From Oscillospiraceae bacterium (GTDB lineage: Bacteria; Bacillota; Clostridia; Oscillospirales; CAG-272): a stretch of 48,463 nucleotides of DNA. This document shows, piece by piece, positions 1-48,463 of the stretch. Every line of letters starts with the position of its first letter. Positions within the stretch are counted from its first letter, which is position 1. The stretch covers positions 1 to 48,463 of the forward strand of contig SVQL01000002.1 in the NCBI GenBank assembly GCA_015065365.1, given 5' to 3'. A program made the position numbers and the translations under genes. The notes under the pieces are model-generated. The model had not been told where the DNA came from, searched no databases, and saw only the letters and a list, made by a program, of their open reading frames with translations.

Positions 1-691
1 TTATAAGCTCTGCGCCCTTCTCGATGCAGAGCCTTACATCCTCCTCCGTGTCCGCGCAGTACATATGCATGGGAAGTCCCTTGCTTGCGAATATCGGGAA
101 CACCTCGGATTTTACTATCGACATACTAAGACCTATCTCGTCGTAATAGCGATAGCCCTCGGCGTGGTCAAAGCGCTTCATCTGAAAGTCCGGATAGCCC
201 ATCGTTCTTGCATTATACTTGGTCTTGAGATACTTTATCGTGGGCGCGTCGAACGCATAAAACCAAGAATTGTCGAAAAGTCCGTATTCCTTAAGAATTG
301 CTACGGCAATATCAACGGTTTCCTCGGTATAGTCCTTTATCTCAACGCCAAGCGGCATATTCGGACGTTTTCCGTTTACAAGCTCGCAAAGCTCCTTGAG
401 CGTGGGGACACGCACGTCTCTGCCTACGAATTCGTCTCCGAATTTTTCTACGTACGCGGCTTCGAGCTCCTTTATTTCGTCGAGCGTCATATCGGAGAGC
501 TTTTTGTCAACTCCGCAGGTGCGCTTTGCGCTTGCGTCGTGCATTATAACCGCCTCTTTATCCTTGGAAAGGCGGACGTCAAATTCAAATGCATCAACGC
601 CGAGGTCTATTGCAGCCTCGTAGGAAATAAGCGTATTTTCGGGATATTTTGCGCAATATCCTCTGTGTCCTTCAACGAATATTTTTTTCAT
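1..691 (-). CDS. glycerophosphodiester phosphodiesterase (GDPD) family protein, 3' end cut by window edge
   Basis: Absent from ORF track because it runs off the window. Own translation from ATG 689-691 (minus) gives MKKIFVEGHRGYCAKYPENTLISYEAAIDLGVDAFEFDVRLSKDKEAVIMHD..., the HRG/ENT/E-x-D/HD GDPD signature. SD GTGAGG lies ~9 nt upstream, 17 nt after the stop of the EEP gene. The + ORF 65-949 is its antisense shadow. Confidence 0.8.
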   Translation of the reverse strand, partial: MKKIFVEGHRGYCAKYPENTLISYEAAIDLGVDAFEFDVRLSKDKEAVIMHDASAKRTCGVDKKLSDMTLDEIKELEAAYVEKFGDEFVGRDVRVPTLKELCELVNGKRPNMPLGVEIKDYTEETVDIAVAILKEYGLFDNSWFYAFDAPTIKYLKTKYNARTMGYPDFQMKRFDHAEGYRYYDEIGLSMSIVKSEVFPIFASKGLPMHMYCADTEEDVRLCIEKGAELI

Positions 692-708
692 TTTCTAAGC
701 CTCACTTT

Positions 709-2451
709 TTATTTAAATTTAACGTCAGCGTATATAGGGCAGTGGTCAGCGGCATTGATAAGCATTTTATCCACAAGGGTATTAAAATACGTGAATTTAA
801 TCTTGTCGTTACCGAAAATATGGTCAAAGCTTCCATCGGATTCCGTAGATACCGATGCGCCCAGCTCGTGCCACGTACTACAAGCTCTCTTTATTACGTC
901 GGCAGTATACTTTGCTTCGTGCATACCGCTGTTTATAATATTCCAATAAGGTGAATGGTGTCCCGTCTTATCGTTGCCCTCGGTGGTATTAAAATCTCCC
1001 GTGAGCAGGATAGGAAGATCGTACTTATCCTCTAATTCACCCAAAAATTTGATCATATCAGCGGTCTGTTTCTTTCTGTGTTCGAGATATTCCGCTTTTT
1101 CCTCAGCATTTTTACCGGGAGCCTCATAGTGTGTATTCACTACGATAAACTGCTCCTTTCCTTCTACCTTCTCAAAAAGCGCCCATGATATAGTCCTCAT
1201 ATATTTAACGTGTGCGCTCGTGTACTCGCGAGTTCCGCTATCCTTGAGCGTAAGCGTTTCGGAATTATACAGTATAGGTACAAAATTCAAATTTCCGTAT
1301 TTAGCGTCGACGTATTCGTGCTCGGTGCAGATAAGCTTATACGGTGTATTTTTAAGCAAGCTCTTTAAGTTCTTATGCCACGTAGCAGATGCCTCCTGAA
1401 GACCGACTACGTCGGGTGCATAGTACATCAGTGTTTTTGCAACGGTGGTATCTCTGCCCTTTACTGCGGGAGTATCGCTCCATATATCTACAAGCACGTT
1501 AAAGGACATAACGCGAATATCAGAACCGTCAGATACCTTGTTGCTATCCTTGAACTCGTCCTTGTACACGTTTACGGTCGTTTCAAAATCTGCTTTGAAA
1601 TTAAAGGTATCGGTGTAAAGTCCCGATATATATTCTTCCGTAAAGATATCAAACAGCGCGAGCGTGGTCGTAATATCCTTTGCGGCGATAAGCAGATCCT
1701 TATCCTTTACCGCAATTATACCCTCGCCCATACCAAGACCGTCCGCAAGCGCACAGATATCTCTCTTTGCGTTGCCGAGGACTATTTCCTTGCTGTCCTT
1801 GGGCTTGGTGTCGTAAATGATCTCAAGCTGTACTCCGTATTTAGCCTTCACGTATTTCTGTATGCTCTGCGCGCTCATATACAGAGAGTCGTCTCCGCAA
1901 ACTATCTTGTAATCGTCAATGGAATCGCCCTCGCCTATCATAAGAGCGTCGCTCGACTCGTAAGTGTAGTTTCCTATGTATTCAAGCTTGCCGTCAGTTA
2001 CCTTCAACAGCTTTTCCTTGAGAAAGGTAACGGCTTCGCTAAGTCTTTCGGGATTGTGAGCCGCAACTATTATTTTGTTGTTTGAATAGGTTATTGAATA
2101 GTCGTCGTAGCCTATGCTTTCCATAGCCGCTGCGGATTCTGCACGGCAGGTGAATCCAATCAAAATTTCCTTATCGGTGTTGCCGTTGCCGTCTTTCTTG
2201 GCAACTGCGTGCTTCAAGGAAAATCCCTCTGCGGGCTTTGCCAGCGAGAAGACGCAGGAGTCAATAATTTCTGTTGACTCTGAGGGCTTGACTACCGTAA
2301 AGTAAGCGCCCGAGGCGTCAGCTATAACAATAGGTTCTTCAAGCAGGACAACTCCGTCCTCGTTTACCGTAGGACCGTCATTATTCTTGCAGGAGCATAT
2401 CGGCAGTGCTACGAATATAAGTGCAAGTACAAGTACTATATACTTTTTCAT
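709..2451 (-). CDS. lipoprotein with C-terminal endonuclease/exonuclease/phosphatase (EEP) domain
   Basis: 580 aa. N-terminus MKKYIVLVLALIFVALPICSCKNN is a lipoprotein-type signal peptide. The C-terminal ~270 aa carry EEP landmarks (MSFNVL, VGLQEA, NTH, LTGDFN, DHCPIYADV). The ATG overlaps the stop of the upstream GDPD gene (TAATG). Confidence 0.8.
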   Translation of the reverse strand: MKKYIVLVLALIFVALPICSCKNNDGPTVNEDGVVLLEEPIVIADASGAYFTVVKPSESTEIIDSCVFSLAKPAEGFSLKHAVAKKDGNGNTDKEILIGFTCRAESAAAMESIGYDDYSITYSNNKIIVAAHNPERLSEAVTFLKEKLLKVTDGKLEYIGNYTYESSDALMIGEGDSIDDYKIVCGDDSLYMSAQSIQKYVKAKYGVQLEIIYDTKPKDSKEIVLGNAKRDICALADGLGMGEGIIAVKDKDLLIAAKDITTTLALFDIFTEEYISGLYTDTFNFKADFETTVNVYKDEFKDSNKVSDGSDIRVMSFNVLVDIWSDTPAVKGRDTTVAKTLMYYAPDVVGLQEASATWHKNLKSLLKNTPYKLICTEHEYVDAKYGNLNFVPILYNSETLTLKDSGTREYTSAHVKYMRTISWALFEKVEGKEQFIVVNTHYEAPGKNAEEKAEYLEHRKKQTADMIKFLGELEDKYDLPILLTGDFNTTEGNDKTGHHSPYWNIINSGMHEAKYTADVIKRACSTWHELGASVSTESDGSFDHIFGNDKIKFTYFNTLVDKMLINAADHCPIYADVKFK

Positions 2452-3194
2452 TACAAAATACCTCTTGTTTTAAGGGCTATATCGGGATAATTTGTTATTA
2501 TGGCGTCAACACCAAGATCAAGCATTTGCTGCATTTGTTCTTCCGTGTTTACCGTCCACGTATGAACGCGTATGCCTCTGTCGTGGCAATTCTTAACGTA
2601 ATCCTTGTCCAACTGTATTTGCGTGTATTTTGGGTGTATTGCGGCGGCGCCCAGCTCGGGGCAGTAGTTCCACGGATTTACCATATTGAAGTTATAAAGC
2701 GGAGCTACGAACGTATCGGGGTACTGCTCCTTCATGCGTCTTACTTGAAAATGGTCGAAGGAGGAATATATGACGTTTTCGAGCATTCCGTGTCGCTTAG
2801 CTATCTCATAGCAGGCGGGAATGATCTCGGGGTACGATGGCTTTATTTCTACGTTGACGATAAGACCGAGGGGCTTTGCAAGCTCATAAACCTCGTCAAG
2901 CGTGGGTATCTTTATGCCTTTGCGCGTGCAGTTGTAAAAATGATAGCCAAAGTCCATTGCGCGCAGCTCGGAAAACGTGTATTCGGGAATACGGCCTTGG
3001 GCATTTGAGGTTCTGTCAAGCTTTTCGTCGTGGCATATTACTACCTGACCGTCAGACGTCAGGTGCACGTCAAGCTCAAAGCCGTCTACTCCCATTTTGG
3101 CGGCAAGCTCAAACGCTTCCATCGTGTTTTCTGGCGCGTATCCGCTTGCTCCGCGGTGAGCAAGCACAAGAGTTTTTTCTATAAGGGGCTTCAT
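2451..3194 (-). CDS. glycerophosphodiester phosphodiesterase (GlpQ/UgpQ-type)
   Basis: 247 aa. LAHRGASGYAPENTMEAFELAAKMGVDGFELDVHLTSDGQVVICHDEKLDRTSN is the canonical GDPD N-terminal motif. SD AAGGAAGG precedes the ATG. Confidence 0.9.
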   Translation of the reverse strand: MKPLIEKTLVLAHRGASGYAPENTMEAFELAAKMGVDGFELDVHLTSDGQVVICHDEKLDRTSNAQGRIPEYTFSELRAMDFGYHFYNCTRKGIKIPTLDEVYELAKPLGLIVNVEIKPSYPEIIPACYEIAKRHGMLENVIYSSFDHFQVRRMKEQYPDTFVAPLYNFNMVNPWNYCPELGAAAIHPKYTQIQLDKDYVKNCHDRGIRVHTWTVNTEEQMQQMLDLGVDAIITNYPDIALKTRGIL

Positions 3195-3244
3195 AGGTTA
3201 TTTACCTTCCTTTTACTGTTTATTACGTTTATTATATTTATTAT

Positions 3245-3273
3245 ATTATAAATTAAAAACAAAGTCATTTCAA
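3245..3273 (-). promoter_or_regulatory. sigma-A type promoter of the GDPD-EEP-GDPD operon
   Basis: Minus strand TTGAAA (3268-3273), 17 nt spacer, TATAAT (3245-3250), about 50 nt upstream of the start at 3194. Confidence 0.6.
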
Positions 3274-3276
3274 TCC

Positions 3277-3372
3277 ATATATTGCGATTTTTTTGTTTTT
3301 TTGTTGTACAATATTGTGATTTTTCGGAAAACGCAATATTGTGCATGTTTTTGAGCGAAAAATCGTAATATT
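3277..3372. promoter_or_regulatory. four CAATAT(T)-core sites upstream of the operon promoter (candidate regulator binding sites)
   Basis: The sites are ATATATTGCG 3277-3286, ACAATATTGT 3308-3317 (perfect palindrome), CAATATTG 3334-3341 (perfect palindrome) and CGTAATATT 3364-3372, spaced ~26-30 bp. A near-identical palindrome occurs at 7063-7078. Confidence 0.4.
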
Positions 3373-3415
3373 TTGATTGAAATAATGAGTAATATGTGGT
3401 AGAATAAATCGTACT

Positions 3416-4255
3416 TTATTTTTCACGGGCGGGTTTTTGCCTGAACTGCGCTCGATAGCTGCTCGGTGACATTCCTTTTTCTCGCTTGAATACTCTGTAA
3501 AAGTAGTGCTGAGAACAGAATCCGCATTTACTTGAGATTTCAAGTATGTTGTCCTCATCCTTTTTCATCATGTCGCAGGCGGCTTTGATGCGTACCGTAT
3601 TAAGATAGGTGATAAAGGTTACGCCCATTGAGCTTGCAAACATATGGCAAAAATGATTTTTGGTTATGCCGAATTTGTCCGCAATTTCTTGAATGGTCAG
3701 CTCGTAAGGGTAGTTTTCGTTTATGTATTTTACTATGTGGTGCATTCTGTCCTCCGCTTTGCTTGCTTTTTTAGCATAGCGATTTTCGTGAGTGCGAATA
3801 AAAAATAAAAGCTCGGACAAATATCTCGCTACAAGGAACGGGTCGTAGCTTTCATTGCGATTTTTTCCTTTTTCATATTCCTCAAGGAGTACCAAGAAAA
3901 AGCTTCGCAGATCGTCAGCATACTCGTCATCTGCTCGAAAAGCGAAGGGCTGATTTTCGGCAAGCCGTTCGATTGCCGCTTCGGATAGGTATTCGCCCAA
4001 AAAATCCTCCTTAAAGTATAGGAGAAATCGGGTAGCGCCCTTTCCGTCTGTGCGGTGTAGCATATCCTTGGGAACCCAGACGAGGTCGCCGCTGCTTACT
4101 TTGAAAAACTTATCTCCGATAAAATATTCGCGCTCTCCGTCGAGAACGTAATATATCTCGTAGGCATGGTGATAGTGCATATCTCCCTGTGGTTGCTTCA
4201 GGGTATATTTTTCTATGAAGAAGTCTTTTGTTTTTACGTAATTTATTGTCGGCAT
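3416..4255 (-). CDS. AraC/XylS family transcriptional regulator with cupin sensor domain
   Basis: 279 aa. The N-terminus is cupin-like (HHAYEIYYVLDGEREYF). The C-terminus is a double HTH (LTIQEIADKFGITKNHFCHMF ... SSKCGFCSQHYFYRVFKREKGMSPSSYR). SD GGAGG is present. Confidence 0.9.
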   Translation of the reverse strand: MPTINYVKTKDFFIEKYTLKQPQGDMHYHHAYEIYYVLDGEREYFIGDKFFKVSSGDLVWVPKDMLHRTDGKGATRFLLYFKEDFLGEYLSEAAIERLAENQPFAFRADDEYADDLRSFFLVLLEEYEKGKNRNESYDPFLVARYLSELLFFIRTHENRYAKKASKAEDRMHHIVKYINENYPYELTIQEIADKFGITKNHFCHMFASSMGVTFITYLNTVRIKAACDMMKKDEDNILEISSKCGFCSQHYFYRVFKREKGMSPSSYRAQFRQKPAREK

Positions 4256-4357
4256 AGAATATAACCTCCAAAGACGTATAATTTTATCTTATTATACTAT
4301 ATTTTAGTAAAAGTTGCAATATATTAAGAAAAAATATTTTAAAAAAGGAGATTTTTA

Positions 4358-6058
4358 ATGAGAAAACGAATATGTGCGTTGTTTTTAGCTGCGGTTCTTT
4401 TGGTCGGCATCATGACATCATCTACCTCGTGCACTGCCATTCTATTGAGAAGGATCTTGTCGAACGATTCGTCTGATGACAAACCGCAGACAGAACCGAA
4501 TTTTGAAGCCCAAACAGAGACGGAGCTTGAAGATCAAACGGATACAGATACAGAAAAAGATAGCGAAGGAGAAAATGATATGGATATTTCAATTTACACA
4601 ACACCCGAAGAGATGGGGATATCGTCTGCGGAGATTACGAAGGTCATAGAGGGCTTTGAGGAGAACGGACTTTCCATGCACAGCGTGCTTGTAATGCGCC
4701 ATGGCGAGATAGTTGCCGAGGGCTATGCCGAGCCTTACGATAAGGATACGCTTCACAGAATGTACTCCGTTAGCAAGAGCTTTACGTCTATGGCTATCGG
4801 ACTGCTTGAGTCAGAGGGGAAAATATCCATAACCGATACGTTAGATAAGTATTTCCCCGAATATATAAACGAAAACACCGATCAAAGAATTGCAAAGACC
4901 AAGATAGTAGATCTTTTGCGTATGGCTTCTCCCTTTACGAAGGGAAGCACGTATAAGGGTGATACTGACATGGACTGGATATCCACCTTCTTTACGGCGA
5001 AGGTTGGAAAGGAGCCGGGCTCGTCCTTTTTATATGATACGAGCGCAACCTACGTTCTTTGCGTTATAGTTGAGAAGGTGACGGGAAAGGATTTCCTTAC
5101 GTATCTTAAGGACGAGGCGCTTCTCGAAATGGGATTTTCAGAGGATTCGTGGTGTGTCAAAGCGCCCGAGGGCTACGCGTGGGGAGGCTCTGGAGTTATG
5201 TGTACCTCGCGTGACCTTGCGATGTTTGCAAATCTCGTTATGAACGAGGGCGAGTATAACGGAAAGCAGCTTTTGCCTCGCGACTACGTCAAGGCGGCAA
5301 CGTCGTATCAGATATCAACTGCGCCCGATCCCGATTCCGATACTCCTTTTTACGGAAGTGGATACGGCTATCAGATATGGATGAATCCTTACGGCTTCGG
5401 TTTTATGGGAATGGGCTGTCAGTACGCGTATTGCATACCCGAAAAGGATCTTGTGCTGGTTTGTACGGCGGACAATCAGGGAAACAATGAAGCTACGGGA
5501 ATAATTTACTCGTTATTTGAGGAACATATAATTAAGAAGGTTTCCAATACTTCTCTTACGCCAAACCCCACCGCCTTCAAAGAAATGCTCGACGCGCTTG
5601 ACGGTATGGAAATACCTTATCAAAAGGGACACGCAACGTCAGTCAGAATGAGCGCCATAAACGGAAAGACCTTCGTTTGTACCGAGAGTAACGCAAAAAT
5701 TTCGTCCTTCCGACTTGACTTTAACGGAGACGAGGGAACGCTTACCTATATGACTCCCAGAGGAGAGAAGGTACTGAAGTTTGGAATAGGCAAGAATGTT
5801 GAATGTATGCTTAACGAGCCTCAGTATTCGGGCGAATATATAAATCATCCCAACGGAGAGGGTTACAGAAGCTATTGCTCGGGCGCATGGACACTAACGT
5901 ATACGTTTGTCATAAAGGTTCAGGTCGTAGACGATTATCTCGGAAATATGACTCTTTCGTTCGACCTTGACAACAGTCCTACGCTCACGGGTAAAAAGAC
6001 TGCGGAGTGGTTTCTTGACGAGTATAAGATGAGCGGAGTATCTTACAGAATGCAGTAA
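4358..6058 (+). CDS. serine hydrolase (beta-lactamase/PBP-like family) lipoprotein
   Basis: 566 aa. It has a signal peptide ending in cysteine (LLVGIMTSSTSC), an acidic linker, then an S-x-x-K active-site motif (YSVSKSF). SD AAGGAG is present. Confidence 0.8.
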   Translation: MRKRICALFLAAVLLVGIMTSSTSCTAILLRRILSNDSSDDKPQTEPNFEAQTETELEDQTDTDTEKDSEGENDMDISIYTTPEEMGISSAEITKVIEGFEENGLSMHSVLVMRHGEIVAEGYAEPYDKDTLHRMYSVSKSFTSMAIGLLESEGKISITDTLDKYFPEYINENTDQRIAKTKIVDLLRMASPFTKGSTYKGDTDMDWISTFFTAKVGKEPGSSFLYDTSATYVLCVIVEKVTGKDFLTYLKDEALLEMGFSEDSWCVKAPEGYAWGGSGVMCTSRDLAMFANLVMNEGEYNGKQLLPRDYVKAATSYQISTAPDPDSDTPFYGSGYGYQIWMNPYGFGFMGMGCQYAYCIPEKDLVLVCTADNQGNNEATGIIYSLFEEHIIKKVSNTSLTPNPTAFKEMLDALDGMEIPYQKGHATSVRMSAINGKTFVCTESNAKISSFRLDFNGDEGTLTYMTPRGEKVLKFGIGKNVECMLNEPQYSGEYINHPNGEGYRSYCSGAWTLTYTFVIKVQVVDDYLGNMTLSFDLDNSPTLTGKKTAEWFLDEYKMSGVSYRMQ

Positions 6059-6066
6059 GGAGAATC

Positions 6067-6960
6067 ATGAAAAATATAAGCAAAATGATTAACAGAGCGC
6101 CGTGGATATCATACGTCATAATAACGTTTTTGGCTGCCATAGATGCGCTTGTGTCAATAATTTTGATATATCCGAACAACTTCGCGCCCGTTGGAATACA
6201 AGGCTTTACCGTTATGATTCAGCATCTTTTGGGTATCAGTGTGGGTTATCTTTACGTTTTCGTAAATGCGCCTATGTTGATTGCAGCATTTTTCGTTTTG
6301 AAAAAGAGTTATTCATTCAAGAACCTCAGCTATATACTCAGCTTTTCGGTTATGACGGTGTTATTTCAGAAAATAATATCTCATTTTGATTTGAGCTTTC
6401 TTGAATATCGGGCGCAGAGCGAGGAGCAAGCGATAATTGCGGCGGTTGGATACGGGGCATTTTTCGGAGTGTTGTATCCGATTGCGGTGTGGCTTGGCGG
6501 TTCTACGGGCGGAACGGATATACTTGCTGCGCTTATTAATCGCTTTAAGCCTAATTTCAATACGGTGTGGGTGCTGTTTTCGATAAACGCGGGTGTCGCG
6601 GCAATGTCTTATTTCGTTTACGGCAGACGCGCACTTCCCGTTATACTCAGTATTCTTTCTTCTCTTGTTTCGGGCTTTATAAGCGATTATATGTTAAAGG
6701 GAGCTATGTCGGGGCTGAAGTTCGAGATAGTGACGAATAAGCCTACGGAGCTTTCCGCAGAGATAATGGAAAGGCTTGACAGAGGCTGTACGGAAATTCC
6801 CGCGAGGGGTATGTATTCGGGGGCGGAAAACTCTATGCTCGTGTGCGTTATAGGAAAAAAGCAAAGAGTGGAAATGGAGAAAATTATTTCTAAATATGAA
6901 GGAAGCTTTGGATTTTGCACTCCCGTTAAGTCGATTTACGGCTATTTTCAACGCTATTAA
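6067..6960 (+). CDS. YitT family membrane protein (DUF2179 C-terminal domain)
   Basis: 297 aa with multiple TM helices, a GGTDILA motif and a soluble C-terminal domain (KFEIVTNKP...RGCTEIPARGMYSG). SD AAGGAG lies 8 nt after the previous stop. Confidence 0.75.
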   Translation: MKNISKMINRAPWISYVIITFLAAIDALVSIILIYPNNFAPVGIQGFTVMIQHLLGISVGYLYVFVNAPMLIAAFFVLKKSYSFKNLSYILSFSVMTVLFQKIISHFDLSFLEYRAQSEEQAIIAAVGYGAFFGVLYPIAVWLGGSTGGTDILAALINRFKPNFNTVWVLFSINAGVAAMSYFVYGRRALPVILSILSSLVSGFISDYMLKGAMSGLKFEIVTNKPTELSAEIMERLDRGCTEIPARGMYSGAENSMLVCVIGKKQRVEMEKIISKYEGSFGFCTPVKSIYGYFQRY

Positions 6961-6981
6961 TATACAACTAATATAAAGATT

Positions 6982-7027
6982 GGTACTGTATACAGATTTA
7001 ACCTGAATACAGTACTAATTTTTTTAT
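6982..7027 (+). terminator. intrinsic terminator after yitT-like gene
   Basis: GGTACTGTAT (6982-6991) pairs with ATACAGTACT (7007-7016) and is followed by AATTTTTTTA. Confidence 0.6.
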
Positions 7028-7062
7028 AAAATCGTAATATTATACAACTATTTTTGAGAAAT

Positions 7063-7106
7063 ATCACAATATTGTGATTGAAAATAATCTTTAAATATGA
7101 TATAAT
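7063..7106 (+). promoter_or_regulatory. GH4 promoter with overlapping 16-bp perfect palindrome (candidate operator)
   Basis: ATCACAATATTGTGAT (7063-7078) is a perfect palindrome abutting TTGAAA (7078-7083), 17 nt spacer, TATAAT (7101-7106). Confidence 0.55.
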
Positions 7107-7185
7107 GTACATGTTACTATGGAATAGTGCACATAAATCAAGGTTCCCAAGAAAAGGAGAAGGGGGAGGCGTAATCAAAGAAAAA

Positions 7186-8562
7186 ATGATACACGAAAAA
7201 GATCAAGTAAAGGATATAAAGATAGCCTACGTAGGGGGCGGCTCGCGCGGCTGGGCATGGACACTGATGAACGACCTTGCAAAGGCAGAGGATATGTCGG
7301 GAAGCGTATATCTTTACGATATAGACTACGAGGCTGCAAAAAACAACGAGATAATAGGAAATAAGATAGGCGGCGGCTGGAGCTACGTAGCGGTAAAGAC
7401 CATAGGCGAGGCGCTGACGGGAGCGGATTTCGTTATAGTATCGATATTGCCCGGAACGTTCGACGAGATGGAATACGACGTACACGCGCCTGAGAAGTAC
7501 GGGATATATCAGTCGGTTGGAGACACGACAGGCCCCGGCGGAATGATAAGAGCTATGAGAACCGTTCCGATGATAAGAGAGATAGCAAGGGCGGTAAAGG
7601 AGTATTCCCCTGATGCTTGGGTAATAAACTACACCAATCCCATGGCGATATGCGTAAAGACGCTGTATGAGGAATTCCCCGAAATAAAGGCCTTCGGATG
7701 CTGTCACGAGGTGTTCGGAACGCAGAAGCTCTTGTCGCAGGCGCTTGAGGATATACACGGAATAAGCGGAGCCAAGAGATCGGAGATATGCGTAAACGTA
7801 GTGGGAATAAACCACTTTACTTGGTTCACGTCGGCAAGGTATAAGAATATAGACCTGTTTGATACATATACGAGGTTCGTAGACAAATACTACGAGACGG
7901 GCTTTGACAAAAAGGGAGACGCGAATTGGATGAACAATTCGTTCTCGTCGGCGGCGAGAGTTCGCTTTGACCTGTTCAAGAGATTTGGCTACATAGCGGC
8001 GGCTGGAGACAGACATCTTGCGGAGTTCTGCGACAGAGACGAATATCTGACAGACCCCGAGACCGTAAAGAAATGGACGTTCGGACTTACGACTGTCGAG
8101 TGGAGAAAGAATGACCTTGTAAATCGACTTGCCAAGAGCGCGAGACTGCTTTCGGGAGAGGAAGAATTCAAGCTTCATAACAGCGGAGAGGAAGGAGTCA
8201 ACCAGATGAGAGCGCTTCTTGGGCTTGACAAGCTGGTGACGAACGTAAACGTACCAAACCGCGGACAGATATCCAACCTTCCGCTTGGAAGCGTAGTTGA
8301 GACGAATGCGGTGTTCTCGGCGGACAGCGTAATACCGGTAATGGCGGGAGAGCTTCCTGAGAGTATATACGAGAAGATACGCAAAGTCAGCGAGGAAAAC
8401 GACAGAGCGGTTGAGGCGGCGTTTTCGGAGGACCTTAATACCTGCTTTGAGGTGTTCTGTGAGAGCCATCTCTTGAAGGACCTCACCGATGAACAGAAAA
8501 AAGCCCTTTTCGACGAGATGTACGAGGGGACTAAAAAATATCTTAGTATGTACAAAAAATAA
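7186..8562 (+). CDS. glycoside hydrolase family 4 (NAD/Mn-dependent alpha-glycosidase type)
   Basis: The ORF-track start at 7078 lies inside the promoter, so the likely start is ATG 7186 (MIHEKDQVKDIKIAYVGGGSRGWAW). It has a Rossmann GGGS site plus CHEV and GINHFTW motifs. The long antisense ORF 7138-8469 is rejected. Confidence 0.8.
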   Translation: MIHEKDQVKDIKIAYVGGGSRGWAWTLMNDLAKAEDMSGSVYLYDIDYEAAKNNEIIGNKIGGGWSYVAVKTIGEALTGADFVIVSILPGTFDEMEYDVHAPEKYGIYQSVGDTTGPGGMIRAMRTVPMIREIARAVKEYSPDAWVINYTNPMAICVKTLYEEFPEIKAFGCCHEVFGTQKLLSQALEDIHGISGAKRSEICVNVVGINHFTWFTSARYKNIDLFDTYTRFVDKYYETGFDKKGDANWMNNSFSSAARVRFDLFKRFGYIAAAGDRHLAEFCDRDEYLTDPETVKKWTFGLTTVEWRKNDLVNRLAKSARLLSGEEEFKLHNSGEEGVNQMRALLGLDKLVTNVNVPNRGQISNLPLGSVVETNAVFSADSVIPVMAGELPESIYEKIRKVSEENDRAVEAAFSEDLNTCFEVFCESHLLKDLTDEQKKALFDEMYEGTKKYLSMYKK

Positions 8563-8596
8563 ATTTTAATAAAAAAGAATGAAAGGAAAGAAAACC

Positions 8597-10087
8597 ATGA
8601 AGAAAACAATCAGACTTTTGGCAATGCTCATGACGCTTGCATTGCTGCTCTCTATGACTGCTCTCATTACCTCGTGTACAGGTAATGGAGACGGAGAGGA
8701 AACCACGGGTGACGAAAACACCGCAGGATCAACACTTGGCGACCTTGAGGTCAGGGACATGGACGGATTTGAAATTCTTATGTGCTGGCCCGAAACACAC
8801 ACGGACGGACACTACGTCCACAACGAGCTTGCTCCCGTAGACGGTAGCGGCGACGTTATCGACTCAGCTGTTGCTTCGAGAAACGCAACAGTAGAGGATA
8901 CGTATAACGTAAAGATAGTCGTTGATACCAAGTTCGTATCTCACATTCCGAGAGACTACCGCGTTGAGGCAGAGGCAGGCGACTCGTCCTACCACGTAAT
9001 CGCATCTACCGTTAAGTTTATGACTCCCGTCGCGCTTGAAGGAAGTCTTGTCGACTTTAACAAGCTGTCAGCCTACGATGAAACGCAGGAGTGGTGGAAC
9101 CACAAGCTTATGCAGGACTTCTCAATCGCAAATGCCCGTTACTTCGGCTCGGGCGACATCATTTACAGTGACGACTTCTATCCCTACTGTACATACGTAA
9201 ACACCGATGTTGCGGCATCGCTCGACTCTATCAAGGACGTAGACTTCTACGGCATGGTAAAGGATAAGACCTGGACGCTTGAGGCGTTCCATGAGTTTGC
9301 AGCGCAGGTTGCTGATCCCGAGGCGGACGGCGATCCCAACACATGGAGCGAGGACGATATGAACGGCGCGGTTATCAACGCAAACTTTGCAAGAGCCGCT
9401 TACTATGCAGCAGGCAAGGGAATGATCGAGTTCGACAAGAAGGGCTACCCCGTATGGCAGATGGACGTTGCGCACACCGATCCTATAATTGAAAAGGTTG
9501 CTAAAATCGTTCACGACGATGGCGCGTGCTTCTACGCTGACCTTCACCCCACCAACACGGCTCACGCTGAGGTTGAGCTTGACCTCTTTAACAAGAACAA
9601 GACGCTTTTCCTCGTAGAAGAGCTTATAATATCAGAGAGAATCACCAAGCGTGACGATGCAAAGGACTTCTTGCTGCTTCCTTATCCGCTTTACGATGAG
9701 GGAAGTGAGTACATAAGCGTTCTTAACGACGCTGCTGTAGTTTCCATTCCCGTACACGCAGACAGGCAGGAAGACGTATCTCTCATTCTTTCGGCAATGG
9801 GACGCGAATCTGTAAACACGCTTACACCTGCATTCTTTGAAACTGTTCTTAAGTACAGATATATGACCGATCCCGATTCCGTTGAGACCTTGCAGACAAT
9901 TCTTGACTCCACCGTTCCTCAGGACGTTGCAACCATCTCCGACTGGGGCGGATTCATGGATAAGTTCAAGACTATGATACAGACCAACGTTACGACGGGC
10001 TTCTCCAGCTACTATAGCTCGAACATCTCAACTGCTATGGGCAAGCTTGAGGAATACTGCGTATCTCTTGATAACTACTACAACTAA
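8597..10087 (+). CDS. extracellular solute-binding lipoprotein (ABC substrate-binding-protein-like), no cognate permease genes nearby
   Basis: ~496 aa. MKKTIRLLAMLMTLALLLSMTALITSCTGNG is a lipoprotein signal with lipobox. Size and composition fit large family-1 SBPs. An alternative start is at 8579. Confidence 0.6.
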   Translation: MKKTIRLLAMLMTLALLLSMTALITSCTGNGDGEETTGDENTAGSTLGDLEVRDMDGFEILMCWPETHTDGHYVHNELAPVDGSGDVIDSAVASRNATVEDTYNVKIVVDTKFVSHIPRDYRVEAEAGDSSYHVIASTVKFMTPVALEGSLVDFNKLSAYDETQEWWNHKLMQDFSIANARYFGSGDIIYSDDFYPYCTYVNTDVAASLDSIKDVDFYGMVKDKTWTLEAFHEFAAQVADPEADGDPNTWSEDDMNGAVINANFARAAYYAAGKGMIEFDKKGYPVWQMDVAHTDPIIEKVAKIVHDDGACFYADLHPTNTAHAEVELDLFNKNKTLFLVEELIISERITKRDDAKDFLLLPYPLYDEGSEYISVLNDAAVVSIPVHADRQEDVSLILSAMGRESVNTLTPAFFETVLKYRYMTDPDSVETLQTILDSTVPQDVATISDWGGFMDKFKTMIQTNVTTGFSSYYSSNISTAMGKLEEYCVSLDNYYN

Positions 10088-10112
10088 TTAATTGTAATAA
10101 AGGAGAACAAAT

Positions 10113-11588
10113 ATGAAAAAGATAGTTAGTTTGCTTATAGTTGCCTGCCTTATGGTGGGAATGCTTGCAGTTATGCCAATCTTTGCAAGCGCTTCTCAGG
10201 ATGAAATCGAGATTTCATCGGTTGAGGAATGGATGCTCTATGTTGACGGTGCGAACGTTGACAAGGACAACAAATACAAGTATGCCGACGCTAAATTCGT
10301 TATAACCGCAGACGTTCTTGACTTTACGGGCAAGACTCTTACTCCCGCATTAGGCTTCAACGGCGAGCTTGACGGTCAGGGCGCAACTCTTAAGAACATA
10401 ACCATGACCAAGGACGGCAGCGACCTCTCGCTGTTCTGCGAGCTTGGAGAGGCAACGATAAAGAACCTCGTTATCGAAAGCTCCAGCTTTACGGCAGAGC
10501 AGTGGGTAGCTCCCATTGCATGCTGTGTTTCCGGCCCCGCAGTTATTGAAAATATCTACGTTGCAAGCGACGTAACGGTAGTTTCCAACAGAGAATACAA
10601 GAAATCCTCGGATTGCTCAAGCGCGGGCGGAATTATCGGCGGATGCTTTTCCACTAACGACGGAACGACTCCTGCCCTTACCGTTAAGGGCTGCGTATTC
10701 GCAGGAAGCGTTAGCGGAACTTGTAAGGCTGTCGGCGGTATAGTCGGAAACGGAAACAGTGGCGATGGCAAGCTTCACAACATAGTGATTGAAAACTGTC
10801 TTGTGCTCGGCTCCGTAAGCAGCGATGGTAAGCCTGATACGAGCGGCTTCATTGGTGGCAACTTAGGCGCAAGCGTTACCGTAACGAACTCCATATACGC
10901 AGGTAAGGGCTTTAGCAGCTATCCCTTTGGAAAGGCAGCAACCTTTACGGCAACCAATTGCTATACCATTCAGCTTGACGTTGACGGAATGGCTTACAGC
11001 ACGAACGGCGCAGATGCTATTGCTGGTGTTACGCTTGTAACGAGCCTTGTTGACGAGCTTGTTGGTACAGACGCAACGCTCACTCTTGACGGTTGGACGA
11101 AGCGCGCGGGTGACGTTATGGTTCCCACGGGAGTTGCAGAATTTGCTCTCTCTACGGCAGACGAGTTTGAAAAGACCTACACTATTACTTGGAAGAACGG
11201 CGAAGAGGTTCTCGCAACCGAGGAATACAAGTACGGTGAAACTCCTACCTTCAAGGGAGAAACTCCCACCAAGGCAAGTGACGATACCTACAACTATACC
11301 TTCGTAAACTGGACTCCTTCGGTAGGCTCGGTAATTGGTGATGCAACCTACTACGCAGAGTTTATTAAGGTTAGAAAGAACGTAGTAATTGACGACGAGG
11401 AAGAGGAAGAGGAAGATAACGGCAACGATACTCAAAAGCCTCTTGACACGACTCCCGAGACCGAGTCTGCTCCCACTACCGAAACCGAGGCGGCTTCGGG
11501 CGGATGCGGCGGCTCTATCGGAATTGCCGGCGTTGCAATGCTCGCTCTCGTATCCGGCGCGGCTCTCGTAATCAAGAAGAAGGACTAA
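10113..11588 (+). CDS. cell-surface protein: one GLUG-like beta-helix module, a Listeria-Bacteroides-type repeat, an acidic linker and a C-terminal Cys-Gly motif + TM + KKKD tail
   Basis: 491 aa with signal peptide MKKIVSLLIVACLMVGMLAVMPIFASA. Motifs FNGELDGQGATLKNI, GGIIGG and GGIVGNG are present. YTITWKNGEEVL...YNYTFVNWTP...ATYYAEF is a Flg_new-like repeat. The tail is SGGCGGSIGIAGVAMLALVSGAALVIKKKD. Confidence 0.75.
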   Translation: MKKIVSLLIVACLMVGMLAVMPIFASASQDEIEISSVEEWMLYVDGANVDKDNKYKYADAKFVITADVLDFTGKTLTPALGFNGELDGQGATLKNITMTKDGSDLSLFCELGEATIKNLVIESSSFTAEQWVAPIACCVSGPAVIENIYVASDVTVVSNREYKKSSDCSSAGGIIGGCFSTNDGTTPALTVKGCVFAGSVSGTCKAVGGIVGNGNSGDGKLHNIVIENCLVLGSVSSDGKPDTSGFIGGNLGASVTVTNSIYAGKGFSSYPFGKAATFTATNCYTIQLDVDGMAYSTNGADAIAGVTLVTSLVDELVGTDATLTLDGWTKRAGDVMVPTGVAEFALSTADEFEKTYTITWKNGEEVLATEEYKYGETPTFKGETPTKASDDTYNYTFVNWTPSVGSVIGDATYYAEFIKVRKNVVIDDEEEEEEDNGNDTQKPLDTTPETESAPTTETEAASGGCGGSIGIAGVAMLALVSGAALVIKKKD

Positions 11589-11686
11589 TTAAGAAAGCCT
11601 TCCCCCGAGGGAAGCCAAAGGGAGACGGCGGGAGCAAGCCCCCGCCCTACGGGGAAAATAAGAATACCCCAAAATATGCTAACCTC

Positions 11687-11751
11687 GGCGATTTGGCGCG
11701 TGAGGACGAATACCTCCACGTTTTATTTGCTCGGCACGCGCCGAAATCGCC
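11687..11751 (+). other. long imperfect hairpin in the gap between the two surface-protein genes
   Basis: GGCGATTTGGCGCGTG (11687-11702) is complementary to CACGCGCCGAAATCGCC (11735-11751). An inner CGTGAGG/CCTCCACG stem is followed by TTTTATTTG. Confidence 0.5.
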
Positions 11752-11785
11752 AACAAATTTATTAAAAAAGAGGTAACAGAAAATT

Positions 11786-14700
11786 ATGAACAAGAAGATA
11801 CTTTCGATAGTTCTCGTTCTGTCAATGCTTGTCGGAATGCTCGCCGTTATGCCTATAAGCGTAGGGGCGGCTGATGCGGACGACGGCGTTCTTTCGGGTA
11901 AAGGAACCGAGAACGATCCTTACATAATTGCAGGCTTGGTTGACTGGGCAACATTTGTCACAGATAAAAAGAGCGCAGGCGATTACTACAAGGTAACGGC
12001 TACAACTCTTGATTTCACCGGAAAGACTTATAATCAGGTAGCAAGCTTTCAGGGAACCTTTGACGGTAACGGCGTAACCATTACGGGCGTTAACGTTAAC
12101 TCAAGCGGCGAGGCAGGCCTCTTTAGCTGTCTTGGCGGAGTTTCCACCTTTAAGAACTTTGTAGTAACCAATTCCACCATCAAGGGTAACCAGTGGGTTG
12201 GCGGCGTAGTATGCTGCTGTAACGGAAACGCTACCTTTGAGAACATTTACATTAGCGATGACGTAAAAATTATTGCTGGCGTAAAGAGCGGAAATTCCTA
12301 TTCAGGCGGCTTGCTCGGCGGCGGCGCAGGTAGCCCTGAGCTGATTACCGTAAGAGGATGCGTATTTGCAGGAACTGTTACCGCTGAAGGACAATACAAC
12401 GGCGGATTTATCGGTTCAAGAAACGGTGCTAAAAACATCGAAATCTATAACTCTATCGTACTTGGTAAGGTTCCGAATACTAAGGCTAACAGCTGCGGAT
12501 TTATCGGACATAGCGAGAGTACCAACGTAGTTATGGATAACTGTATATATGCAGGCGGAGCAGCGGGCGTTTACTATAACAACAGACCATTCTTTAATAA
12601 GTCTGCTTCTGCAACAGTAACTAACTGCTACACTGTTGCGGCAAACGACAATAATACGGGCGCTGTATACGGAGATGTAAAGATTACCGACGAGAACAAC
12701 GGAGTAAAGCTTATCACCTTCAATCAGCTCATCGGCTATGATGCAGACGTAGACGTAGACGGATTTACAACTCGTGCGGGCGACGTTATGGTTCCCTCGG
12801 GTGTTGCGGGCTTTGATCTTCCTCAGCATTACGTAGCTCCTCAGGTTGAGGAGTGGACGGGAAGCGGAACGGAAAGCGATCCTTATACCATTTCTACGGC
12901 GGCGCAGTGGAGATATTTCGTTGAGCAGTCTGCCACTAACGATTTTTCGGGCAAGTACATAGAGCTTGCAAGAGACATAACTCTCAACGAGGGTGACGCT
13001 GCCGAATGGGCGAAGGGTAATTTCAGCGGAATTGCGATTAATTCCGTTTGCGAAGCCTCGACCGGAAAATCATTTGCGGGTAACTTTAACGGAAACGGCA
13101 AGACCATTTCCGGTGTGTATATCAATTCCTCGTATAAAGAAGGAGTAGGTCTTTTCGGTGAGGTAGGTAAAGCTACGATCACCAATTTCCGTCTTGTAAA
13201 TTCCTATATTCAAGGAACGGAATGGATGGGCGGTGTCGTTGGCGAAACCAACGGAAACGGAACTGTTATCAGCAATATTTACGTTGGCGAGGACGTATAC
13301 GTTAAGTCTACGAAATCGGGCGGTAGCGGCGTAGGCGGTGTCGTCGGAGGAATCTATGGAACGACTACTAACGTTACTATCGACAACTGTGTGTTTGCAG
13401 GAACCGTTACGGGTAGCTCTGCCGCAGTTGCAGGTATATTGGGCAATGCAAACAAGGCATCGAACGTAACGATCAGTGATTGTCTGTTCCTTGGAACGTC
13501 AAGCAAGAACGGTATTACTTATATTGCTAATTTGAAGGACGTTGAGTCACGCGCAGTAATAGTTACGCGTTGCGTTTCTATCGGTACTGCAACGAACGCC
13601 GTAGAGGGAAGCGACAAAGACGGCGTTACCGTTTCTGACTGCTACTGGGTAGGTAACGGTCTTAGTTCCAAGTACGACGTGTTTGACGACAACGCGAGTG
13701 CGGAGATTCTGACGGCGCTCGGTGCGGACTGGACTACGCGTACGGATGATTTCATTACTCTCGATATGTTCGCGGACGTTTCGAATTTCGTGCTTGAGGA
13801 TGAGTTCCCCAATACCGTTGAATGGGAAACCGCGCAGGTTATCACAAACGCAAAGGAATGGAACTATTTCGTATTCCTCGCTCAGGTAAAGAGAGAAACG
13901 TTTGCGGGAAAGACCGTATATCTTAACGCAGATATAGATTTCAAGAACGCGACTATCAAAACTCTTGCTCCCGACGGCGTTGCTACCTTCCAGGGTACGT
14001 TTGACGGTCAGGGACATACGCTCAAGAGGTTCGTTATCGATGACACCGTGGATGCGACGAGCGTATTCGGCGATATTCGCGGCGGCGCGGTAATTAAGAA
14101 TCTCGTAATCGACTCGGCAACCGTTTACGCAAGCCAGTGGGCAGGCGTAGTGGTCGGTGAGGTCAGCGGCGAGGCTACCATTGAAAACGTTTTCGTAACC
14201 GAGGACGTAAAGCTTTATTCCAATCGCGGCACTAAGCAGGGCGAGGTCGGCGGTATCGTCGGCGGACTCTACGGCGAGGGAAGCGTAACGGTAAGAGGCT
14301 GCGTATTCGCGGGAGAGATTTATTCTAACGGCAAGACGGTAGGCGGTATCGTCGGTAGAGGTAACAGCCTTAGCGTTACTATCGAGGACTGCCTCATGCT
14401 CGGAAGCGTTGAGTGCGCTTTAGAGGACAGCGATGCAAACGGAATCCTCGGCTGGAATAAGGATAAGGTAAACACGGATAAGGACACCGGAGAGATTACG
14501 TCGGTACAAGAAGGCACCACGGTTATCAGAAACACCGTTTACGCGGGTTGGGGCTATTCTTCCTATTCATTTGGTTCCTTCGGCAAAAACACAACCATTG
14601 AAAATTGCTACTCGACCGACGCTAAGTATGCTTACTGCATAGAAGTCGATCAGCCTGAGTACGGCTCTGTAAATCACATAGAGAAAACGGATATAATAAA

Positions 14701-16393
14701 CAATCCCGAGCTTGTTGCAAAGCTCAATAACGGACGCGCTACCGATGTTTGGAGACTCCGCGGAGGTGACGCGATAGTTCCCGCAGACGTAATTGCGGAC
14801 GACGTTTACCTCATAAACGTTCACATGTTTAACGGTGCTTCCGTAAGATTCTCCGACACCTCTGATATCCGCTTTACGGGTATTATAGGAAGCAACTATC
14901 TTGAGAGCAAGAAGGCAGAGGGCAAGACCGTTAAATTCGGTATTCTCATTTCGCTTGCCAGCTACGTTGAGCTGCTTGGTGACAAGGACTTTACGCCTGC
15001 TAACTTTGATGCTCTCGGCGAAGAAGTCATCAACGGCACGAGATACGTTATGATTGAGGCTACGAATTACGGCGGTGGCGAGGAGGACGGATATTACATC
15101 TTCTCGGGTGTTCTTTGGGGACTTAAGTCAAATACCAGAGAGTATGCGGCTCGCACATATATTCAAATAATTGACGACGCAACCGGTGAGATTGACAGGA
15201 CGTTGCTTTCCTACTACAACCCCACCGATAACAACAGAAGTATTGCTTACGTTGCGCAGGCGGCTTACGAGGATACCTGTAACTTCTCGAACGGCTACTA
15301 CAAGCACGAGCTTGCAGAGGGCCAGGGCGTATACAGCCCTTACACTCCCGAGCAACGCGAGAAGCTTCTTGACCTCTTCGGTAAAGAAGACGCAACCGAT
15401 ATCAGCTTCCTCAGCTACAACATAAGAAACGTTGAGGATACCTCGGGATGGATTGACAAGGCAACCTTTGAATACACCGACCGCAATATATACGTTCGCG
15501 ATTATCTTCTTGATTGCGGCGCGGACGTAATAGGACTTCAAGAAGCAGCAAAGCTGAAAGCGACTGCCAACACGCTTGACTGGTTTGATACTCTCGGTGA
15601 TGGAGATACCAACGTTGGACTCGTTGCGGCAGGCTACACCTGCGTTAAGGGCGAGGATATTCTTTCGCACGACGGCGACAAGGATATGTATAATCCGATA
15701 TACTTCAAGACGGACAAGTACGAGCTTGTAACAAGCGGAACGAAATGGTTGACGGCTACCCCTGACGTTTGCTCTGTTATAGACGGCTCGGATACGAGAA
15801 AGGCGCTCAATTATGTTGTTCTTAAGGATATAGCTACCGGTCAGCAGTTCGTATACGTAAACGTTCATCTCGTCGTAAGAAGAACGAATTACGTTCACGA
15901 TGGGGAAGGAGCCGATACGGAGCATTACTGTCAGGAGCTTGAGGTTATTTACCTTAGAGGTATACTCGACGCGCTCCAGAAGGATTACGCAGATCTTCCC
16001 ATGTTCATCGGCGGAGACTTTAACAACAGCTATTCGGGTATAAACAAGTGGTTTAGTAAGAGTGTGGTTGGTGAGAATCCTTGGGATATCAGCGAGGGTA
16101 CTCCTACGGAGACCGTTAAGATTTCCACCGCAAGAGATCAGGCGATAACCAAGAGCAGTTATCTGTACTCCTGCACCACCGAGGACTTTACACAGGTAAA
16201 TACCGATGCGGGAGCAAACGTATGGTCAAAATGGGGCGCTATCGACCTTTGGTGGACGTCCAACTTTACGAACGGCGTGGTTCATTGCTATCAGATACTT
16301 GACAACAAGACTACCACCTCTACGGGCGAAAAGTATCCCTCGGACCACTTGCCCGCAAAAATGTGTGTAACTATTTACAAGGATAATGCATAA
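11786..16393 (+). CDS. large secreted protein: three GLUG-like beta-helix modules + C-terminal EEP (endonuclease/exonuclease/phosphatase) domain
   Basis: 1535 aa. The signal peptide MNKKILSIVLVLSMLVGMLAVMPISVGA is near-identical to that of the upstream paralogue. There are three modules (FQGTFDGNGVTI, FAGNFNGNGKTI, FQGTFDGQGHTL, each with WxGGVVG / GGxVGG). The EEP domain spans 15398-16390 (SFLSYNIRN, VIGLQEA, IGGDFNN, PSDHLP). Confidence 0.85.
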   Translation: MNKKILSIVLVLSMLVGMLAVMPISVGAADADDGVLSGKGTENDPYIIAGLVDWATFVTDKKSAGDYYKVTATTLDFTGKTYNQVASFQGTFDGNGVTITGVNVNSSGEAGLFSCLGGVSTFKNFVVTNSTIKGNQWVGGVVCCCNGNATFENIYISDDVKIIAGVKSGNSYSGGLLGGGAGSPELITVRGCVFAGTVTAEGQYNGGFIGSRNGAKNIEIYNSIVLGKVPNTKANSCGFIGHSESTNVVMDNCIYAGGAAGVYYNNRPFFNKSASATVTNCYTVAANDNNTGAVYGDVKITDENNGVKLITFNQLIGYDADVDVDGFTTRAGDVMVPSGVAGFDLPQHYVAPQVEEWTGSGTESDPYTISTAAQWRYFVEQSATNDFSGKYIELARDITLNEGDAAEWAKGNFSGIAINSVCEASTGKSFAGNFNGNGKTISGVYINSSYKEGVGLFGEVGKATITNFRLVNSYIQGTEWMGGVVGETNGNGTVISNIYVGEDVYVKSTKSGGSGVGGVVGGIYGTTTNVTIDNCVFAGTVTGSSAAVAGILGNANKASNVTISDCLFLGTSSKNGITYIANLKDVESRAVIVTRCVSIGTATNAVEGSDKDGVTVSDCYWVGNGLSSKYDVFDDNASAEILTALGADWTTRTDDFITLDMFADVSNFVLEDEFPNTVEWETAQVITNAKEWNYFVFLAQVKRETFAGKTVYLNADIDFKNATIKTLAPDGVATFQGTFDGQGHTLKRFVIDDTVDATSVFGDIRGGAVIKNLVIDSATVYASQWAGVVVGEVSGEATIENVFVTEDVKLYSNRGTKQGEVGGIVGGLYGEGSVTVRGCVFAGEIYSNGKTVGGIVGRGNSLSVTIEDCLMLGSVECALEDSDANGILGWNKDKVNTDKDTGEITSVQEGTTVIRNTVYAGWGYSSYSFGSFGKNTTIENCYSTDAKYAYCIEVDQPEYGSVNHIEKTDIINNPELVAKLNNGRATDVWRLRGGDAIVPADVIADDVYLINVHMFNGASVRFSDTSDIRFTGIIGSNYLESKKAEGKTVKFGILISLASYVELLGDKDFTPANFDALGEEVINGTRYVMIEATNYGGGEEDGYYIFSGVLWGLKSNTREYAARTYIQIIDDATGEIDRTLLSYYNPTDNNRSIAYVAQAAYEDTCNFSNGYYKHELAEGQGVYSPYTPEQREKLLDLFGKEDATDISFLSYNIRNVEDTSGWIDKATFEYTDRNIYVRDYLLDCGADVIGLQEAAKLKATANTLDWFDTLGDGDTNVGLVAAGYTCVKGEDILSHDGDKDMYNPIYFKTDKYELVTSGTKWLTATPDVCSVIDGSDTRKALNYVVLKDIATGQQFVYVNVHLVVRRTNYVHDGEGADTEHYCQELEVIYLRGILDALQKDYADLPMFIGGDFNNSYSGINKWFSKSVVGENPWDISEGTPTETVKISTARDQAITKSSYLYSCTTEDFTQVNTDAGANVWSKWGAIDLWWTSNFTNGVVHCYQILDNKTTTSTGEKYPSDHLPAKMCVTIYKDNA

Positions 16394-16411
16394 TAGGGAG
16401 GTATATAAAAA

Positions 16412-16528
16412 ATGAAAAAAGTTTATGAATCTCCTGTTATGGAGAAAATGCTTTGCGCAAAGGAAGACGTGCTTTCCATGTCTTGGTTTGACAATGTTTT
16501 TGGAGAAGCAGATCCCTTTGAGGTTTAA
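16412..16528 (+). CDS. candidate small protein (38 aa), unknown function
   Basis: Not in ORF track (too short). GGGAGG SD lies 10 nt before ATG 16412, 18 nt after the stop of the 1535-aa gene. The product is MKKVYESPVMEKMLCAKEDVLSMSWFDNVFGEADPFEV. It is followed by the operon terminator. Confidence 0.4.
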   Translation: MKKVYESPVMEKMLCAKEDVLSMSWFDNVFGEADPFEV

Positions 16529-16560
16529 ATAAGGGAAGAATAAAGCGCGGATAGCGCAAT

Positions 16561-16601
16561 AAAGAGAGAACGCTTCGGTTTTTCCGATCCGTTCTCTCTT
16601 T
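16561..16601 (+). terminator. intrinsic terminator ending the GH4-to-surface-protein transcription unit
   Basis: AAAGAGAGAACG (16561-16572) pairs with CGTTCTCTCTTT (16590-16601) in a 12-bp stem that runs into T residues. Confidence 0.6.
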
Positions 16602-16607
16602 TGACTT

Positions 16608-16784
16608 GGAGGACGCGAGGGCTGCGTTCCACCTTTTTCGAGAAAAAGGTGGAGCCAAAAAGCTTCCCACGAATTTATTATTAGACGGACACATCGAGGA
16701 AATATTATTTATTGGTTGAATATCGTTGGTGTGTTCTAATGTAGAAAGTCGTCGGACTCTGCGCACCGACGACTTTCCATTTTC
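16608..16784 (+). repeat. R-element copy 1 (~175-nt structured intergenic repeat: 5' hairpin, AT-rich spacer, terminator hairpin)
   Basis: Roughly 85-90% identical by eye to the copies at 32661-32845 and 32846-33022. It has a hairpin TCCACCTTTTT-CGAG-AAAAAGGTGGA and a 12-bp terminal stem GAAAGTCGTCGG/CCGACGACTTTC (16744-16777). Confidence 0.8.
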
Positions 16785-16924
16785 AATTTACTACTTCCGC
16801 ACGACGTAACGAATTAAGAAAAAAATCTTTGAACGCGGCTCGTTTTCACGAGAGTTGTATCAAAGCGTGAATTAAACGGAGCTGACGTGCACAATAATAC
16901 CTTATACGATTATGGAGTAGATAT

Positions 16925-17176
16925 ATGCTTAAAGGAGTAAACAGAAACGTTATCGTCGTGCACGGTGACAAATCAAGTCGGTTTGAAGCCGTATACATGA
17001 TAATGAAAAAGGGAACGGGTGCCTCCGAAACAGATATACTCAGGGAGGCAAACAGGCTCGTCGCGGAGAGCGGAATGACGGTAAAGCGCAGGCTGCCGCC
17101 TTGGCTTTTGATAGGCTTGGGGGCACTCGGTGGCGCGCTCGCCGCAAGCGTGCTGTGGCTTATAGTCGTTTTGTGA
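16925..17176 (+). CDS. small membrane protein, unknown function
   Basis: 83 aa. SD GGAG is present and there is a C-terminal TM helix (PPWLLIGLGALGGALAASVLWLIVVL). No family recognised. Confidence 0.5.
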   Translation: MLKGVNRNVIVVHGDKSSRFEAVYMIMKKGTGASETDILREANRLVAESGMTVKRRLPPWLLIGLGALGGALAASVLWLIVVL

Positions 17177-17220
17177 CGAATACTTTTTGCGCCGCGGCTC
17201 GCTTTAGTTTGTATACGCTA

Positions 17221-17249
17221 TTGACAACAGTGGAAAAGTATGGTATAAT
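17221..17249 (+). promoter_or_regulatory. consensus sigma-A promoter upstream of rnj
   Basis: TTGACA (17221-17226), 17 nt spacer, TATAAT (17244-17249). This leaves a ~185-nt leader before ATG 17439. Confidence 0.7.
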
Positions 17250-17438
17250 TAACGGCAGGTTAAATTTGATATTTCTTTGCGGCGGATATAGGGAGCGGTG
17301 CTGTATTCGCTTTGAGAGAAAGGTTTGCGATGCTTTAGCAGACCGTTTTTTGCGTTTGTCAAATTGTTGCCCGAGGGTTTGCGGCGTTACTTTCGGGACT
17401 TTTACTTATAACCTAATATTTTGAAATAAGGAGATTTT

Positions 17439-19115
17439 ATGCCCAAAAAAGAAAAAGGCAAGCTCCACGTTATTCCTTTAGGCGGTCTTAATGAGATTGG
17501 TAAAAATCTGACCGTTCTGGAATATGGGGACGATATTATAATCGTCGATTGCGGCTTGGGATTTCCCGATGAGGATATGCCCGGTATTGACTTGGTTATC
17601 CCAGATATATCCTATCTTGAAGCCAATAAAGACAAAATTCGCGGAATGGTTCTTACTCATGGACACGAGGACCACATAGGCGCAATTCCTTACGTTTTGC
17701 GCGAGATAAATCCGCCTATCTACGGAACTAATCTGACGCTTGGAATTATAAAAAACAAGCTTACGGAGCACGTGCTCCCCGCCTCTCCGAGGCTTAACTG
17801 CGTAAAGGCAGGGCAAACCGTTCGTCTTGGCGAATTTGCCGTTGAGTTTATTCACGCGAACCACTCGATTGCAGACGCCTGCTGTCTTGCGATAACCACT
17901 CCGCTCGGAGTTATCGTGCATACGGGTGACTTTAAGCTCGACGTTACGCCGATAGACGGCGAAATGATGAATATTACCAGACTTGGAGAAATCGGCAGAA
18001 AGGGTGTGCTTCTGCTCATGTGCGAGTCGACCAATGCCGAGCGGGCGGGCTTTACTCCGTCCGAGCGCAAGGTCGGTAAGTCGCTTGAGTATATATTTAC
18101 GTCAAATGCGGACAAGAGAATAGTTATCGCGACGTTTTCCTCAAACGTGCACCGCGTTCAGCAGATAATAAACGTCAGTGCAAGGCACGGAAGAAAGGTC
18201 GCTATTACGGGACGCAGTATGATAAATATAGTTGCCGCCGCCGTTGAACTTGGATATATGACCGTTCCCGACGGAGTCCTCGTTGACATTGGGGAGATAC
18301 GGCGCTTTAAGCCCGAGGAGCTGACGCTCGTTACTACGGGAAGCCAGGGCGAGCCGATGTCGGCGCTTTATCGCATGGCGTTCGGTGACCACTCGCAGGT
18401 AACGCTTGGAATGAACGATCTTGTCGTTTTGTCTTCAAGCGCAATTCCCGGAAACGAAAAGCTGGTTGGTAGAATAATAAACGAGCTTTCCAAAAACGGA
18501 GTCAGCGTGCTTCATGACGCGGTCGTTGAGGTACACGTTTCGGGACACGCGTGTCAGGAGGAGATCAAGCTTATGCATGCTCTTACTCGTCCGAAATACT
18601 GCATGCCTATTCACGGAGAATACAGACATCTTGCCGCAAACAGAGAGCTTGCGCTTGATATGGGTATTCCCGATAGAAATATTTTTATTTCCGACATCGG
18701 AAAGGTTTTGGAGATAGACGAAAAGGGAGCGAGATTTGCGGGAACGGTTCCTTCGGGCAAGGTTCTCGTTGACGGATACGGAGTCGGAGACGTTGGAAAT
18801 ATCGTGCTTCGCGACAGGCGTCATCTTGCGCAGGACGGACTTATCGTTGTCGTAGCATCGGTAGATACCGATTCGGGACTTTTGCTCTCACCCCCTGAGG
18901 TGGTATCCCGCGGCTTCGTTTACGTTCGCGAATCGGAGGAGCTTATGGACGAGGTCAGAGCAATTGCTACGGATGCAATAGAGCGGTGTCTGGATGCGGG
19001 TATGCCCGTTGACCGTATGCACCTGAAGAATTGCGTCAAGGACGATCTGTCAAAATTCCTCTACGCAAAAACCAAGCGAAAGCCGATGGTTCTCCCCGTA
19101 ATAATGAATATTTGA
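17439..19115 (+). CDS. rnj: ribonuclease J
   Basis: 558 aa with the metallo-beta-lactamase/beta-CASP motif HGHEDHIGA and an N-terminus (LHVIPLGGLNEIGKN) typical of RNase J. SD AAGGAG is present. Confidence 0.95.
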   Translation: MPKKEKGKLHVIPLGGLNEIGKNLTVLEYGDDIIIVDCGLGFPDEDMPGIDLVIPDISYLEANKDKIRGMVLTHGHEDHIGAIPYVLREINPPIYGTNLTLGIIKNKLTEHVLPASPRLNCVKAGQTVRLGEFAVEFIHANHSIADACCLAITTPLGVIVHTGDFKLDVTPIDGEMMNITRLGEIGRKGVLLLMCESTNAERAGFTPSERKVGKSLEYIFTSNADKRIVIATFSSNVHRVQQIINVSARHGRKVAITGRSMINIVAAAVELGYMTVPDGVLVDIGEIRRFKPEELTLVTTGSQGEPMSALYRMAFGDHSQVTLGMNDLVVLSSSAIPGNEKLVGRIINELSKNGVSVLHDAVVEVHVSGHACQEEIKLMHALTRPKYCMPIHGEYRHLAANRELALDMGIPDRNIFISDIGKVLEIDEKGARFAGTVPSGKVLVDGYGVGDVGNIVLRDRRHLAQDGLIVVVASVDTDSGLLLSPPEVVSRGFVYVRESEELMDEVRAIATDAIERCLDAGMPVDRMHLKNCVKDDLSKFLYAKTKRKPMVLPVIMNI

Positions 19116-19273
19116 CGATATTTAAGCACTTATTTGTAAAAAAATATAAAAATTCGACAAAATTCAAAAATTATTCATAGTCAATTCAAGGTTTTATCAC
19201 TCTATGATTGTATAATATTCGGTGTGAATTCGATTTTGTCGAGCACATAAAAAGAAAACGAGGTATAACCCAA

Positions 19274-21157
19274 ATGGGAAAGTCTAACAGAATCAGAAAC
19301 GAAAGAGCAAGCGACGTACTTTTCGGAGGTCCTGCTCCAAAGAAGAAAAAAGGAATGCCTTCATGGGCACTTAATGCGATCACTATTGCGGCGGCAGTTT
19401 TGTTGCTTGCCGGAGTAGCGCTGCTCGCGCTCAATACCAACGGCGTTTTCGGACGTATGCAGTCCGTAATGAAAACCGATAACTTCCGCGTTACCAAGAA
19501 CATGATGACCTACTACGCGCAAACGCAGTATCAGAGCTTTAAGAGCGAAAACAGCTCTTACCTTTCCGCATACGGTCTTGATACCGGTCTTTCTCTTAAG
19601 GATCAGACGTATAGCACCGATGCAGAGGGCAACGTAAAGACCTGGTACGATATGATGATGGAAAGCACTGTCGAGCAGGTAAAGGAAATTCTCGTGTACT
19701 GCGAGGCAGCTCACGCGGCAGGCTTTGAGCTTGACGAGGACGCAAAGCAGGCGGTAGAGGATCAGCTCGCAGAGTATGAATACTACGCATCTATGAATCA
19801 GACTACCGCAGATAATATCGTTGCGGCTACTTACGGCAAGGGAATGAAGCTTAAGGACGTTCGTGCGGCTGTTGAGCTCGCGACTCTCGCGTCTGAATAC
19901 AGCGCAGAGGTTGGAACAAAGCTTGAGAGCGAAATTACCGACACCGAAATAACGACCGAATACGAGGCTCAGAAGATAAAGTACGACCTTGTTGACTATT
20001 TCAAGTATACCTTTAGTGTTACCGTTGAGGATGCTAAGGAAGCAGTAGAGGCAACTCTTGAGGATGGCAAGGAAGCAACCGATGCGCAGATCATCGCAAA
20101 GTATAAGGAAATGATCGCTGCAGAGCGCGCAAAGGCAGCAGAGCTTTCAAAGATTACCGACAAGGCTGCTCTTAAGGCAGAAATTATCAAGCTCATTGCT
20201 GAGGAAACCTTTGACGAGGATTACAAGAAATATATGACGGACAAGAAGGTTCCCGATGCGGAAATTCTTGATATTCGCGCTGATCTTCTTGAAAAGGTTA
20301 TCGCTTCCGTAAAGGACGACAGCGAGTTTGTCGTTGAGAGTGTTGATAAGACCGATAATACTGAGGCTAAGGTAGGCATCGCTTCCAAGACTAAGGAAGG
20401 TGAGACTACCAAGTACACTGTTCTTGGCAAGGACGCAACTGAGGCATACTATAATGCATTCGTAACCTTTGCGGATAGCTTCTACGATGAGGTTAATGCG
20501 GCAACAGTAGCATCCGAGGTTGAAGGCGCTAACCACTCCAAGTCCGACGAGGCTCTTGAGTGGATGTTCGGAGCAGATGCAGATGCGGGTGAGTTCAAGA
20601 CTGTTGAAGCGGGAGACACCAAAGAGGATCTCGGAACGGAATCCGCAAAGCTTAAATCCTTCTCCGCAACTGTTTACTATCTTGCTAAGGATGTTTATAA
20701 GGACGAAAAGTATTCCAAGAATTTGGGTATAATAATATTCAGCGATAAGGAAAAGGCAAAGACTGCGGCACAGAGAATCGCAGAGATGGGTACGATAACC
20801 GTTGAAAATCTTGAGGCTCTTGCAGAGGAGCTTGGCGGAAACTTTACCAATTACGAGAACTACACCGAGGGCTCAATGGGAGTTGACGCATTCGACGAGT
20901 GGGTGTTTGCTGACGACAGGGCGGCAGGAAGCTTCACGAAGGCTGACGAGATAATCACCCTTACTTCTACTTCATCGCAGAATGTTTCTACATCTTACGC
21001 TACTGTATGGCTCCAGGGTAACGGACTTATGGAGTGGGAGATTTCCGTTAAGAGCGCTATTTTCCAGAAGAAATTTGAGGAGAACGATACGGCGCTGAAG
21101 GCGGCTCACGCAGTCAGCGGACCTAACTACAAGGTTCTTAACACCATAGACCTTTAA
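19274..21157 (+). CDS. membrane-anchored extracytoplasmic protein, SurA-N/PrsA-like chaperone region possible
   Basis: The likely start is ATG 19274 (MGKSNRIRNERA...), followed by a basic stretch and one TM helix (WALNAITIAAAVLLLAGVALLAL). The rest is long and Ala/Glu/Lys-rich and looks helical. No PPIase motif was seen. Confidence 0.5.
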   Translation: MGKSNRIRNERASDVLFGGPAPKKKKGMPSWALNAITIAAAVLLLAGVALLALNTNGVFGRMQSVMKTDNFRVTKNMMTYYAQTQYQSFKSENSSYLSAYGLDTGLSLKDQTYSTDAEGNVKTWYDMMMESTVEQVKEILVYCEAAHAAGFELDEDAKQAVEDQLAEYEYYASMNQTTADNIVAATYGKGMKLKDVRAAVELATLASEYSAEVGTKLESEITDTEITTEYEAQKIKYDLVDYFKYTFSVTVEDAKEAVEATLEDGKEATDAQIIAKYKEMIAAERAKAAELSKITDKAALKAEIIKLIAEETFDEDYKKYMTDKKVPDAEILDIRADLLEKVIASVKDDSEFVVESVDKTDNTEAKVGIASKTKEGETTKYTVLGKDATEAYYNAFVTFADSFYDEVNAATVASEVEGANHSKSDEALEWMFGADADAGEFKTVEAGDTKEDLGTESAKLKSFSATVYYLAKDVYKDEKYSKNLGIIIFSDKEKAKTAAQRIAEMGTITVENLEALAEELGGNFTNYENYTEGSMGVDAFDEWVFADDRAAGSFTKADEIITLTSTSSQNVSTSYATVWLQGNGLMEWEISVKSAIFQKKFEENDTALKAAHAVSGPNYKVLNTIDL

Positions 21158-21176
21158 TAGGTTAAGACATACAAAA

Positions 21177-21206
21177 GGGGCGGTTCTGACGGATCAGCCC
21201 CTTTTT
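21177..21206 (+). terminator. intrinsic terminator
   Basis: GGGGC (21177-21181) pairs with GCCCC (21197-21201) and is followed by TTTTT. Confidence 0.55.
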
Positions 21207-21231
21207 ACAAAATATAAAGGGTTACAGAAAA

Positions 21232-21870
21232 ATGGTACTTGAAACGAAAAAATCAACGGTAGCTTACCGCTGTCCTGTTTGCGGAGGCGGAGTAATGAGC
21301 GTTGTGGATACCTTCCGCCTATCTGCCGATATGGTAAAGCTTAAATGTGAGTGTGGCGGAAGTGAAATGGTAATGGTAAAGACCGGCGATGGGAAGGTGA
21401 GATTTACCGTGCCGTGTATGCTTTGTCCTAAGCCGCACAATTTCACCGTCAGCACGAATTTGTTTTTTGATAAGGAGCTTTTCGTGTTGCCTTGTCCCTA
21501 TTCCGACTTGAACGTGGCGATGATGGGAGAGAGCAATCACGTAAAGGCAGAGCTTTCGCGCACCGAGCTTAAGCTTCTCGATATGCTTGAGGAGAGCGGC
21601 GCGCAGAGCCTTGACGTTTTTCATTCCGAGCAGTATCTTACCGATCCTCAGGTGCTTGAAATCGTTTCTTATATGATAAAGGAGCTTGACGAGGAAGGGA
21701 AGTTATATTGCAAATGTCCAGAGGCTGAGGAGGGGGATTACGAGCTTGAAATGACCGCCGAGGGCTTGAAGGTAAGCTGTCGCAGATGCGGTGCATCCAA
21801 AACGGTTCCCACGAATTCGCTCATTCAGGCAAACGAATTTCTTAATGCGGATTCATTGACTCTTGAATAA
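21232..21870 (+). CDS. cysteine-rich (multiple CxxC) hypothetical protein
   Basis: 212 aa with CPVCGGG, CECGG, CMLCPKPH and CRRCGAS zinc-ribbon-like pairs. The SD is weak. Confidence 0.55.
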   Translation: MVLETKKSTVAYRCPVCGGGVMSVVDTFRLSADMVKLKCECGGSEMVMVKTGDGKVRFTVPCMLCPKPHNFTVSTNLFFDKELFVLPCPYSDLNVAMMGESNHVKAELSRTELKLLDMLEESGAQSLDVFHSEQYLTDPQVLEIVSYMIKELDEEGKLYCKCPEAEEGDYELEMTAEGLKVSCRRCGASKTVPTNSLIQANEFLNADSLTLE

Positions 21871-21878
21871 AATATTAG

Positions 21879-21909
21879 AAACCGCTCTTGCAAAACAAGA
21901 GCGGTTTTT
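21879..21909. terminator. bidirectional intrinsic terminator between convergent genes
   Basis: AAACCGCTCTTG (21879-21890) pairs with CAAGAGCGGTTT (21896-21907), with A-run and T-run flanks. Confidence 0.7.
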
Positions 21910-21913
21910 AACA

Positions 21914-22120
21914 TTATTTGTACGGGAGTGGGTTTTGCGTCAAACCGAGAATATAGTCCGTTGAAGTGTTATAATATTTTGCGAGGGCAACCAATAGCTC
22001 AATCGGAATTTGTCTATGTCCGTTTTCGTACTGTGAATAAGTGTTTTGCTTTACGTGCAGATATTCCGCAAGTTCCTTTTGCGTCAAGTCGCGATCTTCT
22101 CTTAAATCCTTAATTCTCAT
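21914..22120 (-). CDS. XRE family helix-turn-helix transcriptional regulator
   Basis: 68 aa. LTQKELAEYLHVKQNTYSQYENGHRQIPIELLVALAKYY is a classic Cro/C1 HTH. Confidence 0.9.
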   Translation of the reverse strand: MRIKDLREDRDLTQKELAEYLHVKQNTYSQYENGHRQIPIELLVALAKYYNTSTDYILGLTQNPLPYK

Positions 22121-22186
22121 TATATTTATATCCCTCGCTTAATTACAGTAAAGAATTTATGTAATTATTATATAAAATCGCAATAT

Positions 22187-22221
22187 GAGATATTGACATA
22201 TATCTCAAATTGTGATATAAT
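22187..22221 (+). promoter_or_regulatory. consensus promoter with overlapping inverted repeat (candidate XRE operator)
   Basis: GAGATAT-TGACAT-ATATCTC (22187-22206) overlaps TTGACA (22193-22198), 17 nt spacer, TATAAT (22216-22221). Confidence 0.55.
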
Positions 22222-22252
22222 AACTATGCAAATAAAATTTTGGGAGGAAAAA

Positions 22253-22858
22253 ATGGGAAAATACGTTGAAAACAATTTGATTAATGATGAGAAGATCGTC
22301 AAAAAAGCAACGCTGAGTCCGTTGCCTTTGGTAGTTAACGGAATAAAAATCCTTATCAGTGTTGCCATCTTTATTGGATTTATAATATATTTCGGAGCTT
22401 TAATGATAGCTTCGGGATTAGCGTCTGTGTCATTCATGGATATGATGGCTATATTGGGAGATATGGGAGCTTTTACGTCGGTTTGGCTTGTTCTTTGTTT
22501 CGTTATAATATTTGCCGTTATTATACATGAAATAAAGTCTTTCTTCAGGTATTTTAACATGGACGTAGCCATTACGAATAAGAGGGTCATTGGTAAGACG
22601 GGAATTATCCGAGTCGAAACGATGGACGCGCCGCTCGACAAAATCAACAACGTAAACGTATCTAAGGGTTTGTTCGGCAGAATGCTTAAATATGGCTCAA
22701 TAATTATTTCTACTGCAAATTTCGGAACCTTCAGATACGATTACATAAGTAACGTAGACGAATATAAATCTATTCTTATGGCAGAGATAGATAAATATAC
22801 AAATCCACAAAAGGAAAATGACGGGGATATAAGATCCGAGGAATCTAAAAGCGAATAG
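22253..22858 (+). CDS. bacterial PH-domain (bPH_2/YdbT-like, DUF304) membrane protein
   Basis: Likely start at 22253 with SD GGGAGG (MGKYVENNLINDEKIVKKATLS). Two TM helices are followed by ITNKRVIGKTGIIRVETMDAPLDKINNVNVSKGLFGRMLKYGSIIIST. The gene is AT-rich. Confidence 0.7.
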   Translation: MGKYVENNLINDEKIVKKATLSPLPLVVNGIKILISVAIFIGFIIYFGALMIASGLASVSFMDMMAILGDMGAFTSVWLVLCFVIIFAVIIHEIKSFFRYFNMDVAITNKRVIGKTGIIRVETMDAPLDKINNVNVSKGLFGRMLKYGSIIISTANFGTFRYDYISNVDEYKSILMAEIDKYTNPQKENDGDIRSEESKSE

Positions 22859-22866
22859 GTAAAGGA

Positions 22867-22901
22867 CACGGCGTATCTTCTTTGATGCGCCGTGCTTTTT
22901 T
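22867..22901 (+). terminator. intrinsic terminator
   Basis: CACGGCG (22867-22873) pairs with CGCCGTG (22888-22894) and is followed by CTTTTTT. Confidence 0.65.
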
Positions 22902-22975
22902 AGGTTTCAATTTATGTGTTTATTATATTTTAGAAGAATATTTTTTAAAAAAATCAAAAAAGTTTCAAAAAACTA

Positions 22976-23004
22976 TTTACAAAATGCAAAAATCGTGATA
23001 TAAT
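22976..23004 (+). promoter_or_regulatory. rpsO promoter
   Basis: TTTACA (22976-22981), 17 nt spacer, TATAAT (22999-23004) with a TG extension. A ~100-nt leader contains the hairpin GTTATC...GATAAC. Confidence 0.65.
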
Positions 23005-23112
23005 AACTGTACATGTCGTTATCTCGGCTTTCGGATAACAGGCTATTTTAAGTAGCATTTCACCCGCCGATTTCTGAGTTAACGATAAATAAAAAAGAAA
23101 GGTGAAAAAATC

Positions 23113-23379
23113 ATGATGCTTAAGGACGAAAAGCAGGCAATTATTGAAAAGTATGCTACCTGCGAGGGAGACACAGGATCCCCCGAGGTTCAGATTGCGC
23201 TTCTGACTTACAGAATCAAAAATCTGACTGAGCACCTTAAGAGCAATCACAAGGATCATCACAGCCGCAGAGGTCTGCAGAAGATGGTTGGTCACAGAAG
23301 AAATCTTCTTGGCTACCTTCAGAAGACGGACATCGAGCGTTACCGTGCGATCGTTGAGAAGCTCGGTCTCAGAAAGTAA
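23113..23379 (+). CDS. rpsO: 30S ribosomal protein S15
   Basis: 88 aa. [48 protein letters not shown] matches S15. Confidence 0.97.
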
Positions 23380-23462
23380 TCATAATTGTCGGAGTGAAGA
23401 GTGCAACCCGAGGGTGGACTCCTCACTCCCTCATTCTTTAATGCAGGAAAAACAGTAAAACG

Positions 23463-23536
23463 CTCACAAAGGATTAGCAGTTAACAGAGGGCGCACATAA
23501 GACTTACGCTTTGTGTTAAGTGCTAAACCTTGTGAG
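23463..23536 (+). promoter_or_regulatory. long imperfect hairpin in the rpsO-pnp intergenic leader
   Basis: CTCACAAAGG...TTAGCAGTTAACA pairs with TGTTAAGTGCTAA...ACCTTGTGAG. In E. coli the pnp leader hairpin is the RNase III/PNPase autoregulation site; the analogy here is inferred. Confidence 0.45.
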
Positions 23537-23562
23537 GTAAAATAAATTTTTAGGAGGACGTT

Positions 23563-25674
23563 ATGTCACAAATCAGCACACCTATGGAATTTAAGAATTA
23601 CAAGGTATTCAACTACACGCTTGCAGGCAGACCTCTCGTTGTTGAGACGGGTAAGCTTGCAGGTCTTGCAAACGGCTCGGTGCTTATCCGCTACGGTGAG
23701 ACGGCAATTCTTTGCTGCGCGACCGCAAGCGCAAAGCCCAGAGACGGAATTGATTTTCTTCCCCTGTCGGTAGACTACGACGAGAGAATGTACGCTGCGG
23801 GAAAGATCCCCGGCGGATACCTCAAGAGAGAGGGTAAGCCTTCCGAAAAGGCAGTTCTTACCTCTCGCGTTATCGACCGCCCCATTCGTCCCTTGTTCCC
23901 CAAGGACCTTCGCAACGACGTTGCTCTTACTCTTACCGTAATGTCGGTTGATCCTGATTGCTCACCCGAGATCACGGCTATGATAGGCGCATCCTTGGCG
24001 CTCTCTATTTCCGATATTCCGTGGAACGGACCTATCGGCGGCGTATTCATGGGACTCGTTGACGGCAAGCTCGTTGTTAACCCCACCGAGGCAGAGCAGA
24101 AGAAGAGCGATCTTCAGCTGACTGTTGCGGCATCCATGGAAAAGGTCGTTATGATCGAGGCGGGCGCTAACGAGGTTGACGATGAGACAATGTTTAACGC
24201 TATTATGATGGCTCACGCCGAGATCAAGGATCTTCTCGGCTTTATCAACGCTATTATTGACGAGATAGGCAAGCCCAAGTTTGACTATCCCTCTTGCGAG
24301 CTTGATCACGAGATGTTCGACAAGGTATTCGATTTCTGTGAGAAGGATATGATGATCGCTCTTGACACCGATGACAAGAACATCCGTGACGAGAGAGTTG
24401 TTCCGATAACCGACGCTATCGTTGAAAAATTCGGCGAGGAGTACCCCGAGATCGGCGGCATGATGGACGAGCTTATCTACAAGATTCAGAAGAAGATAGT
24501 TCGCCGTTGGTTGCTGGTTGACAAGAAGCGTGTTGACGGCAGACGTATGGACCAGATAAGACCTCTCGGCAGTGAGGTCGGACTTCTTCCCAGAGCACAC
24601 GGCTCGGGACTCTTTACCAGAGGTCAGACTCAGGTTCTTACCGTTGCAACTCTCGGTATGCTTTCCGAGGCACAGATGCTTGACGGTATCGACAGCGAGA
24701 CCGAAAAGAGATATATGCACCACTACAACATGCCCGGATTCTCTACGGGTGAGGCTAAGTCGACGAGAAGCCCCGGACGCCGCGAGATCGGTCATGGTGC
24801 GCTTGCAGAGCGCTCTCTCGTTCCCGTGCTTCCCACTCCCGAGGAGTTCCCCTATGCAATAAGACTCGTTTCCGACGTAGTATCCTCTAACGGTTCTACC
24901 TCGCAGGGATCTGTTTGCGGATCTACCCTTGCTCTTATGGACGCAGGTGTTCCGATAAAGGCTCCCGTTGCGGGTATCTCCTGCGGACTTATCACCGCTG
25001 AGGACGGAAGCTGGGATATCATGCTTGATATTCAGGGACTTGAGGACTTCTACGGAGATATGGACTTCAAGGTTGCAGGTACTCACAAGGGTATTACCTC
25101 TATTCAGATGGACCTTAAGGTAGACGGACTTACTCCCGAGATAATCAAGGCTGCTCTTGAGCAGACTCACGTGGGACGTGACTATATCATCGACGAGGTT
25201 CTTCTTAAGGCAATTGCTGAGCCTCGCGCTGAGGTTTCCAAGTACGCTCCTAAGATGACTACCTTCAAGATTGACCCCGACAAGATTCGTGAGGTTATCG
25301 GTAAGGGAGGCTCCGTAATTCAGAAGATAGTTGCCGAGTCCGGCGCAAAGGTTGATATCGAGGATGACGGAACTATCTGCATCGCCGCTGCAAACGGCGA
25401 GAACGCTGCCGCTGCAAAGGCAATGATAGACGCTATCGTATTCGAGCCCGAGGTAGGAGCTGTCTACACGGGTAAGGTAACCGGAATTAAGGAATTCGGT
25501 TGCTTCGTTGAGTACGCTCCCGGTAAGGAGGGAATGGTTCACATTTCCAAGATTGCTCCCAAGAGAATAGAGAAGGTCGAGGACGTTCTCGCGCTTGGTG
25601 ACGTTGTGAAGGTTAAGTACATGGGACTTGACAAGAAGGGAAGAATGGACTTCTCCATTAAGGACGCTGACTAA
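23563..25674 (+). CDS. pnp: polyribonucleotide nucleotidyltransferase (PNPase)
   Basis: 703 aa with two RNase PH-like domains and C-terminal KH (REVIGKGGSVIQKI) and S1 (GKVTGIKEFGCFVEY) domains. The antisense ORF 23962-25701 is rejected. Confidence 0.97.
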   Translation: MSQISTPMEFKNYKVFNYTLAGRPLVVETGKLAGLANGSVLIRYGETAILCCATASAKPRDGIDFLPLSVDYDERMYAAGKIPGGYLKREGKPSEKAVLTSRVIDRPIRPLFPKDLRNDVALTLTVMSVDPDCSPEITAMIGASLALSISDIPWNGPIGGVFMGLVDGKLVVNPTEAEQKKSDLQLTVAASMEKVVMIEAGANEVDDETMFNAIMMAHAEIKDLLGFINAIIDEIGKPKFDYPSCELDHEMFDKVFDFCEKDMMIALDTDDKNIRDERVVPITDAIVEKFGEEYPEIGGMMDELIYKIQKKIVRRWLLVDKKRVDGRRMDQIRPLGSEVGLLPRAHGSGLFTRGQTQVLTVATLGMLSEAQMLDGIDSETEKRYMHHYNMPGFSTGEAKSTRSPGRREIGHGALAERSLVPVLPTPEEFPYAIRLVSDVVSSNGSTSQGSVCGSTLALMDAGVPIKAPVAGISCGLITAEDGSWDIMLDIQGLEDFYGDMDFKVAGTHKGITSIQMDLKVDGLTPEIIKAALEQTHVGRDYIIDEVLLKAIAEPRAEVSKYAPKMTTFKIDPDKIREVIGKGGSVIQKIVAESGAKVDIEDDGTICIAAANGENAAAAKAMIDAIVFEPEVGAVYTGKVTGIKEFGCFVEYAPGKEGMVHISKIAPKRIEKVEDVLALGDVVKVKYMGLDKKGRMDFSIKDAD

Positions 25675-25743
25675 TACGGATATAGACAGATATGCCCGCA
25701 CCCTATAAGGGCGCGGGCATAATAAAAATTAAGGAGGAACAAT

Positions 25744-26586
25744 ATGAAAAAGATAATAAACATGCTCGCCGGAGGAGAGGGCGCAACACCTCTCAAAAAA
25801 GGTGTAGTTTACGCTGCTCTCGGAACACTTGCCGCGCTGATATTGGCAATAGCGATACTCGTTGTTTCCTCTATCGCTCTCACGCTGACGGATAATATCG
25901 GTAATGAGCCCGACGGAGGCGGAGAGGGTGACGGCGGCAACGGCGGCGGAGTTTCCGTAAATTCCGTTGAGCTTGTTACTCTTGAGAGTATTTCGGCGCT
26001 TGCTGAGAAGGCTGAAGTTGACCTTGTAAAGGTAGGAGATAAGCGCACTCCGTTTAACAAAAATCAAAATTTTTATTATGCAAAAAATGATACTGACGGT
26101 GTAGATAAGCTTACCGCAAGCGCAATGACCGCAGTTGATAAGATGCTTGTTGATTTTTACAATGCAAACAAGGATAAATTAGTAACTGACGTAGGTCCGG
26201 ATACTAAAAATCCCGACTGCAATATTCCGCTTATAAAGAATACGAGTGCGGCGGGAACTGAATTTACTATTGTAACTTTCCACGACAAGTCTATGGTAGG
26301 TAACACGCTTTATTCATGGATATTCTCAAATGCATACAAGTACGGATTTATTTATAAGGGAGATAACTTCCAGTACGTAGGTGTTGCGCTTGCTACTTAT
26401 CTTCGTGCCGGCAACGATTTGACGCCTATTAAGGCAAAGACTGCCGATAAGGCGCAGATATTGTCCGGTGGTTACTACGCGTACTACGTAGCAGTTGACG
26501 CTGCTGAGATTAAAGCACCTAAGTCACTTGCTTATGATGTAATCGCAGACGGCACGGACGGATATATCGTTATATACAAAAAATAA
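25744..26586 (+). CDS. membrane-anchored protein with degenerate VanY/M15-like C-terminal region
   Basis: 280 aa with one TM helix and a Gly-rich linker. WIFSNAYKYGFIYKGDNFQYVG resembles the VanY C-terminal block, but the metal ligands appear to be missing. Confidence 0.4.
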   Translation: MKKIINMLAGGEGATPLKKGVVYAALGTLAALILAIAILVVSSIALTLTDNIGNEPDGGGEGDGGNGGGVSVNSVELVTLESISALAEKAEVDLVKVGDKRTPFNKNQNFYYAKNDTDGVDKLTASAMTAVDKMLVDFYNANKDKLVTDVGPDTKNPDCNIPLIKNTSAAGTEFTIVTFHDKSMVGNTLYSWIFSNAYKYGFIYKGDNFQYVGVALATYLRAGNDLTPIKAKTADKAQILSGGYYAYYVAVDAAEIKAPKSLAYDVIADGTDGYIVIYKK

Positions 26587-26659
26587 TCCAAATCTTTATG
26601 CAGGGGACATCTCCTGCATAAAGTGCTCTGTATAGCTTTAGAGATAGAAAGAAACCATT

Positions 26660-27430
26660 ATGAAAATTCTCGCAATAGGCGATATTGTAGGTAGCGCGGC
26701 AGTAGCCTACCTTAATAAAAATTTATGGAAAAAGCGCGACGAGCTTGGCGTTGAGCTTGTCGTAGCTAACGGAGAAAACGCATCGGAGATACACGGAGTA
26801 AGTGCGGCACTCGCAGAGGATATTTTCGCGGCGGGCGTTGACGTGATAACGCTTGGTAATCACTCCTTTGGCAAGCGTGACATCTGTAATTTACTCAACG
26901 ACTCAAACGCGATAATTCGCCCTGCGAATTATCCCCCGTTCGTTCCCGGCAGCGGAAGCACTATAATCAATGCGTGCGGCTGGCGCGTGCTTTGTATGAA
27001 CGTGCTCGGTACGGCGCTTATGGAGCCGATGTCGTGCCCGTTTGAAACGGTGGATAAGCTTTTGGCAAGAGAAAAGGGAAATTACGATATTTCCATTCTC
27101 GATATACACGCCGAATCAACGTCCGAAAAGATCGCGCTCGCGCGTTATTTTGACGGAAGAATAGATATAATTTTCGGTACTCACACGCACGTTGCGACTG
27201 CGGACGAGCAGATACTTCAGGGTGGAACGGGATATATTACCGACCTCGGAATGTCGGGGCCTGTCAATGGAGTTATAGGTGCTGATGCCGCCGCCGTTAT
27301 CGAGCGTATGAGGACGAAGATACCTACTTATTTCAAAATAGCTGACGGTGAGGTTCGCGTATGCGGCGCGGTGTTTGATTACGACACCGACAAGCGATGC
27401 GTTACCTCGGTTAAGCGAATTACGTTCTGA
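26660..27430 (+). CDS. ymdB: YmdB-type metallophosphoesterase (2',3'-cyclic-nucleotide phosphodiesterase family)
   Basis: 256 aa. MKILAIGDIVGSAAVAYL...VVANGENAS...GNH...DIHAE...GTHTHV are calcineurin-like motifs in YmdB order. Confidence 0.85.
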   Translation: MKILAIGDIVGSAAVAYLNKNLWKKRDELGVELVVANGENASEIHGVSAALAEDIFAAGVDVITLGNHSFGKRDICNLLNDSNAIIRPANYPPFVPGSGSTIINACGWRVLCMNVLGTALMEPMSCPFETVDKLLAREKGNYDISILDIHAESTSEKIALARYFDGRIDIIFGTHTHVATADEQILQGGTGYITDLGMSGPVNGVIGADAAAVIERMRTKIPTYFKIADGEVRVCGAVFDYDTDKRCVTSVKRITF

Positions 27431-27442
27431 CGGAGGGGAAGT

Positions 27443-27817
27443 ATGTCAAATTCACTTAATATGTACTCCACAGCGGCGCTCGCTTATCTTGGCGACAGCG
27501 TTATTGAAATATGTGTAAGAGAACGGCTTGTAAAGGCAGGGTGCTCATCGTCTGCGGTGCTGAATAAAACGGCTCTTGAATACGTCAGAGCGACGGCGCA
27601 GGCAGAGGCAATGAAAAGGATTTTGCCCATGCTTGACGATGAAGAAAACGCGGTCTTTCACCGTGGACGTAACATCGGGCATACCAACACCCCAAAATCT
27701 GCGACGGTGGCAGAATACCGCGCGGCTACGGGTATGGAGGCGCTTTTCGGCTATCTGCACCTTGCAGGAAGAAAAGAACGTATAGACGAGCTCTTTGACG
27801 CCGCGTATCCGATATAA
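27443..27817 (+). CDS. mrnC: mini-ribonuclease III
   Basis: 124 aa. LAYLGDSVIEICVRERL and EYRAATGMEALFGYL are Mini-III signatures. Confidence 0.85.
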   Translation: MSNSLNMYSTAALAYLGDSVIEICVRERLVKAGCSSSAVLNKTALEYVRATAQAEAMKRILPMLDDEENAVFHRGRNIGHTNTPKSATVAEYRAATGMEALFGYLHLAGRKERIDELFDAAYPI

Positions 27818-27821
27818 TGCT

Positions 27822-28187
27822 ATGTATCCTTATAAAAAGGCATTAAAAGGTATCTCTCAACATTTGCGAAAGGAAATGACTCCGCAGGAAAAGCATTTGT
27901 GGTATGATTTTTTAAAAAAGTTACCCGTGAGTGTTAAAAGGCAAAAAAGTCTTGAGAATTACATCGTTGATTTTTATATTCCCCAATACAAAGTAGTTAT
28001 AGAAATTGACGGCAATCAACATGTAATGGAAGAAAATAAAGCAAATGACGAAAAAAGAGATTTTGATTTGGAACAGTGGGGAATACGAGTTTTAAGATAC
28101 AAAAATACGGATATTGATAATAATTTTAATAATGTTTGTAACGACATATTAAATCAGTTGAAATTATCAATAGAAGATATCAAATAG
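27822..28187 (+). CDS. DUF559 (Vsr-like endonuclease fold) domain protein
   Basis: ~121 aa from ATG 27822. MTPQEKHLWYDFLKKLPVSVKRQKSLENYIVDFYIPQYKVVIEIDGNQH is the typical DUF559 core. The gene is AT-rich, has no SD and starts 5 nt after the mrnC stop. Confidence 0.7.
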   Translation: MYPYKKALKGISQHLRKEMTPQEKHLWYDFLKKLPVSVKRQKSLENYIVDFYIPQYKVVIEIDGNQHVMEENKANDEKRDFDLEQWGIRVLRYKNTDIDNNFNNVCNDILNQLKLSIEDIK

Positions 28188-28197
28188 CAGTAGTGGA

Positions 28198-28396
28198 CTA
28201 CTCATCCGTCATTGACTCGCAAGAGCGGCTCGTCAATGCCACCTTCCCTCACAAGGGAAGGCTAACTATGAGGGAACGTTCATCAAAAAATCAATATTTG
28301 AATTACAAGTATAAATAAAATTAGTTAGGATTTGCTTGTCTTACTAACAGCCTTCCCTTGTGAGGGAAGGGGGACCGCGTAGCGGTGGATGAGTAG
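28198..28396. repeat. A/B palindromic element pair, locus 1 (A1 28198-28263, 85-nt AT-rich spacer, B1 28349-28396)
   Basis: A1 is CTACTCATCC-[hairpin CATTGAC..GTCAATG]-CCACCTTCCCTCACAAGGGAAGGCT. B1 is AGCCTTCCCTTGTGAGGGAAGG-GGGACCGCGTAGCGGT-GGATGAGTAG. The arms are mutually inverted (22 + 10 bp), and the same units recur at 35695-35830. Confidence 0.85.
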
Positions 28397-28429
28397 TAAA
28401 ATATTAAAGATCGAAAGGAAACAGAAAAA

Positions 28430-28936
28430 ATGACAAATCCCGTAATTAAAATTAACGTTCGTGACTTTGGCACGATGACAGCAGAGCTTTACCCCGAAAA
28501 AGCACCCAAGACCGTAGCAAACTTCTTGAAGCTTGCTGACAGCGGCTTTTTCTCGGGACTCATTTTCCACCGCGTAATAAAAGGATTTATGATTCAGGGC
28601 GGCGGATACACCGAGGATATGGGAGATACCGACGCAGAGTCTATTAAGGGCGAGTTTAAGGCAAACGGCTTTATGGCAAACGACCTTAAGCATACCAGAG
28701 GCGTTCTTTCTATGGCGCGTACCTCTGACCCCAACTCCGCGTCCTCGCAGTTCTTTGTAATGCACATGGACGCGCCTCACCTTGACGCGCAGTACGCAGG
28801 CTTTGGAAAGCTGACCGACGGCTTTGACGTGCTTGACGCTATCGCAAACGTAAGAACGGGCAGCTACGGCTGGTATATGCAGGACGTTCCCAAGACTCCC
28901 GTAGTTATCGAGAGCATTGAGGTCGTAAGCAGATAG
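28430..28936 (+). CDS. peptidyl-prolyl cis-trans isomerase, cyclophilin type
   Basis: 168 aa with FHRVIKGFMIQGGG and SMARTSDPNSASSQFF motifs. Confidence 0.93.
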   Translation: MTNPVIKINVRDFGTMTAELYPEKAPKTVANFLKLADSGFFSGLIFHRVIKGFMIQGGGYTEDMGDTDAESIKGEFKANGFMANDLKHTRGVLSMARTSDPNSASSQFFVMHMDAPHLDAQYAGFGKLTDGFDVLDAIANVRTGSYGWYMQDVPKTPVVIESIEVVSR

Positions 28937-29087
28937 CTATGAAGGACTCGAACGCTTATGGGCTCGAGTCCCTTATGGCTAAACACAAAACCGTCACAAT
29001 TTTTCACACAGCTTTTTGGTTAATTTAAAACTGTATTAAAATTATTGTGCTACAATATAGCATATAATTGTTTTGGAGGAGCATATA

Positions 29088-32000
29088 ATGCTTGAATTAA
29101 AGGATATACGCAAGCAGTATGGCGTGGGGGACTCCGTCGTTCACGCACTTGCGGGAGTTAGCCTGAAGTTCAGAGAGAATGAATTTGTTTCAATTCTCGG
29201 AGCGTCGGGCTGCGGAAAGACTACCATGCTTAACATCATAGGCGGTCTTGACAGATATACGAGCGGCGATCTTGTAATTAACGGAAAATCTACAAAGGAC
29301 TTTAAGGATAGTGACTGGGATACGTACAGAAACCATTCTATCGGCTTCGTTTTCCAGAGCTACAACCTTATCCCTCACCAGACCGTTCTTGCAAACGTCG
29401 AGCTTGCCTTGACGCTTTCGGGCGTGTCAAAGGCGGAGCGCCGTCAAAGAGCGACTGAGGCACTCACAAAGGTAGGACTTGGCGACCAGCTCAACAAGAA
29501 GCCTAACCAGATGTCGGGCGGACAGATGCAGAGAGTTGCGATTGCACGCGCGCTCGTTAACAACCCCGATATTTTGCTTGCCGACGAGCCTACGGGAGCA
29601 CTCGATACCACCACCAGCGTTCAGATAATGGATCTTCTTAAGGAGGTCGCACGCGAAAAGCTGGTCATTATGGTAACGCATAACCCCGAGCTCGCAGAGG
29701 AATATTCCACGAGAATAGTAAGACTTAGCGACGGTCAGGTGGTGAGTGATACCGCGCCCTATAACGGCGAGGACGTAGTCGTAACTCCCATTGAAGAAGC
29801 TCCCGTAGAAGCTGTAAAGCCTACGAAGAAAAAGGAAAAGGCTAAAAAAGCGGATAGAAAAAAGAGTATGTCCTTCGGTACGGCGCTCTCCCTGTCCTTT
29901 AACAACCTTCTTACCAAAAAGGCGAGAACCTTTCTTACGTCATTTGCGGGAAGTATAGGAATTATCGGTATCGCGCTTATTCTTTCGCTTTCTAACGGTA
30001 TTCAGGCATATATAGATCAGGTTCAGGAGGATACTCTTTCGACATATCCTTTGACCTTGAACAAAACTACGCAAGATTACGCTTCTATGATGCAGGCAAT
30101 GAATAGCGTCAGCAACGACGGTGACAGAGAATTTGACGAAAACAAGATATATGTAGACGACTCGCTGGGAACTATGATGTCTGCGATGTCGGCAACCGTT
30201 GAAAACGACCTCGCTAAGTTCAAGTTGTATCTCGAAGAAAACGGACACGAGATTGAGGATTGCGTAAGCGATATACAATACACCTATGATTTTGACCTGC
30301 AGGTGTTTACGGCAGACGGAAAAACACAGGTAAGCCCTACGGAAATGTTCGACAAGATGGGTGACTCATTTGAGGGTATCAGCGAAATGGTAAATATGGT
30401 TGGCGGTTTTGGAGTAATGTCCGAAATGATAGACAACCAAGAGCTTCTCAATCAGCAGTATGAGCTTGTTGGTGACGGTCATTGGCCTACCGAGGCTAAC
30501 GAGGTTGTTCTCGTAATCAGCAAAAATAACCAGATAAGCAAAATGACGCTCTATATGCTCGGGATTCTTCCTCAGGAAGAGCTTGAGGACGTTATGACTC
30601 AGCTTATGACGAACGGAACCTACGAGTCTGCTCACGGTACGGAGTACAGCATTGATGATTTCCTCGGCATGGAGTTTTATATGCTCAACACCTCGGATTT
30701 CTTTGTTGAAAACGAAGGTGACGAGTATCTTGACGGTTATAATACGTGGAATGACCTTCGTGACGATATAGGTTGGGAGGATAGTCGTGCAGATTTCGTA
30801 ACCAAGAACGGTACGAAGCTTGTTATTTCGGGAATTGTTCGTCCTAAGGCGGACGCGACCTCGACCTCGATAATGGGCGCAATTGGCTATACTAAGGCTC
30901 TTACCGAGCACATTCTTGACCTCAACTCCAAGAGCAAGATTATAAATCAGCAAAAGGCAACTCCCGAGTATAACGTCCTGACGGGACTTAAGTTTGAGAG
31001 AACGCACTACACCCCGGAAACAATTCACCTGCTCGTAGATAAGATAGACGGTGCTACAATGGAGAGCTTCTATTCTTACATGACGGACATGATAAAGACA
31101 AATCCCGAATTTTCCTCGCAGCTTAACGTTACGGAGAGCAACTTCGCGCAAATGTTCATGCTTATGCCCGAGGAGCAGCAGGTTCAGTTAGTTTCTACTA
31201 TGCTTGAAGCGGCAAAGGCAAATCCTGCAAACACGGCTACGCCATACGGTGGATTGAATTTGCTTTGTGCTACTATGAAGCAAATGATGGGTGGAACAAT
31301 AGAGGTTACCACCGACAATATTACCCAGCTTCTTCCTATAATGTCCATGGAGCAGCGATACGTGCTTGTTAACGGAGCGGCTGCTTCTCAAATGGTGCCA
31401 ATTGACATTCCGGGACTTTCGTCGCTTGCCGGCAACCAGGTTATGAGCAGTATTTATTCCGCTATGACAGAAGCACTGTACGATATGACGGTGGATGAGA
31501 ATATATTCTTGGCTTTGCTTGGAACTATGAAGGAGGATAGCGAGGAGTTCAAAACTCTTGAAGAAGCACTTTACAATCTCGCTCCTCAAACGGACGCAAC
31601 CTATGACTCTACTCTTAAGACGCTTGGAGATGCAGAGAGTGCAGACCCCGCCTCAATAAACTTCTACGCAAAGGATTTTGAGTCCAAGGATAAGATTGAG
31701 CAGTTTATTGCGAAATATAACGAGCCGAGAAAGGATACTCTTGAGGAGATAAAGTATTCCGACGTTATCGGAGATATGATGGACGCAGTTGCGCTCATTA
31801 TAAACGTAATTTCTTACGTTCTTATAGCATTCGTTTCCATTTCTCTTATAGTTTCCTCTATCATGATAGGAATTATAACCTATATTTCTGTTCTTGAGAG
31901 AACTAAGGAAATCGGTATTCTTCGTTCGATTGGAGCGTCTAAGAAGGACGTTTCAAGAGTATTTACAGCAGAAACGCTTATCGTCGGTCTTACGGCAGGA

Positions 32001-32213
32001 CTTATCGGTATAATTGCTACTGCGCTTCTGTGTATTCCGATAAACTTAATTATTCACGTTTTAACCAATATTGGTTCTATAAATGCGGTTCTTCCTTGGG
32101 TTGGAGCAATAGCCCTCGTGCTTATCAGCATGCTTCTTACGTTTATCGCAGGACTGTTCCCGTCGAGAATTGCGGCAAAGAAGGATCCCGTAGAAGCGCT
32201 CCGCACCGAGTGA
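29088..32213 (+). CDS. fused ABC transporter ATP-binding protein / FtsX-type permease (MacB-like) with very large extracytoplasmic domain
   Basis: ~1041 aa from ATG 29088 (SD GGAGGA). It has Walker [10 protein letters not shown], signature [15 protein letters not shown] and Walker [13 protein letters not shown]. One TM helix (~aa 290) is followed by ~570 aa of non-TM sequence and then three C-terminal TM helices of FtsX type. Confidence 0.85.
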
Positions 32214-32233
32214 TTTTATTGAAAGGTTAAATT

Positions 32234-32662
32234 ATGGCTAAATTTAAAGCTTGGCTGTACCGCCTTATGTATGGGCGGTACGGCACCGATAAGCTCGGCA
32301 ACGTTATGCTTATCGCTTATCTTGTTATAGTTGTTACTCATACGCTGACATCACTCGTTTTTAACATCTTTGTTCCTACGTTTAATACTTTGTGGATAGA
32401 TCTCCCCGTTTACGCAGTGTCCTTGGCGCTCGTGTTCTTTATTTGTTACCGTATGTTTTCTAAAAACATAGCAAAGCGCAGACGAGAGAACGAAAAATTC
32501 TGTAATTTCTTTAGCTTGCAGAAAAACAAGTTCAGAGACAGAAAAACTCACGTTTACCGCAAGTGCCCCTCCTGCAAGGCGGTTCTTCGCCTGCCTCGCG
32601 CTAAAGGTAAGCACAGCGTCGTCTGCCCCCGTTGTAAAAACAGATTTACAACTCACGGTTGA
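32234..32662 (+). CDS. membrane protein with C-terminal zinc ribbon
   Basis: 142 aa with two TM helices, then CPSCKAVLRLPRAKGKHSVVCPRCKNRF. SD AAAGG is present. Confidence 0.6.
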   Translation: MAKFKAWLYRLMYGRYGTDKLGNVMLIAYLVIVVTHTLTSLVFNIFVPTFNTLWIDLPVYAVSLALVFFICYRMFSKNIAKRRRENEKFCNFFSLQKNKFRDRKTHVYRKCPSCKAVLRLPRAKGKHSVVCPRCKNRFTTHG

Positions 32663-32845
32663 GGATGCGGGGGACGCGAGGGATGCGTTCCACCTTTTTC
32701 GTGAAAAAGGTGGAACCAAAAAGCTTCACACAAATTTATTATTAGACGGACACATCGAAGAAATATTATTTATTGGTTGGATATTGTTGGTGTGTTCTGA
32801 TGAAGAAAGACGGCGGGCACTACGTACCGCCGTCTTTCGTTTTTT
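32661..32845 (+). repeat. R-element copy 2
   Basis: It starts at the stop codon of the upstream gene. Hairpin GTTCCACCTTTTT-CGTG-AAAAAGGTGGAAC is present, and terminator GAAAGACGGCGG/CCGCCGTCTTTC (32805-32838) is followed by GTTTTTT. Confidence 0.85.
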
Positions 32846-33022
32846 GGGGGATGCGGGGACGCGTTCCACCTTTTTCGAGAAAAAGGTGGAGCCAAAAAGC
32901 TTCCCACGAATTTATTATTAGACGAACACATTGAGGAAATATTATTCATTGGTTGGATATTGTTGGTGTGTTCTGATGAAGAAAGACGGCGGGCACTACG
33001 TACCGCCGTCTTTCGTTTTTTT
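32846..33022 (+). repeat. R-element copy 3 (tandem with copy 2, period 185 nt)
   Basis: More than 90% identical to copy 2 by eye. Terminator stem 32981-33014 is followed by GTTTTTTT. Confidence 0.85.
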
Positions 33023-33067
33023 AATTTATTCAAAAGATAGAACAAACCAAGGTATTGTTTTCTTTTG

Positions 33068-33097
33068 CTTACTTTTCTTTTCCAAAAGAAAAGTAAG
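33068..33097. repeat. perfect 30-nt palindrome
   Basis: CTTACTTTTCTTTT-CC-AAAAGAAAAGTAAG. Confidence 0.8.
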
Positions 33098-33130
33098 GCG
33101 CAACCCCCAAAACAAATTTTAAAAAAGGTA

Positions 33131-33159
33131 TTTACAAATGGGGAAAAATTGTGTATAAT
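33131..33159 (+). promoter_or_regulatory. cysE-cysS promoter
   Basis: TTTACA (33131-33136), 17 nt spacer, TATAAT (33154-33159) with TG extension. Confidence 0.7.
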
Positions 33160-33165
33160 ATAGTA

Positions 33166-33404
33166 TAGTAAAATCTGTGATCGGGAAGAAACCGAAGAGC
33201 GATACCAGAGATTTGCCGTCGTAGGCTGAAAGCGGCAATTTGAGCGACTCGGCTTGTGCGCCCGTGAGGTCCGTTTTTGAACGTTTGAAAATCAGTAGAT
33301 TACGGCGTTTTCCGCGTTAAGGATTAAAGAGATGGGGCATTGCCCCGAAGCAGAGTGGAACCGCGATATATCGCCTCTGTGTCCTTTGGACACAGAGGCT
33401 TTTT
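33166..33404 (+). promoter_or_regulatory. T-box riboswitch leader, cysteine specifier (UGC)
   Basis: Stem I has a GA/K-turn (TGATCGGG...CCCGTGAGG), an AGAGA box and a specifier loop CTTG-TGC-G (TGC at 33257-33259). The T-box sequence AGAGTGGAACCGCG lies at 33352-33365. Terminator GCCTCTGTGTCC-TTTG-GACACAGAGGC + TTTTT spans 33373-33404. Confidence 0.85.
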
Positions 33405-33421
33405 GTATGGAGGTATTTATT

Positions 33422-34195
33422 ATGGATAAATTGAATACGAGAAAAATCAAGAGAGAGGCGTTTCGCGCGTACGATAAATTCGACGAGGGCTTGACTGCGG
33501 TCGCTCGAGGACTTCATCACGCGAAGGACGGACTCAAGGCGGATATTGCCGCTGTAAGGGAGCGCGACCCTGCCGCGAGAAGCGACGCAGAGGTGCTTTT
33601 GCTGTATCCCGGCGTGCATGCGCTCATAGCGTACAGAATAGCGCACACCTTGCATACACACGAGCATTATTTTGCCGCAAGAGCTATAAGTCAGGCGGCA
33701 AGATGTGTTACGGGAATAGAAATACACCCCGGTGCTACCATAGGAAAAGGGCTTGTTATTGACCACGGCATGGGTGTTGTTATAGGTGAGACCGCAGAGA
33801 TAGGCGATAACTGTACTATATATCAGGGCGTGACTCTCGGCGGTACGGGTAAGGACGTCGGAAAGCGCCACCCGACACTCGGCAACAACGTAATGGTTGG
33901 TTCGGGTGCGAAGATACTCGGTCCGTTTACAATAGGAGACAACACGAAGATCGCTTCAAACGCGGTAGTCCTTGAGGAAATACCCGATTCCTGCACGGCG
34001 GTCGGTATTCCTGCAAAGGTAGTACGCAAGGAGGGAATGAGGGTAAACGATCTCGACCAGATCCACATTCCCGACCCTGTGGCGCAACAGATAAAGCGAC
34101 TTGAGGCAAGACTTAGCGAGCTTGAGAGTGAGCTTGCAGCTATAAAAAAGGCAAAGAAAACGACTAAAGGTGAGTCGGAAACGGAGGAAAACTAA
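33422..34195 (+). CDS. cysE: serine O-acetyltransferase
   Basis: ~257 aa from ATG 33422 (SD GGAGG); the ORF-track start at 33332 lies inside the T-box. Hexapeptide repeats [38 protein letters not shown] are present, plus an extra ~45-aa coiled-coil/acidic C-terminal tail. Confidence 0.9.
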
Positions 34196-34196
34196 A

Positions 34197-35630
34197 ATGC
34201 TTTTATATAATTCGGCAACGAGAAGGCGCGACGAGTTCGTTCCCAACGAGGAGGGAAAGGTCAGCATGTATACCTGCGGACCTACGGTGTATCACTATGC
34301 GCACATCGGAAATCTCCGCAGCTATATAATGGAGGATGTGCTTGAAAAGTATCTCCGATACGTAGGCTACGACGTAACTCGCGTTATGAATATAACCGAC
34401 GTTGGACATCTGACGAGCGATGCTGACACCGGCGAGGACAAGATGCTCAAGGGCGCGAAGCGAGAGAAGAAGACGGTTTTGCAGATAGCGGAATACTACA
34501 CAAACGCGTTTTTTGAGGACTGCAAAAAGCTCAATATAAAGACCCCAGACGTGGTAGCTCCCGCAACCTCGTGCATCGACGAGTTTATTAAGGTTATTAA
34601 GTCCTTGATTGAAAAGGGATTTGCTTACGAGGCGGGCGGAAATATTTATTTCGACACCTCAAAGCTCCGTCAGTACTATATTTTCAATGATTTCCGCGAG
34701 GAGGACCTTGAGGTCGGTGTTCGCGAGGGCGTTGAGGAGGACGGAAACAAGAAGAACAAGGCTGACTTTGTTCTTTGGTTTACAAAGTCCAAGTTTGACG
34801 ATCAGGAGCTTAAATGGGATAGTCCTTGGGGCGTTGGATATCCCGGCTGGCACATCGAATGCTCTTGCATCAGCATGAAATTCCTTGGCGAGAAGCTCGA
34901 TATTCACTGTGGCGGAATTGACAATGCATTCCCTCACCATACTAACGAGATAGCACAGAGTGAGGCATTCCTCGGACACAAGTGGTGTAACTATTGGTTC
35001 CACGTACATCACCTGAATACAAATTCGGGTAAGATGAGCAAATCGAGCGGTGAATTTTTGACCGTCTCGCTTCTTGAAAGCAAGGGTTATAATCCGCTTG
35101 TATACAGGCTTTTCTGCTTGCAGTCGCACTACCGCAAGTCGCTCGTGTTCTCTTACGAAAATCTTGATAATGCGGTTATCGCTTATAACAAGATAGTCGC
35201 AAAGGCGGTATCGCTCCTTAAAGAGGATGCGGGTGAGGTTATCTCCGAGGATTTTGAGGCAGGAAAGGCAAAATTCTGCACGGCGCTTGACAACGACCTT
35301 AACACTTCTCTTGGTGTAACTGCTATATACGACGTTCTTAAGATGAAGACTACTCCTGCGACAAAGCTTGCGCTTATCGAGGACTTTGACAGGGTTTTGG
35401 GACTTGATATAGTTGTAGCTGCAAAGGCGCAGATAGAGAAGGAGCGCGAGGCGGCAGAGGCTGCGGCAAGCGATCCCTTTATCCAGGAGATCGAGGCGCT
35501 TATCGCAGAGCGTGCGGCGGCGAAGAAGGCAAGAGATTTTGCCCGCGCCGACGCAATAAGATCGGAGCTTACAGACAAGGGTGTTACTATTATAGATACG
35601 CCCGAGGGAACTAAATATAAGATAGACTAA
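34197..35630 (+). CDS. cysS: cysteine--tRNA ligase
   Basis: ~477 aa from ATG 34197 (MLLYNSATRRRDEFVP), with the HIGH motif (HIGN) and KMSKS. Confidence 0.95.
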   Translation: MLLYNSATRRRDEFVPNEEGKVSMYTCGPTVYHYAHIGNLRSYIMEDVLEKYLRYVGYDVTRVMNITDVGHLTSDADTGEDKMLKGAKREKKTVLQIAEYYTNAFFEDCKKLNIKTPDVVAPATSCIDEFIKVIKSLIEKGFAYEAGGNIYFDTSKLRQYYIFNDFREEDLEVGVREGVEEDGNKKNKADFVLWFTKSKFDDQELKWDSPWGVGYPGWHIECSCISMKFLGEKLDIHCGGIDNAFPHHTNEIAQSEAFLGHKWCNYWFHVHHLNTNSGKMSKSSGEFLTVSLLESKGYNPLVYRLFCLQSHYRKSLVFSYENLDNAVIAYNKIVAKAVSLLKEDAGEVISEDFEAGKAKFCTALDNDLNTSLGVTAIYDVLKMKTTPATKLALIEDFDRVLGLDIVVAAKAQIEKEREAAEAAASDPFIQEIEALIAERAAAKKARDFARADAIRSELTDKGVTIIDTPEGTKYKID

Positions 35631-35639
35631 ACAAAATAT

Positions 35640-35676
35640 GAGCTGTTCCTTTTGTGGGAGCAGCTCTTGTTTTTTA
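35640..35676 (+). terminator. cysS intrinsic terminator
   Basis: GAGCTGTTCC pairs with GGGAGCAGCTC and is followed by TTGTTTTTT. Confidence 0.7.
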
Positions 35677-35694
35677 ACAATGAATTCTAATTTA

Positions 35695-35830
35695 AGCCTT
35701 CCCTTGTGAGGGAAGGGGGACCGCTTGCGGTGGATGAGTAGTAAAGAAAGAACTAAATAAAAGACTACTCATCCGTCATTGACTCGCACCATCGGCTCGT
35801 CAATGCCACCTTCCCTCACAAGGGAAGGCT
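35695..35830. repeat. A/B palindromic element pair, locus 2, in permuted order (B2 35695-35741, 23-nt spacer, A2 35765-35830)
   Basis: The units are the same as at 28198-28396, but B precedes A and the spacer is short. B2 and A2 together form a long imperfect hairpin. Confidence 0.85.
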
Positions 35831-35879
35831 CACGCTGACGGAGATTTCTGCGAGTTATTGATTAACCTACGGGGGAGAT

Positions 35880-36956
35880 TTATTCTACAATGTCGAAAGT
35901 AAACGGCGTTGTTGCGAGAGTATCTATGCCGCAAACGACGAGGGCAGCGTCGTACTCGCCCGAAATTGGGCTTGTGTCATATCTCGGATCGCGCACAGTT
36001 ATGTCAAAATGCCGCGCGAGCATTGGAAGTACGGCGTTTGCGAAGCTGTCCTTTATGAGTAGCAGGCGAGGGCGATCTTGCTCTGCCGTCGATTTTACGG
36101 TCAGCGTGCCGTGATTGCCACCGAGGAAAACGCTGTATTTGTCCTTTTTTGTAAGAAAGGAGCGCTCGTAAAGAGAGGCAAGCATACAGCCGCTATCAAG
36201 GCATTCAATATCAAACTTCGTATCTCCGTTATATCTCGGCAGAAAAATTGAATCAGTCTCTGTGGCAAGCGCGCCACCTTTAGAGTAGGAAGTTCCAACA
36301 AAATTTTTGCTTACGCACTCCGCTTCAAAATCCTCTTTTTTATAGGGAATTTCGCCGAGGGAACTGCAGATAATAGAGTAAAGCTCGTACGCGCCGTCGT
36401 AGTCAAGGTGATGATCGGTTTTGTAATATACCTGTAAGTCATGTTTGTCTGCCGTGCATAGTCTGCGATAAAGCTCCTCACCTACGGGAGAGTACGAGAA
36501 AGCCATATTGCGAATGCGCTCTGCGTCCTCACTTTGAAAATATACGTCAATGCTCCGCGGAACGGTGACGAGAGTAACCTGTTCTGCTTTTATCGCGTTT
36601 AAATTTTTTTCTAAAAGTGCGGTGCTTTTGTATTCGCATTTTTGTACGAGCCTTCCGTTGCTCAAAAACAGCACACCGTTGTTTTCTCTTTTGCCGAGTG
36701 TCAGCTCGCAAATGCCCTTAAGCCGCACAAGCTTCAAACGAAAGGGAATTCGGTCGGAATAAAAGTCACCGAGTTCCTTAAAAAAATCCCCCTCTATTAT
36801 TGAGTCCTCGCCAATGCGTGGAAAATTCGAAAGTGGACGGTTTTCTTCCTCGGAAAAATCATTAGTCAAGTTAAAAAACACGCCTGATCCAAGACAAATC
36901 AAAAGTGCGGCGCACAGTGCGAGCAGAGAAATGTCAACTGAAGTTTCTTTTTTCAT
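35880..36956 (-). CDS. DHHW/AlgX-AlgJ-like (SGNH-type) extracytoplasmic protein
   Basis: 358 aa with an N-terminal TM anchor and a YYKTDHHLDYDGAYELY motif characteristic of the DHHW family. No clear SD. Confidence 0.6.
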   Translation of the reverse strand: MKKETSVDISLLALCAALLICLGSGVFFNLTNDFSEEENRPLSNFPRIGEDSIIEGDFFKELGDFYSDRIPFRLKLVRLKGICELTLGKRENNGVLFLSNGRLVQKCEYKSTALLEKNLNAIKAEQVTLVTVPRSIDVYFQSEDAERIRNMAFSYSPVGEELYRRLCTADKHDLQVYYKTDHHLDYDGAYELYSIICSSLGEIPYKKEDFEAECVSKNFVGTSYSKGGALATETDSIFLPRYNGDTKFDIECLDSGCMLASLYERSFLTKKDKYSVFLGGNHGTLTVKSTAEQDRPRLLLIKDSFANAVLPMLARHFDITVRDPRYDTSPISGEYDAALVVCGIDTLATTPFTFDIVE

Positions 36957-37007
36957 ATAGAATAGGGATCGCCGACTTTTTGCAAAAGTCGGCGATGACG
37001 TGTTTTA

Positions 37008-37760
37008 TTAGTTTCCGTAGGAAGCATCGATGTTAAGTGTTTTGATAGAATCTTCGTCAAAATACTCAAGAGGATCAACCGAGAGGTTGTTGACCGTCAT
37101 TTCAAAGTGCAGGTGAGGCTCTTCTGCAATTTCTATCATCGCACTCTCTCCTACGCACGCTATAAGCTGTCCCGAACGTACGCTTACGCCCTCGGCAATA
37201 CCCTCGGGGAGCGTTTTAGAAAGATTTTTGTAGATGGTGTAGCAGTCGCCACCGTGCTTTATGGCAATACAGTGACCCATACGCACGTCTTCCCAGATAC
37301 GCTCGATCTTTCCGTCTGCGGCAGCATAAACAGAAGCAGACTCCTCTGTTACGATGTCAAGTCCGAGGTGAACGCGGTAGTCGTTCATAGTGTCGGAGAA
37401 AACCTGATTGGAGGTGTCGTGCTTCTTTGAAAGAGAGCCGCTGACGGGGAGAACGAAGGATGGCAGTGAATCGTCAACGGGGGTAGAGGGAGTAGGTTTT
37501 TGCTCAACCGTAGGCTTATTAGTTTCGGGTTTTTTTGTTGTATCCTCGGGTGTTGAGGGCTTATCCGTGCCTTGTGTAACAGGAGCACGTCCGTCGTCAA
37601 CGGGGGGAGTATCCTTGGTGCGGTTATTGGAGATAGCCACCGCGCATACTATTACCACAGCGACAACGAGAACACATGCGGAAACTACCGCTGTGCGGTT
37701 GATTTTGAGGTTTTTAAGTCTTTCGATAAGACTTGGTTGATTGTTGAATTCTTCAGACAT
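37008..37760 (-). CDS. M23 family metallopeptidase, membrane anchored
   Basis: 250 aa with a TM helix, a Pro/Thr-rich linker and the HLGLDI (HxxxD) and HLHFEM (HxH) motifs. Confidence 0.88.
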   Translation of the reverse strand: MSEEFNNQPSLIERLKNLKINRTAVVSACVLVVAVVIVCAVAISNNRTKDTPPVDDGRAPVTQGTDKPSTPEDTTKKPETNKPTVEQKPTPSTPVDDSLPSFVLPVSGSLSKKHDTSNQVFSDTMNDYRVHLGLDIVTEESASVYAAADGKIERIWEDVRMGHCIAIKHGGDCYTIYKNLSKTLPEGIAEGVSVRSGQLIACVGESAMIEIAEEPHLHFEMTVNNLSVDPLEYFDEDSIKTLNIDASYGN

Positions 37761-37961
37761 GATATATCTCCTTTGAAAATGTTTTACGTTTTTTTATCGC
37801 TTGTATTTGCTATTATTGCCGACAAAAAAAGGCTTTATTCAAAAAAACAAAAAGGAGATAAATTTAAATACGGTTTTAAGATTTACAAATAAAACATATT
37901 TTGTTAATACGAAAAAAATCAAGATATTATAAAATAAAGTAAAGAAAAAAGGAGAAATACG

Positions 37962-38735
37962 ATGGGTAAATTTTCGGGTATTCTTATTTGCTCGGATTTC
38001 GACGGAACACTTGCGCATCACGGCGAAATACCTGCGATAAATTTTCAAAAAATAAAATATTTTTGCGATAACGGCGGTAATTTTTCCATAATTACGGGAA
38101 GAAGCGGTGCTTATTTTGATAAATTCAAGGGTGCTCTTTGTATTGATACTTATATGGGGTATACCAACGGTACCGTTATACGCCGTTTCCCAAGCGGAGA
38201 AACCGTCATTTGCGATTACGTTAGAGATGATGTTTTTAAGGGCGTAATATCACTTTGCGACAAATTCGACAAAATAAAAAATATTGATTTATATCCCGAC
38301 GACGAGCCGATATGCTTTGAGGGCAGCGCTGCGCAAATAAAGAAGTCGCTTGAAGGCGCTCAAAATATTAAAATACATAAGTTTCTTATGCGTACGCTTA
38401 CACAGGTTACAGATGAGGACGTTGAGCTTATCAGAGCACACATGGGAGCGGGCTGTGCTGTTTCAAGAAGCTGGGAGTTTGGAATTGAATTTCAAAACGG
38501 AAATTTCCATAAGGGCGTTGCTGCTCGCCGCATAGCAGAGCTTTTGGGTGCGAAAACACTTATAACGGTGGGAGATTACGAAAACGACGTGCCCCTACTT
38601 ATGGCAGGTGACGAAAGCTATGCATCGCAGAATGCTCTTGACTCGGTAAAAGCAGTTGCAGACTATGTGCTGACAAGAACCTCCGGCGAGGGTGCTATTG
38701 CAGAGCTTATAGATATTTTGGATAACAGATTATAA
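37962..38735 (+). CDS. HAD-superfamily (Cof-type) hydrolase
   Basis: 257 aa with CSDFDGTL (motif I) and GDYENDVPLL (motif IV). Confidence 0.85.
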   Translation: MGKFSGILICSDFDGTLAHHGEIPAINFQKIKYFCDNGGNFSIITGRSGAYFDKFKGALCIDTYMGYTNGTVIRRFPSGETVICDYVRDDVFKGVISLCDKFDKIKNIDLYPDDEPICFEGSAAQIKKSLEGAQNIKIHKFLMRTLTQVTDEDVELIRAHMGAGCAVSRSWEFGIEFQNGNFHKGVAARRIAELLGAKTLITVGDYENDVPLLMAGDESYASQNALDSVKAVADYVLTRTSGEGAIAELIDILDNRL

Positions 38736-38736
38736 T

Positions 38737-38776
38737 AAAAACAACCTTTACCGAAATTCGGTAAAGGTTGTTTTTG
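38737..38776. terminator. bidirectional intrinsic terminator
   Basis: AAAAACAACCTTTACCG-AAAT-TCGGTAAAGGTTGTTTTT. Confidence 0.75.
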
Positions 38777-38798
38777 TATTTATAAAAGATGTATGCGA

Positions 38799-39980
38799 TT
38801 ATATTTCGGGAATAACTATCTCAACCTCGCGGCCTGCCTCGGCGGACTTAGCGATACCGTCGATTATAGCCTGATTGTAGAGGATCTGGCTTGAGGGAAC
38901 GGGAGCGGGAGTGCCGTTCTTACAAGCGTCAACGAAGGTACGGATCTTGAGATCAAAGAGACCTTCCTTCATCTTGATTACGGGAATTTCGGTCTCGGTC
39001 TGGAGACCTGCAACCTCGTGATAGAGCTTCATAGGACCGCCAACGGTGCCGTTCCAGCACTCGGTGGAAGGAATACGAAGGCTTCCCTTAGTACCCATGA
39101 TGATAGTATCACCGGGGGTGTCGAGGTTCATAGCCCAAGCTATACGGAAGTCGAGAATTATACCGCCCTCAAGACGGATAAATGCTGCTGCGAAATCGTC
39201 AACGCCAAACTTTGCGGAGTACTCCTCTCCCTTTCCTGCCTTGTAGCCGGAGTAGTTGGGATCAGTACCGAAGAATGCAGACTTGTAGCCCGAAACGGTA
39301 AGAGGCTTCGGATAGCCGAGAGCGTTAAGTACCATATCAAGGGAATAGCATCCGATATCACCGAGAGCTCCGATACCTGCGGTATCCTTTTCGATAAACG
39401 TTGTTCCGTGGGGCGTGGGAATACCGCGGCGGCGTCCGCCACCGGTCTGAATGTAGTAAATGTCGCCGAGAGCACCGGACTCAACGATCTTCTTGATCTG
39501 CTTCATGTTAGCGTCCATTCTGGGCTGGAAGCCGATAGAAAGGATCTTGCCGCTTGCCTTTTCAGCCTTCATAACCTCAACAGCCTCGTCGAGAGTTACC
39601 GTAAAGGGTTTTTCGAGCAGAACGTGAAGTCCGTTCTGGAGCGCGTAAATAGCGGGCTCTGCGTGCTGACAGTTATAGGTGCAGATGGAAACTGCATCAA
39701 GCTTCAAGGACTTGTCGTCGATAAGCTCCTTGTGAGAAGCGTAATCGGTCTTTGCTCCCTCGATTCCGTGCTTTTCCATAAATGCCGCTGCCTTACCGGG
39801 AACAAGGTCTGCTCCTGCAACTATTTCAACGTCAGGCTGATTGAGAAACGCCTTTGCGTGAGAATCCGCAATCCAACCGCAGCCGATGATAGCTACGCGA
39901 ATCTTCTTTGATGTGTCAATAGCGGCTGCACCGCTCTGGTCTGTAAAAGTATTAAGACCGTCCATAGATTTGTCTGCCAT
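38799..39980 (-). CDS. Gfo/Idh/MocA family oxidoreductase
   Basis: 393 aa with an N-terminal Rossmann motif IRVAIIGCGWIADSHAKAF. SD AGGAGG is present. The antisense ORF 39018-39911 is rejected. Confidence 0.85.
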   Translation of the reverse strand: MADKSMDGLNTFTDQSGAAAIDTSKKIRVAIIGCGWIADSHAKAFLNQPDVEIVAGADLVPGKAAAFMEKHGIEGAKTDYASHKELIDDKSLKLDAVSICTYNCQHAEPAIYALQNGLHVLLEKPFTVTLDEAVEVMKAEKASGKILSIGFQPRMDANMKQIKKIVESGALGDIYYIQTGGGRRRGIPTPHGTTFIEKDTAGIGALGDIGCYSLDMVLNALGYPKPLTVSGYKSAFFGTDPNYSGYKAGKGEEYSAKFGVDDFAAAFIRLEGGIILDFRIAWAMNLDTPGDTIIMGTKGSLRIPSTECWNGTVGGPMKLYHEVAGLQTETEIPVIKMKEGLFDLKIRTFVDACKNGTPAPVPSSQILYNQAIIDGIAKSAEAGREVEIVIPEI

Positions 39981-40009
39981 TTTTGTATCCTCCTAATTTT
40001 TATTTTTTA

Positions 40010-40822
40010 TCAATAGCCGAGAGTTTTGAGATATTCGCGGCTCTTCTTTATGGATTCGATGGGGTTAAGTCCCATGGTGGGCTGATCCTGTTCTACTACA
40101 ACCCATGTAGCGCCCGATTCCTCGGATGCCTTAAGAATTTCGGGGAAGTTCTGAACGCCGCTTCCAACGGGTCTGAATTCAAAGTTGCCGGGACGGGTGG
40201 GAGCCTTCTTTTCAATTCCGATAAGCTCGTACATATCGTCGGACTTTTCGCCGTAGAAATCCTTGAGGTGAACGATGGGACATCTGCCTGCGTACTTTCT
40301 TATGTAATCAGCGGGAATCTCGCCACCGACGTTTACCCAACAGGTGTCAAGCTCGGTCTGGAGAAGGTCTGCGCTGACTTCCTCGTAAAGAACGTCGAGA
40401 GCGTACTTGCCGTCGAGCTTAATGAACTCAAAATCGTGGTTGTGATAAAGAAGAGTGAGACCGAGCTCATTTGCCTTAGCGCCTATCTTCTTTATGTTTT
40501 CAATAACCTCAGCGAAAGCGTCAGTTCCGGGACGGTGCTCCTCTTTAAGATAAGGAACGACTACGAACTTACAGCCGATGGTCTTGTAGTCCTCGAGTAT
40601 GTTCATGTTTTCAACCATATCAACGTAAGGAACGTGAGCGGAAAGGGGAACGAGACCTATCTCCTCGCACATTTTCTTTACGTCCTCGGGATTTGTACCG
40701 TGAAGACCTGCGAATTCTACTCCGTCGTATCCGAGAGCCTTTATAGCTTCAAGGGTTCCGCGAAAATCAACAGCCATTTCTTTACGTACAGTGTAAGCCT
40801 GTACTGCTACCGGTAATGCCAT
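40010..40822 (-). CDS. sugar phosphate isomerase/epimerase (xylose isomerase-like TIM barrel)
   Basis: 270 aa. YDGVEFAG...LLYHNHDFEF...VVEQD is the typical AP-endonuclease-2/TIM pattern. SD GGAGG is present. Confidence 0.8.
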   Translation of the reverse strand: MALPVAVQAYTVRKEMAVDFRGTLEAIKALGYDGVEFAGLHGTNPEDVKKMCEEIGLVPLSAHVPYVDMVENMNILEDYKTIGCKFVVVPYLKEEHRPGTDAFAEVIENIKKIGAKANELGLTLLYHNHDFEFIKLDGKYALDVLYEEVSADLLQTELDTCWVNVGGEIPADYIRKYAGRCPIVHLKDFYGEKSDDMYELIGIEKKAPTRPGNFEFRPVGSGVQNFPEILKASEESGATWVVVEQDQPTMGLNPIESIKKSREYLKTLGY

Positions 40823-40945
40823 TTTAAAAATCCTCCAAAATTATATTTAACGCCGCGCGTTTTCTATCACTTTAATTATAGGCTAAAACTTGCGTTATTT
40901 CAAGTCAAAACAGCACAATGTCAAGACAAATATTGCTATATTGTA

Positions 40946-41566
40946 TCAACCTATGCAATCTATTTCATTTAATATATCTGCAAATACGGCTTCAACTGTT
41001 CTGTATCCGTCTATAATGCGTATATTATCCATGGGAGTTAAATCGGAAATAACAGACAAAAATTGCTCGCGCACTTTGGTAAGAGTGTCTAAATTTTCGT
41101 ATATTTCCACAGAATCTCTGCCTCGGGAAATTCTTTCAAGGCTTTGATTTGGCAGCAGGTCGATATAAATACAGAGATCAGGCTTGCGTATTTCGGGGCA
41201 GTCGAGATTCATTGATTTTACCCATGCGTAATCAGTTGACTGACCTTGATAAGCAAGAGTGGAGTAATAATATCTGTCGCAGATGACGTCAATTCCCGCA
41301 TCCAAAAGCGCGGCAATACCTTCCGTTGGATGTACGTTGTGCGCTATTCTGTCGTCAACGAACATTACAGCCATCTGACATTCGGTGCGATTTATCTTTC
41401 CGCTAAGAGCCTCTCGCAAAGCCCGTCCGGTGGGGAGCGTCGTCGGCTCTGCGGTAAGAAACGTTTTACGTCCGTTCTTTTCAAGATGTTCCGCCAAAAG
41501 CCGCGCCTGTGTGGTCTTTCCCGAGCCGTCTATGCCCTCAAAAACTATAAATCTACCCTTATTCAT
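40946..41566 (-). CDS. tmk: dTMP kinase
   Basis: 206 aa with the P-loop FIVFEGIDGSGKTTQ and DRYYYST. It overlaps the birA stop by 8 nt. Confidence 0.93.
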   Translation of the reverse strand: MNKGRFIVFEGIDGSGKTTQARLLAEHLEKNGRKTFLTAEPTTLPTGRALREALSGKINRTECQMAVMFVDDRIAHNVHPTEGIAALLDAGIDVICDRYYYSTLAYQGQSTDYAWVKSMNLDCPEIRKPDLCIYIDLLPNQSLERISRGRDSVEIYENLDTLTKVREQFLSVISDLTPMDNIRIIDGYRTVEAVFADILNEIDCIG

Positions 41567-42359
41567 CGGTCTTTCCTCCGTTTTTCGCGCTTTGAATTCG
41601 CACGCTTATTTCTCCGCTCGCGAGAACCTCGCGGCTTTGGTCGTCAAGAATGACTGTAAGATGTCCTTCATCGTTTATTTCGCTTGCAAAACCGCTTTTG
41701 GTCACGCCGTTTTTTATAAACGAAATTTGTTTGCCAAGCACTGCCGAGCGCTGCCTGTATTCTTCCATAAAGCCTCGGTCGCCTGATTTAATCAGTTCGT
41801 AAATATCAAATACGTTTGCAGCTATGCGGCAGGTAATGCATGCGCGAAGCACCTGTGTGCAGGACGTGCAAAGTGAGGTCGCTATACCGTCAAGCTCCGC
41901 AGGAAAGTCTTTCGTGCATAGATTTACTCCGACGCCTATTGCGAGCAGACGTCTGTTGCCGACAAAAAAGCATTCTGCAAGAATTCCGCATGCCTTTCGC
42001 CCTTTTACATATACGTCGTTTACCCACTTGATTTGACATTCAATGTTAGTAATCTCCCAAATTGCATCGGAAACGGCTACCGCAACGGCAGACGTGACTA
42101 AAGAAAGGGAAGTATCAGAGTCGTCCGAAACATCAAGCAGCAGAGTTTCATAAATCCCCGTGTCGGCAGGAGAATAAAAGCTTCTGCCAAGCCTTCCACG
42201 CCCTGCACTTTGCGAATTTGCAACGAACAGTACGGGTGCGCTACCGCCGTCTGTCGCATATCTTCGAGCGGCAGAGCTTGTGGAGTCTACTGTGTCAAAA
42301 TATATAGGTTTAATTCCTCTGTCTTTAAGCTCCGAGGAGCTCTTTATCATATCTTTCAT
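41559..42359 (-). CDS. birA: biotin--[acetyl-CoA-carboxylase] ligase (no N-terminal HTH)
   Basis: 266 aa with GRGRLGRSF and KWVNDVYV motifs. Confidence 0.88.
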   Translation of the reverse strand: MKDMIKSSSELKDRGIKPIYFDTVDSTSSAARRYATDGGSAPVLFVANSQSAGRGRLGRSFYSPADTGIYETLLLDVSDDSDTSLSLVTSAVAVAVSDAIWEITNIECQIKWVNDVYVKGRKACGILAECFFVGNRRLLAIGVGVNLCTKDFPAELDGIATSLCTSCTQVLRACITCRIAANVFDIYELIKSGDRGFMEEYRQRSAVLGKQISFIKNGVTKSGFASEINDEGHLTVILDDQSREVLASGEISVRIQSAKNGGKTDE

Positions 42360-42377
42360 TTAAATACCGCAAAAATC

Positions 42378-42989
42378 TTAATTTTGAGATTCGCTTCTGC
42401 CGACAAGCGTAAGATACTCGTCGTAGGAGAAAAGTATTTTGATGGCGGCAAGAAGCGCGTCAGCCGTCATACCTGCGGGGAGACCGATTGCTTCTGCAAG
42501 TGAGTCGCGCTTGTCAGAACTATTTTGCGCACCCGTAAGACCGTCGATGTAAAAATCAGTTTTTGAGAGCGGATTTTCTTTAAGACGTGCAGAAACCTCT
42601 TCGTTTTCAAAGGGGAGTAAGAGCCTATATAAAAGCTCGGTTTCCATGCCTTCAACTCCAAGTGTGCCCTCGGCGCTTGGTGCGCTTTTTCGCTTTTCCG
42701 TGCCTTTAATTTGTGGGATATAAAGCTGTATAAGTCTGTCTTTGGGAATTGCGGAGCAAATATGAGAGCGAATAAGCTTTCCTGCGCCGTCGCTGTCGGT
42801 AAGAACTATAACGGGGGATTTCTCGCCAAGCGTTCTGAAAAGAGCGAGCTTTTCGTTTTTCTTGAATATTCCGAAGCCGTCGGTGGTAAGCACGGTCGCG
42901 TTACATACGCAAAGCACGCGCAGGCGGTCGTATTTACCCTCTACGATTATCGGGTAGGGAATATTCAGTTTTCTGTTTGCATTATCCAT
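42378..42989 (-). CDS. rnmV: ribonuclease M5 (Toprim domain)
   Basis: 203 aa with IIVEGKYDRLRV and VLTDSDGAGKLIR Toprim motifs. Confidence 0.8.
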   Translation of the reverse strand: MDNANRKLNIPYPIIVEGKYDRLRVLCVCNATVLTTDGFGIFKKNEKLALFRTLGEKSPVIVLTDSDGAGKLIRSHICSAIPKDRLIQLYIPQIKGTEKRKSAPSAEGTLGVEGMETELLYRLLLPFENEEVSARLKENPLSKTDFYIDGLTGAQNSSDKRDSLAEAIGLPAGMTADALLAAIKILFSYDEYLTLVGRSESQN

Positions 42990-42992
42990 GTC

Positions 42993-43880
42993 TTATCTTA
43001 AAACGAAATACAGTATAACCAGTGCGCCAAGCGCAATTCGGTATATACCGAAGGGCGCGAAGCTGTGCTTCTTTACGAATTCCATAAGGAACTTTATCGC
43101 AACCATAGACACGCCGAAAGCGACGGCGCAAGCAATGCCGAGAATTATCCATGCCGAGGCGGGAACGCTGACATCGCTTTCCATAACGTAGTCGATAAAG
43201 CCGTAGCCCTTGATAAGGCTTGCGCCTGCCATGGCAGGTATTCCCATAAAAAACGAAAACTCAGCTGCCGCACCGCGACCTATACCGATAAGGCGCGAGC
43301 CAAGAATTGTAGAGCCCGAACGCGACGTACCGGGAACTATGGAGATAGCCTGAAAGCAGCCGATAAGCGCTGCATGAGTAAATGAAATGTCCTCAACGTC
43401 GTTTACACGCGCATCCTTGCCCTTATGGATGTGTTCGATTATTATAAAGAGAATTCCGTAAACTATGAGCGCGGCGGATACCACCTGCCAGTTATATATC
43501 CAGCCGTCGATGTCCTTGCCGGTTGCGATTTCGATTATCTTGTCGAGCACTACTCCGATTATAGCGGCAGGAATGCTCGCAATCACGACCTTGCCCCAGA
43601 GTATCCACGTTGATTTCTTTTGTGTTTTGTCCTTTTTTGGGGAAAAGGGATTGAGCTTTCCGAAGAACATGACCACGACTGCAAGTATCGCACCAAGCTG
43701 TATTACGACCTCAAACATGCTGAAATATTCTTCGGCAAAAGTCGTGCCAAGTGAGGGCGCGACGTTTAGCGGCAAGAATTCCTCAAGCAATATAAGGTGT
43801 CCCGTAGAGCTTACGGGAAGCCATTCTGTGATACCCTCGAGTATGCCGTAAAGTATGGATTTAAGTATTTCTATTACCAT
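42993..43880 (-). CDS. uppP: undecaprenyl-diphosphate phosphatase
   Basis: 295 aa. GILEGITEWLPVSSTGHL and PGTSRSGSTI are BacA/UppP signatures. Confidence 0.93.
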   Translation of the reverse strand: MVIEILKSILYGILEGITEWLPVSSTGHLILLEEFLPLNVAPSLGTTFAEEYFSMFEVVIQLGAILAVVVMFFGKLNPFSPKKDKTQKKSTWILWGKVVIASIPAAIIGVVLDKIIEIATGKDIDGWIYNWQVVSAALIVYGILFIIIEHIHKGKDARVNDVEDISFTHAALIGCFQAISIVPGTSRSGSTILGSRLIGIGRGAAAEFSFFMGIPAMAGASLIKGYGFIDYVMESDVSVPASAWIILGIACAVAFGVSMVAIKFLMEFVKKHSFAPFGIYRIALGALVILYFVLR

Positions 43881-43898
43881 GACAGCTCCTTTGTGCTT

Positions 43899-45158
43899 TT
43901 ATCGTGCGTCGCCCGAGCGCATTATGTCGCCGGGGGTGACGGTGAAGGGAACGCGAACGAAAAATTTCATTGACGGGTGGGGCGCAGACGGGATAGGCTC
44001 ACCGCTCTCGGAATAAAGCTCGGTCACCGTAAAGGGCTCTCCGAATTTGTTTGGAGAAATAAGCTCCGCGACCTCTCCTACGCTTACCTTGTTTCTTTGA
44101 ATGAAAGGATACAGTCTGCCGTTCTCGTTTTCGAGAGTAAGAGCGTCGGGCAAGGGAAGCTCGCTGTCCTCAAGCGCGGTTGCGAAATAAGCCTTTTCGC
44201 GTATATATCCCGTGGTACTTGAAAGCTGGGGCGCGTCTGCGGGAAGGTCAAGATAGTACCCAGTGCAGTATTCTCTGTGAGAAACGCTTTCAAGCTCACG
44301 CATAAGACGCATGTCAAAGGTGTATAATTCGGGCGCGCTTGAATATTTATCCATCGCCATTCGGTATGCGTTTGTTACCACGGCTGTGTAGTACGCGCTC
44401 TTCATTCTGCCCTCGATTTTAAATGAGTCAATACCGGAACGCATGAGCTCGGGTATTATTGATATTGTGCACATATCCTTTGAGGACATGATGAACGTGC
44501 CAAGCTCGCTTTCTTCAATTGGAAGCGGAACGTCGGGGCGCTTTTCTTCAACTATGGTATAGCTCCAGCGGCAGGGCTGTGTACACGCGCCACGGTTGGC
44601 ATCCCTGCCCGTGAGGTGGTGAGAGAGCATGCAGCGACCGCTGTAAGACACGCACATAGAGCCGTGAATAAAGGCTTCAAGCTCAATATTTGAGGGAAGC
44701 TTTTCGCGAATTTGGGATATTTCATCAAGTGTCAGCTCACGCGCAAGTACAAGGCGCGAAGCGCCTAACGACACGTAGGCGAGAGCAGACTCCGCGCTTA
44801 CGATGCCGGCTTGAGTGGAAATATGAATTTCAACGTCTCCGAGAACGCGACGGATAAGAGATATTACGCCGAGGTCCGCAACGATAAAGGCATCGATGCC
44901 CGCACTTTTTATTTTTTCGAGAAAGGACTCAAGCGCCGCGTATTCGTCACCGTGAGGCATGGTGTTGAGTGTAAGATATAGCTTTTTGCCGCGCGCGTGA
45001 ACGTACGACGCTGCCTCGTAGAGCTCCTCAATGGAAAAATTGTCTGCTGCCGAGCGCATACCGAAGCGCTTGCCCGCAAGATAAACCGCATCCGCACCGT
45101 AAAGAATTGCTGCCTTCAGCTTTTCAAAATTTCCCGCAGGAGATAGTAATTCTGCCAT
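43899..45158 (-). CDS. peptidase U32 family protein
   Basis: 419 aa with ELLSPAGNFEKLKAAILYGADAVYL and the Cys cluster SGRCMLS...GACTQPCRW typical of U32. Confidence 0.88.
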   Translation of the reverse strand: MAELLSPAGNFEKLKAAILYGADAVYLAGKRFGMRSAADNFSIEELYEAASYVHARGKKLYLTLNTMPHGDEYAALESFLEKIKSAGIDAFIVADLGVISLIRRVLGDVEIHISTQAGIVSAESALAYVSLGASRLVLARELTLDEISQIREKLPSNIELEAFIHGSMCVSYSGRCMLSHHLTGRDANRGACTQPCRWSYTIVEEKRPDVPLPIEESELGTFIMSSKDMCTISIIPELMRSGIDSFKIEGRMKSAYYTAVVTNAYRMAMDKYSSAPELYTFDMRLMRELESVSHREYCTGYYLDLPADAPQLSSTTGYIREKAYFATALEDSELPLPDALTLENENGRLYPFIQRNKVSVGEVAELISPNKFGEPFTVTELYSESGEPIPSAPHPSMKFFVRVPFTVTPGDIMRSGDAR

Positions 45159-45196
45159 TTATAAATCCTTCTTAAACATAATATAATTACTATATA

Positions 45197-45225
45197 ATTT
45201 TAACATATATACCGATTAAAGTCAA
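45197..45225 (-). promoter_or_regulatory. promoter of the U32-uppP-rnmV-birA-tmk operon
   Basis: Minus strand TTGACT (45220-45225), 17 nt spacer, TAAAAT (45197-45202). Confidence 0.55.
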
Positions 45226-45251
45226 TAAAAAAATAATGTTTTTAAGACTAC

Positions 45252-45280
45252 TTGACAAATGACAACAATTGTGATATAAT
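45252..45280 (+). promoter_or_regulatory. consensus sigma-A promoter driving the tRNA-like array
   Basis: TTGACA (45252-45257), 17 nt spacer, TATAAT (45275-45280) with TGTG extension. No ORF follows it. Confidence 0.75.
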
Positions 45281-45290
45281 AATCGGGCTG

Positions 45291-45520
45291 AAAAGTTAAT
45301 AGCTTTACGGCATGCTGCTTCCCCATGGCGTACATATCGAAGTGGGGACGTTGCCGAGCGCTGCCTGTGGCAGATAAAGCGAGGCATAAGGAGTGGCAGC
45401 GGTCGAAATTTGCGAGCGAGAGCGAGCAAAAATTTCGGGTACCGCAACAGGACATAACGAGGCGGTCTTGAAAATTTGCAGTCGCGAGTTTCTGCAAATG
45501 CTCAAAATCCCTTGACACGC
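45291..45520 (+). ncRNA. tRNA-Ser-derived unit 1 with 106-nt insertion in the D-loop (candidate ncRNA or decayed tRNA paralogue)
   Basis: TATCGAAGTGG (45335-45345) is followed by the insertion (45346-45451) and then ACATAACGAGGCGGTCTTGAAAA (45452-45474). Next come a variable-arm-like hairpin TTTGCAG/CTGCAAA and a decayed T-arm GCTCAAAATCCCTT. The anticodon stem no longer pairs. Confidence 0.6.
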
Positions 45521-45594
45521 TTGATGTTTTCGCCCTTCGGACGAAGCAGAAAATTATTCCTTCTAAAACTTTTTCTAAAAAATTCGCAAATCTA

Positions 45595-45754
45595 AAAACT
45601 TAATAGTCTTACACGGAGGGTTATCGAAGTGGGGACGTTGCCGAGCGCTGCCAGTGGCAGAAGAAGCGAGGCATAAGGAGTGGCAGCGGTCGAAATTTTG
45701 TGAGCGAGAGCGAGCAAAAAATTTCGGGCACCGCAACAGGACATAACGAGGCGG
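45595..45754 (+). ncRNA. tRNA-Ser-derived unit 2 with 108-nt insertion in the D-loop
   Basis: GGAGGGTTATCGAAGTGG (45615-45632; the tRNA has GGAGAGGTATCGAAGTGG) is followed by an insertion (45633-45740) ~94% identical to that of unit 1, then ACATAACGAGGCGG (45741-45754). Homology to the tRNA then stops. Confidence 0.6.
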
Positions 45755-45809
45755 AGCCGAGAAAATTTAATATTGAATGTTGAGCTTTTTTGAGCTTGAA
45801 CATATATAC

Positions 45810-45898
45810 GGAGAGGTATCGAAGTGGTCATAACGAGGCGGTCTTGAAAACCGTTTGGGGGCAACCCCACAAGGGTTCGAATCCCTTCCTCTCCGCCA
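45810..45898 (+). tRNA. tRNA-Ser (anticodon UGA), CCA encoded
   Basis: Hand-folded cloverleaf of 89 nt. Acceptor stem is GGAGAGG/CCTCTCC, D stem TCG/CGA, anticodon stem GCGGT/ACCGT with loop CTTGAAA. It has a long variable arm TTGGGGGCAACCCCAC, T arm AAGGG-TTCGAAT-CCCTT, discriminator G and CCA. Confidence 0.92.
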
Positions 45899-45902
45899 AC
45901 CA

Positions 45903-45926
45903 AGCCCCGATTTTCGGGGCTTTTTT
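45903..45926 (+). terminator. intrinsic terminator directly after tRNA-Ser
   Basis: GCCCCGA-TTT-TCGGGGC is followed by TTTTTT (45921-45926). Confidence 0.8.
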
Positions 45927-45952
45927 CGACTAAAGAAGGAGGAACTTTTAAT

Positions 45953-47122
45953 ATGTTGCCAAATGATTTCTTTAAAATAACTAAAAATATAGAGCAACAG
46001 AATAATCGCACCTTAAAAGAACTCTTCAAAGGATATATAAAAGGTTCATTTCTTATAGATATTAAGTACCGAGTTATAAAGGAGTTAGGTGAAAAATTGC
46101 TAACACTTTACGACTTTAACTTTCAGCGCCATATAAATGATTTAGTAACTCCAAAAGATACAAATTCAGAATATGATATTTGCAAACATATTGTTGGTGT
46201 ACACAGAGCAAACACTATTTTTCTTACAAGTGAAGAAAGAATTCAAAAGGAGAAGGATGAAAAATACAAATGTCAGTTAGTCAACCAAGTTGTTGAGCAA
46301 ATTTCTCTCAGACCTTATGGAAGTGCTTATTTCAGAGAAAAGAAAATAGTGTTAGGTGATCAATTTAACTACTACCCCGTTCCATATGAGTTGTTCGTGC
46401 TATGTATGCGTATGCATACCATAATTTATCAAAAAGGAGCAATAGGAGATTCGTCTTATTATTTTGCAAAAATCATAAACAAGGCAATGTCTGCATTAAC
46501 TCTTTTAGAAGATAATTTTTTGAGTACTGCATATTTACCATGTCGAACAGCACTTGAGGTATATCTTAAACTTCTTGTTTTGCGAAATTTCCCTGAATTG
46601 TTTGAAGAAGATAAAAAGTTTTCGTATTATGAAACAATTCAAACTTGCTGTGAGCAAGAATTTCCCGAAGAGTTTAATCAGTTGTTTGTGGGCAGAAAAA
46701 ACAAAAAAGAAAAAAATAAAATTGAATATTTGCACTATGGATTCGTTGATAAAATTCCCGATTATCATGGTATTGTAAAACAAAAGCCATATTCTTTTAA
46801 TGGCCTTTTGAAGTATCTAAAAGCAATTTCGTCAAGTGATATTTATGATGTGTTCGACACAATTGAAACACTGCATAAAATGTGTCATGGCTATGTACAT
46901 GGAGGGATTAGCGAATCAAAATATCCATTACTTCATTATTTTGAAATAACATTGATGTTAAACTTTGTTGTTCCTACGACTTATATGATGCTTTGCGAAG
47001 ATTATAATGAAGAAACAACTATATCTGGAATTGATGTTCTGGATAAAATTCAATCAGATTCTCAACTTTTGGTTAGCCAATACGATAAACGAAGCACGGA
47101 AAATTTCGAAATTAGAAATTGA
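45953..47122 (+). CDS. AT-rich hypothetical protein (389 aa), possibly AbiV/DUF5677-like; function unknown
   Basis: A strong SD AAGGAGG (45936-45942) lies 10 nt before the ATG. Base composition is much more AT-rich than the flanks. No TM helix or signal peptide, and no YxDD, Walker A or Rx4-6H motif was seen. LPCRTALEVYLKLLVLRNFPE and LHKMCHGYVHGG are the only conserved-looking patches. Confidence 0.7.
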   Translation: MLPNDFFKITKNIEQQNNRTLKELFKGYIKGSFLIDIKYRVIKELGEKLLTLYDFNFQRHINDLVTPKDTNSEYDICKHIVGVHRANTIFLTSEERIQKEKDEKYKCQLVNQVVEQISLRPYGSAYFREKKIVLGDQFNYYPVPYELFVLCMRMHTIIYQKGAIGDSSYYFAKIINKAMSALTLLEDNFLSTAYLPCRTALEVYLKLLVLRNFPELFEEDKKFSYYETIQTCCEQEFPEEFNQLFVGRKNKKEKNKIEYLHYGFVDKIPDYHGIVKQKPYSFNGLLKYLKAISSSDIYDVFDTIETLHKMCHGYVHGGISESKYPLLHYFEITLMLNFVVPTTYMMLCEDYNEETTISGIDVLDKIQSDSQLLVSQYDKRSTENFEIRN

Positions 47123-47319
47123 TAGGTTCAATAGTTTTGAATTTCAAAATAATATTTTCATGCCACTCCGATTTCTGCGTATTCTTAAACGCCTTATACT
47201 CCTTTGCGGTGCAAGCGTTATCGCTTGGTGCTTCGCACCATGCTCGCATTCTGCGAGCCACCGCGGAGCAATCTGCGCTCACTCGCTCACAAGCAAGCTT
47301 GCAGCCTCGTTTCGCTTGA

Positions 47320-47832
47320 TTATCTGGTGGCGAGGTAGTTAATGATGCTCTGCTTTGAGATGTAGTACTTGCCCATTATGGCGACTGCGTATATGTATTT
47401 TCTCTGCACGTACCGAAGGATTGTTCTTCGGTGATAGCCTGTCAGCTCGGCGACCTCGTCCACGGTGAGCGTATCGGGTACGGCAGAAAGAAGATTCTCG
47501 AGCATTTCTTTGAACCGCGCTCTCTCCTTGCCACGGAGCTTATAATTCGTATCATCAAAATAACCCCCACAGTCCGAGCCCTGCGACTCGGTTCTGCGAG
47601 GGTTATTTGTCTTTTTGGCGTTGAAAATACCGACGGGGATTTCTTTCCGCTTCTCTCGTTCGCTCTTTGTCATGTAGGCGAGAACATCCTCCTTTCTGAC
47701 AGAATATTTGTGCGTAGGCGTGTTACGGATTTCGCACGGAATGATTCCGTTTTGCAGCATCCACGCCGCCTTGCGCTTGCTGATGTGGAGCATCTTGTAA
47801 AGCTGCTCCAAGGAGATGATCTCGCCTTTCAT
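47320..47832 (-). CDS. double helix-turn-helix (excisionase/MerR-like) DNA-binding protein of mobile-element type
   Basis: 170 aa. LYKMLHISKRKAAWMLQNGIIPC and LTVDEVAELTGYHRRTILRYVQRKYIYAVAIMGKYYISKQSIINYL are two HTH_17-like modules joined by a basic linker. Confidence 0.65.
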   Translation of the reverse strand: MKGEIISLEQLYKMLHISKRKAAWMLQNGIIPCEIRNTPTHKYSVRKEDVLAYMTKSEREKRKEIPVGIFNAKKTNNPRRTESQGSDCGGYFDDTNYKLRGKERARFKEMLENLLSAVPDTLTVDEVAELTGYHRRTILRYVQRKYIYAVAIMGKYYISKQSIINYLATR

Positions 47833-48136
47833 TGTTTAATCCTCGCTTTCGGAATTGATACTCAGTACATTGACATCACCTCCTACTATTCCAAAGGAAA
47901 ATTCAAGCTCGTTGAGCAAAACTTTTTTAACACCTCCTACTTTCTATGGCAATTTTTAAGGCGTTTGCACACCCTTGATTTGAAATTTTTTATCACCTCC
48001 TTCACCTATGTAAAGGAAGTTTTTTGCACAACTGACCACCCTCGCAATAAAAATCTCACAAACTTTTTTCAACACCCCTCACTTGGTAGAGAGTGAGAAC
48101 GCCATTTTCCTGACGGTCTGAAAGAAAAAATTAAAA

Positions 48137-48463
48137 TTACCCCCTCAATTGGTAGAGAGCGAGAACCTTCAAAAGTACGGAGCCAATAACGATACCGATG
48201 ATCGCACCTGCGCCGAGCGTACCGTCGTTGCTTTCAGTAATTACATATCCGCAAACGTCGCAAGAGCCATTGGCATTGGAATCAATATGTGCGCCCTTAT
48301 ACTGCTTTGCGCCGCAAGCACATTCCTTGTAATGCTCATCGGCGGTCTGCTTCCAATCCTCACTATAGCTATGAGTATGGTTGGGATCGTTTTCTTCGGG
48401 GGTGGTATCGGGAGCAGTAGCGGAAATATCTTCCCAGATAGCATAAAGGATAGTATCCTTATG
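48137..48463 (-). CDS. C-terminal fragment of a membrane-anchored protein (5' end outside window)
   Basis: Not in ORF track (no in-window start). Own translation is ...NHTHSYSEDWKQTADEHYKECACGAKQYKGAHIDSNANGSCDVCGYVITESNDGTLGAGAIIGIVIGSVLLKVLALYQLRG*, with a Cys/His motif followed by a C-terminal TM helix. ORF-track entry 48241-48444 is a different frame and is rejected. Confidence 0.55.
   Translation of the reverse strand, partial: HKDTILYAIWEDISATAPDTTPEENDPNHTHSYSEDWKQTADEHYKECACGAKQYKGAHIDSNANGSCDVCGYVITESNDGTLGAGAIIGIVIGSVLLKVLALYQLRG

Follow-up and report, generated by a model that had tools for sequence, protein, structure and literature searches.

A probable new family of structured repeats in tRNA-Ser-derived fragments of gut and rumen Clostridia

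What are the two tRNA-like segments that lie between a strong promoter and an intact serine tRNA gene in an Oscillospiraceae genome, each split by nearly the same insert of just over 100 nucleotides: parts of a new tRNA-like RNA, or broken tRNA copies that carry a mobile element? The window analysed here is a stretch of 48,463 nucleotides (contig SVQL01000002.1). A preliminary description of it, made from the sequence, favoured a tRNA-like non-coding RNA with a private, tRNA-bound insertion, and offered as its alternative a tRNA paralogue hit by a MITE and then duplicated. The insert, referred to below as the module, is most likely a new repeat family rather than a new kind of tRNA-like RNA, since this small folded element occurs in many gut and rumen Clostridia.

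Results and discussion

The tRNA-Ser locus and its pseudo-tRNA units

The locus begins with a sigma-70 type promoter (45252-45280), TTGACA-17-TATAAT with a TG extension, which matches at 12 of 12 positions, as the preliminary description had read it. A promoter scan finds this as the single strong plus-strand promoter-like site between the upstream peptidase gene and the tRNA, and homologous promoters are present in the related loci L020, L021 and L119. The tRNA-Ser(UGA) gene (45810-45898) is intact, encodes its CCA and has no insertion; ARAGORN and the Rfam tRNA model (57.4 bits) both call it, in agreement with the earlier assignment. It is followed by an intrinsic-terminator-like hairpin, GCCCCG-ATTTT-CGGGGC and then TTTTTT (45901-45927), which was read from the sequence and is unlisted by the terminator scan. 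In a low-threshold Rfam search this hairpin is the only place to which sRNA models align. The 389-aa ORF further downstream (45953-47122; DUF5677 by Pfam, GC 0.31) is a neighbour of the RNA feature and not part of it. Identical copies of this ORF are joined to differing left flanks, a low-GC island with an HTH_17 protein adjoins the tRNA-Ser, and the ORF is probably cargo of this island. All of these features, and the units described next, are on the plus strand.

The two paralogous units share one plan, TATCGAAGTGG, insert, ACATAACGAGGCGG, with the split after the D-loop GG. The 5' part of unit 1 (45288-45345) has a degenerate acceptor-like segment and the D-arm 5' piece TATCGAAGTGG (45335-45345). 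Its 3' part (45452-45591) contains tRNA nucleotides 20-38 (ACATAACGAGGCGGTCTTGAAAA), a hairpin formed by ATTTGCAG and CTGCAAAT, a decayed T-arm-like stretch, a further hairpin (TTCGCCC..GACGAA) and a spacer rich in A/T that includes TCTAAAA repeats. Unit 2 opens with a leader and a decoy of tRNA nucleotides 1-19 (45592-45632; the decoy is CGGAGGGTTATCGAAGTGG, 45614-45632), which is covered by repeats D9 and D10. In its tail (45741-45809) are tRNA nucleotides 20-30 (ACATAACGAGGCGG), a short tandem-G·A hairpin (CGAGG-CGGAG-CCGAG), and the spacer that leads into the real tRNA. A homologous hairpin of the form ACGGGG-loop-CCCCGT is found in most related loci. Both units, with their D-loop inserts, are recovered in the sequence and in the repeat comparison, so that the earlier reading of two tRNA-Ser-derived units is borne out. 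The view that neither is a functional tRNA holds as well: ARAGORN and Rfam call only 45810-45898, the anticodon stem of unit 1 is broken, unit 2 ends after GCGG, and both units lack the T-arm and the acceptor 3' strand of a complete cloverleaf.

Module copy 1 (45346-45451, 106 nt) follows the D-loop GG of unit 1 and scores 116.3 bits with model R1 and 110.7 bits with model R2 (alignment A2); copy 2 (45633-45740, 108 nt) scores 127.3 bits with model R1. The two are 93.5% identical, close to the earlier estimate of about 94%, and their long sub-strings occur twice in the 48 kb against an expectation of 0 by chance. Across homologues the module is about 105-120 nt long, with short conserved ends (GGAC..., ...AACAGG). 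In Rfam 15, no family scores on the units or inserts at the gathering threshold, at which the real tRNA alone is found. Lowering the threshold to E<=10, in the search proposed with the preliminary description, brings no credible match to the units or insertion; the best, a Bacillus-plasmid RNA, reaches 13.9 bits, and its threshold is 31. No description of the module was found in the literature searched. The module is previously uncatalogued, and is not a known IS or MITE family.

Structure and covariation of the module

The module folds on one strand into two imperfect hairpins (alignment columns 7-41 and 54-108), each with a GCGAGC·GCGAGC box containing tandem G·A pairs. In copy 2, P1 pairs 45639-45646 with 45666-45673, tandem G·A included, and the P2 hairpin pairs 45648-45652 with 45656-45660. 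P3 pairs 45686-45690 with 45730-45734, and P4 pairs 45691-45699 with 45718-45726, besides an inner GUGAGC/GCGAGC stem. The consensus structure has 99% of its cells paired and compensatory changes in 9 of 25 pairs, a result equalled by none of 500 shuffles, and controls with the structure slid along the alignment give 31-57% pairing. When the divergent Vescimonas copies are added, in an alignment fitted to the model, compensatory changes appear in 17 of 25 pairs. Covariation among aligned homologues, for which the preliminary description had suggested looking, is thus strong, with 9-17 of 25 pairs compensatory at 99% paired cells.

One of the three stems drawn earlier, CGAAATTT/AAATTTCG, stands. 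The GTTGC/GCAAC closing stem and the long-range CGCTGCC/GGCAGCG stem do not: in 54 homologues 78.5% of their cells pair, which is the shuffle level, and columns 8:108, 9:107 and 17:53 fail to pair in 42-47 of the 54 sequences. The actual pairings join CTGCC to the adjacent GGCAG, GUUGCC to GGCAU, and GCGGU to ACCGC. At two of five positions the GTTGC/GCAAC ends pair in just 7-9 of 54 copies, and the module has no terminal inverted repeats; the ends once read as weakly inverted are therefore unconserved. Two unpaired segments, AAGGAGUGGCA and a G/AUGAA internal loop, are conserved. This conservation resembles that of functional RNAs, and part of it is ascertainment, because the 19-mer used for searching is invariant by construction. 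Folding the units and inserts as single sequences is uninformative without homologues, since the scores are weak (z = -1.4 to -2.0) and the structures mutually inconsistent.

Several known structured elements were compared with the module and dropped. The core motifs of integron attC sites do not fit it, it does not have the 3-nt bulge of a kink-turn, and T-loop mimic, tmRNA-like and retron assignments were also set aside.

Distribution and insertion sites

Rumen and gut metagenome contigs (loci L100-L164) contain about 60 homologues of the module, which share its boundaries and align along all of nt 1-108 with 75-92% identity. The carriers are Oscillospiraceae-like gut and rumen Clostridia. 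In the finished replicon pMM35_01 of Vescimonas fastidiosa, blastn gives 20 matching places. Within 140 kb of this replicon there are nine covariance-model matches, all intergenic and all nine on one strand; most are within REP-like hairpins, and one separates an intrinsic terminator from the rimP promoter. The Vescimonas host hairpins end in CTAC, which is GTAG on the other strand, as do the hosts in L121 and L147, where the host stem ends in CCGCCCCTAC. The window itself has two copies, both in the tRNA leader, and 616 kb from 80 related species have none. Phage records give no blastn match; in viral contigs the exact pattern has 0 matches, and the end-anchored gapped pattern has two chance matches within high-GC coding DNA.

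In about 38 of some 52 metagenome loci, the module is in a tRNA-Ser leader decoy directly behind the promoter, on the strand of the tRNA, and a position upstream of one gene class (tRNA-Ser or tRNA-Pro) is conserved in these ~38 loci. The pseudo-tRNA hosts are decoys of tRNA-Ser(UGA) and tRNA-Ser(CGA), a tRNA-Pro(UGG) decoy (L113) and a class-II tRNA-like decoy (L162). The module is also found in 3' trailer units of tRNA-Ser(GCU), tRNA-Thr and tRNA-Leu (L143, L146, L164, L124), and no intact tRNA contains it in any locus examined. Its presence in unrelated hairpin loops and intergenic spacers as well does not agree with a private, tRNA-bound insertion. The bias to tRNA leaders nevertheless exceeds expectation for a promiscuous element, and could reflect selection for an RNA role. 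Clustering of the ORFs around about 50 loci gives no shared protein partner; the top clusters consist of spurious ORFs overlapping the module.

Of 55 copies, 54 have NGG at the end of the 5' flank; the first base after the module is A (39 copies), G (14) or C (2), and never T. A filled site is not a clean insertion, as T20 of the tRNA is replaced by A, G or C. The boundaries of the module are ambiguous because GG stands at both junctions, and no target duplication is seen at the junctions beyond this GG. Exact head-to-tail tandems with a 109-nt period and no linker are present in L100, L136 (three copies), L141, L152 and L163. Pairing between the flanks is uninformative (mean 5.7 versus 5.2 bp), since GC-rich flanks pair by chance.

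Empty sites in related species

L020 and L021, whose peptidases are 93% and 92% identical in amino acids to that of the window, keep the promoter and the pseudo-tRNA array, and the module is absent at the exact site. Their empty sites run on uninterrupted as AAGTGG|TCATAACG or AAGCGG|TCATAACG. Contig L013, which has the identical tRNA and 389-aa ORF, also has a unit-1 homologue without the module. Since the sister species keep the fragments without the module, the pseudo-tRNA fragments appear, from this sequence comparison, to predate it. The tRNA-like RNA favoured in the preliminary description finds no support in the form given there, as the sister species have the units with no insertion. 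Its alternative, the tRNA paralogue hit by a MITE-like element, comes close to the evidence, with the qualifications that the module has no terminal inverted repeats and belongs to no known IS or MITE family. Some of the variants seen at the level of contigs may have arisen by chimeric assembly across the repeat.

The 3' part of unit 1 shares 98% identity with L020 and 92% with L021, more than the neighbouring genes (about 86%; codon third positions 63-69%). This conservation could reflect constraint rather than decay; a tRNA hot spot with gene flow could produce it as well. Masking of the module leaves a leader with a weak consensus fold (-10.8 kcal/mol).

A mobile hairpin repeat as the preferred explanation

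The module is taken here, with moderate confidence, to be a mobile repeat that is non-autonomous and depends on hairpins. It would travel as a passenger in tRNA-Ser 5' fragments that are decaying or recombining, be co-transcribed with the tRNA and be discarded at the RNase P cut. It would insert site-specifically, immediately 3' of NGG and usually in a hairpin loop; a tRNA D-loop would receive it after G18G19, a GTAG-tagged REP-like palindrome in its loop, and another copy at its 3' end, which would yield the exact head-to-tail tandems. In the window, each of the two modules occupies a partial copy of tRNA-Ser(UGA), and both partial copies lie between the strong promoter and the real tRNA gene. 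An intact tRNA is presumed intolerant of insertion, so the pseudo-tRNA fragments may serve as safe landing sites. The units and the tRNA are predicted to form one precursor transcript from the promoter at 45252-45280, and a cut by RNase P at G1 of the tRNA would discard a leader of about 520 nt with its modules. One promoter and release of the tRNA by RNase P is a reasonable reading of the locus. Transposition probably proceeds via folded single-stranded DNA and a trans-acting HUH/Y1 enzyme of the IS200/IS605 or RAYT type. This is the least certain step, because no such enzyme was found: the annotation of the 140 kb from Vescimonas lists no transposase, Pfam recognizes none among ten ORFs of the window (seven of 107-170 aa and three larger), and an approximate IS200 TnpA sequence gives no significant tblastn match in 1.13 Mb of loci.

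Among known systems, the IS200/IS605 PATEs, which move by single-strand 'peel-and-paste', share with the module imperfect subterminal hairpins at both ends, a conserved structure, the lack of terminal inverted repeats, and a one-strand orientation (nine of nine module copies in Vescimonas). Insertion beside a fixed short motif, where no target duplication is obvious, and precise empty sites in relatives may be further likenesses, although the replaced T20 and the GG at both junctions blur the boundaries. The module differs from them in having no identified Y1 transposase, a motif that is merely NGG, a preference for hairpin-loop hosts, a changed base after the insert, and a low copy number in the lineage of the window. 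With the REP/BIME elements associated with RAYT enzymes (PMC3733652, PMC2817692) the module has in common its small size, GC-rich sequence, structure, extragenic location and clustering in mosaics. A REP, however, is a GTAG-tagged palindrome of 20-40 nt, whereas the module has 105-120 nt, two different hairpins, tandem G·A boxes and no GTAG of its own; it fails as a REP on length and on the absent tag. The REP/RAYT survey does not note Firmicutes among the hosts (PMC3733652, PMC2817692). Transcribed MITEs such as ERIC, Correia/NEMIS, RUP, BOX and Bcr1 resemble it in size (about 100-150 nt), location in intergenic and often transcribed DNA, stable RNA fold and presence/absence polymorphism between strains. 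Terminal inverted repeats and a target duplication (TA or the like) mark those elements; the module has neither beyond the ambiguous GG, and is not a classical MITE.

The units, for their part, are comparable to tRNA pseudogenes and att fragments, being truncated copies of the adjacent tRNA, several of which end in the anticodon loop, in arrays that vary between strains. The usual att fragments are 3' fragments downstream of the gene, whereas these are 5' fragments upstream, 150-290 nt apart and more conserved than the flanking genes.

Alternative explanations

The same order of elements (promoter, matching decoy, module, hairpin, spacer, tRNA) in about 38 loci with four tRNA types, each decoy matching the downstream tRNA, would also suit a functional leader RNA, which is a possible but rather doubtful reading. 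Within the tRNA gene's leader, the mimic of the tRNA 5' part would be a scaffold presenting the module, itself a domain that would bind a protein or ligand; the mimic may tune tRNA folding or RNase P processing by competing pairings (D-stem versus the ACGGGG/CCCCGU hairpin), or may give a stable sRNA. The D-stem covaries (TCG/CGA, CCG/CGG, CCCG/CGGG), the hairpin after the module keeps its stem while its loop varies, and the very strong covariation of the module, its conserved junction nucleotides and a leader conserved above coding DNA between sister species point the same way. But the leader does without the module in the sister species and in a near-identical strain, the module is also in non-tRNA hairpins and in a terminator-promoter spacer, and its tandems are joined with no linker. 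There is no terminator or other expression platform between decoy and tRNA, the leader has a weak consensus fold, and gene flow at a tRNA hot spot could explain the leader conservation. Of the marks of a riboswitch or other cis-regulatory leader, the module shows the conserved position upstream of one gene class; an expression platform was not found, and the module is missing from sister species that keep the leader. A role at the RNA level is possible because the module is strongly structured and concentrated in tRNA leaders, in about 38 independent metagenome loci. In an extended form, judged unlikely, decoy and module would together be an RNA device, in which a mimic of the first 20-30 nt of the tRNA, placed in its own leader, displays the two-hairpin domain. 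Such a device may gate folding or RNase P maturation, act as a tRNA-linked sRNA, or serve as guide scaffold for a mobile-element nuclease, and mobility would spread it between tRNA genes. A separate and highly improbable reading, drawn from analogy only, has the module as the scaffold of a TnpB/omega-RNA-like nuclease, the tRNA flank (ACATAACG...) as guide and NGG as target-adjacent motif; the change from T to R at the first flank base would then shield the real tRNA gene from self-cleavage. A structured scaffold of about 109 nt with host sequence directly after it, NGG on the 5' side of 54 of 55 copies with T at the first 3' position in 0 of 55, and end architecture like that of IS200/IS605 all fit, but genes for TnpB, IscB or TnpA were not found near any copy examined, nor does the module match the Rfam omega-RNA (IS605-orfB).

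The decoys themselves may have come from integration. The units would then be attL-type remnants of small integrative elements that recombine in the 5' half of tRNA-Ser, with the module as their end structure or cargo; this is considered quite unlikely. Decoys without the module end in the anticodon loop (...GGTCTTGAAA|), reportedly the classical crossover site of tRNA-targeting integrases. Decoy acceptor alleles (GGAGGGT, GGAGAGT, GGAGGGA) differ from the GGAGAGG of the resident tRNA, 3'-side arrays repeat the tRNA 3' end and terminator, the identical segment of tRNA and 389-aa ORF is joined to at least three left flanks, and the low-GC island with the HTH_17 protein lies beside the tRNA. However, no integrase is found in the window or next to the examined loci, the 'elements' that the repeats enclose measure just 150-290 nt, module-bearing decoys end at variable points, and the modules in REP-like hairpins and the exact tandems are unexplained. 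An insert at one defined D-loop position also recalls tRNA introns (bacterial group I introns in anticodon loops, and archaeal bulge-helix-bulge introns at non-canonical sites), which are likewise structured inserts at a fixed tRNA position. Splicing of the insert, or joining of the halves as in a split tRNA, would yield a second tRNA-Ser. This is effectively refuted, with hardly any probability left to it, because the 3' exons are missing: the units have no T-arm or acceptor 3' strand and receive no tRNA call from ARAGORN or Rfam. The module, unlike such introns, has incomplete pseudo-tRNAs as its hosts, is never in an intact tRNA, has no intron core or bulge-helix-bulge, and is also present in non-tRNA hairpins. 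The Rfam search gives no group I or group II match, in line with the earlier judgement that the insert is not a group I intron.

Conclusions

If the mobile hairpin repeat is the correct explanation, the module would be a new structured-repeat family of uncultured gut and rumen Clostridia, missing from Rfam and from the repeat literature searched. Its habit is unusual, with landing in hairpin loops, the D-loops of tRNA fragments included, and head-to-tail stacking. In practice it would disrupt short-read assemblies at tRNA loci and mislead the annotation of tRNAs and ncRNAs, and tRNA-Ser leaders would stand out as hot spots of recombination. If instead decoy and module form an RNA device, the locus would represent a new regulation or exploitation of tRNA genes via a mimic of the tRNA 5' half, which would be of interest to RNA biologists.

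Results

The tRNA-Ser leader in the window

A perfect extended -10 sigma-70 promoter (45252-45280, promoter scan) lies upstream of tRNA-Ser(UGA), which ARAGORN and Rfam call as intact (45810-45898) and which has a hairpin and T-run directly 3' of it, read by eye from the sequence. An ORF search of the window finds no credible ORF between this promoter and the tRNA. The leader holds two paralogous units, and in each the tRNA-Ser sequence TATCGAAGTGG ... ACATAACGAGGCGG is split by an insert, of 106 nt in unit 1 (45346-45451) and 108 nt in unit 2 (45633-45740), with 93.5% identity between the two. The layout given in the preliminary description (promoter, no ORF, two split units, intact tRNA-Ser) is thus borne out. 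Neither unit is called as a tRNA by ARAGORN or Rfam, and the Rfam check that the same description had proposed returns no Rfam 15 match to them, even at E<=10. A sub-string count and a model search find only these two insert copies in the 48-kb window. The extended consensus TTGACA...(A/T)TTGTGATATAATAA is common to three window promoters (22191-22230, 22974-23013 and 45250-45289), which points to a strong promoter type shared within this genome.

Homologues and fold of the module

A single metagenome scan with an internal 19-mer of the insert, invariant among the homologues by construction, gave 65 loci; about 50 carry full-length homologues with the same ends and 75-92% identity over nt 1-108. 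The insert is a discrete, widespread module. The alignment of 54 copies (A2) gives a single consensus fold, which consists of P1 (UUUGC-GA-GC with GC-GA-GCAAA, including a tandem G·A), a capping hairpin (CCGCC-NNN-GGCGG), a conserved linker (AAGGAGUGGCA), and P3 (GCGGU/ACCGC) enclosing the long hairpin P4 (CGAAAUCUU/AAGAUUUCG), which holds a second GCGAGC/GCGAGC box. In the covariation test, 99% of cells are paired and 9 of 25 pairs have compensatory changes (71 cells); none of 500 shuffles equals this, and slid controls pair 34-57%. With divergent copies added, compensatory changes extend to 17 of 25 pairs, P3 included, in an alignment that is fitted to the model and leans towards the structure. 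The GTTGC/GCAAC and CGCTGCC/GGCAGCG stems proposed earlier fail the test that the consensus fold passes.

Hosts and flanks of the module

About 38 loci share one order: promoter, ~10-20 nt, a copy of nt 1-19 of the downstream tRNA, one to three modules, tRNA nt 20-30, a short hairpin (ACGGGG-loop-CCCCGU), a 45-110-nt spacer, and an intact tRNA-Ser(UGA) or tRNA-Ser(CGA). L113 has this order with tRNA-Pro(UGG). Other hosts are a class-II tRNA-like decoy (L162), stems of the form GGGCGG...CCGCCCCTAC (L121, L147), and units downstream of tRNA-Ser(GCU), Thr and Leu, adjoined by module-less sister units (L143, L146, L164, L124). Five loci carry exact tandems in which modules follow one another head to tail at a 109-nt period. 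NGG closes the 5' flank of 54 of the 55 copies, and the first base 3' of the module is A in 39, G in 14, C in 2 and T in none of the 55. ORF clustering around the metagenome loci finds no protein family common to the module neighbourhoods.

Uninterrupted tRNA-Ser and tRNA-Pro have T at the post-module position, GT being kept in L003 only. The ~200-nt units form arrays 3' of tRNA-Ser(GCU), tRNA-Thr(CGU) and tRNA-Leu(GAG) (L143 ~1578-1950, L146 888-1210, L164 17-330, L124 12590-13150). At the end of each unit the tRNA 3' end (T-stem 3' strand, acceptor 3' strand, CCA) is repeated together with the terminator, and this copy forms a closing helix with the 5' end of the unit. Some units have the module and others lack it.

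Among plasmid records, blastn of the module consensus matches only Vescimonas fastidiosa pMM35_01, an 860-kb replicon with ribosomal-protein operons and 20 matching places. Models find nine copies in 140 kb of it, all intergenic, on the + strand and after GG. Most lie inside hairpins with a CTAC end, such as GGGACGATG-TGG[module]AT-CATCGTCCC-CTACGG, and empty hairpins of the same kind are found near the filled ones. One copy is flanked by the HPr terminator and the rimP promoter, and so need not be transcribed. A model search of 616 kb from 80 relatives of the window organism finds no module.

The Vescimonas locus (L165) also has dense REP-like hairpins, GGGCCGATG-TAGG-CATCGGCCC-CTAC (e.g. ~16200-16500, 29350-29470), and a 40-kb stretch has 21 occurrences of CCCCTACG on a single strand. 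Often the sequence after such a hairpin is GGAGGGTTAC, which is identical to nt 1-10 of tRNA-Ser(UGA) in the metagenome loci.

Age of the units

The source of the window is a Clostridia/Eubacteriales genome from the ruminant gut, and several metagenome contigs carry identical genes. Two sister-species MAGs, L020 and L021 (U32 peptidases 93% and 92% identical to that of the window), have in common with it the promoter and, ahead of tRNA-Ser, an array of 5' fragments of that tRNA. In both MAGs these are uninterrupted, AAGTGG|TCATAACG or AAGCGG|TCATAACG, and lack the module. On this comparison the pseudo-tRNA units predate the insert, a lineage-specific addition to their leader. The 3' part of unit 1 is 98% (L020) and 92% (L021) identical to its homologue, whereas the adjacent 4.3 kb of genes are only 86-87% identical (third codon positions 63-69%), which argues that the leader is constrained or was recently exchanged.

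A third kind of tRNA-Ser decoy (L020 ~3408-3319, - strand; L013 ~225-312) has another structured insert of ~60 nt between tRNA nt 10 and 11 (ATCTCGCC..GGCGAAGAT, then ACCCACACCC...GGGTGGGGT), and its L013 copy also carries the module. At L020 3811-3769 (- strand) the tRNA-Ser 5' end forms a perfect 20-nt inverted duplication, CCACTTCGATAACCCTCCGT-TGC-ACGGAGGGTTATCGAAGTGG. L003 (1-453, - strand) has the unit 1 5' part and a module, a tail of the tRNA-Ser(CGA)-leader type, and a second decoy with module, an order that stems either from loci recombining through the module or from chimeric assembly.

Other repeats and the adjacent island-like segment

Beside the tRNA, an island-like segment (45953-47832) encodes a low-GC (0.31) 389-aa DUF5677 ORF and a double HTH_17 protein of 170 aa. 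The tRNA and 389-aa ORF recur as identical copies joined to three or more left flanks that differ from one another and have separate promoters (including L014, L016 and L017). The window also has a 166-176-nt intergenic repeat, as a tandem pair (32680-32845 and 32856-33021) and a distant copy (16619-16784), with two hairpins, GTTCCACCTTTTTCGAGAAAAAGGTGGAAC and the terminator-like GAAAGACGGCGG...CCGCCGTCTTTCGTTTTTT. A MITE-like element of ~200 nt, with inverted ends ACTACTCATCC ... GGATGAGTAGT and hairpin CCTTCCCTCACAAGGGAAGG, has two copies in opposite arrangement (28196-28396 and 35695-35842).

Discussion

The module fits a mobile repeat that is non-autonomous and is recognised in the form of folded single-stranded DNA, since it is present or absent at one exact site, has many unrelated hosts with a fixed flanking motif, forms tandems without linker, is expanded in one genome with relic copies elsewhere, and conserves its structure without inverted termini. 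As models, IS200/IS605 PATEs and REP/RAYT systems (PMC3733652, PMC2817692) come closest. No cognate enzyme was found among ten window ORFs (Pfam), by tblastn on 1.13 Mb of loci with an IS200 TnpA query not drawn from a database record, or in the annotation of 140 kb of Vescimonas, and the module is therefore only a candidate for membership of either group. Most simply, the window modules are passengers in pseudo-tRNA fragments. These present the same D-arm hairpin as does the essential tRNA gene, and RNase P would presumably cut off the whole leader, modules included.

An RNA-level role of the module or leader is unlikely, though it would accord with the concentration of modules in tRNA leaders, the covarying D-stem, the recurring post-module hairpin, the high conservation of the leader and the systematic replacement of T20. 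The new tRNA-like ncRNA first proposed for the units finds no support and keeps only a low probability, as the module is self-contained and has hosts beyond tRNA. A guide-RNA-like function is much less likely than an RNA-level role, and very improbable. For the tRNA-Ser 5' fragments, several observations suggest an origin by recombination at the tRNA 5' half: fragments stop in the anticodon loop, the resident tRNA has other acceptor alleles than they do, other tRNAs have 3'-end repeats downstream of them, and the identical segment of tRNA and 389-aa ORF is joined to different left flanks. However, no integrase is seen in the window or beside the loci examined, and some contig variants could be assembly chimeras through the repeat.

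The other early proposal, a MITE-like hit in a tRNA paralogue, is essentially right. The module most likely represents a new family within a kind of element already known.

Follow-up and report, generated by a model that had tools for sequence, protein, structure and literature searches.

A DUF5677-family gene behind tRNA-Ser(UGA) as probable att-proximal cargo of a tRNA-integrating element

How does an AT-rich gene with a strong ribosome-binding site and no promoter of its own come to lie directly behind the terminator of a tRNA gene, and what might it do there? The question is raised by a 389-aa open reading frame (ORF; 45953..47122, forward strand) near the end of a 48,463-nt stretch of DNA from an Oscillospiraceae bacterium, which we refer to throughout as the window. 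A sequence-only reading of the window had suggested that the ORF was horizontally acquired at the tRNA gene and that, together with repeated tRNA-like RNAs upstream, it might form an RNA-protein module with a layout like that of type III toxin-antitoxin (TA) systems. Here, the two halves of that suggestion part ways.

The tRNA-Ser transcription unit and its leader RNA

The tRNA-Ser(UGA) gene, with an encoded CCA, occupies 45810..45898 on the forward strand (ARAGORN; Rfam tRNA, 57.4 bits). Its transcription unit has a sigma-70-type promoter at 45252..45280 (+), consisting of TTGACA, a 17-nt spacer and TGTGATATAAT, which agrees at 12/12 positions and has an extended TG. A homologous promoter, followed by TAATCGGG, is found upstream of leader and tRNA-Ser in a related locus, L094. 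Behind the tRNA, an intrinsic terminator that travels with the ORF (45902..45926, +) is made up of a 9-bp G+C-rich stem, a 3-nt loop and a T-run. The hairpin at 45902-45922 reads AAGCCCCGA-TTT-TCGGGGCTT, with a centroid energy of about -15.6 kcal/mol on folding, and the T-run ends at 45926. A simple terminator scan does not list this hairpin, because maximal extension of its stem consumes two T of the tail.

Only 9 nt separate the T-run from the Shine-Dalgarno (SD) sequence AAGGAGG (45936..45942, +), which lies 10 nt 5' of the ATG at 45953 and is kept as AAGGAGGA in all loci of the subclade described below. The sequence-only reading had placed the tRNA, terminator, SD, start codon and promoter at these same positions and had argued that no promoter could fit between T-run and SD; both points are confirmed. 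A promoter scan of the window returned no sigma-70-like site between terminator and SD, and a promoter within the 3' half of the tRNA was likewise sought there and not found. Expression of the ORF must therefore pass through the terminator.

Two copies of a leader RNA precede the tRNA. Copy 1 (45326..45477, +; covariance-model match of 174.5 bits) mimics the 5' half of tRNA-Ser, carrying a structured insert of ~107 nt in its D-loop and matching the tRNA up to the anticodon-loop CTTGAAAA. Copy 2 (45613..45766, +; 186.1 bits) ends 43 nt upstream of the tRNA, and its architecture is that of the single leaders in loci L093-L095, to which it aligns with compensatory changes. The leader is a conserved, covarying structured RNA. 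It is absent from Rfam, and the covariance model, run over 81 sources, gave no instances beyond the species of the window and L093-L095.

A DUF5677-family gene of deviant composition

The ORF is a real gene under purifying selection: its dN/dS of 0.07-0.15 rules out a pseudogene or silent DNA. The sharp fall in GC content that had been noticed by eye behind the tRNA is real, with values of 0.29-0.35 across 45900-47199 (a mean of ~31% over the ORF) against 0.43-0.55 on either side and a recovery at ~47200. In eight related loci too, the drop is limited to the gene (0.33-0.36, against flanks of 0.43-0.57).

Our searches gave 197 homologues of the protein and 252 clusters at 50% identity. The earlier impression of a DUF5677-type protein was right. 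The window protein matches Pfam DUF5677 (PF18928) at E=2.8e-6 over residues 169-320 and profile positions 6-153 of 166, barely over the gathering cutoff (28.0 versus 27.1 bits), and 35 of the 36 family members examined match the same entry, the best at E=7.8e-10. The AF2 model (pLDDT 89, pTM 0.88) is all-alpha, and the ORF product is thus modelled as a soluble all-alpha protein belonging to a compact family of ~390 aa with a DUF5677 domain. Like other DUF5677 proteins, it covers nearly the whole profile and is encoded by a single gene on mobile DNA; unlike them, it is longer, with a distinct two-part architecture in which a helical region of ~140 aa is added at the N terminus and an extension at the C terminus. 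The weak match of 28 bits leads, moreover, to a family that is uncharacterized and has no member of known activity.

Conserved columns of the family alignment include CRxxxExYxK, MCHGYxHG and PLLHYFE, and His, Glu, Cys and Asp are among the invariant residues. No Arg is followed by His at 4-6 residues among the conserved columns, which agrees with the earlier statement that a HEPN Rx4-6H motif is missing. A resemblance to AbiV had nevertheless been suggested, and the protein is indeed similar to this HEPN-AbiV RNase (bioRxiv 10.1101/2024.05.05.592566; HEPN survey, PMC3710099) in being helical and encoded by AT-rich, single-gene cargo of the abortive-infection type. Pfam, PADLOC and fold searches do not bear the resemblance out. 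No HEPN Pfam family, HEPN_AbiV included, was found at E<=1 in any of the 36 members, neither they nor the window protein matched PADLOC AbiV, and no HEPN protein was matched by Foldseek. PADLOC returned a single weak DrmC match over the 36 members, and for the window protein there was nothing in PADLOC, PHROGs or NCBIfam. The profile search and structure comparison that had been proposed as checks thus yielded DUF5677 and no PDB fold: Foldseek against the PDB gave nothing at E<0.1 for either the full AF2 model or a separate model of the C-terminal domain, the full model found nothing below E=0.1 in BFVD, and a sequence-profile search of the PDB was also without a match.

Related loci and the surrounding mobile-element genes

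In all 10 loci of the subclade at >=64% identity, the order is tRNA-Ser(tga) or its 3' part, AAGCCCCGATTTTTCGGGGCTTTTTT, AAGGAGGA and ATG. The same terminator hairpin precedes the ORF in 10/10 of them, and tRNA-Ser genes without the ORF carry different terminators. The tRNA is not always complete. L014/L022 and L020 hold it only from the anticodon loop on, starting at TCTTGAAAACCG and CTTGAAAACCG, respectively, with unrelated DNA 5' of the fragment, and in L021 only TTCCGCCA and the terminator are left 5' of the ORF. Comparison of these loci shows a physical linkage of the ORF to the 3' part of the tRNA and to the terminator.

Where the linked segment begins can be narrowed down. Homology to the element-borne tRNA fragments starts, in two independent loci, at a core in the anticodon loop (45842..45850, +; TCTTGAAAA), and the tRNA identity of leader copy 1 and of the mimics in L017 and L006 stops at the same point. 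We infer that this recombination core is the left edge of the element-borne segment, which would put the crossover site in the anticodon loop and would make the tRNA-Ser(UGA) gene a hybrid of a chromosomal 5' part and an element-supplied part from 45842 on.

Copies of the gene that are 94-98% identical at the nucleotide level occur in six different species-representative genomes with differing flanks, their GC content being 31-36% versus 43-57% in the flanks; mis-binning is possible, because every related locus comes from a MAG or a metagenomic contig. The gene itself appears, from these copies, to have spread across species, in keeping with the proposed horizontal acquisition at a tRNA gene. 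The locus in the window has both marks of an island, lying directly 3' of a tRNA gene and deviating in composition.

The ORF lies next to mobile-element genes. In the window, which ends 1.3 kb after it, the sole element gene seen encodes a 170-aa HTH_17 protein convergent with the ORF (47320..47832, reverse strand; Pfam HTH_17, E=1.9e-15), which belongs to the excisionase family by TIGR01764 and is annotated as excisionase in PHROG. It is an element gene and shares 90% identity with the one beside the L014 homologue. Its L014 counterpart is 23 aa longer, and a remnant of the 3' end of the gene (last ~23 codons; 47123..47196, reverse strand; BLAST, 92-94%) directly follows the ORF here and is also kept after it in L014/L022 and L018. 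The C-terminal tail of the window gene was severed by a GC-rich insertion of ~124 nt relative to L014 (47197..47319). We found no further copies in the 48-kb window of this insert or of the 107-nt D-loop insert, and dismissed the idea of a MITE family; the similarity between the two inserts scores 33, which is no better than shuffles (mean 23, sd 4.5, maximum 44). Upstream of the HTH_17 gene, direct repeats at 47920..48166 (three copies of AAnTTTTTTAnCACCTCCT and two of CCCCTCAnTTGGTAGAGAGnGAGAAC) are possible protein-binding sites of the element.

Other loci show more of the elements. Directly 3' of the ORF, L021 encodes a tyrosine integrase, a MobA/VirD2 relaxase and an AAA_25/DnaB-like protein, and the neighbours in L014 are HTH_17, ParB and a giant MutS_I/SNF2 protein. 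L018 is a remnant of ~1.4 kb consisting of tRNA-Ser, the ORF, a stub of the HTH_17 gene and a second tRNA-Ser-like copy, in which the ORF persists although all element genes are lost. Between the window and L014, the ORF is only 65% identical, versus 90% for the adjoining HTH_17 genes, a divergence pattern that is typical of fast-turnover cargo. Because the window stops 1.3 kb past the ORF, it shows neither an integrase nor attR nor a second copy of the tRNA-Ser 3' part. A search for an empty site or polymorphism via the adjacent U32 peptidase gene yielded nothing but contigs breaking inside the leader repeats.

From the linkage to the tRNA 3' part, the fragments in L014 and L020, the element genes of L021 and the remnant L018, we therefore take the tRNA 3' part, terminator and ORF to be the att-proximal end of an element that integrates into tRNA-Ser. 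Our preferred explanation, with a probability of roughly 0.7, is that a mobile element has inserted within the anticodon loop of tRNA-Ser(UGA), with the ORF as its first, att-proximal cargo gene, whose likeliest role is stand-alone defence or exclusion. Integrative and mobilizable elements (IMEs) and ICEs that integrate into tRNA 3' parts, their decayed CIME remnants and their accretion in tandem have been described (PMC5704250; ICEberg 2.0, PMC6323972). As in those elements, an element copy of the tRNA 3' part would rebuild the tRNA upon integration, a tyrosine integrase and relaxase (in L021) and an excisionase-type HTH gene are at hand, accessory cargo sits beside the att site, and partial tRNA copies form tandem and decayed arrays; L018, att-flanked and without a recombinase, resembles a CIME. 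Unlike in typical IMEs and ICEs, the cargo is fused behind the element's tRNA 3' end and terminator, with an SD and no promoter, in 10 loci, and for the element in the window neither integrase nor attR is seen.

Expression, function and rival explanations

On this explanation, the element would carry its own tRNA 3' part, strong terminator, SD and ORF as a contiguous block; integration would restore a working tRNA and set the promoterless ORF right behind the host tRNA promoter, and the ORF would be expressed from tRNA transcripts that read through the terminator. In the window, the ORF is likely expressed by such read-through of transcripts started at the tRNA promoter, at a level that is possibly low, because the terminator looks strong. 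It is not the sole arrangement, since the genes in L014 and L020 are cut off from the tRNA promoter. The only promoter match in L014 (TCGACA-16-TAATAT) overlaps the start codon and so cannot serve the SD, and L020 has a promoter-like site ~330 nt 5' of the tRNA fragment, in unrelated DNA. In tandem arrays, an upstream element might supply transcription from a promoter in its arm. Coupling of an integrated element to the adjacent tRNA gene has been discussed for argW-intS of KplE1 (PMC2951348). There, as in promoterless integron cassettes and at our locus, the gene at the edge relies on a host-side promoter, and its expression therefore depends on the integration state. However, the integrase of KplE1 is served by a promoter of its own that overlaps attL, integron cassettes use attC and IntI, both absent here, and at our locus the coupling must cross a terminator. 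A bolder version of this idea, which we regard as unlikely, is that the promoterless cargo is deliberately wired to the host tRNA-Ser unit through a leaky terminator, with the leader RNA gating both maturation and read-through. Production of the protein would then require integration and would scale with the activity of the tRNA promoter, and thus with growth rate. The leader, with which the transcript begins in this lineage and which mimics the 5' half of tRNA-Ser, could compete with the tRNA's own 5' half.

As to function, the context of the gene suggests that its product probably acts as a stand-alone defence or exclusion factor against phages or competing elements. We dismissed a conserved partner gene: the 120 immediate neighbours of the homologues contain 153 Pfam families, each present no more than three times, and the product would thus appear to work without one. 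L011 adjoins DndB, a DEAD helicase and a methyltransferase; DruE, GajB, HamA, mad2/3 and a type I MTase are encoded near other homologues, and L021 has a second DUF5677-like gene stacked in the same site. DUF5677 has been reported to be enriched beside defence-linked serine recombinases, and the same study tested one DUF5677 ORF in Enterococcus faecalis, which was not among the protectors against six phages (PMC12632615). This single negative test would also suit an element-housekeeping gene, that is, a regulator or a factor for maintenance, exclusion or transfer control rather than a host-protective defence, as would the position of the ORF, with the att site on one side and HTH_17 or integrase genes on the other, and an all-alpha protein with no enzymatic match. 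We nonetheless consider housekeeping unlikely: homologue contexts are very varied, many having no recombinase or relaxase as immediate neighbour, the gene survives in the L018 remnant stripped of element genes, its divergence far outpaces that of the adjacent HTH_17 gene, and its GC content is unlike that of the rest of the element.

Two further explanations give the tRNA or the leader a functional part. The order of the type III TA systems ToxIN, AbiQ/antiQ, CptIN and TenpIN (PMC3401426, PMC5086642), namely promoter, structured RNA, terminator and protein gene, is truly present here, with the terminator at 45902-45926 separating RNA from ORF; every ORF of the subclade has tRNA-Ser sequence and this terminator ahead of it, and type III systems, too, are often on mobile DNA and linked to phage defence. 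On that model, the tRNA-like RNAs or the tRNA would be the RNA antitoxin or partner, with the terminator setting the ratio of RNA to protein. What does not hold is the rest of the analogy. In type III systems, the antitoxin RNA consists of short tandem repeats that the toxin processes, whereas we see a genuine tRNA and two dispersed leader copies, each ~150 nt long and 287 nt apart, and TRF finds no tandem repeat in 45160-45960, let alone an array of direct repeats of ~34-36 nt. Type III toxins are small ToxN/AbiQ-type endoribonucleases, whereas the protein here is a 389-aa all-alpha one for which Pfam returns only DUF5677; ToxN, AbiQ, CptN and TenpN are absent from the Pfam and PADLOC results. 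RNA and protein gene, which co-occur in type III systems, part company across the homologous loci. L094 and L095 have leader and tRNA-Ser without the ORF, L011 and L014-L022 have the ORF without an insert-bearing leader, and L014 and L020 keep only a non-functional tRNA 3' fragment. The leader copies are independent of the ORF module, and this two-way dissociation largely refutes a type III system and the proposed RNA-protein module with it, leaving it a very slim chance. The suggested survey of homologue neighbourhoods for an upstream tRNA-like repeat array points the same way: at <=47% identity, most homologues lack a nearby tRNA, and many carry their own promoter-like sequences. Alternatively, the protein might act on or sense tRNA-Ser, for instance as a tRNA-directed nuclease or modifier, so that the tRNA link would be functional and not a mere integration scar, and the element would bring its own tRNA 3' half, or rely on co-transcription, for that purpose. 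The strict linkage to tRNA-Ser(UGA) throughout the subclade and the many invariant His, Glu, Cys and Asp residues, which are compatible with an enzyme, would fit, as would some distant homologues that lie a few hundred nucleotides downstream of a same-strand tRNA (Arg in L030, Ser in L032/L046, Leu in L058, Trp in L067/L072). The varied identity of those tRNAs is, however, what generic tRNA integration hotspots would give, a tRNA within 1.5 kb is missing from most of the 78 loci, all differences between the tRNA 3' parts and their chromosomal counterparts are compensatory and fall in the variable arm and acceptor stem, and no nuclease or HEPN signature was found. We hold a tRNA-acting protein to be quite improbable.

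Under the preferred explanation, the tempting type III TA analogy gives way to a concrete picture of att-proximal cargo, in which tRNA-Ser-targeting elements of gut and rumen Clostridia carry, at their att-proximal edge, an uncharacterized DUF5677 family of ~390 aa. The borrowing of tRNA promoters by elements has been discussed in the literature and seldom shown, and the conserved order of tRNA 3' half, terminator, SD and ORF provides a clean case for it. If the deliberate wiring of the cargo to the tRNA-Ser unit were true, the locus would represent a new RNA-controlled, integration-state-dependent expression device for a DUF5677 effector. The leader RNA that precedes tRNA-Ser genes may hold more interest than the ORF in this region, and the protein family is a reasonable candidate for single-gene defence or exclusion screens.

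tRNA-Ser, terminator and ORF as a conserved block

The tRNA-Ser(UGA) gene of the window, with its CCA encoded, was located at 45810-45898 by ARAGORN and Rfam. It is followed by a terminator hairpin, AAGCCCCGA-TTT-TCGGGGCTT (45902-45922, with the T-run ending at 45926), which is the dominant feature of the predicted fold at a centroid energy of about -15.6 kcal/mol. The SD, AAGGAGG (45936-45942), lies 9 nt past the T-run, and the ATG of the 389-codon ORF (45953-47122) 10 nt past the SD. The sole perfect sigma-70-type promoter in the region, TTGACA-17-TATAAT with an extended TG, is at 45252-45280. The sequence-only reading had described this layout, and each feature was found where it had been placed; its claim that the ORF has no promoter of its own is also supported, as no promoter-like sequence was found between the terminator and the SD. 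A 17-nt near-repeat (TTTAACATATATACCGA / TTGAACATATATACGGA) occurs at 45199-45215, just 5' of the promoter, and at 45796-45812, just 5' of the tRNA 5' end. The pair may bound a duplicated or inserted leader region of ~600 bp, or may have arisen by chance in AT-rich sequence.

For comparison, we fetched 78 loci with relatives of the ORF from species-representative genomes and added further contigs by exact protein look-up; all are metagenome-derived. The close subclade (at least 64% identity) consists of the window, L011 and L015-L022. In each of its loci the ORF is preceded by a common block of tRNA-Ser(UGA) sequence, the hairpin AAGCCCCGATTTTTCGGGGCTTTTTT, a short spacer, AAGGAGGA and the ATG, the tRNA being whole in some loci and partial in others. 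In L014/L022, the tRNA is present only from the anticodon loop onward (...ctaagTCTTGAAAACCGTTTGGGG...CCGCCA), with unrelated DNA 5' of the fragment and with HTH_17, ParB and a 2906-aa MutS_I/SNF2 protein encoded in the flanks. L020 has the same breakpoint (...gtgcCTTGAAAACCG...), between an upstream Fic/HTH gene and downstream chromosomal purine genes. In L021, the 5' part of the block is reduced to TTCCGCCA and the terminator, there is an intact tRNA-Ser 1.1 kb upstream, and genes for a tyrosine integrase, a MobA/VirD2 relaxase and an AAA_25/DnaB-like protein, which make up an integrative mobilizable element gene set, directly follow the 387-aa ORF. Between the intact tRNA-Ser of L021 and the tRNA remnant is a second AT-rich ORF (7161-7895, 244 aa) that matches DUF5677 below threshold (E=1.8e-4), so that two DUF5677-type cassettes are stacked at one tRNA-Ser hotspot. 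L018, where two tRNA-Ser copies flank the ORF and only a ~60-nt stub matching the HTH_17 3' end of L014 remains on its 3' side, looks like a decayed att-flanked remnant (CIME-like). Since the ORF-less tRNA-Ser genes (L094, the first tRNA of L021 and the second of L018) have different terminators, the terminator is part of the ORF block and not of the tRNA.

The proposed horizontal acquisition of the ORF is supported. Six different species genomes with differing flanks have copies of the gene that are 94-98% identical in nucleotide sequence, and the gene has 31-36% GC at all loci, compared with 43-57% in the surroundings (in the window, 0.29-0.35 over 45900-47199 against 0.43-0.55 in the flanks on both sides).

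The excisionase-family HTH_17 protein encoded 3' of the window ORF is 90% identical to the one beside the L014 ORF, whereas the two ORF products are only 65% identical. Relative to L014, a GC-rich insertion of ~124 nt (47197-47319) has cost the window HTH_17 gene its last ~23 codons, leaving a displaced coding remnant at 47123-47196. The insertion occurs only once within the window, and it resembles the leader insert no more than expected by chance. On the 5' side of the HTH_17 gene, 47920-48166 holds direct repeats of two motifs, AAnTTTTTTAnCACCTCCT in three copies at spacings of 63 and 78 nt and CCCCTCAnTTGGTAGAGAGnGAGAAC in two copies at a spacing of 66 nt, possible binding sites for a regulator or recombinase; the counterpart arm of L014 has another repeated motif, GTTCTCTCCAA. 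The window ends 1.3 kb 3' of the ORF, and the integrase and attR of this copy lie beyond view.

The protein family

The ORF is conserved and is a genuine gene. Among 5.8 billion proteins searched it has 197 homologues, nearly all of 385-405 aa and aligning end to end, and pairwise dN/dS inside the close subclade is 0.07-0.15. The family is compact: when 1.84 billion cluster representatives were searched exhaustively with its profile, only 252 clusters matched.

The suspected resemblance to DUF5677 proved correct. Pfam DUF5677 matches residues 169-320 of the window protein just over threshold (28.0 bits, cutoff 27.1) and is found in 35 of 36 aligned family members (best E=7.8e-10), among which no other Pfam family recurs. 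The accompanying likeness to AbiV is unsupported: PADLOC models gave no match, nor did those of PHROG or NCBIfam, and the HEPN Rx4-6H motif is absent from the conserved columns, which include G82/H84, C197-R198-x3-E202, G263/D266, C311-H312-x3-H316 and L327-H328-Y329-F330-E331. AlphaFold2 with the family alignment gave a confident all-helical model (pLDDT 89, pTM 0.88), and residues 140-389 modelled separately reached equal confidence. Foldseek found no meaningful match for either model in the PDB or BFVD, and the family profile matched no PDB sequence.

The leader RNA

Two leader copies (45326-45477 and 45613-45766) lie between the promoter and the tRNA-Ser gene. Three further contigs with the leader came from scanning metagenomes with a 24-mer of the repeat: L094 (1119-1272), L095 (2170-2319, minus strand) and L093 (2074-2227). 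Each copy mimics the 5' half of the downstream tRNA-Ser (acceptor 5' strand, D-arm and anticodon-stem 5' strand) and has an insert of ~107 nt within the D-loop. Across the five sequences the insert is ~84% conserved, with compensatory changes in two helices (CTGCC/GGCAG to CACCC/GGGTG, and CGAAATTT/AAATTTCG to CAAAATTT/AAATTTTG) and a variable terminal hairpin. In L095 and L093 the mimic flanks co-vary with their own, differing tRNA-Ser; the tRNA downstream has a UGA anticodon in L094 and a CGA anticodon in L095, and the L093 contig ends before the anticodon. The leader has no match in Rfam 15. With its insert, it looks like a genuine structured RNA and is a candidate new cis-acting RNA. In the precursor it could compete with the 5' half of the tRNA itself.

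The sequence-only reading had joined these RNAs and the ORF in a type III toxin-antitoxin-like RNA-protein module, which we reject. TRF found no tandem repeats upstream of the ORF, the 'tRNA-like repeats' being two copies of ~150 nt, 287 nt apart, and the protein has no type III toxin signatures. Leader and ORF also dissociate both ways, because L094 and L095, the two leader contigs reaching past the tRNA, have the leader 5' of a tRNA-Ser that has its own terminator and is not followed by a DUF5677 ORF, and the other subclade loci have the ORF and lack the insert-bearing leader. L093 has the same leader and the start of tRNA-like sequence, where it stops. At 47% identity or less, most homologues lack a tRNA within 1.5 kb, and many carry their own promoter-like sequences. 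The insert-bearing leader is independent of the ORF.

Partial tRNA-Ser 5' copies sit upstream of, or beside, tRNA-Ser genes in several Clostridia (L017 7663-7708; L006 37-82 and 227-312; L018 5250-5450 and 6939-7048; L032 6325-6357; L035 5398-5431). Some mimics have no insert (L017, L006), one has a 20-nt insert (L018), and another type has a ~70-nt hairpin insert between acceptor strand and D-arm (L006, L018). Many partial copies stop at the anticodon-loop CTTGAAAA, beyond which comes a semi-conserved spacer containing TTCTAAAA repeats. Repeated integration may have left the partial copies behind as att-site debris, or they may be leader variants. As the tRNA identity of the insert-less mimics and of window copy 1 ends at this same CTTGAAAA, the element's breakpoint, part of the array may be recombination debris. 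Five metagenomic contigs of the window's species with the neighbouring U32 peptidase gene (L098-L102) all terminate within leader copy 2 (window ~45612-45735), and the units of L006 are arranged differently, which suggests repeat-caused assembly breaks, population heterogeneity of the array, or both.

Probable cargo of a tRNA-integrating element

The best reading of the ORF block is as the att-proximal end of a tRNA-Ser(UGA)-integrating element. Such an element would comprise at this end the tRNA 3' part (from ~45842), terminator, SD and ORF, and would insert at the anticodon-loop region, rebuilding the tRNA on integration. No subclade locus has room for a promoter between terminator and SD, and this layout is conserved, so transcription of the ORF must pass through the terminator; the ORF is probably expressed by read-through. 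For integrated copies behind a whole tRNA (window, L011, L016-L018), the tRNA promoter would be the source of transcription. It is distant in the tandem arrangements of L014 and L020; a good promoter-like sequence, TTGCAA-17-TGTTATAAT, is directed at the tRNA fragment in the upstream arm of L020, and L014 has no such site. That integrated elements exploit tRNA promoters has been raised earlier, in discussion (PMC2951348).

The 120 immediate neighbours at 66 non-redundant loci represent 153 different Pfam families, and no family, serine recombinase, Fic, HTH_17 and GDSL lipase included, occurs more than three times. There is no obligate partner, and the context suggests that the protein acts alone in an accessory role. 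Known defence proteins among the neighbours include DruE, GajB, HamA, MADS mad2/3, a type I methyltransferase and PDC candidates, and the L011 ORF adjoins a DndB/helicase/methyltransferase cluster. A preprint lists DUF5677 among domains enriched beside defence-linked serine recombinases; a DUF5677 ORF tested there in E. faecalis was not among the protectors against six phages (PMC12632615). We tentatively regard a role in defence or exclusion as the likeliest single option, at somewhat less than even odds. On this reading the ORF is one more case of a known arrangement, in which a tRNA-integrating element carries accessory cargo at its att end, and its coupling to the tRNA transcription unit is tidy and possibly purposeful.
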